Part shown: positions 1-64,000 of the stretch, piece by piece
Layout of the letters: every line of letters starts with the position of its first letter
Position numbering within the stretch: position 1 is the first letter of the stretch
Source: Azolla caroliniana
Taxonomy: Eukaryota; Plantae; Polypodiophyta
DNA: 64,000 nucleotides
Direction: 5' to 3'
Assembly (NCBI GenBank): GCA_043228905.1
Contig: JBHGNT010000013.1
Coordinates: forward strand, 12,338,001-12,402,000
Notes under the pieces: generated by a model
What the model saw: only the letters and a program-made list of their open reading frames with translations
Told to the model about the DNA's origin: nothing
The model's database searches: none
Program-made: the position numbers and the translations under genes

Positions 1-1549
1 CGAATTTCTTACCTTTCCGCAACAAGTGATAGAGCGGGTCCGCTATATGTGCATAGTGCGGAATCCATATGTGATAGAATGCACATGCACCCAGAAACCT
101 TCGGACTTCCGATGTTGACTCACATACTTCCTTCATAGCTTGAATCGCATCGATCTTTGTTGGTGACGGTCTTCGGCCGTAGGGTCCACATAGATGTCCG
201 ACCACCAATATTTCTTCTTGCCCGAATGCCGATTTCTCCCCGGAAAGTGTTAGGTGCACATCTTCTAGCTTTCGCAACACTTTCTCGCAATCATGAATAT
301 GGTCGACCACGAACTTTCGGCATCCCCGATCATCCATAGTCTCATCTTTTTCTTCCACCGCGCATCCTTTCATCGGAATGTCATCTAGAAACGGCATCGT
401 TATCTCCGGGATGCAATCTCGAAGCACCTTGTTCATCGCGTTCATCATATGTGCAACCGAGTTTGTCGCTCCTTGTGGTAGTGTGCACATTCGAACTAGT
501 CCTATCGGTGTCCGCATGGTAGTGATGTCTCGGCTCTCCACGGCTAGTTGGAATTGGTCATACCCCGAGTATAGGTCCCCGATGGAGTATATCGCACGTC
601 CGGCAAAAGCTTCCGCGAATTCGTCCACTATCGGACCGACTCCCGAGTTCCGGATCGTGACCTTGTTCACCGGTTGCAAGTCTTGGATGAATCGGAGTGA
701 CCCATTCTTCTTCGGAACCGTAAACCATCGATTTGAGTACGGAGCACTCGATGGCTCTAGAATCCCCATCGCCACCTTCTCTTTGAGTAAGTCGATGACT
801 TTCGGAATATGCGCCCGTGGCACCGGAATCGGCTTCAGGTTCCACGGTACATGATCAATCGTGAAAATCACCATCGGCTCCACTATCTTTGGATCAATGC
901 ATCCGATCTCCCTCGATGTGAACGCGAATGCTTTGCCATGTTGCTCCAACATCTCTCGAAACCGTTTTTCTTCTTCTTGTAAGAGGAACCCACCTCCACC
1001 GATCCGAAGTTTCTTCCGGGTCTCATCTGTGAAGGCATGTCCGATATCCACGGACTTCCGAAGTGTCGGATCTCCCGAGACTTCTTTCTTCTTTTGTTCG
1101 CTATCAGCGGGTAGTGGTCCCGCGGCCGGTTTCACCTTCTTCTCCACGGTCTTGTATTTCGTACTTACCATTGCTTCTTCTTTGCGGAGCGCATCCGGCC
1201 CCATTTTCGCAACGATCTCGTACATCTCGACCGATTCCACCGGGACTACCCGGTTCCCTTGGCTTTTATCTTCCGCAAGCTCTTCAAGCCGTTGTAGTGT
1301 ATTCCCATAGAACACTTCCTCGATCACTCCCACGATTTCTTCGTCTTCTTTTATTATTGATGCCGACCGTAACTTATCCTCCACTTGTCGGTATTGTTTC
1401 TTCATTCCTCCGGTTACGGCCGTGTACGTAGATGCCCCATCCGGGCCGATTCGTACTTGTTTTGCTCCGAGAGTTTTCTTCCTGTGTGGGGTATCAGGGC
1501 TTCTCGGACTATCACTTCCCCACTCCGCAACAGTCCGCTTTAAAAATCC
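1..1549 (-). CDS. Gypsy pol (RT) ORF in the -1 frame relative to gag-PR, open to the window edge
   Basis: Hand translation has no stops: KYKTVEKKVKP, WFTVPKKNGSLRFIQDLQPVNK, DLYSGYDQ, LPQGATNS, PFLDDIP (catalytic motif), EVRRFLGACAFY. It is absent from the ORF track, probably because it has no stop inside the window. Confidence 0.92.
1486..1549 (-). promoter_or_regulatory. Predicted -1 programmed ribosomal frameshift element (slippery heptamer plus H-type pseudoknot)
   Basis: Minus strand: G_GAT_TTT (1549-1543), spacer TAAAG, stem 1 CGGACTGTTGC (1537-1527) with GTGATAGTCCG (1515-1505), loop GTGGGG (1523-1518) complementary to CCCCAC (1491-1486). Confidence 0.8.
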
Positions 1550-3600
1550 ATTCTCACTTGGGACAAGAGTTCCCTCTTGTTCCTTTCGTGATTTGCCGGC
1601 ACCGTTAGGAATTGGACGGATTTCCCTCCGTTTTGGCTCCGAATTCGCGCAAAAGCCGCACCACTATCGAGCACCTTCGTCTCCATCCGTGAAGCCGTGA
1701 TAAAGGGTTGGCCGAGGATGACAGAATGTGAAACCTCATCCTGCACAAAGAAATTTTGGTCAATTTCGACATCCCCGATCTTTACCGTCACATCCGGACA
1801 AGCCGCAAATAGGTCTTCTGTCGTTTTCGTGGCTGCCCGAATCTTCCATCCATGGTTGGTGTTTATAGGCCACTTCCCCTTTCGGTAGAACTCCTTGGAC
1901 ATCAAGTTGATCTCCGATCCGTGATCAATCAATGCTAGCACGGGTTCTTTGATGTTGCCGATTCGGACCGGAGTCTCCGTAGTCGCACGTGCCCAGTGTG
2001 GCCTTGTATAGTGGGAGTTCGGAATTTCGCCTTCCACTTCGGTGTCGTTCATTGAAACGGTATTTGCATTCACCCTTGGAGCATTTTCCTCCGTACTTTG
2101 TCTCTTCCTTTTCACGAGATCCACGAGAAGATCGTGAAACTCCTTCTTCGCTATTCCGAGTAGTTCCCGCAGCGAAAAATCTACCCGGCTATCCAAGATT
2201 CTTTCCTCGAACACTCTTTTCAAGTCGGTTTGTTGTTCTATGTCCGAGGCGAGCTTGAATGCCGGAGTCGCCTTTTCTTTTCCCTTACCTCCGGAGTTCC
2301 AGCTTTCCGGTATCTTCGATGGTCCGGCCGCATCCTCCGTGCGCCGTCGTTTCTCGTCCACATACACCTCATGTAATTGACACAGGGCGTATATGCTATT
2401 CTTGTCGACAGGGCACTCCCATCCCGTAGCTTCCCGGACGCCTTCCGCGGTGTTTCGGATATCGTTGGAGTCGGTTTTCTCGGTGTTTCCTAGCACCTCC
2501 GGCCAGAAAGACGCCTTCGCTCCCGTTGACTCCCCGACACATATTCCCGCGGTTGTCGCATAGTTGCTTCTTGTCGCTAACTCCTCCTCGAGCACCTTCT
2601 TCATGCCGCCTTTCCGGAAGTTCGGTCGGAGTGGCTTCCGAGAGTCCATCGAATGAATCCGGTTTCCCTCGTAGTAGATGAGATCCCGTCGTAGCGCCTC
2701 CTTATGGTCGTCGCAATCCCTCCGATCGTGTTCGGCGCTATCGCACCATATGCACCGTCGATCCGTATATTTGGAGCTTGTGGGGCGGTCATCCGACTTC
2801 TTCACCATCGCGATCTTTAGATTCTCCATCTCCTTCAGCAGCTGCTCCACCGTAGACGCGTCGACTCCCTTCTCGGCCGTAATCTCCCGAGCCCTCGGTT
2901 GATGGTCTTCCAATCCCGTTCTCGGTTTCGGAATTGGTTCCAAAACCCTCTTTTCTTCGTTGGCAAGCCATTGCCCCCTCTTCGTGTACCGCGCGACGAT
3001 ATCCCGCACGATTTCCCATGTTTCGGTGAGGCCGCTTTCAGTGGTCGTGTCCTCAAGAAGCACTCCGAGATCTTTCCGGTCCCGGACGTCCACAGCTCGC
3101 AAAAACATGATGACTTTGTCCGGTGCAAGAATAGTTTGATCTCTCGCGGACAACCTCCCGAACCGACTTTCGAATGCCGAAAACACTTCGAGGACCTTCA
3201 ACCCCTTACCTGACGTTTCCACCCAATCCTCGAATCCCCTCCGCGTTGCCTTGGAGGAGTCCTCGATGGCAAACGTGGTCTTTAACGCCTCTTCGAATGC
3301 TTCCCACGTCGGATTTTGTTGTTGCAACCCGTGGATACTCCCTTGAAGCCCGTCGGTCGCCACCCGGTTAAAGGATGTCACTTGCAGTCCTTCCGAAGCC
3401 CGGCACCGGACCATCTCCGCCTTGTAGTCCTGCAAATATCGCGACACATCCTTACCATTAAATTGCCCGTTGCGTTGCACGAGCCGCTCTACTGATGCCG
3501 AAATCTCCGACATCGTGCGTTGTTCTTGAAGCATCCGTTCGAACATCGCCATCATATTGTTAGCTTGTTGAGCCTCCATCTCCTTGCCACCCGTCTTCAC
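1540..3600 (-). CDS. Gypsy Gag-aspartic protease polyprotein (first ATG at 3579)
   Basis: 686-aa ORF with zinc knuckle CIWCDSAEHDRRDC, protease ALIDHGSEINLM and ILGQPF. Ends MDF-stop at the slippery site. Confidence 0.93.
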   Translation of the reverse strand: MKTGGKEMEAQQANNMMAMFERMLQEQRTMSEISASVERLVQRNGQFNGKDVSRYLQDYKAEMVRCRASEGLQVTSFNRVATDGLQGSIHGLQQQNPTWEAFEEALKTTFAIEDSSKATRRGFEDWVETSGKGLKVLEVFSAFESRFGRLSARDQTILAPDKVIMFLRAVDVRDRKDLGVLLEDTTTESGLTETWEIVRDIVARYTKRGQWLANEEKRVLEPIPKPRTGLEDHQPRAREITAEKGVDASTVEQLLKEMENLKIAMVKKSDDRPTSSKYTDRRCIWCDSAEHDRRDCDDHKEALRRDLIYYEGNRIHSMDSRKPLRPNFRKGGMKKVLEEELATRSNYATTAGICVGESTGAKASFWPEVLGNTEKTDSNDIRNTAEGVREATGWECPVDKNSIYALCQLHEVYVDEKRRRTEDAAGPSKIPESWNSGGKGKEKATPAFKLASDIEQQTDLKRVFEERILDSRVDFSLRELLGIAKKEFHDLLVDLVKRKRQSTEENAPRVNANTVSMNDTEVEGEIPNSHYTRPHWARATTETPVRIGNIKEPVLALIDHGSEINLMSKEFYRKGKWPINTNHGWKIRAATKTTEDLFAACPDVTVKIGDVEIDQNFFVQDEVSHSVILGQPFITASRMETKVLDSGAAFARIRSQNGGKSVQFLTVPANHERNKRELLSQVRMDF

Positions 3601-3613
3601 GTCGGGTTCACCA
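3596..3613 (-). promoter_or_regulatory. Primer-binding site complementary to the tRNA-Trp 3' end
   Basis: Minus strand TGGTGAACCCGACGTGAA, 4 nt after the LTR. Its complement TTCACGTCGGGTTCACCA matches the 3' end of plant cytosolic tRNA-Trp(CCA) as I recall it. Confidence 0.85.
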
Positions 3614-3617
3614 ACTG

Positions 3618-4447
3618 TGTCGTGCCTTTCGGCTCCGGATCGTTGCGTGAGTCGGGTGGGAACCGCTGGGGTCTTGGACTAGGAGAAAGAAGTTCGTGAG
3701 ATAGAGATTAATTATGAGTAAATAGCAAAGAGAAAGATAAGAAACTCGTGAATCACACGAGTATACTATATTAATTGGTACTTAGGGTGTTAAGAGAGAA
3801 GTAGACGTATAAATCGTGAATCCCACGAATAATTTTTGTATTGATTAATCCTTAATCCAAATAATCAACAACTCTTTACATATTTCTCTCCTCCTTATAT
3901 AAGGAAGGAAGAGCTAAGCATGGCTTCATGCTTTTTTTTTACAAAAAGTGTTCATGTCCACTAAATGTGCATGTGATGCTTTTTTATTTCCTAAGTATAG
4001 GGCTCATGCACGCTAGATGTGCATGAGTTATTTTTAGTGTCTCGTGTTTTTTCTTTTTCATATATTAAAGAATACACGATTTACCTTTTAATAAAGGTAT
4101 GCATAAATAAAGGTCTTATACATATTAAATCTATATTTAAAGCACTTAAGATAAGTTAATGTAATGGTAAGGTTGGGGTTTGTCAACGTGGAGGTGCAGA
4201 GTTTGAATCACGCCTTGCGCAGTAGTGAGTATTTCCTTTCTTTTTACATTTATGTCTCTTTATCCGGCTCTTCCTTGCCGGTATGCCGTTTTCTTCCTTG
4301 CCGGTATGCCGTTTTCCTCCTTGCCGGTATGCCGTTTTTCCTCCTTGCCGGTATGCCGTTTTCTTCCGGTTCTCCCCGAGCACTCCATTCTCTATCCGGA
4401 GGGACAAAAATATAATTTTCACATAGTGTGCAACCTACACTACGACA
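3618..4447 (-). repeat. 5' LTR of Gypsy copy A (830 bp)
   Basis: TG...CA ends with inverted repeat TGTCGT/ACGACA. Homologous to 50249-50965 and adjacent to the PBS. Confidence 0.93.
4271..4363. repeat. Four copies of a 23-24 bp tandem repeat (TTCCTTGCCGGTATGCCGTTTTC) in the LTR U3 region
   Basis: Directly visible. Absent from the sister LTR at 50249-50965. Confidence 0.9.
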
Positions 4448-5234
4448 ACGGTTCAACATGTCAGATGCGAAACCGGTCGGATCGACATTTCCGGCAAACT
4501 GCAGGTTATCCGGTAAGCAAAGCCCGAAGACGAAAGCAGAGAAGGCGGATATGATGAAGGTTCCATATGCCTCTGCTATCGGGAGCTTAATGTACGCAAT
4601 GGTGTGTACTCGACCAGATATTGGATACGCAGTCGGAGTGGTGAGCCGGTTCATGAGCAATCCCAGCAAGGAGCACTGGAACGCGGCCAAATGGATACTC
4701 CGGTACTTGAAGGGCACTTCGAATATGTGTCTTCGATTCGGCTCCGGAAAACCTCAACTTGACGGTTTTACCGATTCAGACATGTCGGCTGATGTGGATA
4801 CCAGTCGTTCTACATCCGGGTATGTAATGACATATGCAGGGGGAGTTGTTTCGTGGTAGTCGAGGCTGCTGAAGACGGTTGCGTTGTCAACCACGGAGGC
4901 GGAGTACATGGCGGTTGTGGAAGCCGGAAAGGAAATATTATGGATGAAGGACTTCATCGAAGAGCTCGGTATCCGGCAAGATGAATACTGGCTCTATTGC
5001 GAAAGTCAAAGTGCCATCCACCTTGCTAAGAATGCGGCCTACCATTCCTGGACGAAGCATATCCGGCGAAGGTATCACTGGATCCGGGAAAGAGTGGATG
5101 ACCAGGAGTTTGCGCTGACAAAGATCCACACGGTCGAGAACGGGTCAGATATGCTGACCAAAGTACTGATATCCGACAAGCTGGAAGCATGCCGGAAGCG
5201 GATCGTACTAGTAAGACATCCCATGCCAGAGTGA
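4448..5234 (+). pseudogene. Ty1/Copia RT C-terminus and RNase H (one in-frame TAG at 4857-4859)
   Basis: Motifs PYASAIGSLMYAMVCTRPDI, ILRYLKGT, GFTDSD, STTEAEY, TKHI, SDMLTK. Polypurine tract GAAGGGGGAG at about 5233-5242. Confidence 0.93.
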
Positions 5235-5547
5235 AGGGGGAGTTTGTTAGGAAACAAGTCCCTCCGGATGGGATGACCCGGTGAGAACCAGATGACGGGT
5301 ACCCGGCTACGGAAGACCCGGTGAGAACCGGATGAGGAGTACCCGACAAGTGCCGGATGATGCAGGCCCGGTTAGGAGTGCTCACCGGATGGAGGGACAT
5401 ATTCGTAAATATGTTTTTTGAGAGTCCATCGGGGCTATATTTGTAAATAGCCGAAAAGTCATATTAGTATAAATATGACTTAGGGCAAACTTAGAGTGTA
5501 GTTGTCATTCTTGTTGGCGCTAGATTAGAGAGCGCGTAACAGTGTAC

Positions 5548-5578
<31 letters not shown>

Positions 5579-5654
5579 TAGATAGATAGATAGATAGATT
5601 ATATTATCGTCTTCGGAGATCAAATATGACCTATGAGACCAAAAATATTACATT

Positions 5655-8600
5655 TCACGTGATACGTGTGAAAGTGAGTAGTGACTCTCGATGTTCAAGA
5701 ACTTTACCAATGAATGTTGCAATCGAGAGTGCACATTGTGGTTGTGAGAGGAATTCATGCAAAGATTGGGCTCGATCGAAGAGATGTGGAAAGCATGGTC
5801 GAATATGATCAAAGGTAGAGCATTGTATCAAAGTGTGATACTCAGACTCGCGAACTTGTTTAGGGCAAAGTGTGCATAGCCGACCACTCTCATCACTTGT
5901 ACCCCAACGCCCTGTTTCACATCGCAATGCATGTGAGCTAAGTCGCATGGAAGCAATGGTTCGAATGGCAGATAACGGTATGGGCTCTAACATGTATGGA
6001 TGTGTACGATTCCCCCGTTCCGCAAAGAATATAGTTTTGTAGTTAGGTGCAACATGTGTAGTATAATGTGTGAAGCGTGAGCCTCCACATTTGTCCCATG
6101 TCATGATACATTGGCGTTGCAAAAATGCCTCATTTACAGAGGAATCTAATGATGCATCATGAAGCAAGTGTCTCGCATCCCATCTACCAAACCATTTTTC
6201 TATATCTTGCATCCAACCGGAACACAAAATTTTGCTTTTATGCGTCTTTTGGATCTTTTTGCTTGCTTCCCACGCAATTCTAGGAAGTCGATGTGAGGGA
6301 CTTTTTTGAACCTTAAGCATGTATTCAACAACCCTTTCCATGGCCATGATCTCAATGGGAAGCAATCCTGTCTCAAGGAGGAGGAGGGTGTAGGGTGTTT
6401 GTTTCTTAACTTGTAGAAACTTGGTAAGAAAATGCTTTTGGACATTTTCAAACTCTTTCCACATAGACTTAGGGATGCTACCGCCCCATACTTCCACCCC
6501 ATAGAGAAGAATTGGTGTCACCAAAGTGTCAAAAAGATATTTCTTGAGGACCCAACACTTAATATCTCCAAGATTGCATGTGTTCTCAAATGCATAGTAT
6601 GCTCGTTTGCCCGCCTCTAAGCGGCGTGTAGCACATTCATTCCATCTATGATTTGAAGGAACTTCAAGGCCAAGATATTTGAAGCTTTCCACACATTCAA
6701 GTGGCTCATTGTTGTACATAATGCATGGTTTATCTCTTTTTTGGCTCTTCACAAGCATAATCTTTGTTTTAGAGCTATTGACACTTAATTTAGTATGCAT
6801 GCAAAATTTTTCCAATGCCTTCATAAGCTTTTGTGCATCTCCTAAAGTATTTGCAAAAAGCACTACGTCATCTGCATATAGCAAAAGCATAATCACAACA
6901 TTCCCAATGGCAACTTCTTCAACACATTCTTCCTTTGCAAACTTGGTAACCATTTCTTCCAATTCATCAATGCATAGACCAAATAGTGTTGGTGAGAGTG
7001 GGCATCCTTGCTTAACACCAATAGTGCTTTTGAAAAAATCTGAAAGTTTATCTCGCATGCGCACACAACATATAACCTTCTCATAAATTCGGGAAATTGC
7101 AAGCATATATTCACTTGGCACCTCAAGTTCTTCCATTCGCCTCCAAAGATGCTCACGAGGTACCATATCAAAAGCTTTCTTGAAGTCTACAAAGCAACAA
7201 TATAAACCTTTACCTCTAAGGCGACTTTCCTCCATTAATACTCGAAGGGTGATAAGGTGATCAATGGTGCTATGGTGTTTTCGAAAGCCAGCTTGTCCAT
7301 AAGCTCTCTTACCACTTTTTTCAGCCCATACACTTATCTTTGATTCCATTATACATCCAAATAGTTTTGCCATTAATGAGCCAACCATGATGGTTCGATA
7401 GTTGTTTACATTATTTATATCTCCACCTTTATGTAAAGGTTTGATCCAATTTGTAGTCCAATCGTACGGCATACCATGTTGCAATGCATCATTAAACATA
7501 TCGCTTATCCATATATGTGCTTCCTTTCCCGTCCATTTGGGCATTTCAGCCTTTATACATTGAAGATCGCTTGCCTTTCGAGAGGCCAATTTCTTAAGTC
7601 CTATGCATATATCTTCAATTGTAAAGAAGGAAGGCATATGTGAAAGAGAACCATAACACATCATCTTTCCGGCAAGAGATAACTCATATAAATTCTTACA
7701 ATGCATAGACAAGTCGTGAAGAGTTAAGTCACCATAACTCTCAACACGTTTTCCCTTTAGATTTCCCCAAAATTTAGCACATGCATGTGCTTTCTCTTGC
7801 GTTTGGATAAATTGTTGAGTAACTTCCCATATTCTTCTCTTTCTTTGAATAAGCCTTTTATACTCATGCAAATGCTTTTGGTAATTCTCTTTATCCTTAA
7901 CTACATCCAAAACCATAACGCACTTTCGAGCTTCACGACATTCTTTATCAAACCATTTTTTCCTAAGTTTCTTGGTGCATTTCCAAGATGTGCGGTTGGT
8001 CGAAAAACATTTGTTTGTACATGAGAGAATGACTTTCTTGAAAGCTTCCCATTTGCATTCTAGTGTGGCACCATGTTGTATCTTTGTCATTTGTAACATA
8101 TCCTCAACCATCTTGGAATACATGGGTGCTCGCTTAAGGTTCATGCTCAAGTGCGGTTGTTTATTATCTTCAATAGCCTTCTCACAATCAAACCTATGCA
8201 TACATTTGAGATCAATACATAAAGGCCTATGATCTGATTCCGGTGTCCATTCACCAAGTGAGAATTTATGTATACGATCCAAAATACCTTCGGAAAGTAG
8301 CACATAATCAATCACACTATTTCCGTTGTATTTTCTACATGTAAAACCATTAGTGTTGGGCCATAAGGAAATACCATTTGCAATAAGCAATCCGGTACTA
8401 TTGCACATTTGTAGGAGTAACTTCCCAAATTGGTCCGGATCTTTTTCATCGCTAGAAGAGCGGTTATACATTTGCATATCCTCTTGCATCCTTGAGATAT
8501 GTGGCATGAAAGATTCTTGTGAATCAAGTTGGAAACTTCTTGTACGAGCATTCATGTCACCAAAGACAATAACTTCCCCTTTGGATTTGAAATAAGCAAT

Positions 8601-9035
8601 ATCATCTTCTAGATTGGCAAACGGTTGATCTTTATCCAAACAAGCATAAAAGTTAGAATCTTGATGAGGAATGTAACATCCAACAACAAAAGTGGGCAAA
8701 TCATTAGGTGTTTCTATTTTGAGCCATATGTAGCATTTATTTTCATCATTTTTTATGATTGACACATATTTCTCTATTTCCTTCTTAATCAAACATGCCA
8801 CCCCTCCTTGTCCTCTTCTTTGTCTTGGATTTTTCTTCCATATCAAAGAGTGTACATTATAGTTTCCTAAACCTTGAATCCTTTGAGTATCATGCTCCCA
8901 TGTTTCAACAAGAAGTGTGATATCCGAGTCATTGGTGAACTCCTATATGCCAAATCCCGCATTCCATGGGTATCCATTGCAATTCCAAAAGCATAGTCGT
9001 AAAAGGCGTGGGTTAGTCTCATAGATCACGTGTCC
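5655..9035 (-). CDS. LINE ORF2: APE endonuclease, RT and C-terminal zinc finger (one premature TAG at 8945-8943; track ORF 5655-8846)
   Basis: Motifs FWNCNG, VETW, GDMNART, IDY, SDHRP, FVDFKKAFD, GVKQGCPLSPTLF, LLYADD, FKYLG, CTLC...EYH...C. Confidence 0.92.
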
Positions 9036-9905
9036 CTATTTGCCTACATTTCCATCTTTAGGCACATCCTTAACCTTGTTTTTCAATCTTTCTTCATATG
9101 CTTTACGACGAGCATTTTGTTGTGAGATAGTACGATCTTCACTCACAAAGCATTGTGTACCTTTGAGGTATACCCAACTATTTTCGAGTATGATCCGCCG
9201 CTTTGTATCATCTGTCATTGTGCATACAATAGGCCTTTCTCCGGAGCGAGTAACACCATGTTTCCCAACTCGGTGTGCCCCATATACATTCACATCTGAC
9301 ATCCCATAATGCATGCTAAAAAATTCACCAATGGCCTTTCCAAGGGATGCGGGTGTTTCCATACTCTCTTCTTTAATCCCACGGACGACAATGTTCTTTG
9401 ATCGTCGTTCGCGTTCTTTCAATTCTCGGACATCTATGCTTTCTATATTCTTCTCTTGATGCATCACATGCATATTAGATGAGTTTGATAACACATCCCC
9501 ACCACATACATCGACCCATGACTTCGTTGTACATACATTTTTCATCTCACTTACATCCCGCCTCATCGTATCCAATTTTTCTTCTTTTAATGCTTCCTTT
9601 AACTCAATCTTGTTAAGGCGCTCATTTGTTTCAAATGAAGCTCTTTTACATTCTTGAATCTCTTCTTGAAGTTTTGCAACCACTTGTTTAAGACTTTCAT
9701 TCTCAATGACAACACTTTGGAGCTTAGTATTCTCTTTCATTAACATCCTAATCTCTTCACCTTGCTTGTTTATGGTTTCTTGAAGAGAAATCAAGTGACT
9801 CATAAGCATTTTGTCCATTGCATTAGAATCGAGATTTGTTTGTGATATCGGCTCATTATCAATCATACCCCCAAACTTTGCGGCGGTTTTACGAGTATTT
9901 GCCAT
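9036..9905 (-). CDS. LINE ORF1 (coiled coil plus RRM-like nucleic-acid chaperone)
   Basis: 289 aa with a heptad-rich N-terminal half, then RSKNIVVRGIKE, AHRVGK, RPIV, FVSEDRT, which are typical of L1-type ORF1p. Confidence 0.88.
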   Translation of the reverse strand: MANTRKTAAKFGGMIDNEPISQTNLDSNAMDKMLMSHLISLQETINKQGEEIRMLMKENTKLQSVVIENESLKQVVAKLQEEIQECKRASFETNERLNKIELKEALKEEKLDTMRRDVSEMKNVCTTKSWVDVCGGDVLSNSSNMHVMHQEKNIESIDVRELKERERRSKNIVVRGIKEESMETPASLGKAIGEFFSMHYGMSDVNVYGAHRVGKHGVTRSGERPIVCTMTDDTKRRIILENSWVYLKGTQCFVSEDRTISQQNARRKAYEERLKNKVKDVPKDGNVGK

Positions 9906-10167
9906 TGTAGGGACAAACCGTACGGGAAAAGAGAGACAAAGAGGGAAGGAGAGAGAATGTACCTTTCACTCGATTTAGGGCTTCAAAATCTACCTTCCGT
10001 TTGAGGAACCGTGGGGCAAAGATGGATGCAGATGAAAATGCTCATAACTTCTCGCCACGGTAACGGAATTCAATAAATGAACATTCTTTAGAAAGCTCTC
10101 TCAAAGAGCTTTCCAAGAGCTATAGAACGTAGAAAACGATGGCCGGAGTGAACTTACAGAGAGCTTT

Positions 10168-10201
<34 letters not shown>

Positions 10202-10559
10202 GAGGTCGTTGCCTCTGTTGTAACCGCTGCCTGTGGCGAAGATCGTGAGCACGAGGTCGTTGCCTCCGTGAGCTCACTGATTGTAATCTTTGTGACATAG
10301 TGTTAGTTTGGAGTCTGTGAACTCACGTGGTTTTTCCCTCTCAGGGTTTTCCACGTTAAACATCATGTGTACTCTTCTCTCCTTTCTGTCGTGCATTCAT
10401 TATCCGTTTTCTGTGTTTGATTTAGACTCGGTTGTGGCCGAGCGTTGTTCATCGGAGCGTGTAGTTCCTGTTATATGACACACTAGTTATTATGTATTAC
10501 ATAGTAGCGGGGTGCTCACACACTTGGATAGTCCTAATGTGTGTTCACGCACTAGGGAA

Positions 10560-11400
10560 GTTGAGTTTGATTCTCAAATGTTTGAATATTTCTTCTGAAA
10601 TTCAAGTTGCTCCTTTGATATTGGCTATTAGGAAAAAAATGTTATATTGGATTAAAGTTAAACTATTTTTTATATTTTATCTAGTCTTTGGTATATATAT
10701 GTCACACTGCAATTTTACTCGATCATATACATGACAACTATAGAGGTTGCTAAGGAATTATTAGTAGGCTTGCGATGAAGGAAATCATGCATGAGCCAAG
10801 GTTTATTGGTCTACAATTGTTAAGCCTTTGCTTCAGGGATGATTGGGAATTGTTGATATGTTTTAGCAATCAAAAACTTTGCTTGTGAGATTAGCGATTA
10901 GGGGACTATTATTAGGGGCAGAACCATGGAAACAATTGTTGATCTACATATTGCAAAGGATTTGTCCCAAAAATGGTGGAGATTAGAAACTCAATGTTTC
11001 CAATGGAGTTTTGTGGAAGACAACGAGATTGATGTTTCTACAAAATGGGAAGATAGGTTTGTTTGATCTGTTATTAATGTGTGGAAGGGTGTTTCTCTGT
11101 ATTTAGTCAAGCAATATCCAAAAATAGAACTTGAATTTTGTAGACAAAACCCTTGATTTGGAATTCTTCACTATCATAGGGGACATATACTTGGAAGGTG
11201 TACAAGATGAGCATGCCAGAATTGGATCAAGGTCTACCACAATCTATAAGTTCTTGGAGATCATTTTTGTCCTCGCTAGCAAACAAAAAAACATTGGTGC
11301 TTAATAAGAGAAAGGGAAATGGCAATATTTTTTGCGATACAAGGCATCATTCTAATCAGTGCAATTGCACTTTCAAACTTCCATACATAGTTTTCTAACC
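10560..11400 (+). mobile_element. Decayed L1-clade LINE ORF2 remnant (apparent host of the Copia insertion)
   Basis: Broken translation IRKKMLYW...AKVYWSTI...LGIVD...LAIRGLLLGAEPWK resembles the post-RT region of L1 ORF2. Boundaries are approximate. Confidence 0.6.
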
Positions 11401-14400
11401 TTAAGGTGAGTAGATGTGGGCTAATTCATTTAGAATAAAGGGTAAGTAATTTCATCGCTTGACCACTTCTGATGAAGTAGTCCAGTGTAAATAGACAAAG
11501 GCCTAGGTTTTGAGCCTATATAAAAGAAGGTTAACTACATTCTTCAAGGGAACATGAGTTACTACATGGAGACTTTGTTAAAGTGGCAAAGGTCTAGTTC
11601 CATATTTGTGTTCCTACTTGAAAACCCAAGGTACAATTGATGTTCGTACTCATTGGTATGAGACGCCAACATGGCACTCAGATCCATCTCTCACCTTCAT
11701 TAGGGGATGGTTGGGTGGTTAGCACCCTTTCTTCCTTATTTCCTCCTTATTTTATTTTCTTAACATTAACACATTTCCTACATTTTATGAAGTTTTTTGT
11801 GATAATACCCATGAAAGGGTGCTCAAGAGTAACATCTAGCTAGCATTTAACAATGACATATACACATAAACTCGGCTATTTGCATGCATCAAACTATTGA
11901 TGGACTAATTGTTAGCATCTTTTTAGCATATAGTCTTCATAATTTAAAATTATACAACTTGTTGTAATCACGATAATATTTGAATAACACAATCTAACAC
12001 AAAACATTATGTTGGAACCAAGCATTAACCATTCAAGACATTTAGTGTAGTGATTTGTGGGCTTGTGTCGGACTACCCTAAATAGTTAACACACATTATG
12101 AGTGTCTATCTACATGCCTTTCTTGCTACATTAATGATTTTAAACACATCATCCCAAAGGCATCATGGTACACTACACAAAACACAATCTGGTGGGAAAA
12201 CAGGCTTACGATCTTATGAAGCTCTAGTCTTCCACTTAAGCAACAAGTATTCCTATGGAGATGCCTATTGGGTGTGCTCCTGACGGGGTTGAATCCTTAA
12301 AAGAGATCGATAGCCTCATCGCATTGTGCACAATGTGGTGGATGATCAGAAATAGTCCCACACTTATTACAGACTTGCTCATTCACTACAACATTTGTAC
12401 AAAGACTAAGTGCATCTCTTTCTCATAGATTTCCTGGCCGAATGTTTGGGCAGCACTTTTGGCTATTTGGATGGATTCTGCACACCCTATCCAGTAATGC
12501 CTATTTTCTCCAATGGACAAGATTTTGGGCTCTCTAGACCATCAGGACGGCCCTCAATAATAAGGTCTTTGATCGAAACCAACTGCATGAAGTTAGCTTC
12601 TTTAAGCAATCCCTCAAGCAATCTCTATTTGATTGTCTGCAACTTAGAGACATCACACTACAATTTTACACTCTTTACTTTTAGTGCTTCTAAGTTGTTT
12701 AGTGTCTAATTGACACTTGTATACTTCTCTTTATTCTCTGTGGGTGTTGAGGTTTCTTGTTAGCAATAAAAGTGTTACTAAAAATAATAATATGCTCAAT
12801 TGTTATCAATTTAACATTATTGGCCATCTTAAAGGATGAATATCTATAGTAGCCATTATCTAATAACCGGTACCGTATAAGTAGCTAAACTTGATTTTGA
12901 ACGTGTATGTGCCCAACGTGGTGGGGTATCAAATAAGATGGCATGAGTGCTCGAGAATTATGTCTAATGTGTGTAAATGTGTGTAGTAGGAATCGCTAAA
13001 AAAACATTGATGACCTAAAAAGGAGTGTTAAGTGTTTCCAACCATCTTTGAAGCATGTAAAGTTTAGCAAATAGCTAACCTTTGAAAAAACCATCCAACA
13101 TTTTTTATAATAGCGAGGTATTTTGGAAGCAATTTTAAATTCTTATGATTGAAATTTGATGCGTCCAAGAATATTGAGGCACATATTGTATCAAACATGC
13201 CTAGCAAACACAATTAACATGACAAATAAAAAATTGTTCAACTACGAAAAAATTTGGCATAATATCTCAAATTGCAAGTTTGATAAAAGAATTATTTCAT
13301 TGACGAGTTTCAAAACATTCACAAGCATGATTCTTGCAGTGGGAATTGTTACCTAGAAGTTAGAATATAACCCTCAAGCGTTGGACATTGTCTATTGCAT
13401 TGGAATGTGGAACCTAAATGCATTAATTGCTTTCCGCGCACACTCGGTACTTAATTTCTTGGCCTCCCTCATTTTTCTCATGGACAATGTAGTTTTCCAC
13501 TTTGATGATGATTTCAAGACACGTATTGATTATTTAATGAGAGCTTCTCAAGGAACGACGTGTTGAATGTTGAAAGTGGTAATTAATCATGGACACCATA
13601 TTGTTAAAGTCGGTCAACCTGTTCTAGATAATCAACCATTCTTCAAAAACAACGTCAAGTGGGATGATTATAAGATGAAAGATGAATTGTTGTTCAAATG
13701 GCAAAGTAAGCATTTATGATCTATTCTACATATGAGTCAATCGATGTCTCTAAAGAGTTTATGATATATGTATAACAAAGTTACTATTTCTCCTTAAAAT
13801 TCCATTATAATTGCAAGTAAATGTCCAACTTATCTTGTAAATGAAATTTCACGAGCACAATGAATGGATGCATCTCAATTATCGCATTGTCTCCCTGAAA
13901 CAGTTTGGATTGTCTTCATAGTATAAAGAAGTCATGATTATGAACTATTTACAAATATCTGTAGAGGAGAGGTAAAGTTCTTATTTACCCTCTTGCTTAA
14001 CAATAATATGATTTCTCTACATTCCTCAAAGCTCAACACATTCAATTTCCCTAATTTATGCAAAACTCGGTAGATCATCAATGTTAAGAACAAACATATT
14101 GATCTATGTTGAGATAATATAAGTGTGGTTTAGATTAGACATAATTTGTATAAGTAATAGTGATTTCAATCTTATTATCAAACAATGGAAAGTCAATCTT
14201 AAAGTGGATCTAGAGCTTCACTCTTTGAATATGTCCCATTTTGGTTTTGCTATATACAACAATGCAAAATTGTTGATGTGATAACAATGCTTCTGTGTGC
14301 ATCGTGCAGGTTTCCTAATATGATGACCATGTTCATAGCTTGAGTAGATATGATTAAGATGATCAAAATGAGTATTCTCAATTGGATTATTGACATAGTA

Positions 14401-17400
14401 TCCCCCTCACTTGTTGAAGAAAACTATTGGTTAAACCATTTAAGTGGGACATGATTCCATTGAAGGTAAAAAAATATGTGATGTAGCCATCCTTCACTAA
14501 ATTTTAGGGAAGTGGCTAAGAAAAATATCCTTCCCACAATTTTCTAATTACCACCACAATTCTCATTTTGTGCTTTGGGAGGATGGAGTGATGTTTTGGA
14601 ACTTGAAGTAGCCTTTTGAAAGTGTGGTATCCCCAAAATGTTTGATCATCAATATTGCATGTATACCTTATGCCAACTTTATTTCCCATTGATCCCTACT
14701 TCTCACCCATATTTTAAGGACATGGCTCCTTAAATGTCCCTGACTACTTTCAATCGCAACATAGTATAGGGCAAATGCATGGATAATCATTTACGTTGTT
14801 GTACAACCTAATCATATTTGGGGGGTTGATGAATTTATTCTTCTTATAATTAGATAAACTAAAAAGTTCTATGGCCAAGGTAGAACTTGATTTGAGAGAA
14901 ACCACCCTCCTTAAAGAAAAACATATAGGGAAAATGACGTACATGCAAAGGTGATAATGTATTAATGCTTGACTTGCCAAGTCATCAAAGTTAATGTTCA
15001 CACTAATTTGACGAGTTTGATGTTGGGTAACAAAGTGTTGGTAACATTAGAAAATTTCTACCAAGTTAGGTTTTGTGATCTTAATGCATATATATGTAGT
15101 TCTAAATGTGTGACGCCAATGTGTTTTATGCTAGAATGACTGCCTTCAACCACAACCATGCATAAGACCTTCTAGTAACCTCTAGTAAACTTTTTATTGG
15201 ATACCTACACATAGTTTAAGGAGGAACATTAGTGCCTCGTGTGAATTAGATCAATCAATAACATTGAAAATATCAATCAGATAATACTTTGTAAGGATTG
15301 CAGAAAGCACCCATATTGTGAGGTAATGTTGACTAAAACATATGCATAGAACTAGTCAACGTGTAGCACAAATGACAAATTAGAACTAATCAATGGTAAT
15401 GGTAATGTTAATGTAGTGTACTTCCATGAGATCCTTCAATTTCATATCGTGATTCATGAAGATGAAAATTTGAGGACATATATGAAGATAAAATAAGTGA
15501 ATCTCTTATCTGGAAAAAGAGGACAATGGGACTGTGAATTTCGTATGTCGCTAGGTATTGATTCAACACAACATTTTTGACCTACTACACTAGTCACACT
15601 CAATTAAAGTCCATTGCCATTTAATTAAATTGACCATTTCCAAATAAGCAATGCACAATGAATTTTTTGTTTCGTAAAGCAAACATTTTAATTGAGTGTG
15701 CATTTACATACACAATTACCACAAAGCCATGTATGATAATGAGACATCACAATGGCAATATATTGCACAATAATGTGTGTATAGTTGAAAAATTACCACA
15801 ATGAGGGCTGCACATATACATAGACACTAGGGAATAGCAATATGCACATATGTGTGCATAAATTGCCTAACCTTATAACATGAAATTGAAGTAATAGCAC
15901 CCCCCTCCCCTTCCAAATTATCCATTATAAGAGAATATATTGATAATAGCATTAAGATTGTGGCAAAATTATCATTACCAAAATCATCCTAACAAATGCA
16001 AATTGTAGAGATTCAAGAAGGCTCTTAGTGAAAAAAACCAGTGGAACAAAATATAAATCACATATCCTTTTACACTATGAATAGAGAGTTCCAGTATTAA
16101 AAACCTATGATCTCCATCCCATCCGAGTCTGCGGCCTTAACTAAACTAATGCATGAACTAACTACCAATATTGACAATATCGCAACACATTGATGTCACA
16201 TGTTTTGAGTTAGTAGCCCTAGTCACTTAAATTGATAAATAACCCATTCTTTCTAACAAAGGTAAAACATGCAATCTCTACTTGTGCATACATGATAATG
16301 GGAATGTAAATAAGGATGTTATAATGAATGAATGGGTAATTGGCAAACATGTGGATATTTAAGTAATTTAAAACCATACGCTAGTAAAGGAACTTACTTA
16401 CTATCATTGTTCAATCTCATGTGATTGAAAAGCTTCTAATAGTCAATTGAGTCCATGTGATTGGCATCCTCGAGATATGAACAATGTAGCTCAAATAATA
16501 GAAGAATAATGCATTGAATATACTTAAGGCATAATAATTCAATCTCACCAATTCATAGTTTATAACAAGGAAATGCATTTGCATGTATGTGATTACCTTC
16601 AAAATTTCAATACTTTACAAACATGACTTGATTTTCATTCCAATCACTCACATAATATCTTTCTACGCCACACAATGAGCGTGCATGTGTGGACTTTTGA
16701 TGGTTTGTAAATTTCATTGCAAGGAAAATGATATTCTTGACCTATATTATCAAAACACTTTGTGTAATTATTAATGCAATATGGTTGCCTTTCACTATGT
16801 ACTTGTTTTTCATGCTCTAAATAGAAAAGTAATAGTTTTATGAAGCGACACAACCATGTTTGTGCATATTCATGGATTTGCCCACCTGACTTGTGGGTGC
16901 ATTTTTTAGGGATGCATGTGAAGTGGTCCTTCATTTATAAAGGCACTTAACGTAGTTGATTTCGTCAAGTCACCAAGTTTTTGACGTAATGCAAATTTGT
17001 TTGTGGGCCTATTCATTGATAGAGGCAATGCAATACATGGTAATTCACATGTATTGTTTAAAACCATTACTATTACTGGATTCTCACCGGGTAATATGGT
17101 ACTAGCACTTTACCTGAGTCCATTAACAATTCAATTTTTGACCAAATGAGATGCATTAGAATATTTATTGCTATAGCTTCAATGTAACATTGATTTTTTT
17201 GGGTAAATATATAGTCAGATATCACAGACACACCTTTTTATTATTGAAGAGATAAATGACACTTTGAACAATGGATGAGTTAACGCAATGGGATGGATTC
17301 ATGAAAAAGGTTCACAAGAAGATATTGCATGTTAAAGTTGAATGCGAGATGTCTCATTGCTTGAAATATTCAAGAGGCTATTGAAGGGGACATTCTAGCA

Positions 17401-18292
17401 CTTAGATAGAAAAACCTGTTGGTGCAATGCCAAAGCTTTTGCCCTTCATAATATATAAGATCATGAAGCCATTGTTGTGTCATGTAAGACTTCATAGTTT
17501 GAGATTATGCATGGTAGTGATTCTTGCATAGAGATATTGTGCAATGGCAATTTGCTCCTATAAATGAAATTATGCACACCAGTGTGGGGGATTTTTGTAC
17601 TTAAATCATCTGTTGGATGTAGTACGATGACATTTTTATATTCTAGATCATCCATACAAAACATTTGGTTCCTAAAAGCATTTATGGCTTAAATTGTCGC
17701 TTTACAACATTGACATGGACGTTTTTAAGACGTACATAGCAACAAAAGCACGATATATCAATCAATTGGCGTTGTTGCTTTGTCTTTGTGGAAGATGCAT
17801 ATAAATCATTAATTGTCCGTACTGAGAACGCTACGATAAAATTCCAGCCCTTGTAAAAAGTCGAATGCCTCTCCCTGGGGGGGGGGGGGGGGGGGCAACC
17901 ATCGATATATGCACAATTGTAATCGAGCTCCCTCGAATGAATCGTGGTTTCACTTGAGGCGCCAACATTTTTTTTGGCTGGTGGCATTGATTCGAAGTTC
18001 CACCTTCCGTGTTGTTTTATGCACTTGAACATATTTACTCTCTTTAATACAACAAATCTTTAAAATTAAGCTAGGAGCTTCGGAGGCCTTAACTGGAATC
18101 GTCCCTGTCCTTATTATATGTATGTATGTGTATACATACATACATACATACATTTTTTGTGTTGGGGGGGGGGGGAAGGGGTGGGGTGTCCGGACGGGGG
18201 GGCGGGCGGACAGGTGTGAAACGGGGGGAGATGGACGGACGGACAAGTGTGAAACGACAAATCGGGGGCCCTTGTAGAAATGCGAGAAAATT

Positions 18293-18303
18293 GGACCGTT
18301 GAG
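18293..18303 (-). promoter_or_regulatory. MSA-like element (CTCAACGGTCC) upstream of TPX2
   Basis: AACGG core of the MYB3R-bound mitosis-specific activator element, about 550 bp upstream of the ATG of a G2/M gene. Short motif, could be chance. Confidence 0.4.
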
Positions 18304-18382
18304 AAAGGCGAAAATGAACAAAAGAACAACCGAGGCGCCCCAAAAATGAAGAAAAGACATAATAATATATATTACATACATA

Positions 18383-18415
<33 letters not shown>

Positions 18416-18574
18416 AAACCAAAGAAAAGAATTACAAAAAAGCTGATTAAACCCAAACTAATTAAGCGACTTCTTCTTCTTCTTCTTCTTCATCGTCTGT
18501 AAACAGCCACAACGTTATCTGTTCTGCTTTCCCTGTCTAATAATTCCTTCGAAGAAACTCAGGCCTCCGCCATA

Positions 18575-18605
18575 GCTCTCTCTCTCTCTCTGAATAGCTC
18601 CACAG

Positions 18606-18648
<43 letters not shown>

Positions 18649-18722
18649 CTGTCTCCGAACCTTTCTTTACACTCACCTCTCAATCTTTTCTTCTTCTTCT
18701 TCTTCTTCTTCTTCTTCTTCTT
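18575..18722. repeat. (CT)n and (CTT)n microsatellites in the TPX2 5' region
   Basis: Directly visible. Confidence 0.85.
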
Positions 18723-18854
18723 GTGAGCCTTTCTTTCCTCTAGTCTTTCTGCTCCATGTTCGACTTCCCCATCTCCATCTCCATCTCCATCTCCATCGCC
18801 TTCCCCTTCTCTACCTTTATGTGCATTCTCCCTTCTTAACCACGCGCAGGTTCA

Positions 18855-21800
18855 ATGACGCCTCCTCCTCCTCCTCCTCCTCCTCCTCCTCCCTCTCAAC
18901 CTCTTCATTCTTCTTCTTCTTCCTATTCCTTCAAATTTGACCCTGACTTCGAGTTCTCCGCACCTCAGTTTTATGACTTCACCATCACCGAGACTCTCTC
19001 TCAGGTTCATGAAGCTGAACGATGGTTCCAAACCTCTGGTAGCCATAGCGCATCACGTAAGTCGTCTCTCTATTCTCTCCTTCCTCCGGATTTTGTTTAT
19101 TATATAATTCATTCTGCATGGAATCTACGTTTCGATGGCTGTAAAGGAAGCACTACCCCAGCTTTAAGAGATTTTTTGACACAAAAAGCTTTTGTACTGT
19201 ATTGCATTTAGCAAATGGAAACTCAGAGAATGGGAATTTGCAGCTTTGAGGATCATATCACAGGCCGTTTCCCCTTTTTCACGATTATATGAAAATGCAG
19301 GATCTTGACTGCCTTGAACGGACTCGAAAATAGAAATACATATTCTATCCCAAATTTCAGTTTTCGAAAATAGAGATACATATTTTATCCCAAGTTTTAG
19401 TTCTCTTGAAAGAACTGATCTCCACTTACAAGCTATGAGGATTCATTCTTTCTTTGATTTGATAAAACAAAATGTAGACCTTTTGTTTTATGTTAAATAG
19501 GATCTGAATTGCAAATGAAGTTTTTTTGGTGATCTTAAAATAATTTATTGTAATCAGAATTGTATTTTGTCACTGGCAGCATTTTCTATTCGGTCAAGGG
19601 GCATTATGATCACGCCTGGTGGAAAAAATGGTGAATATATTGAAGAAGACAATGATGACGAGGTAGTAAATATTAATGAGATAATGGAATAACAAATTCG
19701 AATTCTATATGTACATCATGAAGATTTCTCATATGAATGATTGTTCCTGTATCGCAGATGGATACCTCTACCTCCCCCAGGGACTGCACTCAAAACCTGT
19801 TTGATGGTCATGTGTAAGATCGATTCCTGTTCCCATTTACCTTTGTCAAATGTAGGATATCTATTTTGATTTCAGTTTTACATGCCTAAAAGCAGTTTAA
19901 AATTGAACAGGTTCTCTATGAACAATGTACCGGAGGTAACATATTATCAGAATGACATCACTGGCATGCCTCTCAGTAAGATTTGTGCTATTTCTCAATT
20001 CATATGTATCATCTATATATCCGATTTTACAACAAACTGTTCTTTTTATTCAGTTTCTTTCAGCCAATTAACGTCTGTTTTCTGCAGTAAGTGCATCCGA
20101 CGATCTTGTGGATGTGGATCTACAGACTCCTGCAAAGCAGTGTCTGGACAAGGGAATATCTGCCTGTCATGTACCGATATCATTTTCTCCTGGAAGTCTT
20201 CCAGGTAAACGTATTCATGCAGAAATTTCGAAGAAGATTCCACAAACAGAGAAGGCAATCCCAACCAAGAGCTACCTCACAAGGTTAGTTGAACCAAGGA
20301 TATTTGTTGCCATCGGTGTCCTCATTTGCATTGAGAGTTAGATGGGTTCGTTCATTGATGCCAAATGTTCTGTACAGGAAGCCACAAACAGAGAAACCTG
20401 TCAGACATGGTGTGCAACCAGTGAAAAAGCAAAAATTGGAGGGTGGACGGCTTAGACAGGTAAGAAGTGTTTCCAACCCTGTTACATCATGGAGAGGTAT
20501 TTGATTGGTTTGCTTACCATTAGAGCACAGACCTAACATTAATAAATGAGTGCATAGATGGGTATGTGAAAACTAGTATTACCACTAGGATACAGCCCAG
20601 AGAGAGAAAAAGAGAGACAGAGAAATTTGCTTATCAATACAGATCATGAACGTGAAGGATGAAAAACAGACAGCAAGAACACCCTCAAATTTAACAGTTC
20701 CACGTAGCTTCAATTTTTCAACAGAAAGACGGCTAGCTAAGGGAGCAGGAGTTTCTTCTGTCCCAAAGGTGCAACCTTTTTTAAGTAGTTTCTAAGTATG
20801 CATATGAGAATGATCGACATTAATCACTTCTATCCAATGCAGGTAACCAGACCTAGATCTCCGTTTGTCTCTATGGCAGAAAAAGTTCAGAGATTTGAGA
20901 TGAAAACACGAGAATGCTTCCAAAATATAAACCTCAGTCGTGTAAGCAAACACACTCTAGAATATATTGAAGTGAGTAATATTTGGTTAATTGTGTGGAA
21001 TTTTAATGATCTTGTCTCCATCATAGGATGATGGAAGTTGCCTTACACAAGAGAGGCCAAGAATGAAGCTTACAAAGCCCAAAGAACCTGATTTTGAAAC
21101 TTCTCAAAGGGCTAGACCAGCTAGGTATTTAGCACGTCATTATAATGCCCTTGTTCCAAGATAGCTTAACCATAGTATACTTAAAATTTTCAAGCAATTG
21201 TTTTATTTATTTTGCATACTGTCGTTCTTTTCTCTTAATCAAGGGTGAAGAGCACAGCAGAATTAGAAGCTGAGATGCTTGCCAAGATGCCAAAGTTTAA
21301 AGCACGTCCGTTGAACAAGAAGGTGAATATATGCTATGATTAGTCATTATACTTGTTGTACGTATAGCTTCTCATGGCTGGATATATGAATCCCTGTTCT
21401 AATGAGGAATACTATTAGATTTTGGAAGCTCCAGCTTTACCTGCATTACCTAAGACAAAGCCAGCACTACCAGAGTTTCAGGTAACGTGAGAAATGAATA
21501 ACAACTGATGAGAGTGATAACATAATATCGACAGCTGATTTGTCTCTATTTCATGCAGGTATTCCACCTTAGAACTATGGAGCGTGCACTTCAGCATTGT
21601 GGAGGAGCTTCGGTCGCATCTGTTTCCTCAACAGATTCTTCTATGGTGAGATGCAGGCTCCTTGAAGACCAGTCTGTTGATTGGGTAACCAGTCCTCTGA
21701 AAGAGATTGCTTGTGTTGTTGCATTGCCAGTTTGATGAGTTAAAACAATGCCGTAAGTCTGTTCATGATGGAGGTATCGCCGATGCCAGGGAACCTCATT

Positions 21801-24800
21801 TAGCAACAGCCGCTCGTGCTCGCCCTCCAAAGTAATTATATTCTTCCATTCATTTGATGTTCCTCAAATGTTTTCACAGATCCTCTTTTCAAATTTTCCT
21901 TTTTTCTTTGTAGAGTCAAAAGTTCAGAGGAGAGAGAGCAAGAAGAATTGGCAAAGATTCCAAAATTCAAGGCTCGACCCTTTGACAAGAAGGTGCTGAT
22001 AATGTATATTCAAATTGTTTTCTATATATTTTCATGGAAATCATCGGGGAAGGAGCACTACTTTACTAGTAAGAAAAATATGAAAATAACTCACCTTACC
22101 TTGAAATATGAAAACTAATTCGCCTTACCTTGACAGATATTTTTTAGCCGAGGTGATATGGGAATTCTCAGGAATTCTAAACGTCAAGTGACCATGCCAG
22201 TGGTAGGTACTTGTGGGCAAGGTATTACAGCATGGATACCAACAGCAACTTTCAGATTCATTGGCAGATTTTTTTGTTCTTTGTTGTAAACAGGAGTTCC
22301 ACTTTGCGACAGAAGAGCGCTTCCAAAGTCAATCAGAAATTCCCCTAGATTTATTCAATAAGGTGCTTTAATTGACTTATTATTTCTTATTGGAACGATG
22401 ATGTGTTTTCTGTTTTCTTAAAGTACAATTAATTGTTTGGTTTTCCTTGGCTAGCTCTCTCTTAACCCTCAGAGGGAGAATCACTTACCCAGACCAACTA
22501 AACCAGAACCGTTTCATCTTCTAACTGAGGTACCTCACTTTTGGTTCCAGGAAATGTAAGAAATATTGCTTCCAAAGGCTAATAATTTCTCGCATGCTTT
22601 GTAGGACCGCGGGCACCAAAAGTATGATCGTATGCTTACAGAGATAAAAGAAAATGAACTTAGAGAAAGAGAGCAGAGAATTCCAAAAGCTAAGCCCCTG
22701 CCTTGCACCACAGATTATCCTGAGGTAAGAAATGATAGACTGGTAATTTAATTTGATGCCCCATGCATGCGAATATGGCAATGGACAATAAGATGCTGGG
22801 AAGGATTGCGTGGATAATCAAGTTTGATTTCATCATAATCCAATGCACCAATTTAAGTGTAGATTGCGAAGTATAGAAAGATGCTAGGAAACATCTCTTC
22901 TTGCATCTATTGAATGTGCAAGGGGAGAAGAGCACTTAATAATAAATTTTCTTTCAGGTACCACCCAAGCCTGATCCTAAAGACTGTACGCGACCCAAGC
23001 CATTTTGTTTGGAAAGTATCATACGTCATGAGGAAGAGCTGGCAAGGGTAGCTGAAGAAAAACGCCGTCTTGAGAAGGAGGAAGCTGAACGAAGAAAATT
23101 TCGTGCTCAACCTGTATCATGTCTGTAAGTATGAAATGCCCTTGAAAATGTATATCTGCTATCTGAGCCGACCCACCCTTGAACATCCATATTTTCTATT
23201 TGGGAAATGATGTGATCACTTCCTGCCCCTTTCTCTCTATTTATTGGGAGTTACTGTTAAATCTATTTGCAGCATCACAAACGAAAGCTTATATTTTATC
23301 TTGGATTCAATCTTTCTGAAGAGATTTCTTTGAAGGATTTGTGCAGTTGGAAATTGGCATTCACAATTTGACGATTCTTTTGTCCTGTTTGTATGCATAG
23401 CTTTGTGATATGGATAATAAAATTTTATATAATGTCTGTATGTAGCTCTAAAATGACCTTTCATCCTCTGAATGCTTGATTGGTGTCCAAGCTCGCCATT
23501 TGCACTTCGCATTTTATCCTCTATTCTGCAGTTTACTATGAAGTGAAGACTGACCCTTTATGGGTATACCGGAAATCCAGTCTTCAGAAATTCTCATCAG
23601 GAGATAGACTATGTGTAGATAATATGATAATCCTCTATTTCGTAGCTTCCTCAAAAGACTCTAATCTAATGCCTTGAAATAGCTAATGTAGTGATTGTGT
23701 GTGACATTTTACAGGTGTTCAGTTTTTTAACACTTTATAGATAATATGATAATCCTCAAACAATAATTATGCTTTTAAATAGTTATACATTATGTGAATA
23801 ATGTAAGCCCTACGTACTGATTATTGGACGTTTTATAGATGCCCAGTTTTTATTCCTGAGAGGTCAAGGAAACCACTGACAGAAGTTCAGGAGTTTGGAT
23901 TCAAGGTAGATTCTCGGGCAGTGGAGCGTGCAGATTTTGATAAAAAGGTATATCTATCCTCTAGTAAACATCTTGATAGACTTTCTATTGGATCTCCACT
24001 GCATTTGGTTAGTTTTATTTCTGTGGAAGAAATATGAAAAAATCAACACCTTTAGTGTCAGTTGACCTGATGCTGTGTGTGCTTTTATTAATTTGGTGAA
24101 AAGACCTGAAATAAAATGTATTCAATGAGGAATCTAGATAAAATAGTATGGTCAATGAATTAAAGAGTATTAAAGTGAATGGTGACTGCTGGTGTAGGTG
24201 GCTGAGAAGCAAAACAGTTACAAAAGATTCAGAGAGGAATCTGAAGCTGCACGGAAGGTATGTCTAACTAAGAACTAAGAACCTTCATAGCATATTGACT
24301 GGAAAAGTAGTTAGTATGTATGATGATTATAGGTATCAACCAGAAAGATATGCCTTGATTGAAGAACAGGAATTAGTATTACAATTGATTTTCTTATCTT
24401 ATTTTTCAGGCAGAGGAGGAGAGGCTTATAAAGTACATGAGGAGGACGATGGTTCCACATGCTCGACCTGTACCTGCATTTGACAAACCCTTTGTTCCTA
24501 AAAGGTGAAAGTTTGATTGTCTGCAAATGAGTGAATTCATTGAGAATATGTATGTGTGTTTGTATACATATAAAGGGCTCAGTTTTTTGATTCCATTGAG
24601 AAGGATGAGCTAGATTAGGGAAATTTCCATCTATTCACGTAGATATATGTATATATATGTGCAAATGGGCCATTTCTCAATTTCATATTACAAAGATGGG
24701 CTGATTGTTATATATAAACTGTAGGTGTCCGAAAGGACCAACTAGACCTTGCTCCCCAAAGTTGCAAGTATCACAAAGAAAGGAACGCAGGAATTCGCTC

Positions 24801-24857
24801 ACATTTCGAAGGCAGTCAATGAAATTCAGCATCCAGAAGCGAGTGCAAATGAGATGA
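18855..24857 (+). CDS. TPX2: TPX2 spindle-assembly factor, about 23 coding exons (first 18855-19056, second 19580-19662, last 24725-24857)
   Basis: N-terminal Aurora-binding-like FEFSAPQFYDF...EAERWF, KKQKLEGG, repeated PKFKARP, FHLRTMERA, FRAQPV, TPX2_C-like RAVERADFDKK...RRTMVPHARPVP, and C-terminal QMR. Frame-compatible GT-AG introns where checked. Probable 5' UTR intron at 18723-18849. Confidence 0.93.
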
Positions 24858-26794
24858 TGATGACCTCTCCATGTTCTAAACCCCAAACCTTGAATCTCTT
24901 TCTTGTATACTACTACTAGAATCAAATGGTTCTTGTAAAATCAGTTTCTCACAACACCCTTTCGCTATTATAGGGGTGATATATACAGAGTTCTTCCATT
25001 CCATGTTGTGTTGATGTGCAAAAACAAAAGACAAAAAGGCCACCCAAAAGCAAGCTCTTCCAGCTTTCTTTAGGTCACAAGTTTATAGATTCCACCACCC
25101 ATCATTTGCCCCTTCTCAGGGCACCCTACTCAAATCTTTCAATGCTTTGTCCATTTCTTGTTCTTTGATTCATTCTACCATTGGGTGTTATGATCCCGTT
25201 AAAGATTTTCTTTGAGCCTCCTTTTCTTTACAACTTTTGAGTAAAGATTTTATTTGTACACTTTAAATTAGAAGAGGAAGTGAAAGAACCATCAAATCAA
25301 AAAATAATAGAAGTTTTTTTTGTCTTTGTATTTTAGTTTTAAAGGTTCCGACATTTATCGTGGCTTGAAAAATTATGGCAAAGTCCCGAGAATTTCCTTT
25401 GTATATAAAGGTCTTTGGGACTAATCCCAAGGTGGGTGAAAGAGGGAGGGTTTTCTTTGTATATGAGAACTTTTGGTACTTGTGAAAGACATTTCTAAGG
25501 TACACACGAATAATAGGATCGCGCAGACTATTATATTTCTAAATTGTTTTGTCTGTCAAATAATTCAAGGACATGCATCATTTAATGCTTGAAAAGTTCT
25601 CTCTCAAAGGTACGGTAGTGCACACCAATAGTACCTGTCATTATAGATGTGGATACTCTTGGTGGAGAACAAGGTAAAGCAATGCAAGAGACACACATGA
25701 CTCAACTCCCAAGAGAGAACAATGAGACTAGAAGATATATGAAAGGAACGGATACTTTGGAGATAATAACAATTTAGTTACTACAACATGATGACAAAGG
25801 TATGAATCATAGAGTGAGTTGAACAAGTTTCATGGACAATCAAATAAAAAAATAGGGAAACGGAATTGTTAGTTATTTTATTTTATTTTTTCACAAAAAA
25901 GAATAATGACACCAGATGTCATAGCTCATAATAAAATCACTAGTTTTGAGTAACATTGAACTCATACAAATGGTTATTGACTAACTTTATATGTAGCGTT
26001 TATTAATTTGATCACAAGATTATGGTATGGACTCTAAAACTAAAGATAAGATCATGTTGCCATCATAGATGTGCGTGTTAAGGAGTCTGATGAGATGAGG
26101 CCTATCTTATGAAGGAAATTTGCAAAGCTTGGAGTCTGGACCATCCATAATGCAAGTAGAGTTTTCAATGTACAAATTAACTCTCACTTGCCCATTTTCT
26201 ATCTTTCAATCACACTTCCATTTGCATACAATTTTTTTTAGGTTGTGGATTTGTTGGACATGAAGTTCAAATATAATAACCATTCCACATGGTGTTAATT
26301 GCTCAACGCTGCAAGCATTTGTTATGAGTGATGGAAGAACATAGAGTATCAACGTTTTTGAGAATGTTAATGAAGCAACATGTTGATAAGCCCCACCCCA
26401 CGTTAGCTCTTTGAGATTGTGGTTTTTGTACATGTAATCCAGTAAAGGAGAATCAAAATAAGGACATCTTTTGCTTTTTCACGAGCAACCCGACCACTTC
26501 ATTGGAATAACACCACGAGTTCTAATTGATCGTTCCACCATACTTCTCCTCCCCTTGGGGATATATATTGATTGGTCTCGCACCCATTAAAGTTTCCGAG
26601 GAGCTAGGAAGTTGAAGGTAGGTTCGTTCCTCTAGGAGCTAAGGTGAATCCATAAGCTTAACGACTTGACCAAGGCGTGTCTGTGTCTACCTTTCCGAGA
26701 GGGGTTGTGGCACTAGCGAAGCCGAAGTTTGATCTACATAAATCTCGGCTCGGAGAACAAAATCCAAAAAGCTTATAGGGATGGGTTTGGTTGT

Positions 26795-26825
<31 letters not shown>

Positions 26826-26953
26826 TTTTACTCATGGTGGGGTACCATGTCTCCCCATGGGCGATAGACAGAGAACACCCACCGAAGAGAAATGTATGTT
26901 GTTTGTTCCATTAAGGTTTCTCTGGAACGCCTTAAAAATCATCAGAATCAATT

Positions 26954-27679
26954 ATGAGGATCCTTGGATGGGTTATGGCCTTCAATGAGACAATCATGAA
27001 CTGGATTGGATTAGCTTGGATTTGGACGCCATGGCACCTCAGTCAATCTTGCAGAGAACAGCATATCTCTGGTTTCAACGTTCTTGGGATCCAAGTAAAA
27101 TTTATACTCTCCCTTCGCACCTTCCCTTCATCATGCTTTTGATATTTGTATGTGTGTTTCCAATTCCTTTCATTTGCTTGGCATCATGAATAAACACAAA
27201 TGATTGTTTGCATCATGACATAATTCCTTTCGTTTCAATCCTTCTAGGAATGAATATGAATCCAATTAAAAATGAGTTAAAAATAGAAAATCTCTTTTGT
27301 AAACTTAAGTTGTATTTTATATTTGGATTCAAGTAAATGCAAAACAGACCTAATGTGAATAAGTCTACTTGTTGAAGCTTAAGGTGTATTTGGATTGGAC
27401 GATCCAAAGTTAATGCCAAAAGAAAAGCTGTGCTAGGCCAAGTGCTCATTTAGGCCATGTGATACCACATGACATGATCCCATTAGGGTAGCCAGAAAGA
27501 AGGATTGTGGATTTTTTCTACCTCTGAATGCAGAAAAAAAACCTTCCTAGGTGTGGAAAAAGATGATGGTCTCATTTTTTGTTTTGTTTTGACATTTAAG
27601 TGTCCTTGGATGGGCAGAAACATGACAGAGGAGACCCAATGTGTCATGTTTTAATTGGTTTGCTATGTAGAGAGAGGAG

Positions 27680-27759
<80 letters not shown>

Positions 27760-30700
27760 TTTATAATCATCATTGGAGTGTAGTGACAAAATATAACATT
27801 TTCACGTAATACATGTGAAAGTGTGTATCGACTCTCAATTTTGAACCTTAGCAATGATTGTTGCAATTGAGTAGGAGTAAGGGGGCTAAAGAAAGTTATC
27901 ATTGGTCTTAGTTGATGAACTTGTTTGGTTGTATTCTTGTCCTCCAACAACTTCTCCCTATATTTCATGAATTAAAGAGACAATGGTATCTCCTTTCATA
28001 GTGGTCCAAAGCCTTGGTTAAAGAGACAATTGTATCTCCCTCTTATTTCATGAGAGATAGATAGATAGATTTTATTATCATCTAAAAGCTCAAATATAAC
28101 CTATGTAACCAAAAATATAACATTTTCACATAGTACATGTAAAAGTGAGTAGCGACTCTTGATGTTCAAGAACTATATTAATAACTGTTGCAATCGAGAG
28201 TGCACAGTATGATTGTGAGAGAAATTCGTGCAAGGATTGGGTTTGGTTGAAGATGTGTGCAAAACATAGTCGCTTATGATCAAAGATAGTGTGATACTCA
28301 GACTCTTGAACTTGCTTAGAGTAAAGTGTGCATAGTCAATTAATCTCATCAGTTGTGCCCCAATAACTTGTCTCACGTTGTAGTGAGTGGGAGCTAAGTC
28401 ACATGGAAGCAATGGTTTAGATAATAAGCAATCTGATGGGTTCTATCCTGTATTGATGTGTGCAGTTTGCCCGTTTGGCGAAGAACATGGTTTTGTAGTT
28501 AAGCAACATATGTAGTATAATGTGTGAACCTCTATGTTTTCCCCATGTTATGATACATTGGCGTTACAAAAAGGCCTTATTCACAGAGGAATCTATTAAT
28601 GTATCATGAAGCAAGTGTGTTGCATCCCTTCATCCAAACCATTTTTCCATATTATGCATACAATTGGAACACTTTTTTTTATGTGTCTTTTGGTTTTGCT
28701 TACTTCCCATGAGAGTCTTGGAAACCTTAGGCATGTATTTCGCAACCCTTTCCGTTAACAATATCTCAAAGGAGAGAGAGAGAGAGAGGAATGCGTATAG
28801 GAAGTGATCCAGACAATATGTGGAAAGCAAACTCAAATGTGGTAAAATGCAGCCTTGTATCAAAGTGTCACACCTCGATGTGCACAATTGATCACGAAAC
28901 ATTGTCAATGAGTCACTTATGCGCCAATGCCATGTCTCACATTGAAGAGAATGTGAGCTAAGTCATTGTGAAACAATGGTACAAATGGTGGACAAAGGGA
29001 TGAGCTCTAGCATGATTGAAGACTGAGGTTTCCATTTTGAGAAGAAGATGGTTTTGTTGTTTGGTGCATCAAGCATAATATAATGTGTGAGATGTGAACC
29101 TCCACATCTTTCTCAAGCTATGATACATTGAAATTGGAAAACATCATTCATTGAAGAATCTATTAATACATCATGAAGCAAATGGGATGCATCCCATTTT
29201 GCAAACCATTTGTTCATATCTTGCACCATTTTGGGACTTAAACTTTTCATTTTCCTCTTCGGAATCTTTTTACTTGCTTCCCATGTGATCCTAGGAGGTT
29301 GATTTGAGGATTTTTTTTGAGCCTTAAGAATGTACTTAATAACCCGTTCTATGGCAATGATCTCAAGAAGTAGAAGCATGTATGGAATTTGGGGCTTGGC
29401 TTGAAGAACCTTCATAAGGAAGTGCCTTTGAACAATTTCAAACTCTTTTCAAGTAGCACTCTACACTTCAACCCATTAGAGAAGGACTACTGGTGTCAAA
29501 GAGCATCATGGCATTCCTTATCAAACCACCTTGGCTACAGTTATTGGTACAATTGCAAAGCGTGCATGCTTAACCAAAAAACATTTCCTTATGCTTGAGA
29601 AAATGACTTTCATGAAAGCTTTCCGTTTGCATTCTAATGCCACACCATTTTGAAATATTCTCTTTTGTTGAAGTCTATGCACAAATACAATTGTCTTGTA
29701 ACTTCATATACTTGAATCCTATGATCTGATACAGTCTAGTCCAAGAAAAAATCTATGAATGTGATCCAAGATACCTTCTAAGAATAACATATGGCCAATC
29801 ATTACGCCATTTCCATTATGTTTTCTACAGGATATTTTTCATGGATGAAAGGATTTTGTATTTGTCCTCTTGCATTCTTGAGATATGTGCCATGAAAGAT
29901 TAATCTGCATCATGTTGCAAAATTCTTGTGTGAGGATTCATGTCACCAAAGCCAATAACCGCTCCCTTGTCTTTGAAGTAAGCAATGTCATCTTCGAGAT
30001 TGACAAAAGGTTGATCTCTATCTAAAGAAGCATAGAAATGAAAATAGTGAGGGATTCAACTAAAAAAGTTTATTTGGTCTAATTATTTTAAGCCATATGT
30101 GGCACTTATGCTCATCATCTTTAGCAATGGAGACAAAATCATTTTATCCCCTCTTAATCAAACATGCCACCTCGCTTTTCCTCTTTGTTTTCTTGGATTT
30201 TTTGCCCATATCAATGAGCATACGTTATATTTGTGTAAATCTTGAATCCTTTGAATATCACGCTTCCAAGTTTCAAGAAGAAGTAAAATATCTGACTCAT
30301 TGGTTAGCTCATCTATGATACTGCCCACATTCCATGGGTATCCATTGCAACACCAAAAATGCATTTGTTTTAGGAACTTCTCTTGTGTATCTTTCTGTTT
30401 TATAATATAAACTTACCTTTTTGTTTCTTTTCATATGATTTGCAACAAGCATTTTATCTAAGAGGGTATGATCTTTACATTGAAAGCATTGTCTACCTTT
30501 GAGGTAGATCCAAGTATTTTCAAAGAATGATCCTTCTCTTTGTTTTGCAAACCATTGTGCATACAATAGGTCTTTCTCTTGAGGGAGAGGCGCCTTGTTT
30601 CCCAACTCTATGTGGCCCATAAACATTCACTCTTGACATGCCATAGTCTGCATTAAAAACTCTCCAATGGCATTTCCAAGCGATATAATTGTTTCCATAT

Positions 30701-31790
30701 TCTCTTTTAAGACCTCATGAGTAACAACATTCTTGGATTGTTGCTCTCCTTTCAATTTTTGGGATTCTTTTCTTGTGCCATAACATGCATAATAGGGGGA
30801 TCAAAAACAACATTATTACCATTGCATATATCAGTCCATGACTTCATTGTGCATATATTCTTCATTTCACTCACATACGCTTCATGGTGTCCATTTTTTT
30901 GTCTTTAAATATCATACTCACATTCAATCTTGATTAAGCTTTCATTTACCTCCACATGAACTTACATTGCTTAACTTTATCCTTAAGTTGTGTAGGTTGC
31001 ATTTCAAACTATTTTTTGACATTCTCGTTCTCAACAACAAGAACCTTTAATTTCCATTCTCCATCATGAGCGACTACAATGCTTTACCTTGCTTGTTAGT
31101 ATCTAGGAATAAAATCAATGATTCATAATCATGGCTTCTATTGTTGGTGGTGGTGTTGCATTGAGATCAAGAATCTTATCGGAATTTATCACCCCCTTAT
31201 CAGCCATGTCAAAACCAAACTCTATAAGAAGTGCAGTTAGGAAAATTTGTATACTTTTCTTGTCCGAAATTTCCTCTTTTCTTATTATGCCATAGAGCTT
31301 GTAGGGAGATTTGATTCAAGCTATAGATTCTATTAATCTGAGTTTGTATGATGATTTATGGTTGAAATAGTGAGACAATAGAAAGATAGATAGATTTTTA
31401 TTGACTTCGGAGTTAGAATATGACTTATGATGAAAAATACAGCATTTCATGTAATACATGTGAAAGTGAGTAGCAACTTCTGATGTTCAAGATCTTTACT
31501 AATGCATGTCGCTATTGAGAGTGCACACTGTGATTGTGAGAAATTTTTGCAACATTGGGTTTGGTTGAAAATATATGGAAAGGATAGTTGAATGTGATCA
31601 AACGTAGAGCATCGTATCAATGATACTCAGACTCCCAAACGTTTTTAGGGAAAAACATGCACAATCGACAACTCTCATCACTTGCGCCCCAACATCCAAT
31701 CTCACATTGTAGTGAGTGTGATCTAGTGATATGAAAGCAATGGTTTGGATGGCAGACAACGGGATGGGCACTAGCATTAGTTGATGTTTG

Positions 31791-31836
<46 letters not shown>

Positions 31837-33634
31837 TTAACGTCTTCTAAGGCCAAAATTGGCCCATGAGACAATTGGTTTACAACAAAATGAGTATTTA
31901 TCTAGTCATCATAACTAAAATAAAATAAAGTAAAAATAGAACTTAAGCTAAAAGAGTTCTAGTAGTGTACAAAATGTGGTATACTCGATAAAGGAAGTGA
32001 CTTTACACTAAGCCTAATTTTTTTTCCACCCAAGCCTCTTGAAAAGAAGTGAGAGGTCGAAGGGTTTTGGTATGTAGAGAGTGCCCTAGCCATGGCTTCT
32101 AGGTGGTGTAGCTCACGTTCCCTTATTTTCACTATTGCTTCTACACCCCGCCGAGTTGCTTTGAAACCTGGCACCCGAGGACGTCTGGTTCTTCTTTGGT
32201 TTTCTGCCTCATCAAGGGAAAGGCCGAGTGGTGCAGGTGTGTCGACATTCGTTGTCTCCCCCTGTTCCCGAAAAACTTCATTTGTTACATGTTGGTGAAC
32301 ATTAGCAACATTATTGTCAACATTTTGTAACGTATTCTCTCTGTGTTGTTTTAGCTCTAGAATGTATTTGCCTAATTTCTTTATATCTAGAGTATCTAAT
32401 AGTTTGGGGAGGGTTGGAGAGGAACCAAGTATATCTTGGTATTTTGCCCTTATCTCGGCGTAGGTTGGACACTTGCATGTAAAGTGATACTCATCCTTTA
32501 TCTCTATGTGGCATAACCTACATATCCTTTCCTCCCTCTGGACTCCATTAGTATGACCATTCTCAATCTCAAGTTGGTGAGATGATATTCTAAGTTGTCC
32601 AATGGCAACACGTAGTGCATGTGGTAAGAATACATCTAGATATTTTGGCCGTGTGATAAAACCTAACTTAGAGAGGTGCATGAAGTGTTCCTTATAGTAC
32701 AACATTTTAGATGGGAGTGGTTCTAATGGGGTGATCCATTTATACGGAGTGTAAATTTGCCATATTTCTTGGCGTATTACTTTATTGTGGTCCTCATGAG
32801 AGATTAAAATATTATCAATCGTGTGGTTGTACCTAAGGGGAGGTAGGTTATTAATGTCTAGACCATTCGCAAGAAGCCAACTCACCATCATGCCATACCA
32901 TGAGTTAGTATAGCCGGACTCATACAGTGATCGAGAGTCCTTAAAGGCTTGATGAGATATTCTATCATGTGGTTGGCTATGTATCTTGTGAATAAAGACT
33001 ACAAGTTGTAAAAGTGCCTCTACTAACATTGGGGGTAATGTGAAGTCAGCCCTAATAATGTCATGTGGTACTGTCGATTTGTTTCGGAGTTGGCGTGATA
33101 ACATCATCACCAATAGTCTCTCTAATTGCGTCTACATGAAAGATGGTAATCCTGGAGCCCAAACCGTTGATGCATACATGAGGGAGGGGGTCACTAATGA
33201 GTCAAATAGCCACCCTTTAGTCCGTGGTCATTAATGAGAGAGAGAGAGAGAGAGAGAGAGATTATATTATATTATCGTCTTCGGAGGTCAAATATGACCT
33301 ATGAGACCAAAAATATTACATTTCACATGATACGTGTGAAAGTGAGTAATGACTCTCGATGTTCAAGAACTTTACCAATGAATGTTGCAATCGAGAGTGC
33401 ACATTGTGGTTGTGAGAGAAATTCGTGCAAGGATTGGGCTTGGTCGAAGATGTGTGAAAAGCATGGTTGAATATGATCAAAGGAAGAGCATTGTATCAAA
33501 GTGTGATACCTAGACTCTCGAACTTGTTTAGGGCTAAGTGTGCATAGCCGACCATTCTCATCACTTGGGCCCCAACACCCTGTCTCACATCGCAATGCAT
33601 GTGAGCTAAGTCGCATGGAAGCAATGGTTTGAAT

Positions 33635-33673
<39 letters not shown>

Positions 33674-36100
33674 CCAATAGAGGCCAAAATTAGTCTATGA
33701 GTCAAATCGTGCCATATTAAAACAAAAATAAATCCTCTACATTTCCTACAGCTCCATGATCATTATCTTAATGCATCTGTTGGAATGATTTTTGAGATGG
33801 TTTACAAGCATGAAGTGCATAGCTAATATGTATGAGAGTGAGGAGAGATATAGCTGAAAAAAACTGAACAACGAAGAGAGAGATGAGCAAGAGTACACAA
33901 TTTGCTACCAGCATTGTAATCAATCATTGCTCTTTGTAATCACGTGAAGATAAAATTTGAGAATTATTTTGTACTATGGTTATTTTCAGGCATCGCGATT
34001 GGCTGAAGAATTGAAGTTTAACATACTTAATAACATTAAAAAGTATGGAGAAACATATTATGTTAGATTTGGGAAGTTTGTAAGATTGATAGTGTTCGAT
34101 CCACTCATGGTCCAACAAATTATTGCTCAAAATGCAGATTGCTATGAGAAACCATCTTTTATTACTGCATTGGATATTCTTGGAGATGGTATTTTCAGTG
34201 TAAGTGGCAAAGATTGGATGCCTCAGCGTCAGATATTGGCAAAGTGTTTCATCATGAAAGAGCTCAAGGTTCGAAGGCCACATTCAATTATACGCACAAT
34301 TATTTTTTCATCCGAAATTCTAAATGTAGATTAGATCATCACAAAATGGATATTGTGTTTTATTGACAGGAATACTTTGGTGATATAAAAAAATGTTCAG
34401 AATCTGAGGTCAGGAGTTGGATTGTGCTAGGAACAGAAACAGTTGATATCCACAAAAGGTTTCTAAGTTTGACAGTGAAATTGATTGGCCATATTCTGTT
34501 TGATGAACACATTGAAACCGGTCTTGCGTGCTTCATTTATGAAGGATTTGATCGGTATCTTCACAACTGCAGGGATGTTCTTTGTGGTCGTATATTCAAC
34601 TTCTTTGGATTTAGGTATGGATTAGAAGACACGTATTTTAGTTTGAGCATCTCATGATCATCATTGAAACAAACATTCAGCAGCAAATAGTTGGTATACA
34701 ATTTAGATGGTGGGCAACAATTATTATCTATGCGTTTACAAGAATCTTTGAAGGCTTTTCAAAAATTTCAGTTTTTCTTCTATATTCAGTATCCATTTTG
34801 GAAAAAACCTTTTATGACCATCTTGACTTGCTCAGTTTTTTATCTTGAGAAGTGAATTCTATATGAACTTCTAATACATATGGACTAGTATGCTAGAGAG
34901 TTTGTGAAAAATGAGTTGTACAGTGGGGATGACAGAAGCATTTTTTTATTAGTCTTTCAATGCATCCATGTAGCCTTCAGCTACTGATGTTCTGCATGCT
35001 CAAGGATTGTCATACTGATGTAACTTGGTTTAGTTTCTTTAAAGATTCTTTGGCTCAATGATGATGCATATTCCTATTTAAGATCAGAATTCCATCTACA
35101 AACTTGGTTTTTATGTTCTATCTGTCCATCCTTGTGTCTATATGTTGTAGCTGAACATATTTAAATGAGCTGTCCAAATCGCATTATGCTATCCTTGCGT
35201 TTATATGTTGTAGCTGACCATGTTTAAATGAGCTGCCCAAATCACATTATGCTAATTGGATGCAATCTGTTGTATACATGCTTGGTTTGTGTGTGACAAA
35301 CTACATATTTTATGCACAGGTGGAAGAGCAGGGAAATGCTAAAGGATGAAGTCAGGATCATAGAACTAGTTGAGCAAATGATAACAAGAAGAAAGGAGCA
35401 GATGTCATTGAACGCAGAAGTGGAATCTGTGAGGCAAGAGAAAGTTATTGACACGATGATTAATGCAGCAAAGGGCAGGAAGGATTTCAGCGAGAAACAA
35501 GTGATAGACAATAGTGTAACACTCCTTTTGGCAGGGCATGAAACGACTGCAAACCTTCTTACATGGACAGTGTATTTGCTCGCCATTCATCCAGAGTGGC
35601 AGAAGCAAGCACATGCCGAGGTCGAAGGATTCAGTAACCTGGATTTCAAGGAAGTAAGCCAACTCAAGACAATCAGTATGATTCTTTGGGAATCTTTACG
35701 ACTTTTCCCGCCACAGCCCATCATTGGCCGTATTTGTGTGCGTGAAAACGTCGTTGGTGGTCTTGTGATTCCGGAGAAGATGGAGATTGTTGCTTCTCTT
35801 TTTGCTCTTCATTGCAACAGAGATATATGGGGAGACAATGCTGATGAGTTCCAACCAAAGAGATTTGCAAATGGCATCAATAAGGCATGCAAAAATCCCT
35901 TGGCATTCCTGCCCTTTGGCTCGGGCCCAAGAACATGTATTGGGCAGTCTCTGGCATTGTTGGAAGCACGAGTCATCTTATATTTTATGCTCAAGACATA
36001 CTCATGGGAACTTAGCCCTTCTTATCAGCATTCTCCTGATATTACCTTGACATTACAACCTCGTTTCGGGATGCCCATTATTCTTACAAGAAGGAACTAA
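26954..36100 (+). CDS. Cytochrome P450, CYP72 clan; exons 26954-27094, 33990-34268, 34370-34614, 35320-36100 (about 481 aa)
   Basis: AGHETT (I-helix), ESLR, PKRF and FGSGPRTCIG (heme) motifs. All three GT-AG junctions are phase-compatible (0, 0, 2). Exon 1 WIWTPWHLSQSCREQHISG matches the clan W-x-x-P-x9-Q-G-I-x-G spacing and is less certain than exons 2-4. Confidence 0.85.
27669..33700 (-). mobile_element. Tandem stack of truncated or decayed RTE/RTEX-like LINEs separated by (GA)n/(GATA)n, inside P450 intron 1
   Basis: 3' fragments at about 27757-27900, 28070-28770, 31395-31790 and 33261-33640; a decayed, internally deleted ORF1+ORF2 copy at about 28790-31130; and a family-2 fragment at 31834-33234. 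All are on the minus strand and homologous to 5573-10170. Confidence 0.88.
31959..33113 (-). pseudogene. 5'-truncated ORF2 C-terminus of a second LINE family
   Basis: LRISSHQLEIENG...RICRLCHIEIKDEYHFTCKC zinc finger, bounded by (GA)n on both sides. Confidence 0.85.
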
Positions 36101-37484
36101 GCATGTAAGACAATAGTTTTGTAAATGCAATCTAGAAAAATATGTAAAGCTTAAATTAATGTTTGTTGTATGCCCATGATTCTATTTCAGGAAATGTAAG
36201 ACAATAGTTTTGTAAATGCAATCTAGAAAAATATGTAAAGCTTAATTAATGTTTGTTGTAAGATGATGTTAGAAGAATGACAATTGAGAAAATTGAGGTT
36301 TTTGTGCGGTGTAAGTGATTTTAGACCTAATTTTTTGTGCTTTCATAAAATGTTAACGCATTTTAGTAAGATCCTGCACATGGTAGAGAGAATTTACGAA
36401 GGCGCTGGCGAAAACTTAGATGATGTTCTTCTATGAGGGTTTATAGTGGTCTTAAAGCTATCTAATGTCTGTATTTCGATTTATCCAAACGATGACTACA
36501 AACCTCTTCTCCCTCATGATGCCCATGACAACACTTATAATCTGTACTTGTACATAATGTAAAATTGGATATGTGAGCGATTGGAATTTTAGATGTCACC
36601 GTTACACGAGAGCACGAGTTCTACAAAATGCATAGGAACTAATGAAGATGCATGTCTATATTAATAAAAGAAATTTGAACAAAAAAATCTCACATCTAAA
36701 AGATGTTCCAAGAAGATTTGATTTATGAGAAATAGAGGCACAATGACCTCCATGGAGGATGTGATAAGAGATGGTGTGTAGGAGGAAATATGATGTACTT
36801 TTATATAGAAATCTTGGAAAATCAAATGCCATTCGGACGAAAAGAAGAGATAATTAGAATCAAGACTATACCACACCATTCAGATCAACTACATATGTCA
36901 TATGGTATTGACCTAGCGTGTTTAGAATGCTACACATTGTTCAATTGTCAGTGTCCAAAATTTAGACTCGACCTTGTCAAATATCTATCTTTTACCTTGC
37001 TTGACTTTATGTTCCTCTACTTTGTGCTTTCATGAATTGTTTTATAATATGCTTGTATGAATTTTACACCTGAAATTGTTGATCCCAACACGTCAAAATG
37101 GTTTGTGTGTGCGTGTGCGCATGTGTGTACATGATATATTACTTTGTAACAACTTACATGATACGCATGGGCCAAAACAATAGTATTAGAAATATTATAG
37201 GATTATTGACACATCAATCACATCTTCGTAGAGCTAATCGTCTAGAATTCTCAATTCAAATTATTGCAAATGGTTGGGACCTAATCTTAATTACTCTATC
37301 AATATGGGCATGTCAAAACAAAGACAACTTGCAAAGAATCTTTTGAATGATTTCAATGTACCCATTGTAAATAGGGTCAAATAAACATGTACTTCTAAGA
37401 TAAGAAGATGTATGATTTTTGTCAAAGACTTAATAGAAGTTTATCATGATGGACTTTTCTACAAAGTGGAGTGAGTAGAGGATA

Positions 37485-37735
37485 TATGAGAAGGGGATAC
37501 ATTACTTCACATTGTCTTATATGTGTGGTAGGTCATTTGGGCCCCACTAAGGAGAATGGCATATGCTACCTCACATTCTCTTTGATGTGCAATTTGGGCC
37601 CCATTGAGGAGAAGGGGATATGTTACCTCATATTCTCTTTGATGTTCCTTGCATTTATGAGAAGGGAATATGTTATCTCTCACATTCTCTTTGATAGGCA
37701 ATATGTCATTTAGGCCCCACTAAGGAGACTCATTT
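37485..37735. repeat. Degenerate tandem repeat of about 50-60 bp, about four units
   Basis: Recurring GAGAAGGGGATATGTTACCTCACATTCTCTTTGAT and TTTGGGCCCCA. Confidence 0.7.
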
Positions 37736-40700
37736 AGACCAAAACATGCACATGAGTTTGAACGTCATACTATATGTGATGGTCCACCTTTGATCATATT
37801 TGACTTTGGTTTCCCACATTATCAACCATAAACCATTCATCTACACATTTTCTCTTCCAATCGTGATGCACTCCTTAATTACAAAACTCGTTACAACAAC
37901 TCTTCGTTAAGAATCACTTATGAACTTATGACATGTTGGCTCCAAAATCTCTCTCTCTCTCTCCCTCCCTCTCTCTCTCTACACACACACACAGACACAC
38001 ACACACCATGTTTGTGTGTGGGAGAAAGCCTAAGAGACAATTATATATGAAATCAATAAACTCTATTAAGCAAAAATGAGTAAAGATTAAAATAACAAGG
38101 AATATACTATAATCAACATTTGATATAAGCAAAAATGGGTGAAAATTAGAATAACAATGAATATACTATTATCTATATAATCCACATTTGATATGAGAGG
38201 AGGGGCTAAGACATACATGTAAGTACACATAGAAGTTAGGATCAATCTAGAGGGTGATAGGATATTTAGCTTTATTCAATGCAAAGCCCTCTCATCTTAC
38301 AAGGTTGGACATTTTTTTCCTTAGGGGTGCCCAAATGGATCCCTTGTTGAGATATCGAACAAAAGGACCCCTTACAAGGGAGTATGGTTAAGCTTGACAT
38401 CTCAAAAAAATATGCATGCGAGGATCATTAGATAATTATTGAACATGTTTGGAGGATTTCTTAATGTACAATAAAGTTTGTTTACTTGGACTAGTAGTCA
38501 TATTGAATTGTCTGTCTCAATGACATGATCACATTACATAAAATCTAGCTAGATCATACAACATAACTTAGGAAATAAATATGACTTTATGGTAATGACA
38601 TCTGATATATTTATCTATTGTGTCCATTTCATAAATTTGTGGCTCCATGAACACATACATGAAAATAATCATTCTCTTGGGGATGGCTTAAAAATCTTTG
38701 ACCATCATTTATGCTTACATGAAATGCTACATAATCTCTTGTCCCCATGAAACCTATAGAAACATGATAATGTTTGTGAAACATAATAATGATATGTAAC
38801 ATAACTCAAAAAGTATTTAAGATTAATATTAAGTTGAATTTTTTTTGGGCCAACATCTTATGTGTTCAACTGTATTTTCCAAAGCTTATGACATATCATC
38901 TTATGGTTATCTCAGCATGAAAGTGCCATAAATGAAAAAAAGTGTATCTTGAGCAAAATTATTCTAAAAGTTAGCACTAGAAGAATCACTAGAAATACCC
39001 TAGAGATGTATTGTTATGATTGCACGATAAATATGGGGTAAAATTTTAAGAGCAAGAAAGATAGTAGATGGTCAAAGTTTGGACTAGATGAACTCCAAAC
39101 CTAGAAGAGAAACTAATGTATATTTTCAGAGCGGTTTGATATAAAAGTTGGTCACTTATAAGAATGCGAACGATGTACTAGAAGGTATGGTTGTTCACAA
39201 TGTTGTCATTGTAGGGGCAAAGAAGATAATTCAACGACAAGGCTTATCGTGATGCTCAATACTATGGGAGTTCCAATGCTAACATTAGCAAAGAATGGTG
39301 AAAAAGGTACGTTTAGAGATCTGCATAGTTAGTGAGGGTAAGTACAAAACAATTACCCAATTTACCTACCTACAATGGCAAGAATCTATGTTGACAAAAG
39401 CTATTGTAAAAATTGCTAATAGTAGAATTCAATGTACTTATGGCAAAGTAATATGTTTATGTTGCGAAAATGATGATAATGAATAAGAGAGAGAGTCAGG
39501 GATGCTAAAGAGAGTTGCCTTCCAAGATTCAACTAATAGCATACAACAACATGGAAGATCTATTTCATTTTCTCTTTATTTATTTGTACGAAACCGCAAT
39601 GTGCCTTAATAGAAAATAGAGTTGCTGGTGATGCGCCATTTATTTAACTCGTCAAGTAGTTCGAATCGCGCGCTGATACAAAAACATGGGTACTAGCTTC
39701 TCTTATAATGATTATTGGTAAGTCAATCGAATGTACACATTGGTCCAAAATTAACTTTACCAACTTGTGAATATTATAAATGAGAAGGTTCCACACTAAA
39801 TACAAGAAACATAATTGGCATTCATAAAGGCTGAGACTGTAATTTGCATTCATAAAGAGGAGACAACCAAATGTGAGCATTGAGATGCACTAAAGAATGT
39901 GACTAGCTTGGATGTTGAAGGCCAACACCACATGTGACCTACACTTTCACCTCCCAAAGGGTAAGAGACAGATAAACTTTTAAAAAATCGGCAATGGCAT
40001 TTATTTCTCTTGCCAATCTCTTAAAAGTAAATCAAGTTTTGGTTGTATTAATTAAATTGATAAAAAAAGTATTGATAAGAAAAATAATCATCTCAATGCA
40101 TTGGGTTGACGAGTTTTGAAGCTTCGTAGTGCAAATGTCTATGGAGTTTTATGAAAGATTGGCCAAAGATGACCAAGGGATGTTCGAGATCTATAATATT
40201 TGACTTTGAAGTGTTCATCTCCTTCGAAGCAAATAGTTGTTGACGACGTGCTTTAGATTGCAAAAGACGAATCTTCTGTACAAGGGTTGTGTGGCCTTTC
40301 AAAAAGAAACATTCTAGGAGAATACTAATTTCTAGGCAACTCTCGTCTCCTCTTTTGGGGTCTTAGACCTCTAGAAAAACATTCCTTTGGTGGATGACTT
40401 GATGGGTTGAGAAAACACATTTTTTAAGCTTTTTGCATTAAGGGCAACTCCCCCACACATGACATAAGAGACAAAGTTCATGGTTAAGCAAATGCACTAT
40501 GGAACTTGGGTCTCAAAAGAGAAGATTGATAGATAGTGTCGAACCTCATGATATGAGAGGTAGATCAATGTAATAGGACTGTCATAAGGAAATTCATTCT
40601 AAACATTACAAAGTGCCTGTCCGAGCCACGTGCCACAAAGAAAGGGTGCTTTGTGACAATAATGTTAAACATATCCAAGCAATGATCTATTTATTACTTT

Positions 40701-41922
40701 AATCTATTTGAGCCCAAGGGTGGAGATCCAAGACAGAAAGCAATCACTTTAATTGATCTTTCGGGATCGGATTGAGAATAAAAGTTTCTTTAAAATTAAC
40801 AATAGAAAAGAACAAGTAGCTTACAAATTCCAAGAGAAAATTCATTCTATTTCTTAAAAGCAACAAAATATTCATTATTCCGGCCAAAGTAATCCACTGG
40901 GGTTCAGCGGTTCTGTTCTTAGGAAGATTTCCGTGAGCATCGAGCCCCACAAAGGAATGAAAAGATGTGCCCCAAGATTCAATGTTCAAACATTAGTGAG
41001 AACATTCAATGCCGTAAGACATGGTGGCCCAAAAGTGAAAAGAGCTTAGAATTTAGAAATGGCAATGCATATATTTACAAGCATTGGGAATTATTATGGA
41101 TAATCCAGGGTGAGGATGCTTTTGTGACCAAAAAGCCAAGCACTCTCATTATTCAATATTGAATCATCATATACATCCATCAACGCTTTATACATTTTCA
41201 AATTTACTAGCGTTGTCTATAGATTCTTTGCATATAATTGCTTGAGAGTAGCTTACAAATCGGAAGTAGGTGTAAAAGTGAGATGCAACTCATCCCAATC
41301 GCATTTGTCACATGAGACACCTTGCTCCGACTCGGGGACCTCATAAAAAGAAAAGCATGCAAGGTTACATCACAAAACAATCTCAATTTCATAAGAAAGG
41401 CCATCACCTTTTATCGTTGATCCGACTTTACAAACACTTTTGGAGAGCAAGATCGTAAAATATCAGGAGAGAAAAGAGAGTGATGATGATGATGGGGACT
41501 TCAATGCGCTCTCTAAAAAGGCCAGGAATGTGAAAATTCATTCTGAGACAGCCTGAGAGAGATGAGGTGATGAAAAATAGGTGACCAAATTTAATATCTT
41601 GTGAATCTCGGACCTTGAAGGAAATGGAGATATGTAAATGGAGTAGAGGTTAAAAGTGCAAAAGCATGAATGGGATAGCATACTAAGGGTTGTGAAATGG
41701 AGGGGGGGGGGGGGGGGGAAGAACACCGGAACAAGAGATGTGAAAACCTTGATACCCAAAAGCTGGGCGAAGATATGGTGGGTGGGTTGAGAACAAGCAT
41801 GAAACCCGAAGAGGTTCGAGGGAGAAAACATGTGGGTGGGGATCGGTAATCCGACACTTTTCCACAATGCTTGTATGGGGGATGGGATGGGCGGACAAAA
41901 ACCATGAAAAAAAACCATATGT

Positions 41923-44380
41923 TTAGAACGATTTGGACGGCGTGCCATTGGTAGCCGTCAGTTTGATATTGGCTCTTGCCGATGCCATCGTGACTGATGT
42001 CCGGGGCGTGAACCGCTTGTCCTTAACAGTACCATCGTTCCCCGCCAACACCATGTACTTGTCCTTACGCGTGAGCTCAGTGCAACAAAACCCTAACGCA
42101 TCCGCGAGCTGCTTCTGCACGGCCCGGGCGACCTCCACGCTCGTCTTCCCGCCCCCGCCCACCGTCTCCTCCTTGGTGAGCCTCTCCAAGAACAGGATCT
42201 CACATTCGGGCTTCGGGTTCATGAGGTAGAAGAAAGAGTCGAGGGCCTTGTAGCCCCTCGCGCTTGTACCGTGGAACATACCCACCTTCAGCTTCATCCC
42301 AACCGGGACAATATGCTCCGTGAGCTCGGCAAACAAGGGGCTGAACCTCAAGAGGTACGGCTCCCGGCAGGTTGTACCCTCCGGGCAGACAAACAGATCC
42401 TCTTCTTTCTCGAGGAGCTTCGCGATGAGGCGGCGGTCTTCTTCCCGATCCCTGGTCAGAGATGCCGTCTTGATGGGAGACATGAGCTCCGAGACCCAGC
42501 TAACGGAGTACGCAAGGGCCCGGACCTTCCTTCGCAGTCCCACACACATATAAGTAGGGTCGAGGAGTGTCCTGTGCGTGCTAACGAAGAGGATCCCTTG
42601 CTTGTTTCCTGCGGGAAGGGGCAATGGCGGAGCTCCTTTCACTCTGATGCACATGCCCAGCAGTGCCGCCAATGGCATCCCTACCTCTAATGGGAGACAA
42701 AGAACCATGAGGATTCTTATGAAGGCGAGCATCAATCCGAAGGGTGCCCATAGGAACACTGCGAGCGCGGTTAATGGTGTCGGCCTCTTCGCTAACCTTC
42801 CATCGTGGAATGTTAATGGCTTCCAATACTGTTCTCGGGGTACTGTGTCTACTGCTGCTGAACTTCCATCTGCATTTACTATATATGCTTCCTGCAGAGA
42901 TTTATCACAACAAATGAAAATTTACCGCAAAGATGGTCGATTAGCTTGGAAATCGTAAGTTCTCTGCATGAAAATGGAAAGCATCTCTGAAGAATTCAAC
43001 AGATAACATGAACTCTGAAGAATTCAACAGATAACATGAACTCGGAAGAATCCAACAGATAACATGAACTCTGAAGAATCCAACAGATAACAGGAACTCT
43101 GAAGAATTCAACAGATAACAGGAACTCTGAAGAATCTGATGGCTTTACAAAAAGGATTTGCCTTCATCTCGCAAGTATGGAGGAATTTAAGGAACATATA
43201 ATCATTCTCGGAAATACAGCTGCTGGGCGGTTATGGTTTAAACTATAAATTTGAGGGTCATACAATTACGCGCAGGCTAAATAAAGAATGGCTATGGCAT
43301 TCCTACTGTGTTCCTCTTGCAAGTATGAAGAAAAAGAGATAATCATTCTCGGAAACACAGAAGCTGCGTGGTTATGGTTTACTCTGAGTTTCACCTCTTA
43401 TCCGTCACACGCAATTGTTAAGGACGGCCAAATAAAGAATGGCTATGGCATCCTACACACAGAACAGTACTTCGAGCAACGTGGCTATGACGAATATAAA
43501 TACAGATCATTCTTCCCTCTGCTTCAATATGTATTAGCTATGGAGAATTAAAGATAAGACAGATATACAGTTTTTACTCTGTCGTATGCAGCCTAAGCTC
43601 AAGGATGGCCTTTTCTCTTTAGCTATGGTGAATCAAACAAAGGAAAGAACAGTTTTGCGTATGAGTTACCTTACTGAAAGACATGAAAGGATAGTCGGAT
43701 TCTCTCCCTCCCAGAGCAATGTCCGGTTTTTCATCGCCAAAAAGCTTCTTCACAGCTTTCAACTTCCTCTTCCCCATCAGAACACCTGTCTCTCGCGCAA
43801 CAAGACCTGAGCAGAAACCATAGCCAGTAACATGAAGCTCAGTCCCTAAAACATCGTCCACACCAAGATGTTCTCTGAGGAAATACTCCACCATAACTCG
43901 AGGATACGAAGTGACCACGTATCTCTTGCTGCAAGACATGAAGACTTCGAAGGTCTGGCTATGGAGATCTTCGAGGAAGAACTTTGGTAAGACGGCTTTA
44001 GAGACACCTTGGACTTGGGAGAAGGAAAGGCCAGCAGTGGAGATGAAGACGAAGATCTGAAGAGAGAGAGAAGGGTCGCAGAGAGAGAGTAGAAAGAGGA
44101 GAGGATAGAGAGCAAGAAGCAAGAAGGCTCGCAGGGGGCTTCCTGCTTCAAGAGAGAGAAGCAAGAAGTAAGGGAAAGGGCTGGAAGACCTCAGAAGGGT
44201 TGAATTGAGGCTCGTTATGATCTTCTGCGTAGATCGACCGAAGGTCGAGCAAGAATCAATGGAAGGAAAAGGACGAAATTCGGCCTTCTGTGGCTTCTTC
44301 GTTGTCTTCGTGTGCTTTCTGAGTGTAGGTTTGATTTTACCAGGGGATCTGTTACAGTCGCAGTCGAAGGTGGCTGCCAT
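41923..44380 (-). CDS. GPAT: sn-2 glycerol-3-phosphate acyltransferase (land-plant GPAT1-8 family); exons 44380-43670 and 42891-41923 (559 aa)
   Basis: TLLRSSSPFPYF, KAVLPKFFLED, VLGTEL, FHDGRL, HRTLLDP, CPEGTTCREPYLLRFS, LTRKDKY. Phase-0 intron AAG|GTAACT...GCAG|GAA. Confidence 0.95.
42985..43135. repeat. About 5.4 copies of a 28-bp minisatellite in the GPAT intron
   Basis: Unit CTCTGAAGAATTCAACAGATAACATGAA. Confidence 0.92.
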
Positions 44381-44614
44381 AGCCAGAGCTTGGAGAGGAT
44401 CAGCCTGTCCTGTGACTGTTTGGTTTTGCAGAGCTAAAGAAGAAGAAGATCGGATAAAGGGGGTGCAAGGTAAGGGTGCTCTGATTGTTATATGAAGAGC
44501 GTAAAGGATTTGATTCGAAATTCTGTGTGGAGAGCTTCAAGAAGGTGCCATAGCCATAGCCAGGGAGGGAAGGGGATGCAGGGAGAGACACAGAGATTTA
44601 TGTTATGTATCTCC

Positions 44615-44686
44615 AAGAAGAAGAAGAAGAAGAAGAAGAAGAAGAAGAAATAGTAATGGTGATGGTGATGGTGATGGTGATGGTGA
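44615..44686. repeat. (GAA)n and (GATGGT)n microsatellites upstream of GPAT
   Basis: Directly visible. Confidence 0.9.
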
Positions 44687-46989
44687 GGATTGGTTGGATT
44701 CGAACCCAAGACCTATTTGCTAATAGTTTGCCATATTTTACTGATTTGTCCAGATGTCCCCCCATCCTTTGGCCGGCCGGGCCCCGCACCCGCCCATCAC
44801 GCTTTTGATCGACCACTTTTCGGCCTCTAACCACAACAGATACGACCTTGGCCGTTTGGCAGTGCAGATCCGATCGCGAAAACAACTCTGTTCGATACAT
44901 CATACATGTTAAGTTAGGTTTTGGGTCAGCGAGGTGGCTGGCTTCTTTTGATCCGATACTGCATGCACCTCCCCGAATCAAATGCAATGGTCGCCTACCT
45001 GCCCGCTCCACTTGTCCTTCTTAGGATCGAATCTCCCCGCACTCCTCCTCCCGCTCGACATGTGTTTACGTTTACTCCTCGCCATTGATTTTTCTCGTAT
45101 TGATTTTTGTTATCTCGACTTTCTGGAGTGCCACCACCATGTGCGAAAAAGGTTTGTGCTTGACGGCACTCCGCTGTATCGTATGGTTCAGTTATGTGAG
45201 AGGGACCACGGTAGGTGACGAGTTTGAATCAAATATACAGTGAAAATCTTCTTTGATGTATACACTCTTGCTTGCCAGTGTAAGGTTGTTTCCATACTAA
45301 ATGACATAGGAAAAAAAAACAATCGATGATGACCTATTTGAAGAATTTGTGGCCGAACTCAAGTTTAACCTAAATCTTATCATTGGGTAGCTCCGTAACT
45401 ACTCTACCTTTGTATCAATGCCCTATTATTTGAGCAAGCCAATAAATTTGAATGAATTTCTCTTGCAAAAACTACCTACTGACCTAAAGCTATCTATGAC
45501 TCATTTCACGTGTTTTGCTAGCTTTGGGAGAAACTATACATTGTTTTATTTTTGAAGGCATTAACTACACTATTATTGTCACTATGTAGAGGTAGGTAGT
45601 TGATGATAGTGAATTAAATATAAAATAAATGTACTTAATACTTTTTGTTGGATGTGTTAGGACCCACATTGACAAAGTAATGTGCAAACTAAAGTTGCTT
45701 TCATGCTTTACAAATATAAGAAACTATCACCATGGAAGCTCACAACCTTTCTTTACTGTTGTCTTATTGATATCCCTCTATAATTTCAATAACCAACTGA
45801 ATTCTCTACGTATTTTGGAATGCTAGATTAAGATATTGTAGTCATTGGACCCTTCAACCCATCTCTCGTGATAGATGTACGTACATTGGTGTATCAATCT
45901 ATTTGTTGACTTTCTAAATATGATTTTGAAAGTTCAAAGCATTCATACGTATCACTATTGTTATCATCAATTGGGGCTGCTCACTAGAATAAATCAAATT
46001 ATATAACAATCGATGGAGTTTTCGTTAAAGGTTTACATGCAATAATGATATATTCTTTTTCTCGCTATAATAATGGGAACACAATCACCATGGGATCACA
46101 TTGCCTTTCTTTGGACTCGATGTTGGATAGATTTCTTATATTCCTTTTGTAATTAGGGAGAACTATTGATCTCTCGTTACATTCCTCTTACTCGTTATGA
46201 AATTTGGATAATGGTTTTCCTCATTTATTCAAGAGATCATATAAATTCAAAGACCTATTTGGGGTAAAAGGTTATTTCCCTCATTTGATTTCAAATTAGC
46301 AAGGTTTTCTCTTGTCACAATGCAGAAAGAGGGAAATGGAGGTCACAAATCAAAAGTTAGGGGTACGAGAAGGTGATGGGTGGTATGTGGGTTGTTGATG
46401 GTGGGTTGTGGGTAGCAACAATATTGGAAGGGTTGTCAATTATTGACGAAGGATCTTGTTGATGCGAGGCAAGGGCAATTGGTGGTTACGGCCACCTACA
46501 AGCGAGGAGTGGTATGAACTTTTGGGAAATATAAATATTGTAAAGGATAGAGAGAGATTATATAATCTTGACAAGTCCCCGATTGTAAGGTGACAACATG
46601 CATTGCATGTCTAATTGTATTAAGGATGTTTTCCCCCAACATTGATCTTAAGGAAGTCAACATGTGTTATTGGATGTACTCATGGCCTTTGTATCTTGCT
46701 CTATTGTTGATTCTTGCTCCCGACTCTTTCATTTTGTCACTCATTATATCCAAAGCTATATAGAAGGACATTAATAGTTGAGGGCCGAATACGACTTTAA
46801 TAAAATATGAGTGGGGGGCAAGTAATAGAACCATGACCTTGCTCCATCATCCACATGTATAAAACAAATAGCTAAATAAATTTACACAAAGTGTGGGAAA
46901 GAATAATCTAGATAATAAAAGGAGAGCACATCCTACGTGGCAATATGGTTCTCTCATGATGCACATCTTGCGTGACACCCAGATCCTGC

Positions 46990-47310
46990 TTTCAAGTGGA
47001 TCAATCAAGGAGAGAGCACCAAATATTTGGGTTTCCAAATTGGGTTCAACATACCTCCGGAAACTATGATTACACTAGTTATTCACTCCATACAACAAAA
47101 GTTAATACATTGGAGTTCAAAAAAACTCTCGCTAGCGGGGCGCATCATAGTGGCAAACCAAGTATTACTCGCGACAACATGGTACAACCTATCATGCTGG
47201 ACAATCTCCAAGGAAAGTATACACCAGATTTAGCGACTGGTATGTAATTACATTTGGTATGGTAAGGAAGATCATGCAACTCAGGCCAAGGTGGCGTGGC
47301 CTATACTCAC
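46990..47310 (+). mobile_element. L1-clade LINE ORF2 fragment
   Basis: YLGFQIG...HWSSKKLSLAGRIIVANQVLLATTWY...AKVAW, cut at its right end by a Copia LTR. Confidence 0.8.
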
Positions 47311-47621
47311 TCTTAAGAGATCAAGCTCAACTTAGTTTAATTAGTTGGTCAACAATGTAACTTCATAGTTACCTAGATAGAATCTAATTAGAAGTGTTGA
47401 CTATAACGCCTTAAATAGGACCTTGTACTTAAGTGGGATATTCTAGATCCTCCACTCCCAAGTACATTTAATATAGGACTTACGCCTTTGTAGCTATATT
47501 ATCCTCACACATGTGCACCCTTGCACACGAGATCTATATATACCTCATTGTAGGTATTTTTGTATTTGATGATGATAATGCTAATTTAATATAGTTACTC
47601 ATCCCCCATCTTGTGTTATTC

Positions 47622-47664
<43 letters not shown>

Positions 47665-50248
47665 TTTCACACACATACACACACATATCACTTAATCTTC
47701 CGCTTATCAACTAATCACATAATTAGGTACTAATTAACCCTTGCTTAATTACTTACCTAATTCTTAACATGGTATCAGAGTGTGTGGTTTAGAAAATCCA
47801 CTAAGCCCACCCGACTCCGTGATTGTGTGTTCGAGACATCGATGACAAAATCCGGCTATCGGCTACCATAGTGCTGCTACATAGCACGTGTATGTGATCG
47901 AAGGAAGAAAAGCAAAAGAAGAGAATACACCAATCAACATGAACACACAAATGGGTAGCTCGCTCCCTAGTGAAAAGCTAGACCGGAGCAATTATTCATC
48001 TTGGGAGTACAAGATGACCCAATACCTCGTCGGCCAAGGGTATTGGAGCTACATTAACGACACACTAAAAAACAAGCCCGACATCACAAACGCCGACTAC
48101 CCAACGTGGGAGAAAGGAGCGAGTCGGGTAATGTATTGCTTGGCAACATGTGTCAACGACCACATGCTTAGCCACATTCGAGACGCCAGGACGCCTAAAG
48201 AAGCGTGGGCGAACTTAAAGAAAATGTTCGCCGCCAACACAACCGCCCGAAAGCTTCAATTCCCACAAGAGTTGAATAACATTCGACAAAATGACATGTC
48301 CATGTCGGACTACACCGCCAATATCAAGAGCATTTGCGACTCACTTGGCTCCATCCACATAAACGTTGACGAAGGCGAGATGGTTCAAGTATGCTTGGGC
48401 GGCCTCACACAATGATTCGATCCATTACAGACGACAATCTTGGTGAGAGAAAACCCTCCTTCATTCTTCGACCTCCAATCAATGCTATTGGTCGAAGAGA
48501 ACCACGTCCGAACCAAAAGAAAGACGCTGGAAGGACAAATGTTCTTCTCGAATTCGGATGGTGGCCGAGGAGGAGGTCACGGCGGTAGAAGAGGCCAATT
48601 TGGCCCATCACACGAAGGGAACTCAAACCTTTGTGGAAGCCATCGAGGAACCTTCGGAAGAAGGGGGAGCTTCCACGTTGAACATGGTCAGCAAACGAGG
48701 CCCGCAACTTGCAATTATTGAGGCAAAATCGGCCACTATGAGGCGGAGTGTCGAAAAAAGAGAAATGAGTCGGCTTCAACAAGTCGACAACTCACAAACT
48801 ACACATTGAACTCCGACTACGAAAATCGTAGCAGAATGTTCACGAATCACGCATTGAATTCCGACTACGACAATCGTAGTGAAATGTTTACAAATTACGC
48901 CACGAATTCCGACTACGGCGACCAAGGGGGAATGTTCGTAATGAGGCATAGAGTGAACTCTATGACGGCCTCCAACTCCGCAAGCACCTCCAACTCGGAA
49001 GACGTGTGGTTCATCGATTTCGGTGCCTCACATCACATGACATCTCATGAATAGTGGTTTCGTGATTTACGAACGCCGGATTGACCCGACTTCATAGAGA
49101 CGGGAGACGACACCACACATCCCATTCGGCACATCGGCAATGTTCCATTTGGCAACGATGGCAAGAACATTTGCATCAAGAATGTCTTGCATGTGCCCAC
49201 GATAACGAAGAATTTGGTCTCGATAGGCCAAATCGTGGAGCAAGGAATGGAAGTTCGCTTCAACAAAGAAGGATGCTTCATCGAGAAAGATGGCCGACTC
49301 ATAGCGAAGGGGTAGAGAGACGACCGAATGTTCATCCTCGATTCGAACGAGGTGAAATTGGCCATGTACGCTAAAGGTCTCAAAACCGAGACAAGCATCG
49401 AGTTGTGGCCCAAGAGAATCAGCCACATAAACCTCCAACAGCTTCGAGCGATGCAAACGAAGGGAGTCTTCATCGGACTTCCGACATTCGAGTCGAAACG
49501 AGTCGACCGAGTATGCGAAGCGTGTCAACTCGGAAAACAACATCGACTCCCATTCCCGAAGGAGAGCCACGTGAGCAAAGGCCTCCTCGACATCGTACAC
49601 TCGGATGTATGGGGACCAGCTCAAACGCCAACAATCGGCGGATGCCGATACTACGTAACCTTCATTGATGACTACTTGCGCTACGTGTGGATCTACCCGA
49701 TGAAGAAGAAAAGCGAAGTGCTCTCCCACTTCCAAAAGCTCAAGGGGCAAGTCGAAAAAGAAACCGGTCGGCACATTCGATGCCTATGATCGGATGGGGG
49801 CAAGGAGTACTTCTCTAATGAATTCACCTCCTACCTCCAAAGTGAAGGCATTCGAAGAGAAATCTCGTGCTGACACACACCCCAACAAAATGGAGTAGCC
49901 AAAAGGAAAAATCAGCAAATACTCAAGGTAGCACGCGCCATGATGCATGAGAAGCACATGCCGAATTTCTATTGGGCCGACATGGCATCCACGGCCGTCT
50001 ATCTCATGAATCGATGCACCACTGATGGAGTGCATGAGCGTACTCCATACGAGCTCCTCGTCGGAAGGAAGTCGATCTTGTCGCACCTCAAGGTGTTTGG
50101 AAGCATTGCGAATGTACGCATCCCGAACGAACAATGACAGAAGCCCGACGTGAAGTCGGAGGAATGTATCCTCATAGGATACTCGTCCGAGAAGAAGGCA
50201 TACAAGTGCTACAACCCTTCTACCCGAGTGGTTCGGGTAAGTCGAGAC
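47311..50248 (+). mobile_element. Decayed Ty1/Copia: 5' LTR (about 47311-47769), Met-i PBS (47770-47780), gag-PR-integrase
   Basis: ...TTAACA followed by TGGTATCAGAG; KLDRSNYSSW, WFIDFGASHHM, CEACQLGKQHR, VHSDVWGP, FIDD, SRDV. Many stops. The LTR start is inferred. Confidence 0.9.
48794..48937 (+). repeat. Three copies of an in-frame 48-bp (16-aa) repeat in the Copia gag-PR linker
   Basis: TNYTLNSDYENRSRMF / TNHALNSDYDNRSEMF / TNYATNSDYGDQGGMF. Confidence 0.85.
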
Positions 50249-53200
50249 GTCGTGCCTTTCGGCTCCGGATCGTTGCGTGAGTCAGGTGGGAACCACTGAG
50301 GTTTTGGACTAGGAGAAAGAAGAATATGAGATAAGGCTAGTATTGAATAGGTGGAAAGAGAGGTAAGTTATGAATCTCGTGAATCCCACGAGTTTAGTGT
50401 ATTTAATCAATATTTAGATAGTAAGAGACAATTAAGATGACAAATTCGTGAATCCCACGAATATATTATATTGGTCAATCCTTACAAAATAATCAACCCC
50501 CATATACCTCTTTCTCTCCTCATATAAGGATGGGAGAGACTAAGCATAGCTTCTTGCTTTTCCTAAAGTGTTCATGCACACTAAATGTGCATGAGTTACT
50601 TTTTCCACTATGCTTTTATTTCTTAAATATAGTGCTCATGCACGCTAGATGTGCACGAGTATTTTTTTATTGGTTTATATTTTTCTTGTAAATAAAGTAT
50701 TCACGCACTCTAAAAATGCATGATTTACCTTTTAATAAAGGTAGGCATAAATAAAAGTCTTATACCTATTAAATCTATATTAATAATACTTATGATAAGT
50801 TAATACAATGGTAAAGTTTTGGTTTATTTACATGGAGGTGCAGGGTTCGAATCCTACCCTATGCATGTAACAATATTTTTAATATTTTCTTTTATTTATT
50901 TATGCGTACTACAATCGGATATATTTTTTACATATTTCATGTAGTGTGCGAATTACACTACAACACTCGCCCCCTCTGAACCCGCACATCCTCTGGTATG
51001 TGCTGAAGTTCTCGATGCATGTTATTCGTCTTCATTCGTAGCACTCTTCGATTCTCCCCTTATGTTGACTATGAGTTGTAGTCCACTTTCTTCGCTTTCC
51101 GTATCACCGTGATCTTTGTTTGGTTGCTCCTCGATGTCGGTCTTGTCTAGGGTTACATAGGGTTCTTCGTCAGTCCGCTTCTTGAAAATCTTCACCCGTT
51201 TCCCCGCTATAGGCACCCGTAGTACTGTTCCATCCAACTCGCATAGTCGGTAAGTTCCGTTGTTGAAAACTTTCCGAACCTCGTATGGCCAGAAACACCT
51301 TTTTGCGAACTTCCATATCGTTGTATGTTAATGATCCAGACTACTGTCATAGACAATCACCCAATCTCCTTCTTCAATCTTCCCCGGTCATAGTCGATGC
51401 TTTGTGTCGAATCGGCTTTTGTTCCGGAATCACGCTTCCTGTTGTCGGCATGTTGCTTTTGCTATGTCTTCCGGTCTTCCCTCCAGTTGTCGTATCCGGA
51501 CCGCTAATAGTTCTTCTCGGCTCATCTCTTCCTTCCACGGCAGCAGTGCCCATGTCGCAATTGCAGTTTCCCTCGGCATTACTGGTGCTTGTCCGGTCAT
51601 AAGTTCGGCCGGCATAAAACTGGTCACGGAACTGTGCGTCGTACGATCCGCCCATAGTGCATACATGAGCATCTGTGGCCAATCCTTCACCCTTCCGTTG
51701 CATGCTTTTGCAAGTGCTTTGACGATTGGACTATGTCCTCGTTCGATCTTCCCGTTAGCTTCCAGATTGTATGCCGTTGTTAGTGTTAACCGAAATCCAT
51801 GTTTGGTGAAGAATTCCCTGGCTTTATCAGACTCGAGTTCTCCTCGATCCGCAATCACTTGTCCTACGCACCCGTACCTGCAAAACACTTCTTCCAAAAG
51901 AAATTGGCATACCACAGAACACGTTTTCCTCCATAGCGCTCGACCTTCTACTTGGTTTGTGAGATCTTCCTGAGCTAACACCAAGTACTTCTTTTGTCCG
52001 ATCCCGGTTGGCATGCCTACAATGTTGACCATCCATTTGAAGTTGATTGTCGGTGAGAATGTCAGATGTAACTCATCTCGGTGTTGAACCCCGGAGTAGT
52101 CTTGGCATTTCTCGCAGCTTTCCGTGAACTCCGCGACATCTTTGTACATATTCTTCCACCAATATCTTTGCTTCATCTTCACAAATGTTGCCCATGTTCC
52201 TTGATGTCCAGCCCAATCGGATTCGTGAAATTCGGAGATTATCTGGTTTCATTGCTCTTTTGTCCCGACTACTCGAAGTGGTATGCCATCCGGTCTTTTC
52301 GGCTCCCTCCATATTAATCCATTTTCGGACTTTTCAGCTCCCTCCATGCCATCCGGTCTTTTCGGCTCCCTCCAAGAAGAACTTTCGGACTTGCCGCTTC
52401 TTACTTCGGATCTCAGCTCTCTTCTCTTTATTGTCTGATGATTCCTCGATTTCTTGTAGCACTTTCCCGATCAAAAAGCTTTCTCCCTCGTATTCTTCTT
52501 CCCGGAGTTCTCGGATTACGTTCACCCGGCATATGTGCTCCGAAGCAAAGTAGTCTTCGGAAATTTCTTCATTATCGGATTCGGTTATGTCGTCTCCGAA
52601 CCGCACCCTTGATAGCATATCCGCTACCGCGTTGTCTTTTCCAGAGATGTGTCGTACCTCTGGATTAAGTGACTTAACATATGCAATCCACCTTAGCATA
52701 GCCACATCCGGTATAGTACAACACTACATCATCCCGAGTATCGGAAGACAATAAGTTTCGATCACTACTTCGGCTTCGATCAAATAATCTCGATCCGATT
52801 TGATTGCCGACACGACTCCCCATAATTCTCTTTTGACTTGTGCACACCCGCGTTGCCTTTCGTTGAGAACCTTTGCTCCGAATCGGATCGGATATCACGA
52901 ACCATCTGAGTTGGCTTGATTGATGACCCATCCGATTCCGGTTGGACTTGTGTCAACCGTTACTATGATCGGTCGGTCATAGCTCGACTTCTTAAGTGAT
53001 TCCGCCCTCTGTAGTGTTTTCTTAAGCTTCTTCATGGCTTTGGTATGTTCCGGTCTCCACTCGAACTTCTTACCCTTCCGCAACAAGTGATAGAGTGGGT
53101 CCACAATATGTGCATAGTGCGGAATCCATATGTGATAGAATGCACATGCTCCAAGAAACCTTCGGACTTCGGATTGTGACTTGCATACTTCTTTCATAGC

Positions 53201-53469
53201 TTGAATCGCATCGATCTTGGTTGGTGACGGTCTTCGGCCGTAGGGCCCACATAGATGTCCGACTACCAATATTTCTTTTTGTCCGAATGCCGATTTCTCT
53301 CCAGAAAGTGTTAGGTGCACATCTTCTAACTTTCGTAGCACTTTCTCGCAATCCCGAATATGGTCGACTATGAATTGTTAGCATCCCCGACCATCCATAG
53401 TCTCATCTTTTTCTTCCACCACGCATCCTTTCATCGGAATGTCATCTAGGAACGACATCGTTATCTCCC
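50249..53469 (-). mobile_element. Ty3/Gypsy copy B, same family as copy A: 3' LTR 50249-50965, PPT 50966-50977, decayed RT-RNase H-integrase, 5'-truncated
   Basis: RT at about 53065-53469 closely matches 1-410. VDTSPTGIGW, HISGKDNAVADMLSR, YWWKNMY...CEKCQ, ADRGEL, ANGKIERGH. Minus-strand PPT AGAGGGGGCGAG. Confidence 0.93.
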
Positions 53470-53697
53470 TAAGAGGGAGTGATAACTTAAGATCCATACT
53501 TAAGACACCACCTAGAAGGTTGAGCTCATATGTGTATGCTTTATTAACACATAGAGACTTTGTGCTTCAACATATGAATACCCCTTCTTAGGAAGGAGAC
53601 ATATATCAAGAACACATGTATACTCTGGTCCCATAGGTCAAAATTGGCCTCTTTATGGACGATAAAAATTCTAATTCTAATTCTAATTCTAATTCTC
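53470..53697 (+). mobile_element. 3' end of a third RTE/RTEX-like LINE family with a (TTCTAA)n tail
   Basis: ORF end LSSYVYALLTHRDFVL resembles family-1 IATFIGKVLEHRESLL. Carries the same 3' hairpin (53628-53660), then GATAAAAA and (TTCTAA)n. Confidence 0.72.
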
Positions 53698-55569
53698 AAT
53701 GGGATATGAAGACGGATTAAACAACTTTACAACATTGAAAAATGTAACATACGGGAAACAATTGTTTAAGGCATCAATAACATGTTGGACAAAGTCCTTT
53801 CCAATGCTAATGCATTCATCCAAACTACCATTTTCCACATTACCATGAAACATATTCATGTTGAAATCACTATCTTCATTCTCACTATCAAGACCACTTA
53901 CTAGTCTTCTTGATCGTTTTGTTACCTCCTTTGGGTTTGGAATTGGTATAAACTTCAATGGATGTAAATGAGTAACATTATCACATCCAATATATGTGAG
54001 TATGCCATCTTTCACATTATCTAGAAAGTTTGCAAGAAACATAGACCCGGTGCCAAATGTTTCACAAGATAAATATCGTCTTCGAAGTTTCTCATGGATG
54101 ATATCCAAGTGAACACAAAGCATAGTTACATTCATTAATTCCCTTTGGAATTGCTCATTTAATTTATTTAATTCCACAAGAATATCTGCCAATAGGTGTA
54201 ACATAAATTGCACTTTGAATATAGTAGCATACTCGTACCATTTTTTCTCATGTTTTTCCCATTGTTCTAAAATTGCAGGCATAAGTGTAACTAGTCTCTC
54301 CATTACTTGGCCTCGAGATAACCATCTTATGGAGTGAATTTTAAGCACCTTCAAATCACCCTTACCGTGTCATTTCATTATTTCTTTTAGCTCCTTGTGT
54401 CTATTAGTTGACTTTCTCAACCAAGAGTATACTTTATTTGCAAATGCATCAAGGAAGCTAAACACATGTGCATGAGACATTATATATGCATCTTTTATGG
54501 CAAGTGCTTCACGATGTGCAATGCCATGCACTCCCAAAATATTAGGCATCATGGATTGAAACTTAGAAATTGTTCCATTGTTCTTACCTACCATAGATGA
54601 TGCCCCATCACTTGCAAAAGCCACTAGTTTTTTTAAATCTAAATTGCTCTCCAAAATGAATTCATTGATAGTATTATAGATACCTTCAGCTTTCCCATTT
54701 TCCATCGGAAGAAGACACACAAATTTACATTGTGGCTCCCCTTTGCCACCTTCACTTAAGTACAAGACATAGATAATGAGGTGTTTTTCCAATGTCCGAT
54801 CGGTGCTTTCATCAATCAAGATGGAGAAAAATGGACTTCCACGAATTTCATCATACAAGAGTTTTCTTGTGTGGTTCTTAATAGCCATTAAGAATTCTCT
54901 TGCAGATTTAGCATTAGCATAAGCACCATATTCATTTGAGGCAGGGGCATTTGGAGTACCAAGTTCCCTTTGTAACTGACATTGTTTTACATATTTCTCT
55001 AATGGAATATCATTACAAGCGTAAAAATGAACCAACTTCATGCATAAGATTATCCTCTCATTTTCTAAATGCATGATTTCTGAAATTTTGTCATCCATTG
55101 GGCCTTTCACATTTGCATTTTCCTTTTGTATCTTTACATGATACATAGCACTTGCTATTACATGGTTGGATGACTTAGAATGCTCATTCAATGATGACAA
55201 TTGCATGCTAAGCGATCCACCATCTGTAAAAACATTATTCCTTCTCGCATATTCACACCACATGCATTTTATTTTTTCATCACCTAATAAGGACTTTGTC
55301 AAATATGCCCCTGGGTGGAGCAAAGTCCAATGGTTTCTCCACTTTCTTTTTGTTTTATTAGAAGAAGATGTTGACACATTTACATTTGTGACCACCTCTT
55401 CATCTTTATTTGGAGTATCATTAAGATGTGCTTTCTTGCAAAACACACTCTTAATAGAAGGTTGGTGTGATCTATGTTTTTTGGGGCAAGACATACTCTT
55501 GAAACTGAGAGAATTCACAAACCAAGAAAAAAAACAAAGATGAGATGGGCAATAAAGGATAGTTTCCAC
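53698..55569 (-). pseudogene. hAT-superfamily transposase (ZNF862-like) with one in-frame TGA at 54372-54370 and a truncated C-terminus
   Basis: CMWC...H...H zinc finger, FFSILIDESTD, FASDGASSMVG, HGIAHREALA, IRWLS. The two track ORFs are in the same frame. Confidence 0.85.
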
Positions 55570-56192
55570 TCTAGATCTTCCAATCTATCAAAAGAAAAAC
55601 GAAGAAAGATGAAGGCTCACATTATCTTACACGCACATGCAAATCCGAAGTTACGGTAAGAGTTCTTAGAATGGGTGTGGGGAGTTGTTGCACTATTTGT
55701 GCCTCCGAAGTTCCATGGTATAGAAGTCTACACAGAAACACTTTTGGTCCTCGAATTGCAAGACTATGAAGAAATGTCTAATCTGAAAGTCAGTAGCCTG
55801 TAGAGTATAATGAAGAGGAGGCCATTGAAGTGGTTCACAGTTTCAAACACCTCAGTGTTGCCATACCTAGTCAACACACTTGGAATACATGGTGAATGGA
55901 AACCACATAGATTCATAGTATGAATGTGAGAGCATGTGGCACTTGCGCACAACCCAAAGATGGGAGATTCCAACAATGTCATTTGTATGCATGCATTGTC
56001 GAATACAAGTGTATAATGGCCGTATTCACACTGTCCCTTTGGACAACCCAAGTTTGGGCTATTTCTGTAAATAGCATAAAGGGCAGTTGCCCTAGGACAG
56101 TCACTATATAAAGTGGCTTTGTAACCTTTAGAAAAGGTTGTTGGTTGTCATTCTTTGTAACTGTTGCTATTGGAATATAACGTTTCTTTGTG

Positions 56193-56225
<33 letters not shown>

Positions 56226-59200
56226 CTTATGCGCATACACAGGTTCTTCTTCATTACGAATGTTGCTTGCACTTCCGCATTGACGGCCTTGTCCCCAACA
56301 TTTGGTATCAGAGCATTGGAGGTTCTTCAACCCGCTGCCGGCCGTCATAGTACACCACACAACATTCTGTTTCTGTTTTTCTTGAAGAACAGAGAAGAGA
56401 GAAGACAAACAAGAAGTTTGCATCTCACCGTGTTAAATCACTAATTGGAGTAAACTAGCCGGATGTACTCTGTTCCTGTGATTGTAACCACTTGAGGTGA
56501 GCTCCTTGTGCAACACCCGACCCAATCGTTCTTCATTTGGTTAAACATCATCCGAATAGGTCACCGGACACTATTCACCCTCTTGTTGTAACCACCCGTT
56601 GCAGATTGGTCTCCTGGCAACAACCAAATTCGTGGTTCATTCGGTTGATCGACATTCGGGCGGATTAGTTGGATCCGTCCCTCTCATCGCTGCATTCATC
56701 CAAAGCAAAATCGGCCCAAACAATCAGTTTCTTGTAATCGGTATTCGGCATACAATCGGAAGCTAACCGGGCTCACTCCAACTCGGCAACATTCGGGAAG
56801 ACCAGCCGGTTCTGTCCCTCAAGTTACCGGAGTCACTCCGAGCAAGTTCAGCAACAAGTATCCGAAACCAAACCGACTCGGGTTCAAAACCGACTAGAAC
56901 GATATCGGGTGAGCCGACCAACTGCACCCTACTAAGGTTCCTAGTCAACTATGAACAGAGTCTTACCAACCGAAATCGAATTAGATGGCATCAACATCCA
57001 GCTCATCAGAGAGGAGTCTAAGGAGGTTCGATGGTTCGAACTTCAACTTCTGGAAGGAACAAATGCAGGACTATCTCATAGTCAAAGGTCAGATAGACCC
57101 GATTGAGAATGAAAATCCTCTAGAAACATACAAGGCAAACGAGTGGCTAAAGCTGGACAGAATTGTCCGCGCCACGATTCGGATGCACTTGTCAGAGTCA
57201 GTGTACTTCACAGTGCAATCATGCTCGACAACATTTGAACTTTGGAAAACATTGTCGGAAACGTATGAATAGAAGGTCGCGACAACGAAGATGTATCTGA
57301 TCCGGTGCCTCTACAACTTGTGGATGAAAGAATCCAATTCGGTTCAGGCACACCTCAACGAGTACGAAAGCATAAGCTCCCAAATCTCGTCTTAGGGGAC
57401 GACAATCGAGGATGAACTGAGAGCAATGATACTCATTAGTAGTCTCCCCTCTTCATGGGAAACTTTTGTTAAAACCATGTGCAATGCTTCAACAGCTGCC
57501 GTTAAGTACTCCGAAGTCACGAGCACAATCCTGACTGAAGCAACTCGGAGAAAGTCTTTCGCCAAAGACTCGGTAGATGAAGCTTATGTAGTACAAGGTT
57601 CGATCGACCGATCGAACAACCAGGGAAGAAGTTCTTCCTGACCACCGAACAACCGAATCTGCAACTACTGCAAGAAATCGGGACACATCAAAGCCGACTG
57701 CCGGGCACTCAAAGCAAAAACCGACAAAGCTTAGAGAGCGGATCAGAAGAGTAGCCGGCATGAGGAGGTCAACTACGTCGGCTCTTTAGCTGAAATTTTG
57801 ATGACTGACCCGAACATATTGTCCATAGAGAACCCAGTCGAATCAGAAGTCCTACTTACGATTGAGGAATCGAGCACATGGTTCCTGGACTCGGGCGCAT
57901 CGTATCATGTGACACCTCACCGATCTTAGTTTCGGCAATACTCGGACGGGCACTCCGACTCAGTTCGAGTCGGAAACTCGCAACACTGTGCTATAATCGG
58001 AATCAGCACCGTAGAGCTCAACCTTTCGGGTGGCTCTACACTCGTACAACACAATGTCCGACACGTTCCTGAGCTCTCAAGACCCTTGATCTTAGTCGGA
58101 TAGCTTGACGAAGCCGGCATTTGTGCCGGATTCTCATTAGGAGGGTGGACACTCCACAAAGGGAACCTCCTACTTTCTTGAGGACCAAAGGTACATTCAT
58201 TGTATCCTTTATATGTCACATTCAAAGAAGGTGACTTATTTCTGGTTGATATCCCCGTGTCATCATTATGGCACAGACGACTTGGACACCTCAGCAAGGC
58301 CCCGCATAACGCACCTATCTAGAGCCGGTTACATCCCCAAACTCTCCTTCTCGGATCATCAATTCTGCAAGCATTGCCATTACGGCAAACAGGTAGCCAC
58401 ATCACACCCGACATCAGCACCAAGAGAATCGAGTCCCCTCGATTTGGTCCACTCGGACGTCTGTGGCCCGATGCCACATCAGTCTCTCGGCGGTGCTTCG
58501 TAGTTCGTCAATTTTATTGACGACTCGACTCGGAAGGTGTGGGCTTACCCCATCAGAACCAAAGATCGGGTGTTTTCGATCTTCTCTAAATGGCTTGCAA
58601 TGGTCGAAAATTAGACCGGTCGGAAACTGAAATGTCTCCGAACCGACAATGGAGGAGAATTCAAGTCTGAAGAATTTGTCAAATTTTGCCGGGAACGCGG
58701 CATTCGACGTGAATATACGACACCTTATAATCTGGAGCAGAACGGAATTGTAGAATGCATGAATCGAGCGATTCAAGAACGCGTAGTATCCATGCTCCAA
58801 CACTCCGGACTGTCGGATGGCTTTTGGGCGGAGGCTCTACTTACGACAATACACATAATAAATATGTCACCAAGTAGACCTCTAGGACTTCAAATACCTC
58901 AAGAAATATGGACCGAGGGTAAGCCGAATTATGACAAGTTGAGGATCTTCGGTTGTGAGGCATACGCCCTCATACCGAAAGACAATCGCCGGAAACTCGA
59001 ACCAAGATCAAGGAAATGCGTTTTCCTTGGGTATGGACCCGACGGCGAGATCATATACTGACTCTGGGACCTCGAGCACAGACAAATCGTCCGAAGTTTG
59101 AACGTCGTGTTCAATGAGTCGGCTATGCATAAAACGGCTGAAAGGCCTATTGAAGTCCGAAGGGTAATATTTTCCGAAGTGCCAACCCTTCATGATGGCC

Positions 59201-59986
59201 CAACCCACAACACGAGATCAGTTTCACCGGTAACCGACAACTCTTGCACCGAATCCACCGATTCGACATAGCCGAATGGCTCGGCTGCCGACCATCCGAC
59301 ATCGACAACCGGTGCGACTAGTCCAGTCATACCTCGCAGATCTAAGAGACTGTCGCAACATCCGGAGAGGTACTCTCCCGGAATTTTTTTTACCGACGCC
59401 GGCGAATCGACGTCTTACGAAGAAGCATCGGCATCTGCTGATTCAACCACATGGCATCTGGCGATGGAGTCGGAAATGCAATCCATTCGGGCAAACAAGA
59501 CTTGGGACTTGGTCGAATTACCGAAGAATCGACGTGCTCTTCCATGTAAGTGGGTCTAACGACTAAAAGAGACGTCCTACTTGACCAACCCAAAGTACAA
59601 GGCCAAATTAGTTGCGAAGGGCTTTCGACAAGAATATGGCGTTGACTTCGAGAAAATCTTTTCACTAGTGGTGAAAATGACAACCCTTCGTTTCATGCTC
59701 GACGTTCTGGCCACCGACAACTTGGAGCTGATTCAGCTAGATGTAAAAACGACATTCCTCCACGGTGACCTACAGGAGGAAATCTATATGGAGTAGCCGA
59801 AAGGCTTTGTGGCATTCGGCTAGGAACATCTAGTCTGCTGACTCAGGAAGAGTCTCTATGGCCTAAAATAGGCACCCCGACAGTGGTACAAGAAGCTCGA
59901 CGACTTCATCCAATCGGTCGGCTTCTCAAAGAGTGATGAGGACCATTGTTTCTTCACCAAAACAGCTCAAGACGGGTCTCCTGTCT

Positions 59987-60714
59987 TGACGGGAACTCAA
60001 CGCTCCTTATGCACAACGCTCGGCCGCAACCGAGCTTAGAATGATACACAAAAAATGGGAAATAAAAACGCGACACAAAGAAGAGACGAGGTACACAGGA
60101 GGTTTACGTGGAAAACCCCAAACTAGGGGAAAAACCACGGCAGCCCACAAGCTGCAAACTATCACTATGATGGAATGTACAACAATGAGTTCACTGAGGC
60201 ACCGACCTCGTGCTCACAGATCTTCGCCACAGGCGACAGTTACAACAGAGGCAACGACCTCTTTCTCTCTCTCTCTCTCTCTGTACAGTTACACACACAC
60301 TCTATTCTTGCACCAACAAGAATGACAACAACCACACACACACTAAAAAAGTTTGCCCTAAGTCATATTTATACTAATATGACTTTTCAGCTATTTACAA
60401 ATATAGCCTCGATGGGCTCTTAGAAAACATATTTACGAATATGTCTTTCCTCCGGTTCTCACCGGGTCTGCGTCATCCGGCTCTCCGTAGCGGGGTACTC
60501 CTCATCCGGTTCTCACCGGGCCTGCACCATCCGGCTCTCCGCAGCTGGGTACTCCTCATCCGGTTCTCACCGGGCTTGCACCATCCGGCTTTCCGTAGCC
60601 GGGTACTCCTCATCCGGTTCACACCGGGTCTGCACCATCCGGCTCTCCGTAATCGAGATTGTTTGTCGGCACTGTTCTTCTCCCTTCCCATCCGGAGGAA
60701 CCTGTCTCCCAACA
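59987..60714 (-). mobile_element. Copia solo LTR (728 bp) with 5-bp TSD TGTCT, inserted in the RT of another Copia
   Basis: TG...CA ends; TGTCT at 59982-59986 and 60715-60719. Removing it restores DGSPVFLIIYMDD. Same family as the LTR at 5245-10473. Confidence 0.93.
60452..60650. repeat. About 3.7 copies of a 54-bp tandem repeat within the solo LTR
   Basis: Unit CCGGTTCTCACCGGGTCTGCACCATCCGGCTCTCCGTAGCGGGGTACTCCTCAT. Shorter related units occur at about 5278-5390. Confidence 0.9.
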
Positions 60715-61555
60715 TGTCTTCCTCATCATCTACATGGACGACATGCTACTCTCCGGTCGGCATGTCGGAGAGCTTACCGAACTCGTTCGGAAACTGCGGT
60801 TGAAGTTTGCCATGAAGGACCTCAGTCCGACAAGACACATAATTGGTATGAAGATTAGTCGGCATCGCGATAAACGAGAACTTTTCTTGTCTCAAATCGA
60901 CTACATCAGACGTGTCTTGGAACGCTTCAACATGCACTTGGCCAAGTCTGCTTCGACCCCACTCCCCATTAACCTTCGACTGTCTTAGCGAGACTGCCCA
61001 ACATCCGGTCCGGAGGGGGAAGATATGAAGTCGGTACCATATGCATCGGCATTCGGGTCCCTTATGTACGCGATGGTCGCGACATGGCCTGATATTTCTC
61101 ACGCCGTAGGAGTCGTCAACAGATTCATGCACAACCCCGACCGATCGCACTGGAACGCAGTCAAGCATGTGCTCAGATATGTTGCTGGCACAAAAGACCA
61201 CGACATTCTTTTCAGCCCGAACTCAACCTCAGGCGTAGTCGGTTACATCGACTCGGACTTCGCCGACTGTGTGGATAGTCGGAAATCAACAACCAGATAC
61301 AGTTTCAAATTCGGCAATGGAGCAATCTCGTGGAAGTCGAAACTTCAGGAGTGCAGAACCGCCTCAACGACCGAAGCAGAATATGTAGTTGTGTCTAACA
61401 CGGCAAAAGAAACTTTATGGCTCGGTCGGCTGGCGCACACGTTTCGACAGGTCAACTTCGACCTGGCTCCGGTTGTCTACAAAGACAGTCAGGGTGTTGT
61501 TGCTTTGTCAAAGAATCTGGTTCACCACAACGCCTCCAAGCATATCGACGTCAAG

Positions 61556-63236
61556 TCGAGGCGAGGCGGTAACGAGAGCCTCGAGGGACACCGACACGGA
61601 GGTCGGGATGACGGTACGCTCTACGACGAGAGAGGATGGCGGTCAAAGGAGAAGCAAGGAACGCGGAATGGGGTCGCCTAAGGGCCAAAGAATGAGTGCA
61701 TATTCGGGGGACAACCTCGGCGCACGGGAAGAGCCTACGGAAGGCAAGCGTAGAGCGGGAAGAGTCGACACACCGAGGTGTTCGGCATGCGGAGACGATA
61801 AAACCAAAGGAGGAACATATGGGGCACACAAAGGGCGGAATCCGGAGTGCGATCGGAGAGATTGGGAGCGCATCCGGAGGACATACGAGGCGGACCAAGA
61901 GGGTGTGCCTTGGGGTGAAGCGGCAAGATCGGAGGTTGTGGAGGACACCGAAGACGAGAGCACCGACACGGATGTCGGGGAAGCAATGTACCTTTTCAAA
62001 AGGGTACAGAGAGCGGAGCGGAGTGTGAGACGTGCGATGTGGCCGCGTAAGGGCCGAGCGACGAGCACGAGGATGAACGACAACGAAGTTCGGCGACAGT
62101 GCCGAGTCGAAGAAGCGGCCGAGGCGAGACAAGCATGGACAAAGAGCACACGGTGCAATATCCGGCAAACAGTCGGGAAGAACGAGGATTCGGCCCAAGG
62201 TCGCAGGCGGAAAACGAAGGAAACCGAAGAGAGGAGTGCGAAGATCGGGTCTGGCAGATCGGGCAGAGACAGTGGTTCGGCAAAATCCGTCGTGTATGGT
62301 GGATCGGATGGAGCCGACGGTTCGAGAGCATACAACGGGTATGGCAGACCGGGAGGCTACGGTGGTCCATGTGGAAGGGACGAGCTTGCTCGAAGTGAAA
62401 GACGAAGTCGGGCAAAGTTGACAAGGACGCTAAGGACCCGGTTGATCCCCATGGCCGAAAATCTCACCTCTTTCCCCTTCTTGGCACATACCGATGGATG
62501 TGCGGTTTGGTGGGGGCGGATGTCGTGAAGATTTTCGTCCATAGGGGGAAAACCAAGCGGAGTGAGCAAAACCGGGGGTGCAACATTGCACACGCACATG
62601 ATGTTTTTGTAAATAAGAACAAATGTAAATTGTAAGAAATGCACCACAAGATTCCTAAAGTATAAATGTGATGTGCACATCCACATGAGAGAGAGAGAGG
62701 TACATAGGAGTACGAGGTGAGTAAGGGGCATAGTAGTATGTGTGAGGAGTGGGAGTTAGGGCCCCATCAATCCCTCCTCCAAGAATGCAAGAAAATATCC
62801 CCATTGAATGAAGGAGATATTTAGTCTCTCCCTTTGTAATGGCGTCCTCTCCTTATGCTATAAAAGGAGAGGAAGGGGCACCATTGAAGGGGTTGCCTAT
62901 TTTGTGTATGGGAGGTATACCGCTTAGTCTAGAGTTCTTACCATTTTAGGGTTAGGGCTTCGTTTAGGGTTTCTTTATTCATCTTCGGTTAGGGTTTTCT
63001 CATAGTCATTTGGTGCGGCCCATGCGGCCACCATGGTTGTAATCATTTGTTCGTTTTAATATAACTTGTTTAGTATCTTGCCGCCGCGATCTCTCCTTCT
63101 ATGTCATGGTCTTATTCTTTCCTCTTCTCCTCTTGAGCTAAGCCTCCACATCATGTCTTATTCTTTCTCCTCTACTCCTTAGTCCGAGACCCCTGTGGTC
63201 CCGCCCTTCTCCACGCACGCGTGTAACAACGCAACA
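61556..63236 (+). mobile_element. 3' end of another LTR element: GC-rich internal region, PPT-like tract (about 62509-62520) and LTR (about 62521-63236)
   Basis: GGTGGGGGCGGA followed by TGTCGTG, a TATA-like TATAAAAGG at about 62859, and an end near ...GCAACA. The right boundary is inferred. Confidence 0.6.
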
Positions 63237-64000
63237 ACGGCCCTTATCATAGCACCGTTTTTGTCATGACTGAGCCAATTGTAGATTTTTGTGTATGCTC
63301 ATCCGTAAGATAGGTTGAACTTGTTGCAAGTGCAACCACCAATCCATTGCATCAGTTCGAGTATCTTTTTTGGGCAGATCCACCTTGAAGTTAGGGGGTA
63401 AACGAGGGTCTCTTCCATATAGTGCTCTGAAAGGACTGATTCGAGTCGAGGCCTGCACCGAAGTGTTATACGCATGCGTGATGAAGTGTAGGATCAAGTC
63501 CCACGTTGTGTGTAGTGGATCGATGAATGTGGTAAGTTGTTGTTTAATCGTCTTGTTCGTCCGTTCTGTCAATCCGTTCGTTTGGGGATGATATGAGGAG
63601 GTGAATATTTGTTGAATGCCTAATTGTGTGGCTAATGCTTGCAATACCTCTCCGCTAAATTGTGGTCCTTGATCTGACAAGATTCAAGCTGGACAGCCAT
63701 GTGGGAAAATGATCCACTCCATCAGCTTCGTTGCTATGGTGATAGCTCGTGCATCCGGAATTGCGGTGGTTTTGGTCCATCACGTCAAGTATTTAGATAT
63801 GACTAAGATATACCTGTTTCCTGCTTAGGATTCGGGAAACGGGCTGATGATATCCCATCCAATTAATTCAAAGGGTTCAGAAACAGTAATAGGCTGGAGT
63901 AGGTCATCATTGGAATGGGGTGGCTTAATTTGTTGACATGAGTGACATTGTTTGATGTAGGCTGCGATCGTTGTACGCATTTGCGGCCAATAATATCAGA
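63237..64000 (-). pseudogene. Ty3/Gypsy integrase fragment of a different family
   Basis: YYWPQM...CHSCQ, LIGWDII, SDQGPQF, SSYHPQTNGLTERTN, AYNTSVQASTRISPF, with stops. Confidence 0.9.

Follow-up and report, generated by a model that had tools for sequence, protein, structure and literature searches.

We found that the junction between gag-protease and reverse transcriptase (RT) of a Ty3/gypsy LTR retrotransposon in the 64-kb window (the whole stretch of DNA analyzed here) carries a slippery heptamer, a stop codon and a structured RNA, which are shared by the relatives of the element. This is probably the site of gag-pro/pol recoding in a non-chromovirus Ty3/gypsy LTR retrotransposon, where a −1 frameshift would be promoted by an H-type pseudoknot. 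We favoured this reading because a continuous gag-pol frame occurs in none of the relatives, and because the heptamer, the spacer, both stems and the stop close by show conservation or covariation. The same evidence supports the initial annotation, which had read the site, from the letters of the window, as a heptamer–spacer–structure signal for −1 frameshifting between protease and RT.

Organization of the element

The element lies on the minus strand, and its coding region is divided between two overlapping reading frames, the second of which is cut by the window edge. The following features were located:

1540 to 3579, minus strand: ORF1, gag-protease; 686 codons, with an ATG at 3579 that gives a protein of 679 aa
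Within ORF1, minus strand: DUF4100 region
2713 to 2754, minus strand: CCHC zinc knuckle in ORF1
1912 to 1932, minus strand: protease motif LIDHGSE in ORF1
1702 to 1719, minus strand: ILGQPF in the ORF1 protease
1 to 1663, minus strand: first part of ORF2 (−1 frame), comprising a linker of ~270 aa and then RT; the ORF is cut by the window edge
About 194 to 718, minus strand: RVT_1 (RT) domain in ORF2
3615 to 4447, minus strand: 5′ LTR of about 830 nt, starting with TGTCG and ending with GACA, recognized by its match to the 3′ region of contig L001
3596 to 3613, minus strand: primer-binding site (PBS) TGGTGAACCCGACGTGAA, found by an exact match of a 12-nt probe, 4 nt past the LTR end

The 3′ end of ORF1 reads ...AUG GAU UUU UAA on the minus strand. 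On the same strand, the −1 frame, which carries the RVT_1 domain, has no stop over the 554 codons between 1663 and base 1, while stops are abundant in the 0 and +1 frames beyond the end of ORF1. Hence, the initial description of this end, and of an RT frame shifted by −1 that stays open up to the window edge, was exact to the base. In L001, a 98%-identical contig, ORF2 encodes 1241 aa with the domain order RVT_1, RNase H, integrase zinc domain and rve.

As the best PDB sequence match of the ORF1 protease domain, the Ty3 protease region, was weak (E = 0.027), a fold search was needed for this domain. All the top Foldseek matches of the ORF1 C-terminal domain were retroviral or Ddi1 proteases. 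These results support its assignment as a retropepsin, and hence the placement of the protease in the Gag frame, as had been proposed earlier.

The 5′ LTR is 94.6% identical to the L001 3′ region (5844–6649) and holds a 23-nt repeat in 4.3 tandem copies (4269–4367). The 4 nt outside the LTRs are CCGT at the 5′ LTR of the window and ACGG at the 3′ LTR of L001; both fit NCGN, each copy contributing one flank. We take the PBS to be complementary to the 3′ end of tRNA-Trp. With the order GAG-PR-RT-RH-IN, an LTR of the TG...CA type and a PBS, the element is a Ty3/gypsy (Metaviridae) LTR retrotransposon. A second copy within the 64-kb window (50249–53468) is without the gag-PR/RT junction.

The slippery heptamer and the stop are conserved among relatives

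The shift site consists of two adjoining features:

1543 to 1549, minus strand: slippery heptamer G_GAU_UUU, in the gag-PR frame
1540 to 1542, minus strand: ORF1 stop UAA, immediately after the heptamer

We compared this junction with those of 91 related loci, taken from metagenomes and from the Riccia sorocarpa genome. GGAUUU(U/C) was present immediately 5′ of the ORF1 stop in 74 of the 91 loci, so that the conservation of heptamer and stop across copies, which had been proposed as a check, was indeed observed. Of the 62 loci that had an RT match, 57 had RT in the −1 frame; the other five were degenerate copies or cases of a second element in the same locus. The gag-PR identity among the loci with the −1 arrangement goes down to about 50%, and a continuous gag-pol frame occurred in none of the 91.

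Among the 49 distinct junctions, the heptamer was GGAUUUU in 48 and GGAUUUC in one. Its Asp codon was always GAU, and the codon before it was always NNG though 11 different codons, encoding 11 different amino acids, were used at this position. The stops were more varied (UAA in 19, UAG in 22 and UGA in 8). The overlap of ORF1 and ORF2 ranged from 10 to 217 nt across the junctions. In eight of the 49, the −1 frame opens just 10 nt 5′ of the stop, and this short overlap contains the heptamer; at these junctions the shift must therefore fall on the heptamer. More distant subfamilies, including a copy on a Riccia sorocarpa chromosome (L092), have G_GAU_UUU, G_GGU_UUU or G_GUU_UUU in frame, with the same stem 6 nt away. 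Altogether, the natural variants within the family comprise three heptamers, two stop positions (adjacent or 5 codons further on) and two spacer lengths (6 or 5 nt).

The heptamer G_GAU_UUU is non-canonical, in that full re-pairing is possible for the A-site tRNA only. Dianthoviruses use it as their shift site. In the umbravirus PEMV2 it was proven functional, and GGAUUUU promotes −1 shifting in wheat-germ extract, where it is interchangeable with GGGUUUU (PMC4737148); the umbravirus precedent invoked in the initial annotation is thus borne out.

Stem 1 is supported by covariation

A 5-nt spacer, UAAAG (1542–1538, minus strand), lies between the heptamer and the first stem:

1527 to 1537, minus strand: stem 1, 5′ arm CGGACUGUUGC (minimum-free-energy fold; covariation)
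1505 to 1515, minus strand: stem 1, 3′ arm GUGAUAGUCCG (minimum-free-energy fold; covariation)

Stem 1 has 11 bp, three of which are G-U, and is the minimum-free-energy fold of the window sequence; spacer and stem are present on the minus strand as they were first described. The energy of this single-sequence fold is ordinary when compared with shuffles (z = −0.41), and the minimum-free-energy fold draws the CCCCAC region into a small alternative hairpin. The window sequence alone is thus unconvincing, and it is the comparison of the relatives that settles the signal as more than chance.

We observed that the spacing was identical in 43 of 43 aligned junctions, with columns 1–45 free of gaps. 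In these 43 sequences, 80.8% of the cells were paired, as against 22–42% when the partners were slid; seven of the 11 pairs varied on both sides, and the covariation score was reached by none of 500 shuffles. An alignment of 56 sequences, scored as a 10-pair helix, was 87% paired with eight of the 10 pairs varying on both sides, and no measure was reached by any of 500 shuffles. When stem 1 was scored as 11 pairs in this larger alignment, nine of the 11 varied on both sides. Over both alignments, pairing was 81–82% compared to 22–48% in the slid controls. In L004, for example, ACU/AGU is replaced by GCC/GGC, a compensatory change by which both arms come to encode other amino acids. Conservation across the family does not extend to the closing C-G or to the two innermost pairs of the 11-bp stem, leaving a core of 8 bp; in the window, the spacing is accordingly 5 nt when measured to the full 11-bp stem and 6 nt when measured to the conserved core. 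The covariation that the initial annotation had suggested looking for is therefore present in most pairs of this stem. A covariance model built from the relatives found one match in the 64-kb window, at 1478–1549 on the minus strand, with 76 bits and an E value of about 1e-13.

Stem 2 and the candidate pseudoknot

The loop of stem 1 had also been noted to be complementary to a stretch downstream, and this complementarity is present as described:

1518 to 1523, minus strand: stem 2, 5′ strand GUGGGG, part of the stem 1 loop (11 nt, 1516–1526)
1486 to 1491, minus strand: stem 2, 3′ strand CCCCAC, 13 nt past stem 1

Neither the MAFFT (A2) nor the covariance-model (A3) alignment brought the 3′ strand of stem 2 into register across clades. 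The position of the helix shifts by as much as 2 nt and the linker varies in length, and because of this sliding register we scored stem 2 by anchored scripts with shuffle and partner-permutation controls. Each of the 32 distinct loops was able to pair over 4–8 bp downstream, and in 30 of the 32 the partner begins 10–15 nt past stem 1. The summed helix score was 265.5, compared to 200.2 ± 6.7 with shuffled downstream sequence, a value reached in none of 2000 shuffles (anchored scripts, no phylogenetic correction). The loops also fit their own downstream segments better than those of their relatives (265.5 compared to 240.0 ± 6.7; 6 of 20000 partner permutations, with shared ancestry uncorrected). 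The variants include GUGGGG/CCCCAC, ACAGGG/CCCUGU, GCGGGG/CCCCGU, GGGACA/UGUCCC, AUGAGGGU/ACCCUCAU and GCGAGA/UCUCGC. Hence, the candidate stem 2 co-varies between clades, in line with the second covariation check that had been proposed, the uncorrected ancestry applying here as well.

It is also conceivable that stem 1, as a simple hairpin, is the sole local stimulator of frameshifting, the loop G-run and the downstream C-run serving protein binding, a long-range contact or packaging. We consider this unlikely, but it has several points in its favour. Stem 1 is far better supported than stem 2, which has just 4–8 bp. The shuffle p value of stem 2 in single sequences spans 0.002 to 0.57 (0.07 for the 6-bp GUGGGG/CCCCAC pairing of the window), and the RNAduplex energy test of cognate against non-cognate pairs gave a weak result for the close clade, to which it was confined (p = 0.03). 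Moreover, the plant-virus elements with the same heptamer are bulged hairpins with long-distance partners and not compact pseudoknots (PMC4737148). Against a lone hairpin, the loop bases G30 and G31 are invariant in the A2 alignment, G30 being the third base of a codon whose amino acid varies; the downstream partner switches along with the loop across clades, multi-base changes included, as in the permutation result above; and its distance from stem 1 is steady at 10–15 nt.

Other ways of joining the two frames

Four further explanations for the split between gag-protease and RT were weighed against −1 frameshifting. A short intron, spliced in part of the transcripts, could join the ORFs as in Ogre. 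Ogre elements regulate exactly the same junction via an intron (PMC6317226), and gene predictors placed introns at the Riccia junctions. However, the ORFs overlap or abut with nothing between them, in contrast to the Ogre spacer of about 274 bp, the predicted introns vary from one Riccia gene model to another, and the features that are conserved are an in-frame slippery heptamer and a covarying stem rather than splice-site motifs. We therefore regard splicing as highly improbable.

Independent translation of RT-RH-IN, by internal initiation or by reinitiation past the ORF1 stop, has a similarly slight chance of being correct. Prokaryote-style gene callers do begin ORF2 at a downstream AUG, but the position of this AUG is not conserved (48 to 174 nt past the stop, depending on the locus), and upstream of it the −1 frame stays open back to the heptamer. 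It is also well established that the Pol of retroelements reaches the particles fused to Gag.

The frame change could also be due to a private indel or to a sequencing error, the copy being dead and its functional relatives having one gag-pol ORF; the private indel had been raised as an objection in the initial annotation itself. Random frameshifts are common in plant LTR retrotransposon copies (PMC6317226), and Riccia proteins of 1800–2000 aa resemble fused Gag-Pol. These Riccia "fusions" proved to be spliced gene models that bridge a −1 frame change in the genomic sequence. The same −1 junction in relatives as far apart as described above, genomic copies of Riccia included, and the absence of an in-frame continuation from all 91 loci refute this explanation, to which we attach next to no probability. 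Equally implausible is a polymerase stutter adding one U in part of the transcripts to give the same protein: the window copy has five U in a row (GGAUUUUUAA), but the clade with GGAUUUC UAG has a U-run of only 3, and the variants with G_GGU_UUU G or GGAUUUU C/G have one of 4, and stuttering needs no stem at a fixed distance of 5–6 nt.

Proposed mechanism of −1 frameshifting

According to the −1 frameshifting model, most ribosomes on the genomic RNA would stop at the UAA and produce Gag-protease. A minority would be held up while tRNA-Asp is paired to GAU (P site) and tRNA-Phe to UUU (A site), the pause being caused by an RNA structure that begins 5–6 nt downstream and resists unwinding. The predicted stimulator is a stem of 8–11 bp whose loop would pair with a C-rich stretch 10–15 nt further on to form an H-type pseudoknot. 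Both tRNAs would then slip back by one base to GGA_UUU, and translation in the −1 frame would read ...Asp-Phe-Leu-Lys-Arg... and proceed through RT, RNase H and integrase, yielding a Gag-PR-RT-RH-IN fusion. We infer the slippage itself, its efficiency, and the formation of stem 2 together with stem 1. The mechanism would thus be ordinary −1 frameshifting with an umbravirus-type heptamer. As the protease is in the Gag frame, we propose that it is made in the same amount as Gag, and that rationing is limited to the replication enzymes.

A sub-lineage with RT in the −2 frame

Three loci, L065, L072 and L094, have lost one nucleotide of the spacer; their heptamer is (A)G_GUU_UUU and their RT-RH-IN lies in the +1 (= −2) frame. 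They retain stem 1 and an 8-bp stem 2. Arteriviruses use (A)G_GUU_UUU for −2 shifting. We tentatively suggest that this sub-lineage may have switched from −1 to −2 frameshifting. The mRNA-tension model holds that a shorter spacer favours −2 (PMC3458567). If the suggestion is true, it would be a natural, protein-independent and pseudoknot-driven −2 frameshift in a cellular retroelement, and these three loci and their −1 sister clades would provide a ready-made evolutionary test of the mRNA-tension model (PMC3458567). Our scan of viral contigs for the −2 variant motif gave no match.

Significance of the signal

A 2003 survey of plants, as summarized in PMC5009743, contained +1 arrangements only. 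The present results add a well-supported, family-wide −1 frameshift signal to the LTR retrotransposons of land plants, and the non-canonical GGAUUUU and GGGUUUU of plant RNA viruses are found also in an endogenous plant retroelement. The sharing of these slip sites points to the plant ribosomes and tRNAs rather than to the viruses. Searches of the literature for frameshifting in retrotransposons of mosses, liverworts or the Phygy lineage returned no earlier description, within an incomplete coverage of the literature, and Rfam had no family matching at the site. The signal explains the spliced "fusion" Gag-Pol models in liverwort genome annotations, and as a 72-nt RNA motif absent from Rfam it can be used for the correct annotation of these elements. 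The natural variants in heptamer, stop position, spacer and RT frame (−1 or −2) also make up a compact test set for the features that set the direction and the efficiency of frameshifting.

Comparison with known recoding systems

At the slip site, the element resembles the umbraviruses (PEMV2), dianthoviruses and luteoviruses. The shift sites of these viruses have an adjoining stop and a stimulator 5 nt away (PMC4737148), and the likeness extends to the G_GAU_UUU heptamer, the adjoining stop, the spacer of 5–6 nt and the plant translation system. The luteovirus heptamer G_GGU_UUU is, in turn, also used by distant relatives of the window element. However, the viral sites belong to RNA viruses and ours to a retrotransposon, with no sequence homology between them. 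The viral type of bulged hairpin with a distant 3′-terminal partner is absent here, the partner lying 10–15 nt downstream in 30 of 32 loop types, and the family alignments contained no conserved asymmetric bulge in stem 1. We have therefore not assigned the signal to the umbravirus/dianthovirus/luteovirus recoding elements.

In alpharetroviruses, the protease is in the Gag frame, the −1 shift occurs at the end of that frame and only RT-IN is rationed. The heptamer of Rous sarcoma virus is A_AAU_UUA. Its downstream stimulator includes a pseudoknot-type interaction (PMC5009743). Thus, the window element shares with Rous sarcoma virus the placement of the −1 shift between protease and RT and a structured stimulator downstream, whereas the two differ in heptamer, their structures are unrelated and Rous sarcoma virus has a vertebrate host.

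Judged by its sequence features, the element would be classified as a non-chromovirus Ty3/gypsy with Phygy-like features. In common with Phygy (REXdb, from Physcomitrella patens), it has a tRNA-Trp PBS, its coding sequence fills nearly the whole internal region, and it has neither a chromodomain nor an extra RNase H. The target-site duplication of Phygy is 4 bp with the motif NCGN, with which the single LTR flank available from each copy is compatible. At about 7.3 kb it is slightly shorter than the published range of Phygy (7656–9968 bp). The ORF organization of Phygy was given as "not determined" in the 2019 REXdb survey (PMC6317226).

Overlapping ORFs with pol in another frame are found, as here, in animal and fungal Ty3/gypsy elements and, in non-seed plants, in Tcn1 and Selgy (PMC5009743, PMC6317226). 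In those elements the overlap is between GAG and PROT, so that the protease is rationed with RT, unlike in the window element.

A parallel in domain layout is seen with Retand and Ogre of the Tat clade, which are likewise plant non-chromovirus Ty3/gypsy elements and down-regulate RT-RH-INT at the same domain junction. Their organizations are GAG-PROT:stop:RT-RH-INT and GAG-PROT:intron:RT-RH-INT, respectively (PMC6317226, supplementary file 5). The initial annotation had called the placement between protease and RT unusual for an LTR retrotransposon. The placement itself stands, but its rarity was overstated, as Retand and Ogre also split GAG-PROT from RT-RH-INT, by a stop codon and by an intron (PMC6317226). 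Retand-type readthrough and an Ogre-type intron were both rejected for the window element, where RT is in the −1 frame, the ORFs overlap and many 0-frame stops follow downstream. Where Retand has an in-frame stop and Ogre a spliced spacer (about 274 bp), this family has overlapping −1 ORFs and a slippery site.

A frameshift-type junction between protease and RT

The element occupies the minus strand at the window's left end, and its protease/reverse transcriptase (RT) junction has the following features.

Features of the junction (all minus strand)
3579 to 1542-1540: ORF1, from ATG to UAA, with the C-terminal end ...AUG GAU UUU UAA
1663 to base 1: open -1 frame (ORF2 start), RT domain within
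1549-1543: slippery heptamer GGAUUUU
1537-1527 with 1515-1505: stem 1, the hairpin stem past the slip site; 11 bp, three G-U pairs, minimum-free-energy fold
1523-1518 with 1491-1486: stem 2, GUGGGG of the loop complementary to CCCCAC further downstream

The remaining two frames are closed at the junction. The stretch UAAAG separates the heptamer from stem 1, the CCCCAC strand begins 13 nt past stem 1, and the loop lengths (3, 2 and 13 nt) are compatible with an H-type fold. On re-reading the sequence, we found the junction to be exactly as the initial annotation had described it: heptamer, UAA, -1 RT frame, spacer, 11-bp stem and GUGGGG/CCCCAC are all present. Its reading as a -1 frameshift signal appears to be real and correctly interpreted, and judged from the sequences, -1 frameshifting at G_GAU_UUU is the best explanation of the junction. 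In the standard mechanism, the downstream RNA structure would stimulate the slip at G_GAU_UUU, giving mainly Gag-PR, with a Gag-PR-RT-RH-IN fusion made in lesser amount.

Conservation of the -1 layout in the family

Protein searches yielded gag-PR relatives of 660-760 aa with 41-98% identity, and a search without length filter returned many relatives, down to ~30% identity, having a terminal ...DF a few residues from the query end. We fetched 94 loci, 91 of which have a protease match and a stop. GGAUUU(U/C) was immediately 5' of the stop in 74 of these 91, and of the 62 loci that reach RT, 57 have it in the -1 frame; the other five either are degenerate copies that gained indels later or come from loci where a second element is present. 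An in-frame gag-pol continuation was found in none of the relative set. Fusion-like Riccia proteins of 1800-2000 aa are spliced gene models, and the genomic RT is -1 relative to protease. Two Riccia sorocarpa loci (L092 and L093, GCA_046195345.1) are annotated as 'hypothetical proteins' of 1861 and 2036 aa joining DUF4100, RT and integrase, where the model introns span the genomic -1 frame change; such models are probably artefacts that the frameshift site caused in annotation. Since the -1 layout is conserved and the Riccia fusions are spliced models, the relatives do not carry the continuous gag-pol ORF that would mark the junction as a private indel of this copy, and this explanation was rejected because the arrangement is kept across relatives.

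Constraint on the slip site

Eight of the 49 distinct junctions have a -1 frame that is open from just 10 nt 5' of the stop, so that the frame change must fall on the heptamer. Immediately 5' of GAU, 11 codons for 11 amino acids were seen, each with G as its third base; the Asp codon is GAU throughout, the Phe codon is UUU in 48 of the 49, and each of the three stop codons is found after the heptamer. The heptamer constraint thus appears to act on nucleotides rather than on protein. The recognition of G_GAU_UUU as an umbravirus shift site is supported by the literature: GGAUUUU is active in wheat-germ extract, luteovirus GGGUUUU can stand in for it, and viruses with either site have a stop nearby and a 5-nt spacer (PMC4737148).

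Three other explanations were rejected. Ogre-like splicing would join the ORFs through an intron; however, the ORFs overlap, and it is the slip site that is conserved, not splice signals. Independent initiation of ORF2 is opposed by the lack of a conserved AUG and by the -1 frame staying open back to the heptamer. Transcriptional slippage is opposed by the short U-run, of just 3-4 in several clades.

Covariation in the downstream RNA structure

We used A2, a MAFFT alignment of 43 distinct junctions that is gap-free from the heptamer to the end of the stem 1 3' arm. Pairing in stem 1 is seen in 80.8% of the cells (22-42% with slid partners); both bases vary at 7 of the 11 pairs, and none of 500 shuffles attains the observed covariation score. 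In a 56-sequence alignment that includes the distant subfamilies and, being covariance-model-built, is fitted to the structure, a 10-pair stem 1 helix is 87% paired with both-sided change in 8 pairs (0/500 shuffles on any measure). Conservation is confined to a core of 8 bp; among the 11 bp in the window, the closing C-G and the two innermost pairs occur in its own clade only. In the relative L004, a compensatory change replaces Thr/Ser by Ala/Gly, one per arm; since both arms encode other residues after changes of this kind, the stem 1 pairing is no by-product of coding. In the loop G-run two positions are invariant, one being a third codon position beneath varying amino acids.

For stem 2, each of the 32 distinct loop types has a segment downstream with which it pairs over 4-8 bp; in 30 of them this partner starts 10-15 nt past stem 1. 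By custom scripts that take no account of phylogeny, the summed helix score was 265.5, against 200.2 +/- 6.7 with shuffled downstream sequence (0/2000) and 240.0 +/- 6.7 with downstream segments swapped among relatives (6/20000). Multi-base switches were observed (GUGGGG/CCCCAC, ACAGGG/CCCUGU, AUGAGGGU/ACCCUCAU and GCGAGA/UCUCGC), and the register shifts between clades. Of the pseudoknot proposed initially, stem 1 is thus borne out by covariation and the stem 2 partners co-change; a pseudoknot of both stems is likely but not proven, because the stem 2 statistics ignore phylogeny and the register slides.

Scanning all 64 kb of the window with the covariance model gave a single match, located at the site and scoring 76 bits. 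In the loci, every junction was matched once; the one addition was a weak hit on the minus strand (E 0.98) overlapping the L090 site. Rfam has no family matching the site.

Distant subfamilies and a sub-lineage in the +1 (= -2) frame

Junctions of distant subfamilies, with heptamer
L066:935-1006, in-frame G_GAU_UUU
L076:2500-2571, in-frame G_GAU_UUU
L092:3933-4006 (Riccia chromosome), in-frame G_GAU_UUU
L078:3723-3794, G_GGU_UUU
L080:1569-1640, G_GGU_UUU
L093:4195-4260, G_GUU_UUU

In these six loci the heptamer is 6 nt 5' of the homologous stem, and in several distant subfamilies the 0-frame stop comes five codons further on, within the stem 1 loop. Both stems are present (stem 1, GUACCAUUG/CAAUGGUAC; stem 2, GCGGGA/UCUCGC), so the architecture predates the window's clade.

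Junctions whose RT-RH-IN frame is +1 (= -2) with respect to gag-PR (three samples)
L065:2836-2903
L072:2498-2566
L094:1598-1665

L065 and L072 are 77% identical across 5.3 kb with ORF2 open for ~1000 codons in each, and both ORFs are long in L072. The sub-lineage has the heptamer (A)G_GUU_UUU and a spacer reduced by 1 nt against the nearest -1 relatives, and it retains both stem 1 and stem 2, the latter with 8 bp; optimal -2 shifting is reported for spacers 1-2 nt below the -1 optimum (PMC3458567). In a -2 slip the A-site tRNA-Phe re-pairs on UUU in both variants, whereas a +1 slip gives full re-pairing in L072 only. These loci are candidates for a natural -2 frameshift.

Identity of the element and its neighbourhood

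Further features of the element (minus strand)
4447-3615: 5' LTR, TG...CA
2713-2754: zinc knuckle CX2CX4HX4C in ORF1

ORF1 has a DUF4100 match, and its C-terminal domain carries the motifs LIDHGSE and ILGQPF, with sub-threshold matches only to Pfam aspartyl-protease families. With a profile of 16 relatives, the best PDB sequence match was the protease part of Ty3 Gag-Pol. A PDB fold search with the AlphaFold model of the domain (core pLDDT 63-90) gave exclusively retropepsins as top matches (Ddi1, XMRV, EIAV and HIV proteases, from E = 2.5e-6). The predicted fold and the Ty3 profile match together identify the domain as a retropepsin. Its active site (1912-1932, minus strand) reads D-H-G-S in place of the usual D-T/S-G; D-H-G-S is kept in most of the family (alignment A1), with DSGS and DYGS in the relative proteins P0075 and P0035, respectively.

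In L001, a 98%-identical contig, ORF2 encodes 1241 aa in the order RT, RNase H, integrase zinc domain and integrase core, without chromodomain or extra RNase H. The layout is highly compact: within 3579-3613 (minus strand) the gag ATG is 17 nt past the primer-binding site (PBS), and the L001 3' LTR starts inside the last pol codons (L001:5844-5853), so the polypurine tract lies inside coding sequence. The U3 region of the 5' LTR has a 23-nt unit repeated 4.3 times at 4269-4367.

The PBS starts 4 nt past the 5' LTR and presumably matches the 3' end of tRNA-Trp. The LTR-flanking bases, CCGT in the window and ACGG in L001 (one flank per copy), both match NCGN. In the presumed tRNA-Trp site the element is like Phygy, a non-chromovirus Ty3/gypsy lineage, and the flanks are compatible with it. 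An NCGN target motif and tRNA-Trp primer are described for that lineage (PMC6317226, supplementary file 5).

Neighbouring features in the window
5655-8846, minus: LINE-type ORF, endonuclease and RT, 1063 aa
35312-36100, plus: cytochrome P450 exon
41923-44380, minus: RAM2-like glycerol-3-phosphate acyltransferase, HAD and acyltransferase domains
50249-53468, minus: second related element, 5'-truncated
53062-53468, minus: its RT fragment, 91% identical to window 1-407
51430-52182, minus: its integrase ORF
50249-50853, minus: its 3' LTR, with just 76% identity to the LTR of the first copy

The second copy (50249-53468) has no frameshift junction. Just outside the first element, an (AGAT)13 microsatellite (5548-5599) is followed by a (CT)n run. 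The neighbourhood fits the nuclear genome of a land plant, with ~35-40% GC and inserted elements of ~50% GC. The named relatives are the liverworts Riccia sorocarpa and R. fluitans; given these and the land-plant genes in the window, the label 'plant Ty3/Gypsy' is correct, and more exactly bryophyte. From its sequence, the element appears to be a bryophyte non-chromovirus Ty3/gypsy with Phygy-like features.

Comparison with known recoding systems

A 2016 recoding review cites a 2003 survey with only +1 cases for plants (PMC5009743). We found no earlier description of this signal in the literature, within incomplete search coverage. The signal is conserved, had no prior annotation, and would belong to a familiar class of recoding signals. 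In its slip site and the surrounding context it agrees with umbra-, diantho- and luteoviruses, but the long-distance bulged-hairpin stimulator of these viruses is absent from the window element. Alpharetroviruses also place the frameshift after protease. The initial annotation overstated how unusual this placement is: as two groups of plant Ty3/gypsy elements, Retand by a stop codon and Ogre by an intron, are also regulated between protease and RT (PMC6317226), it is less unusual than was held.
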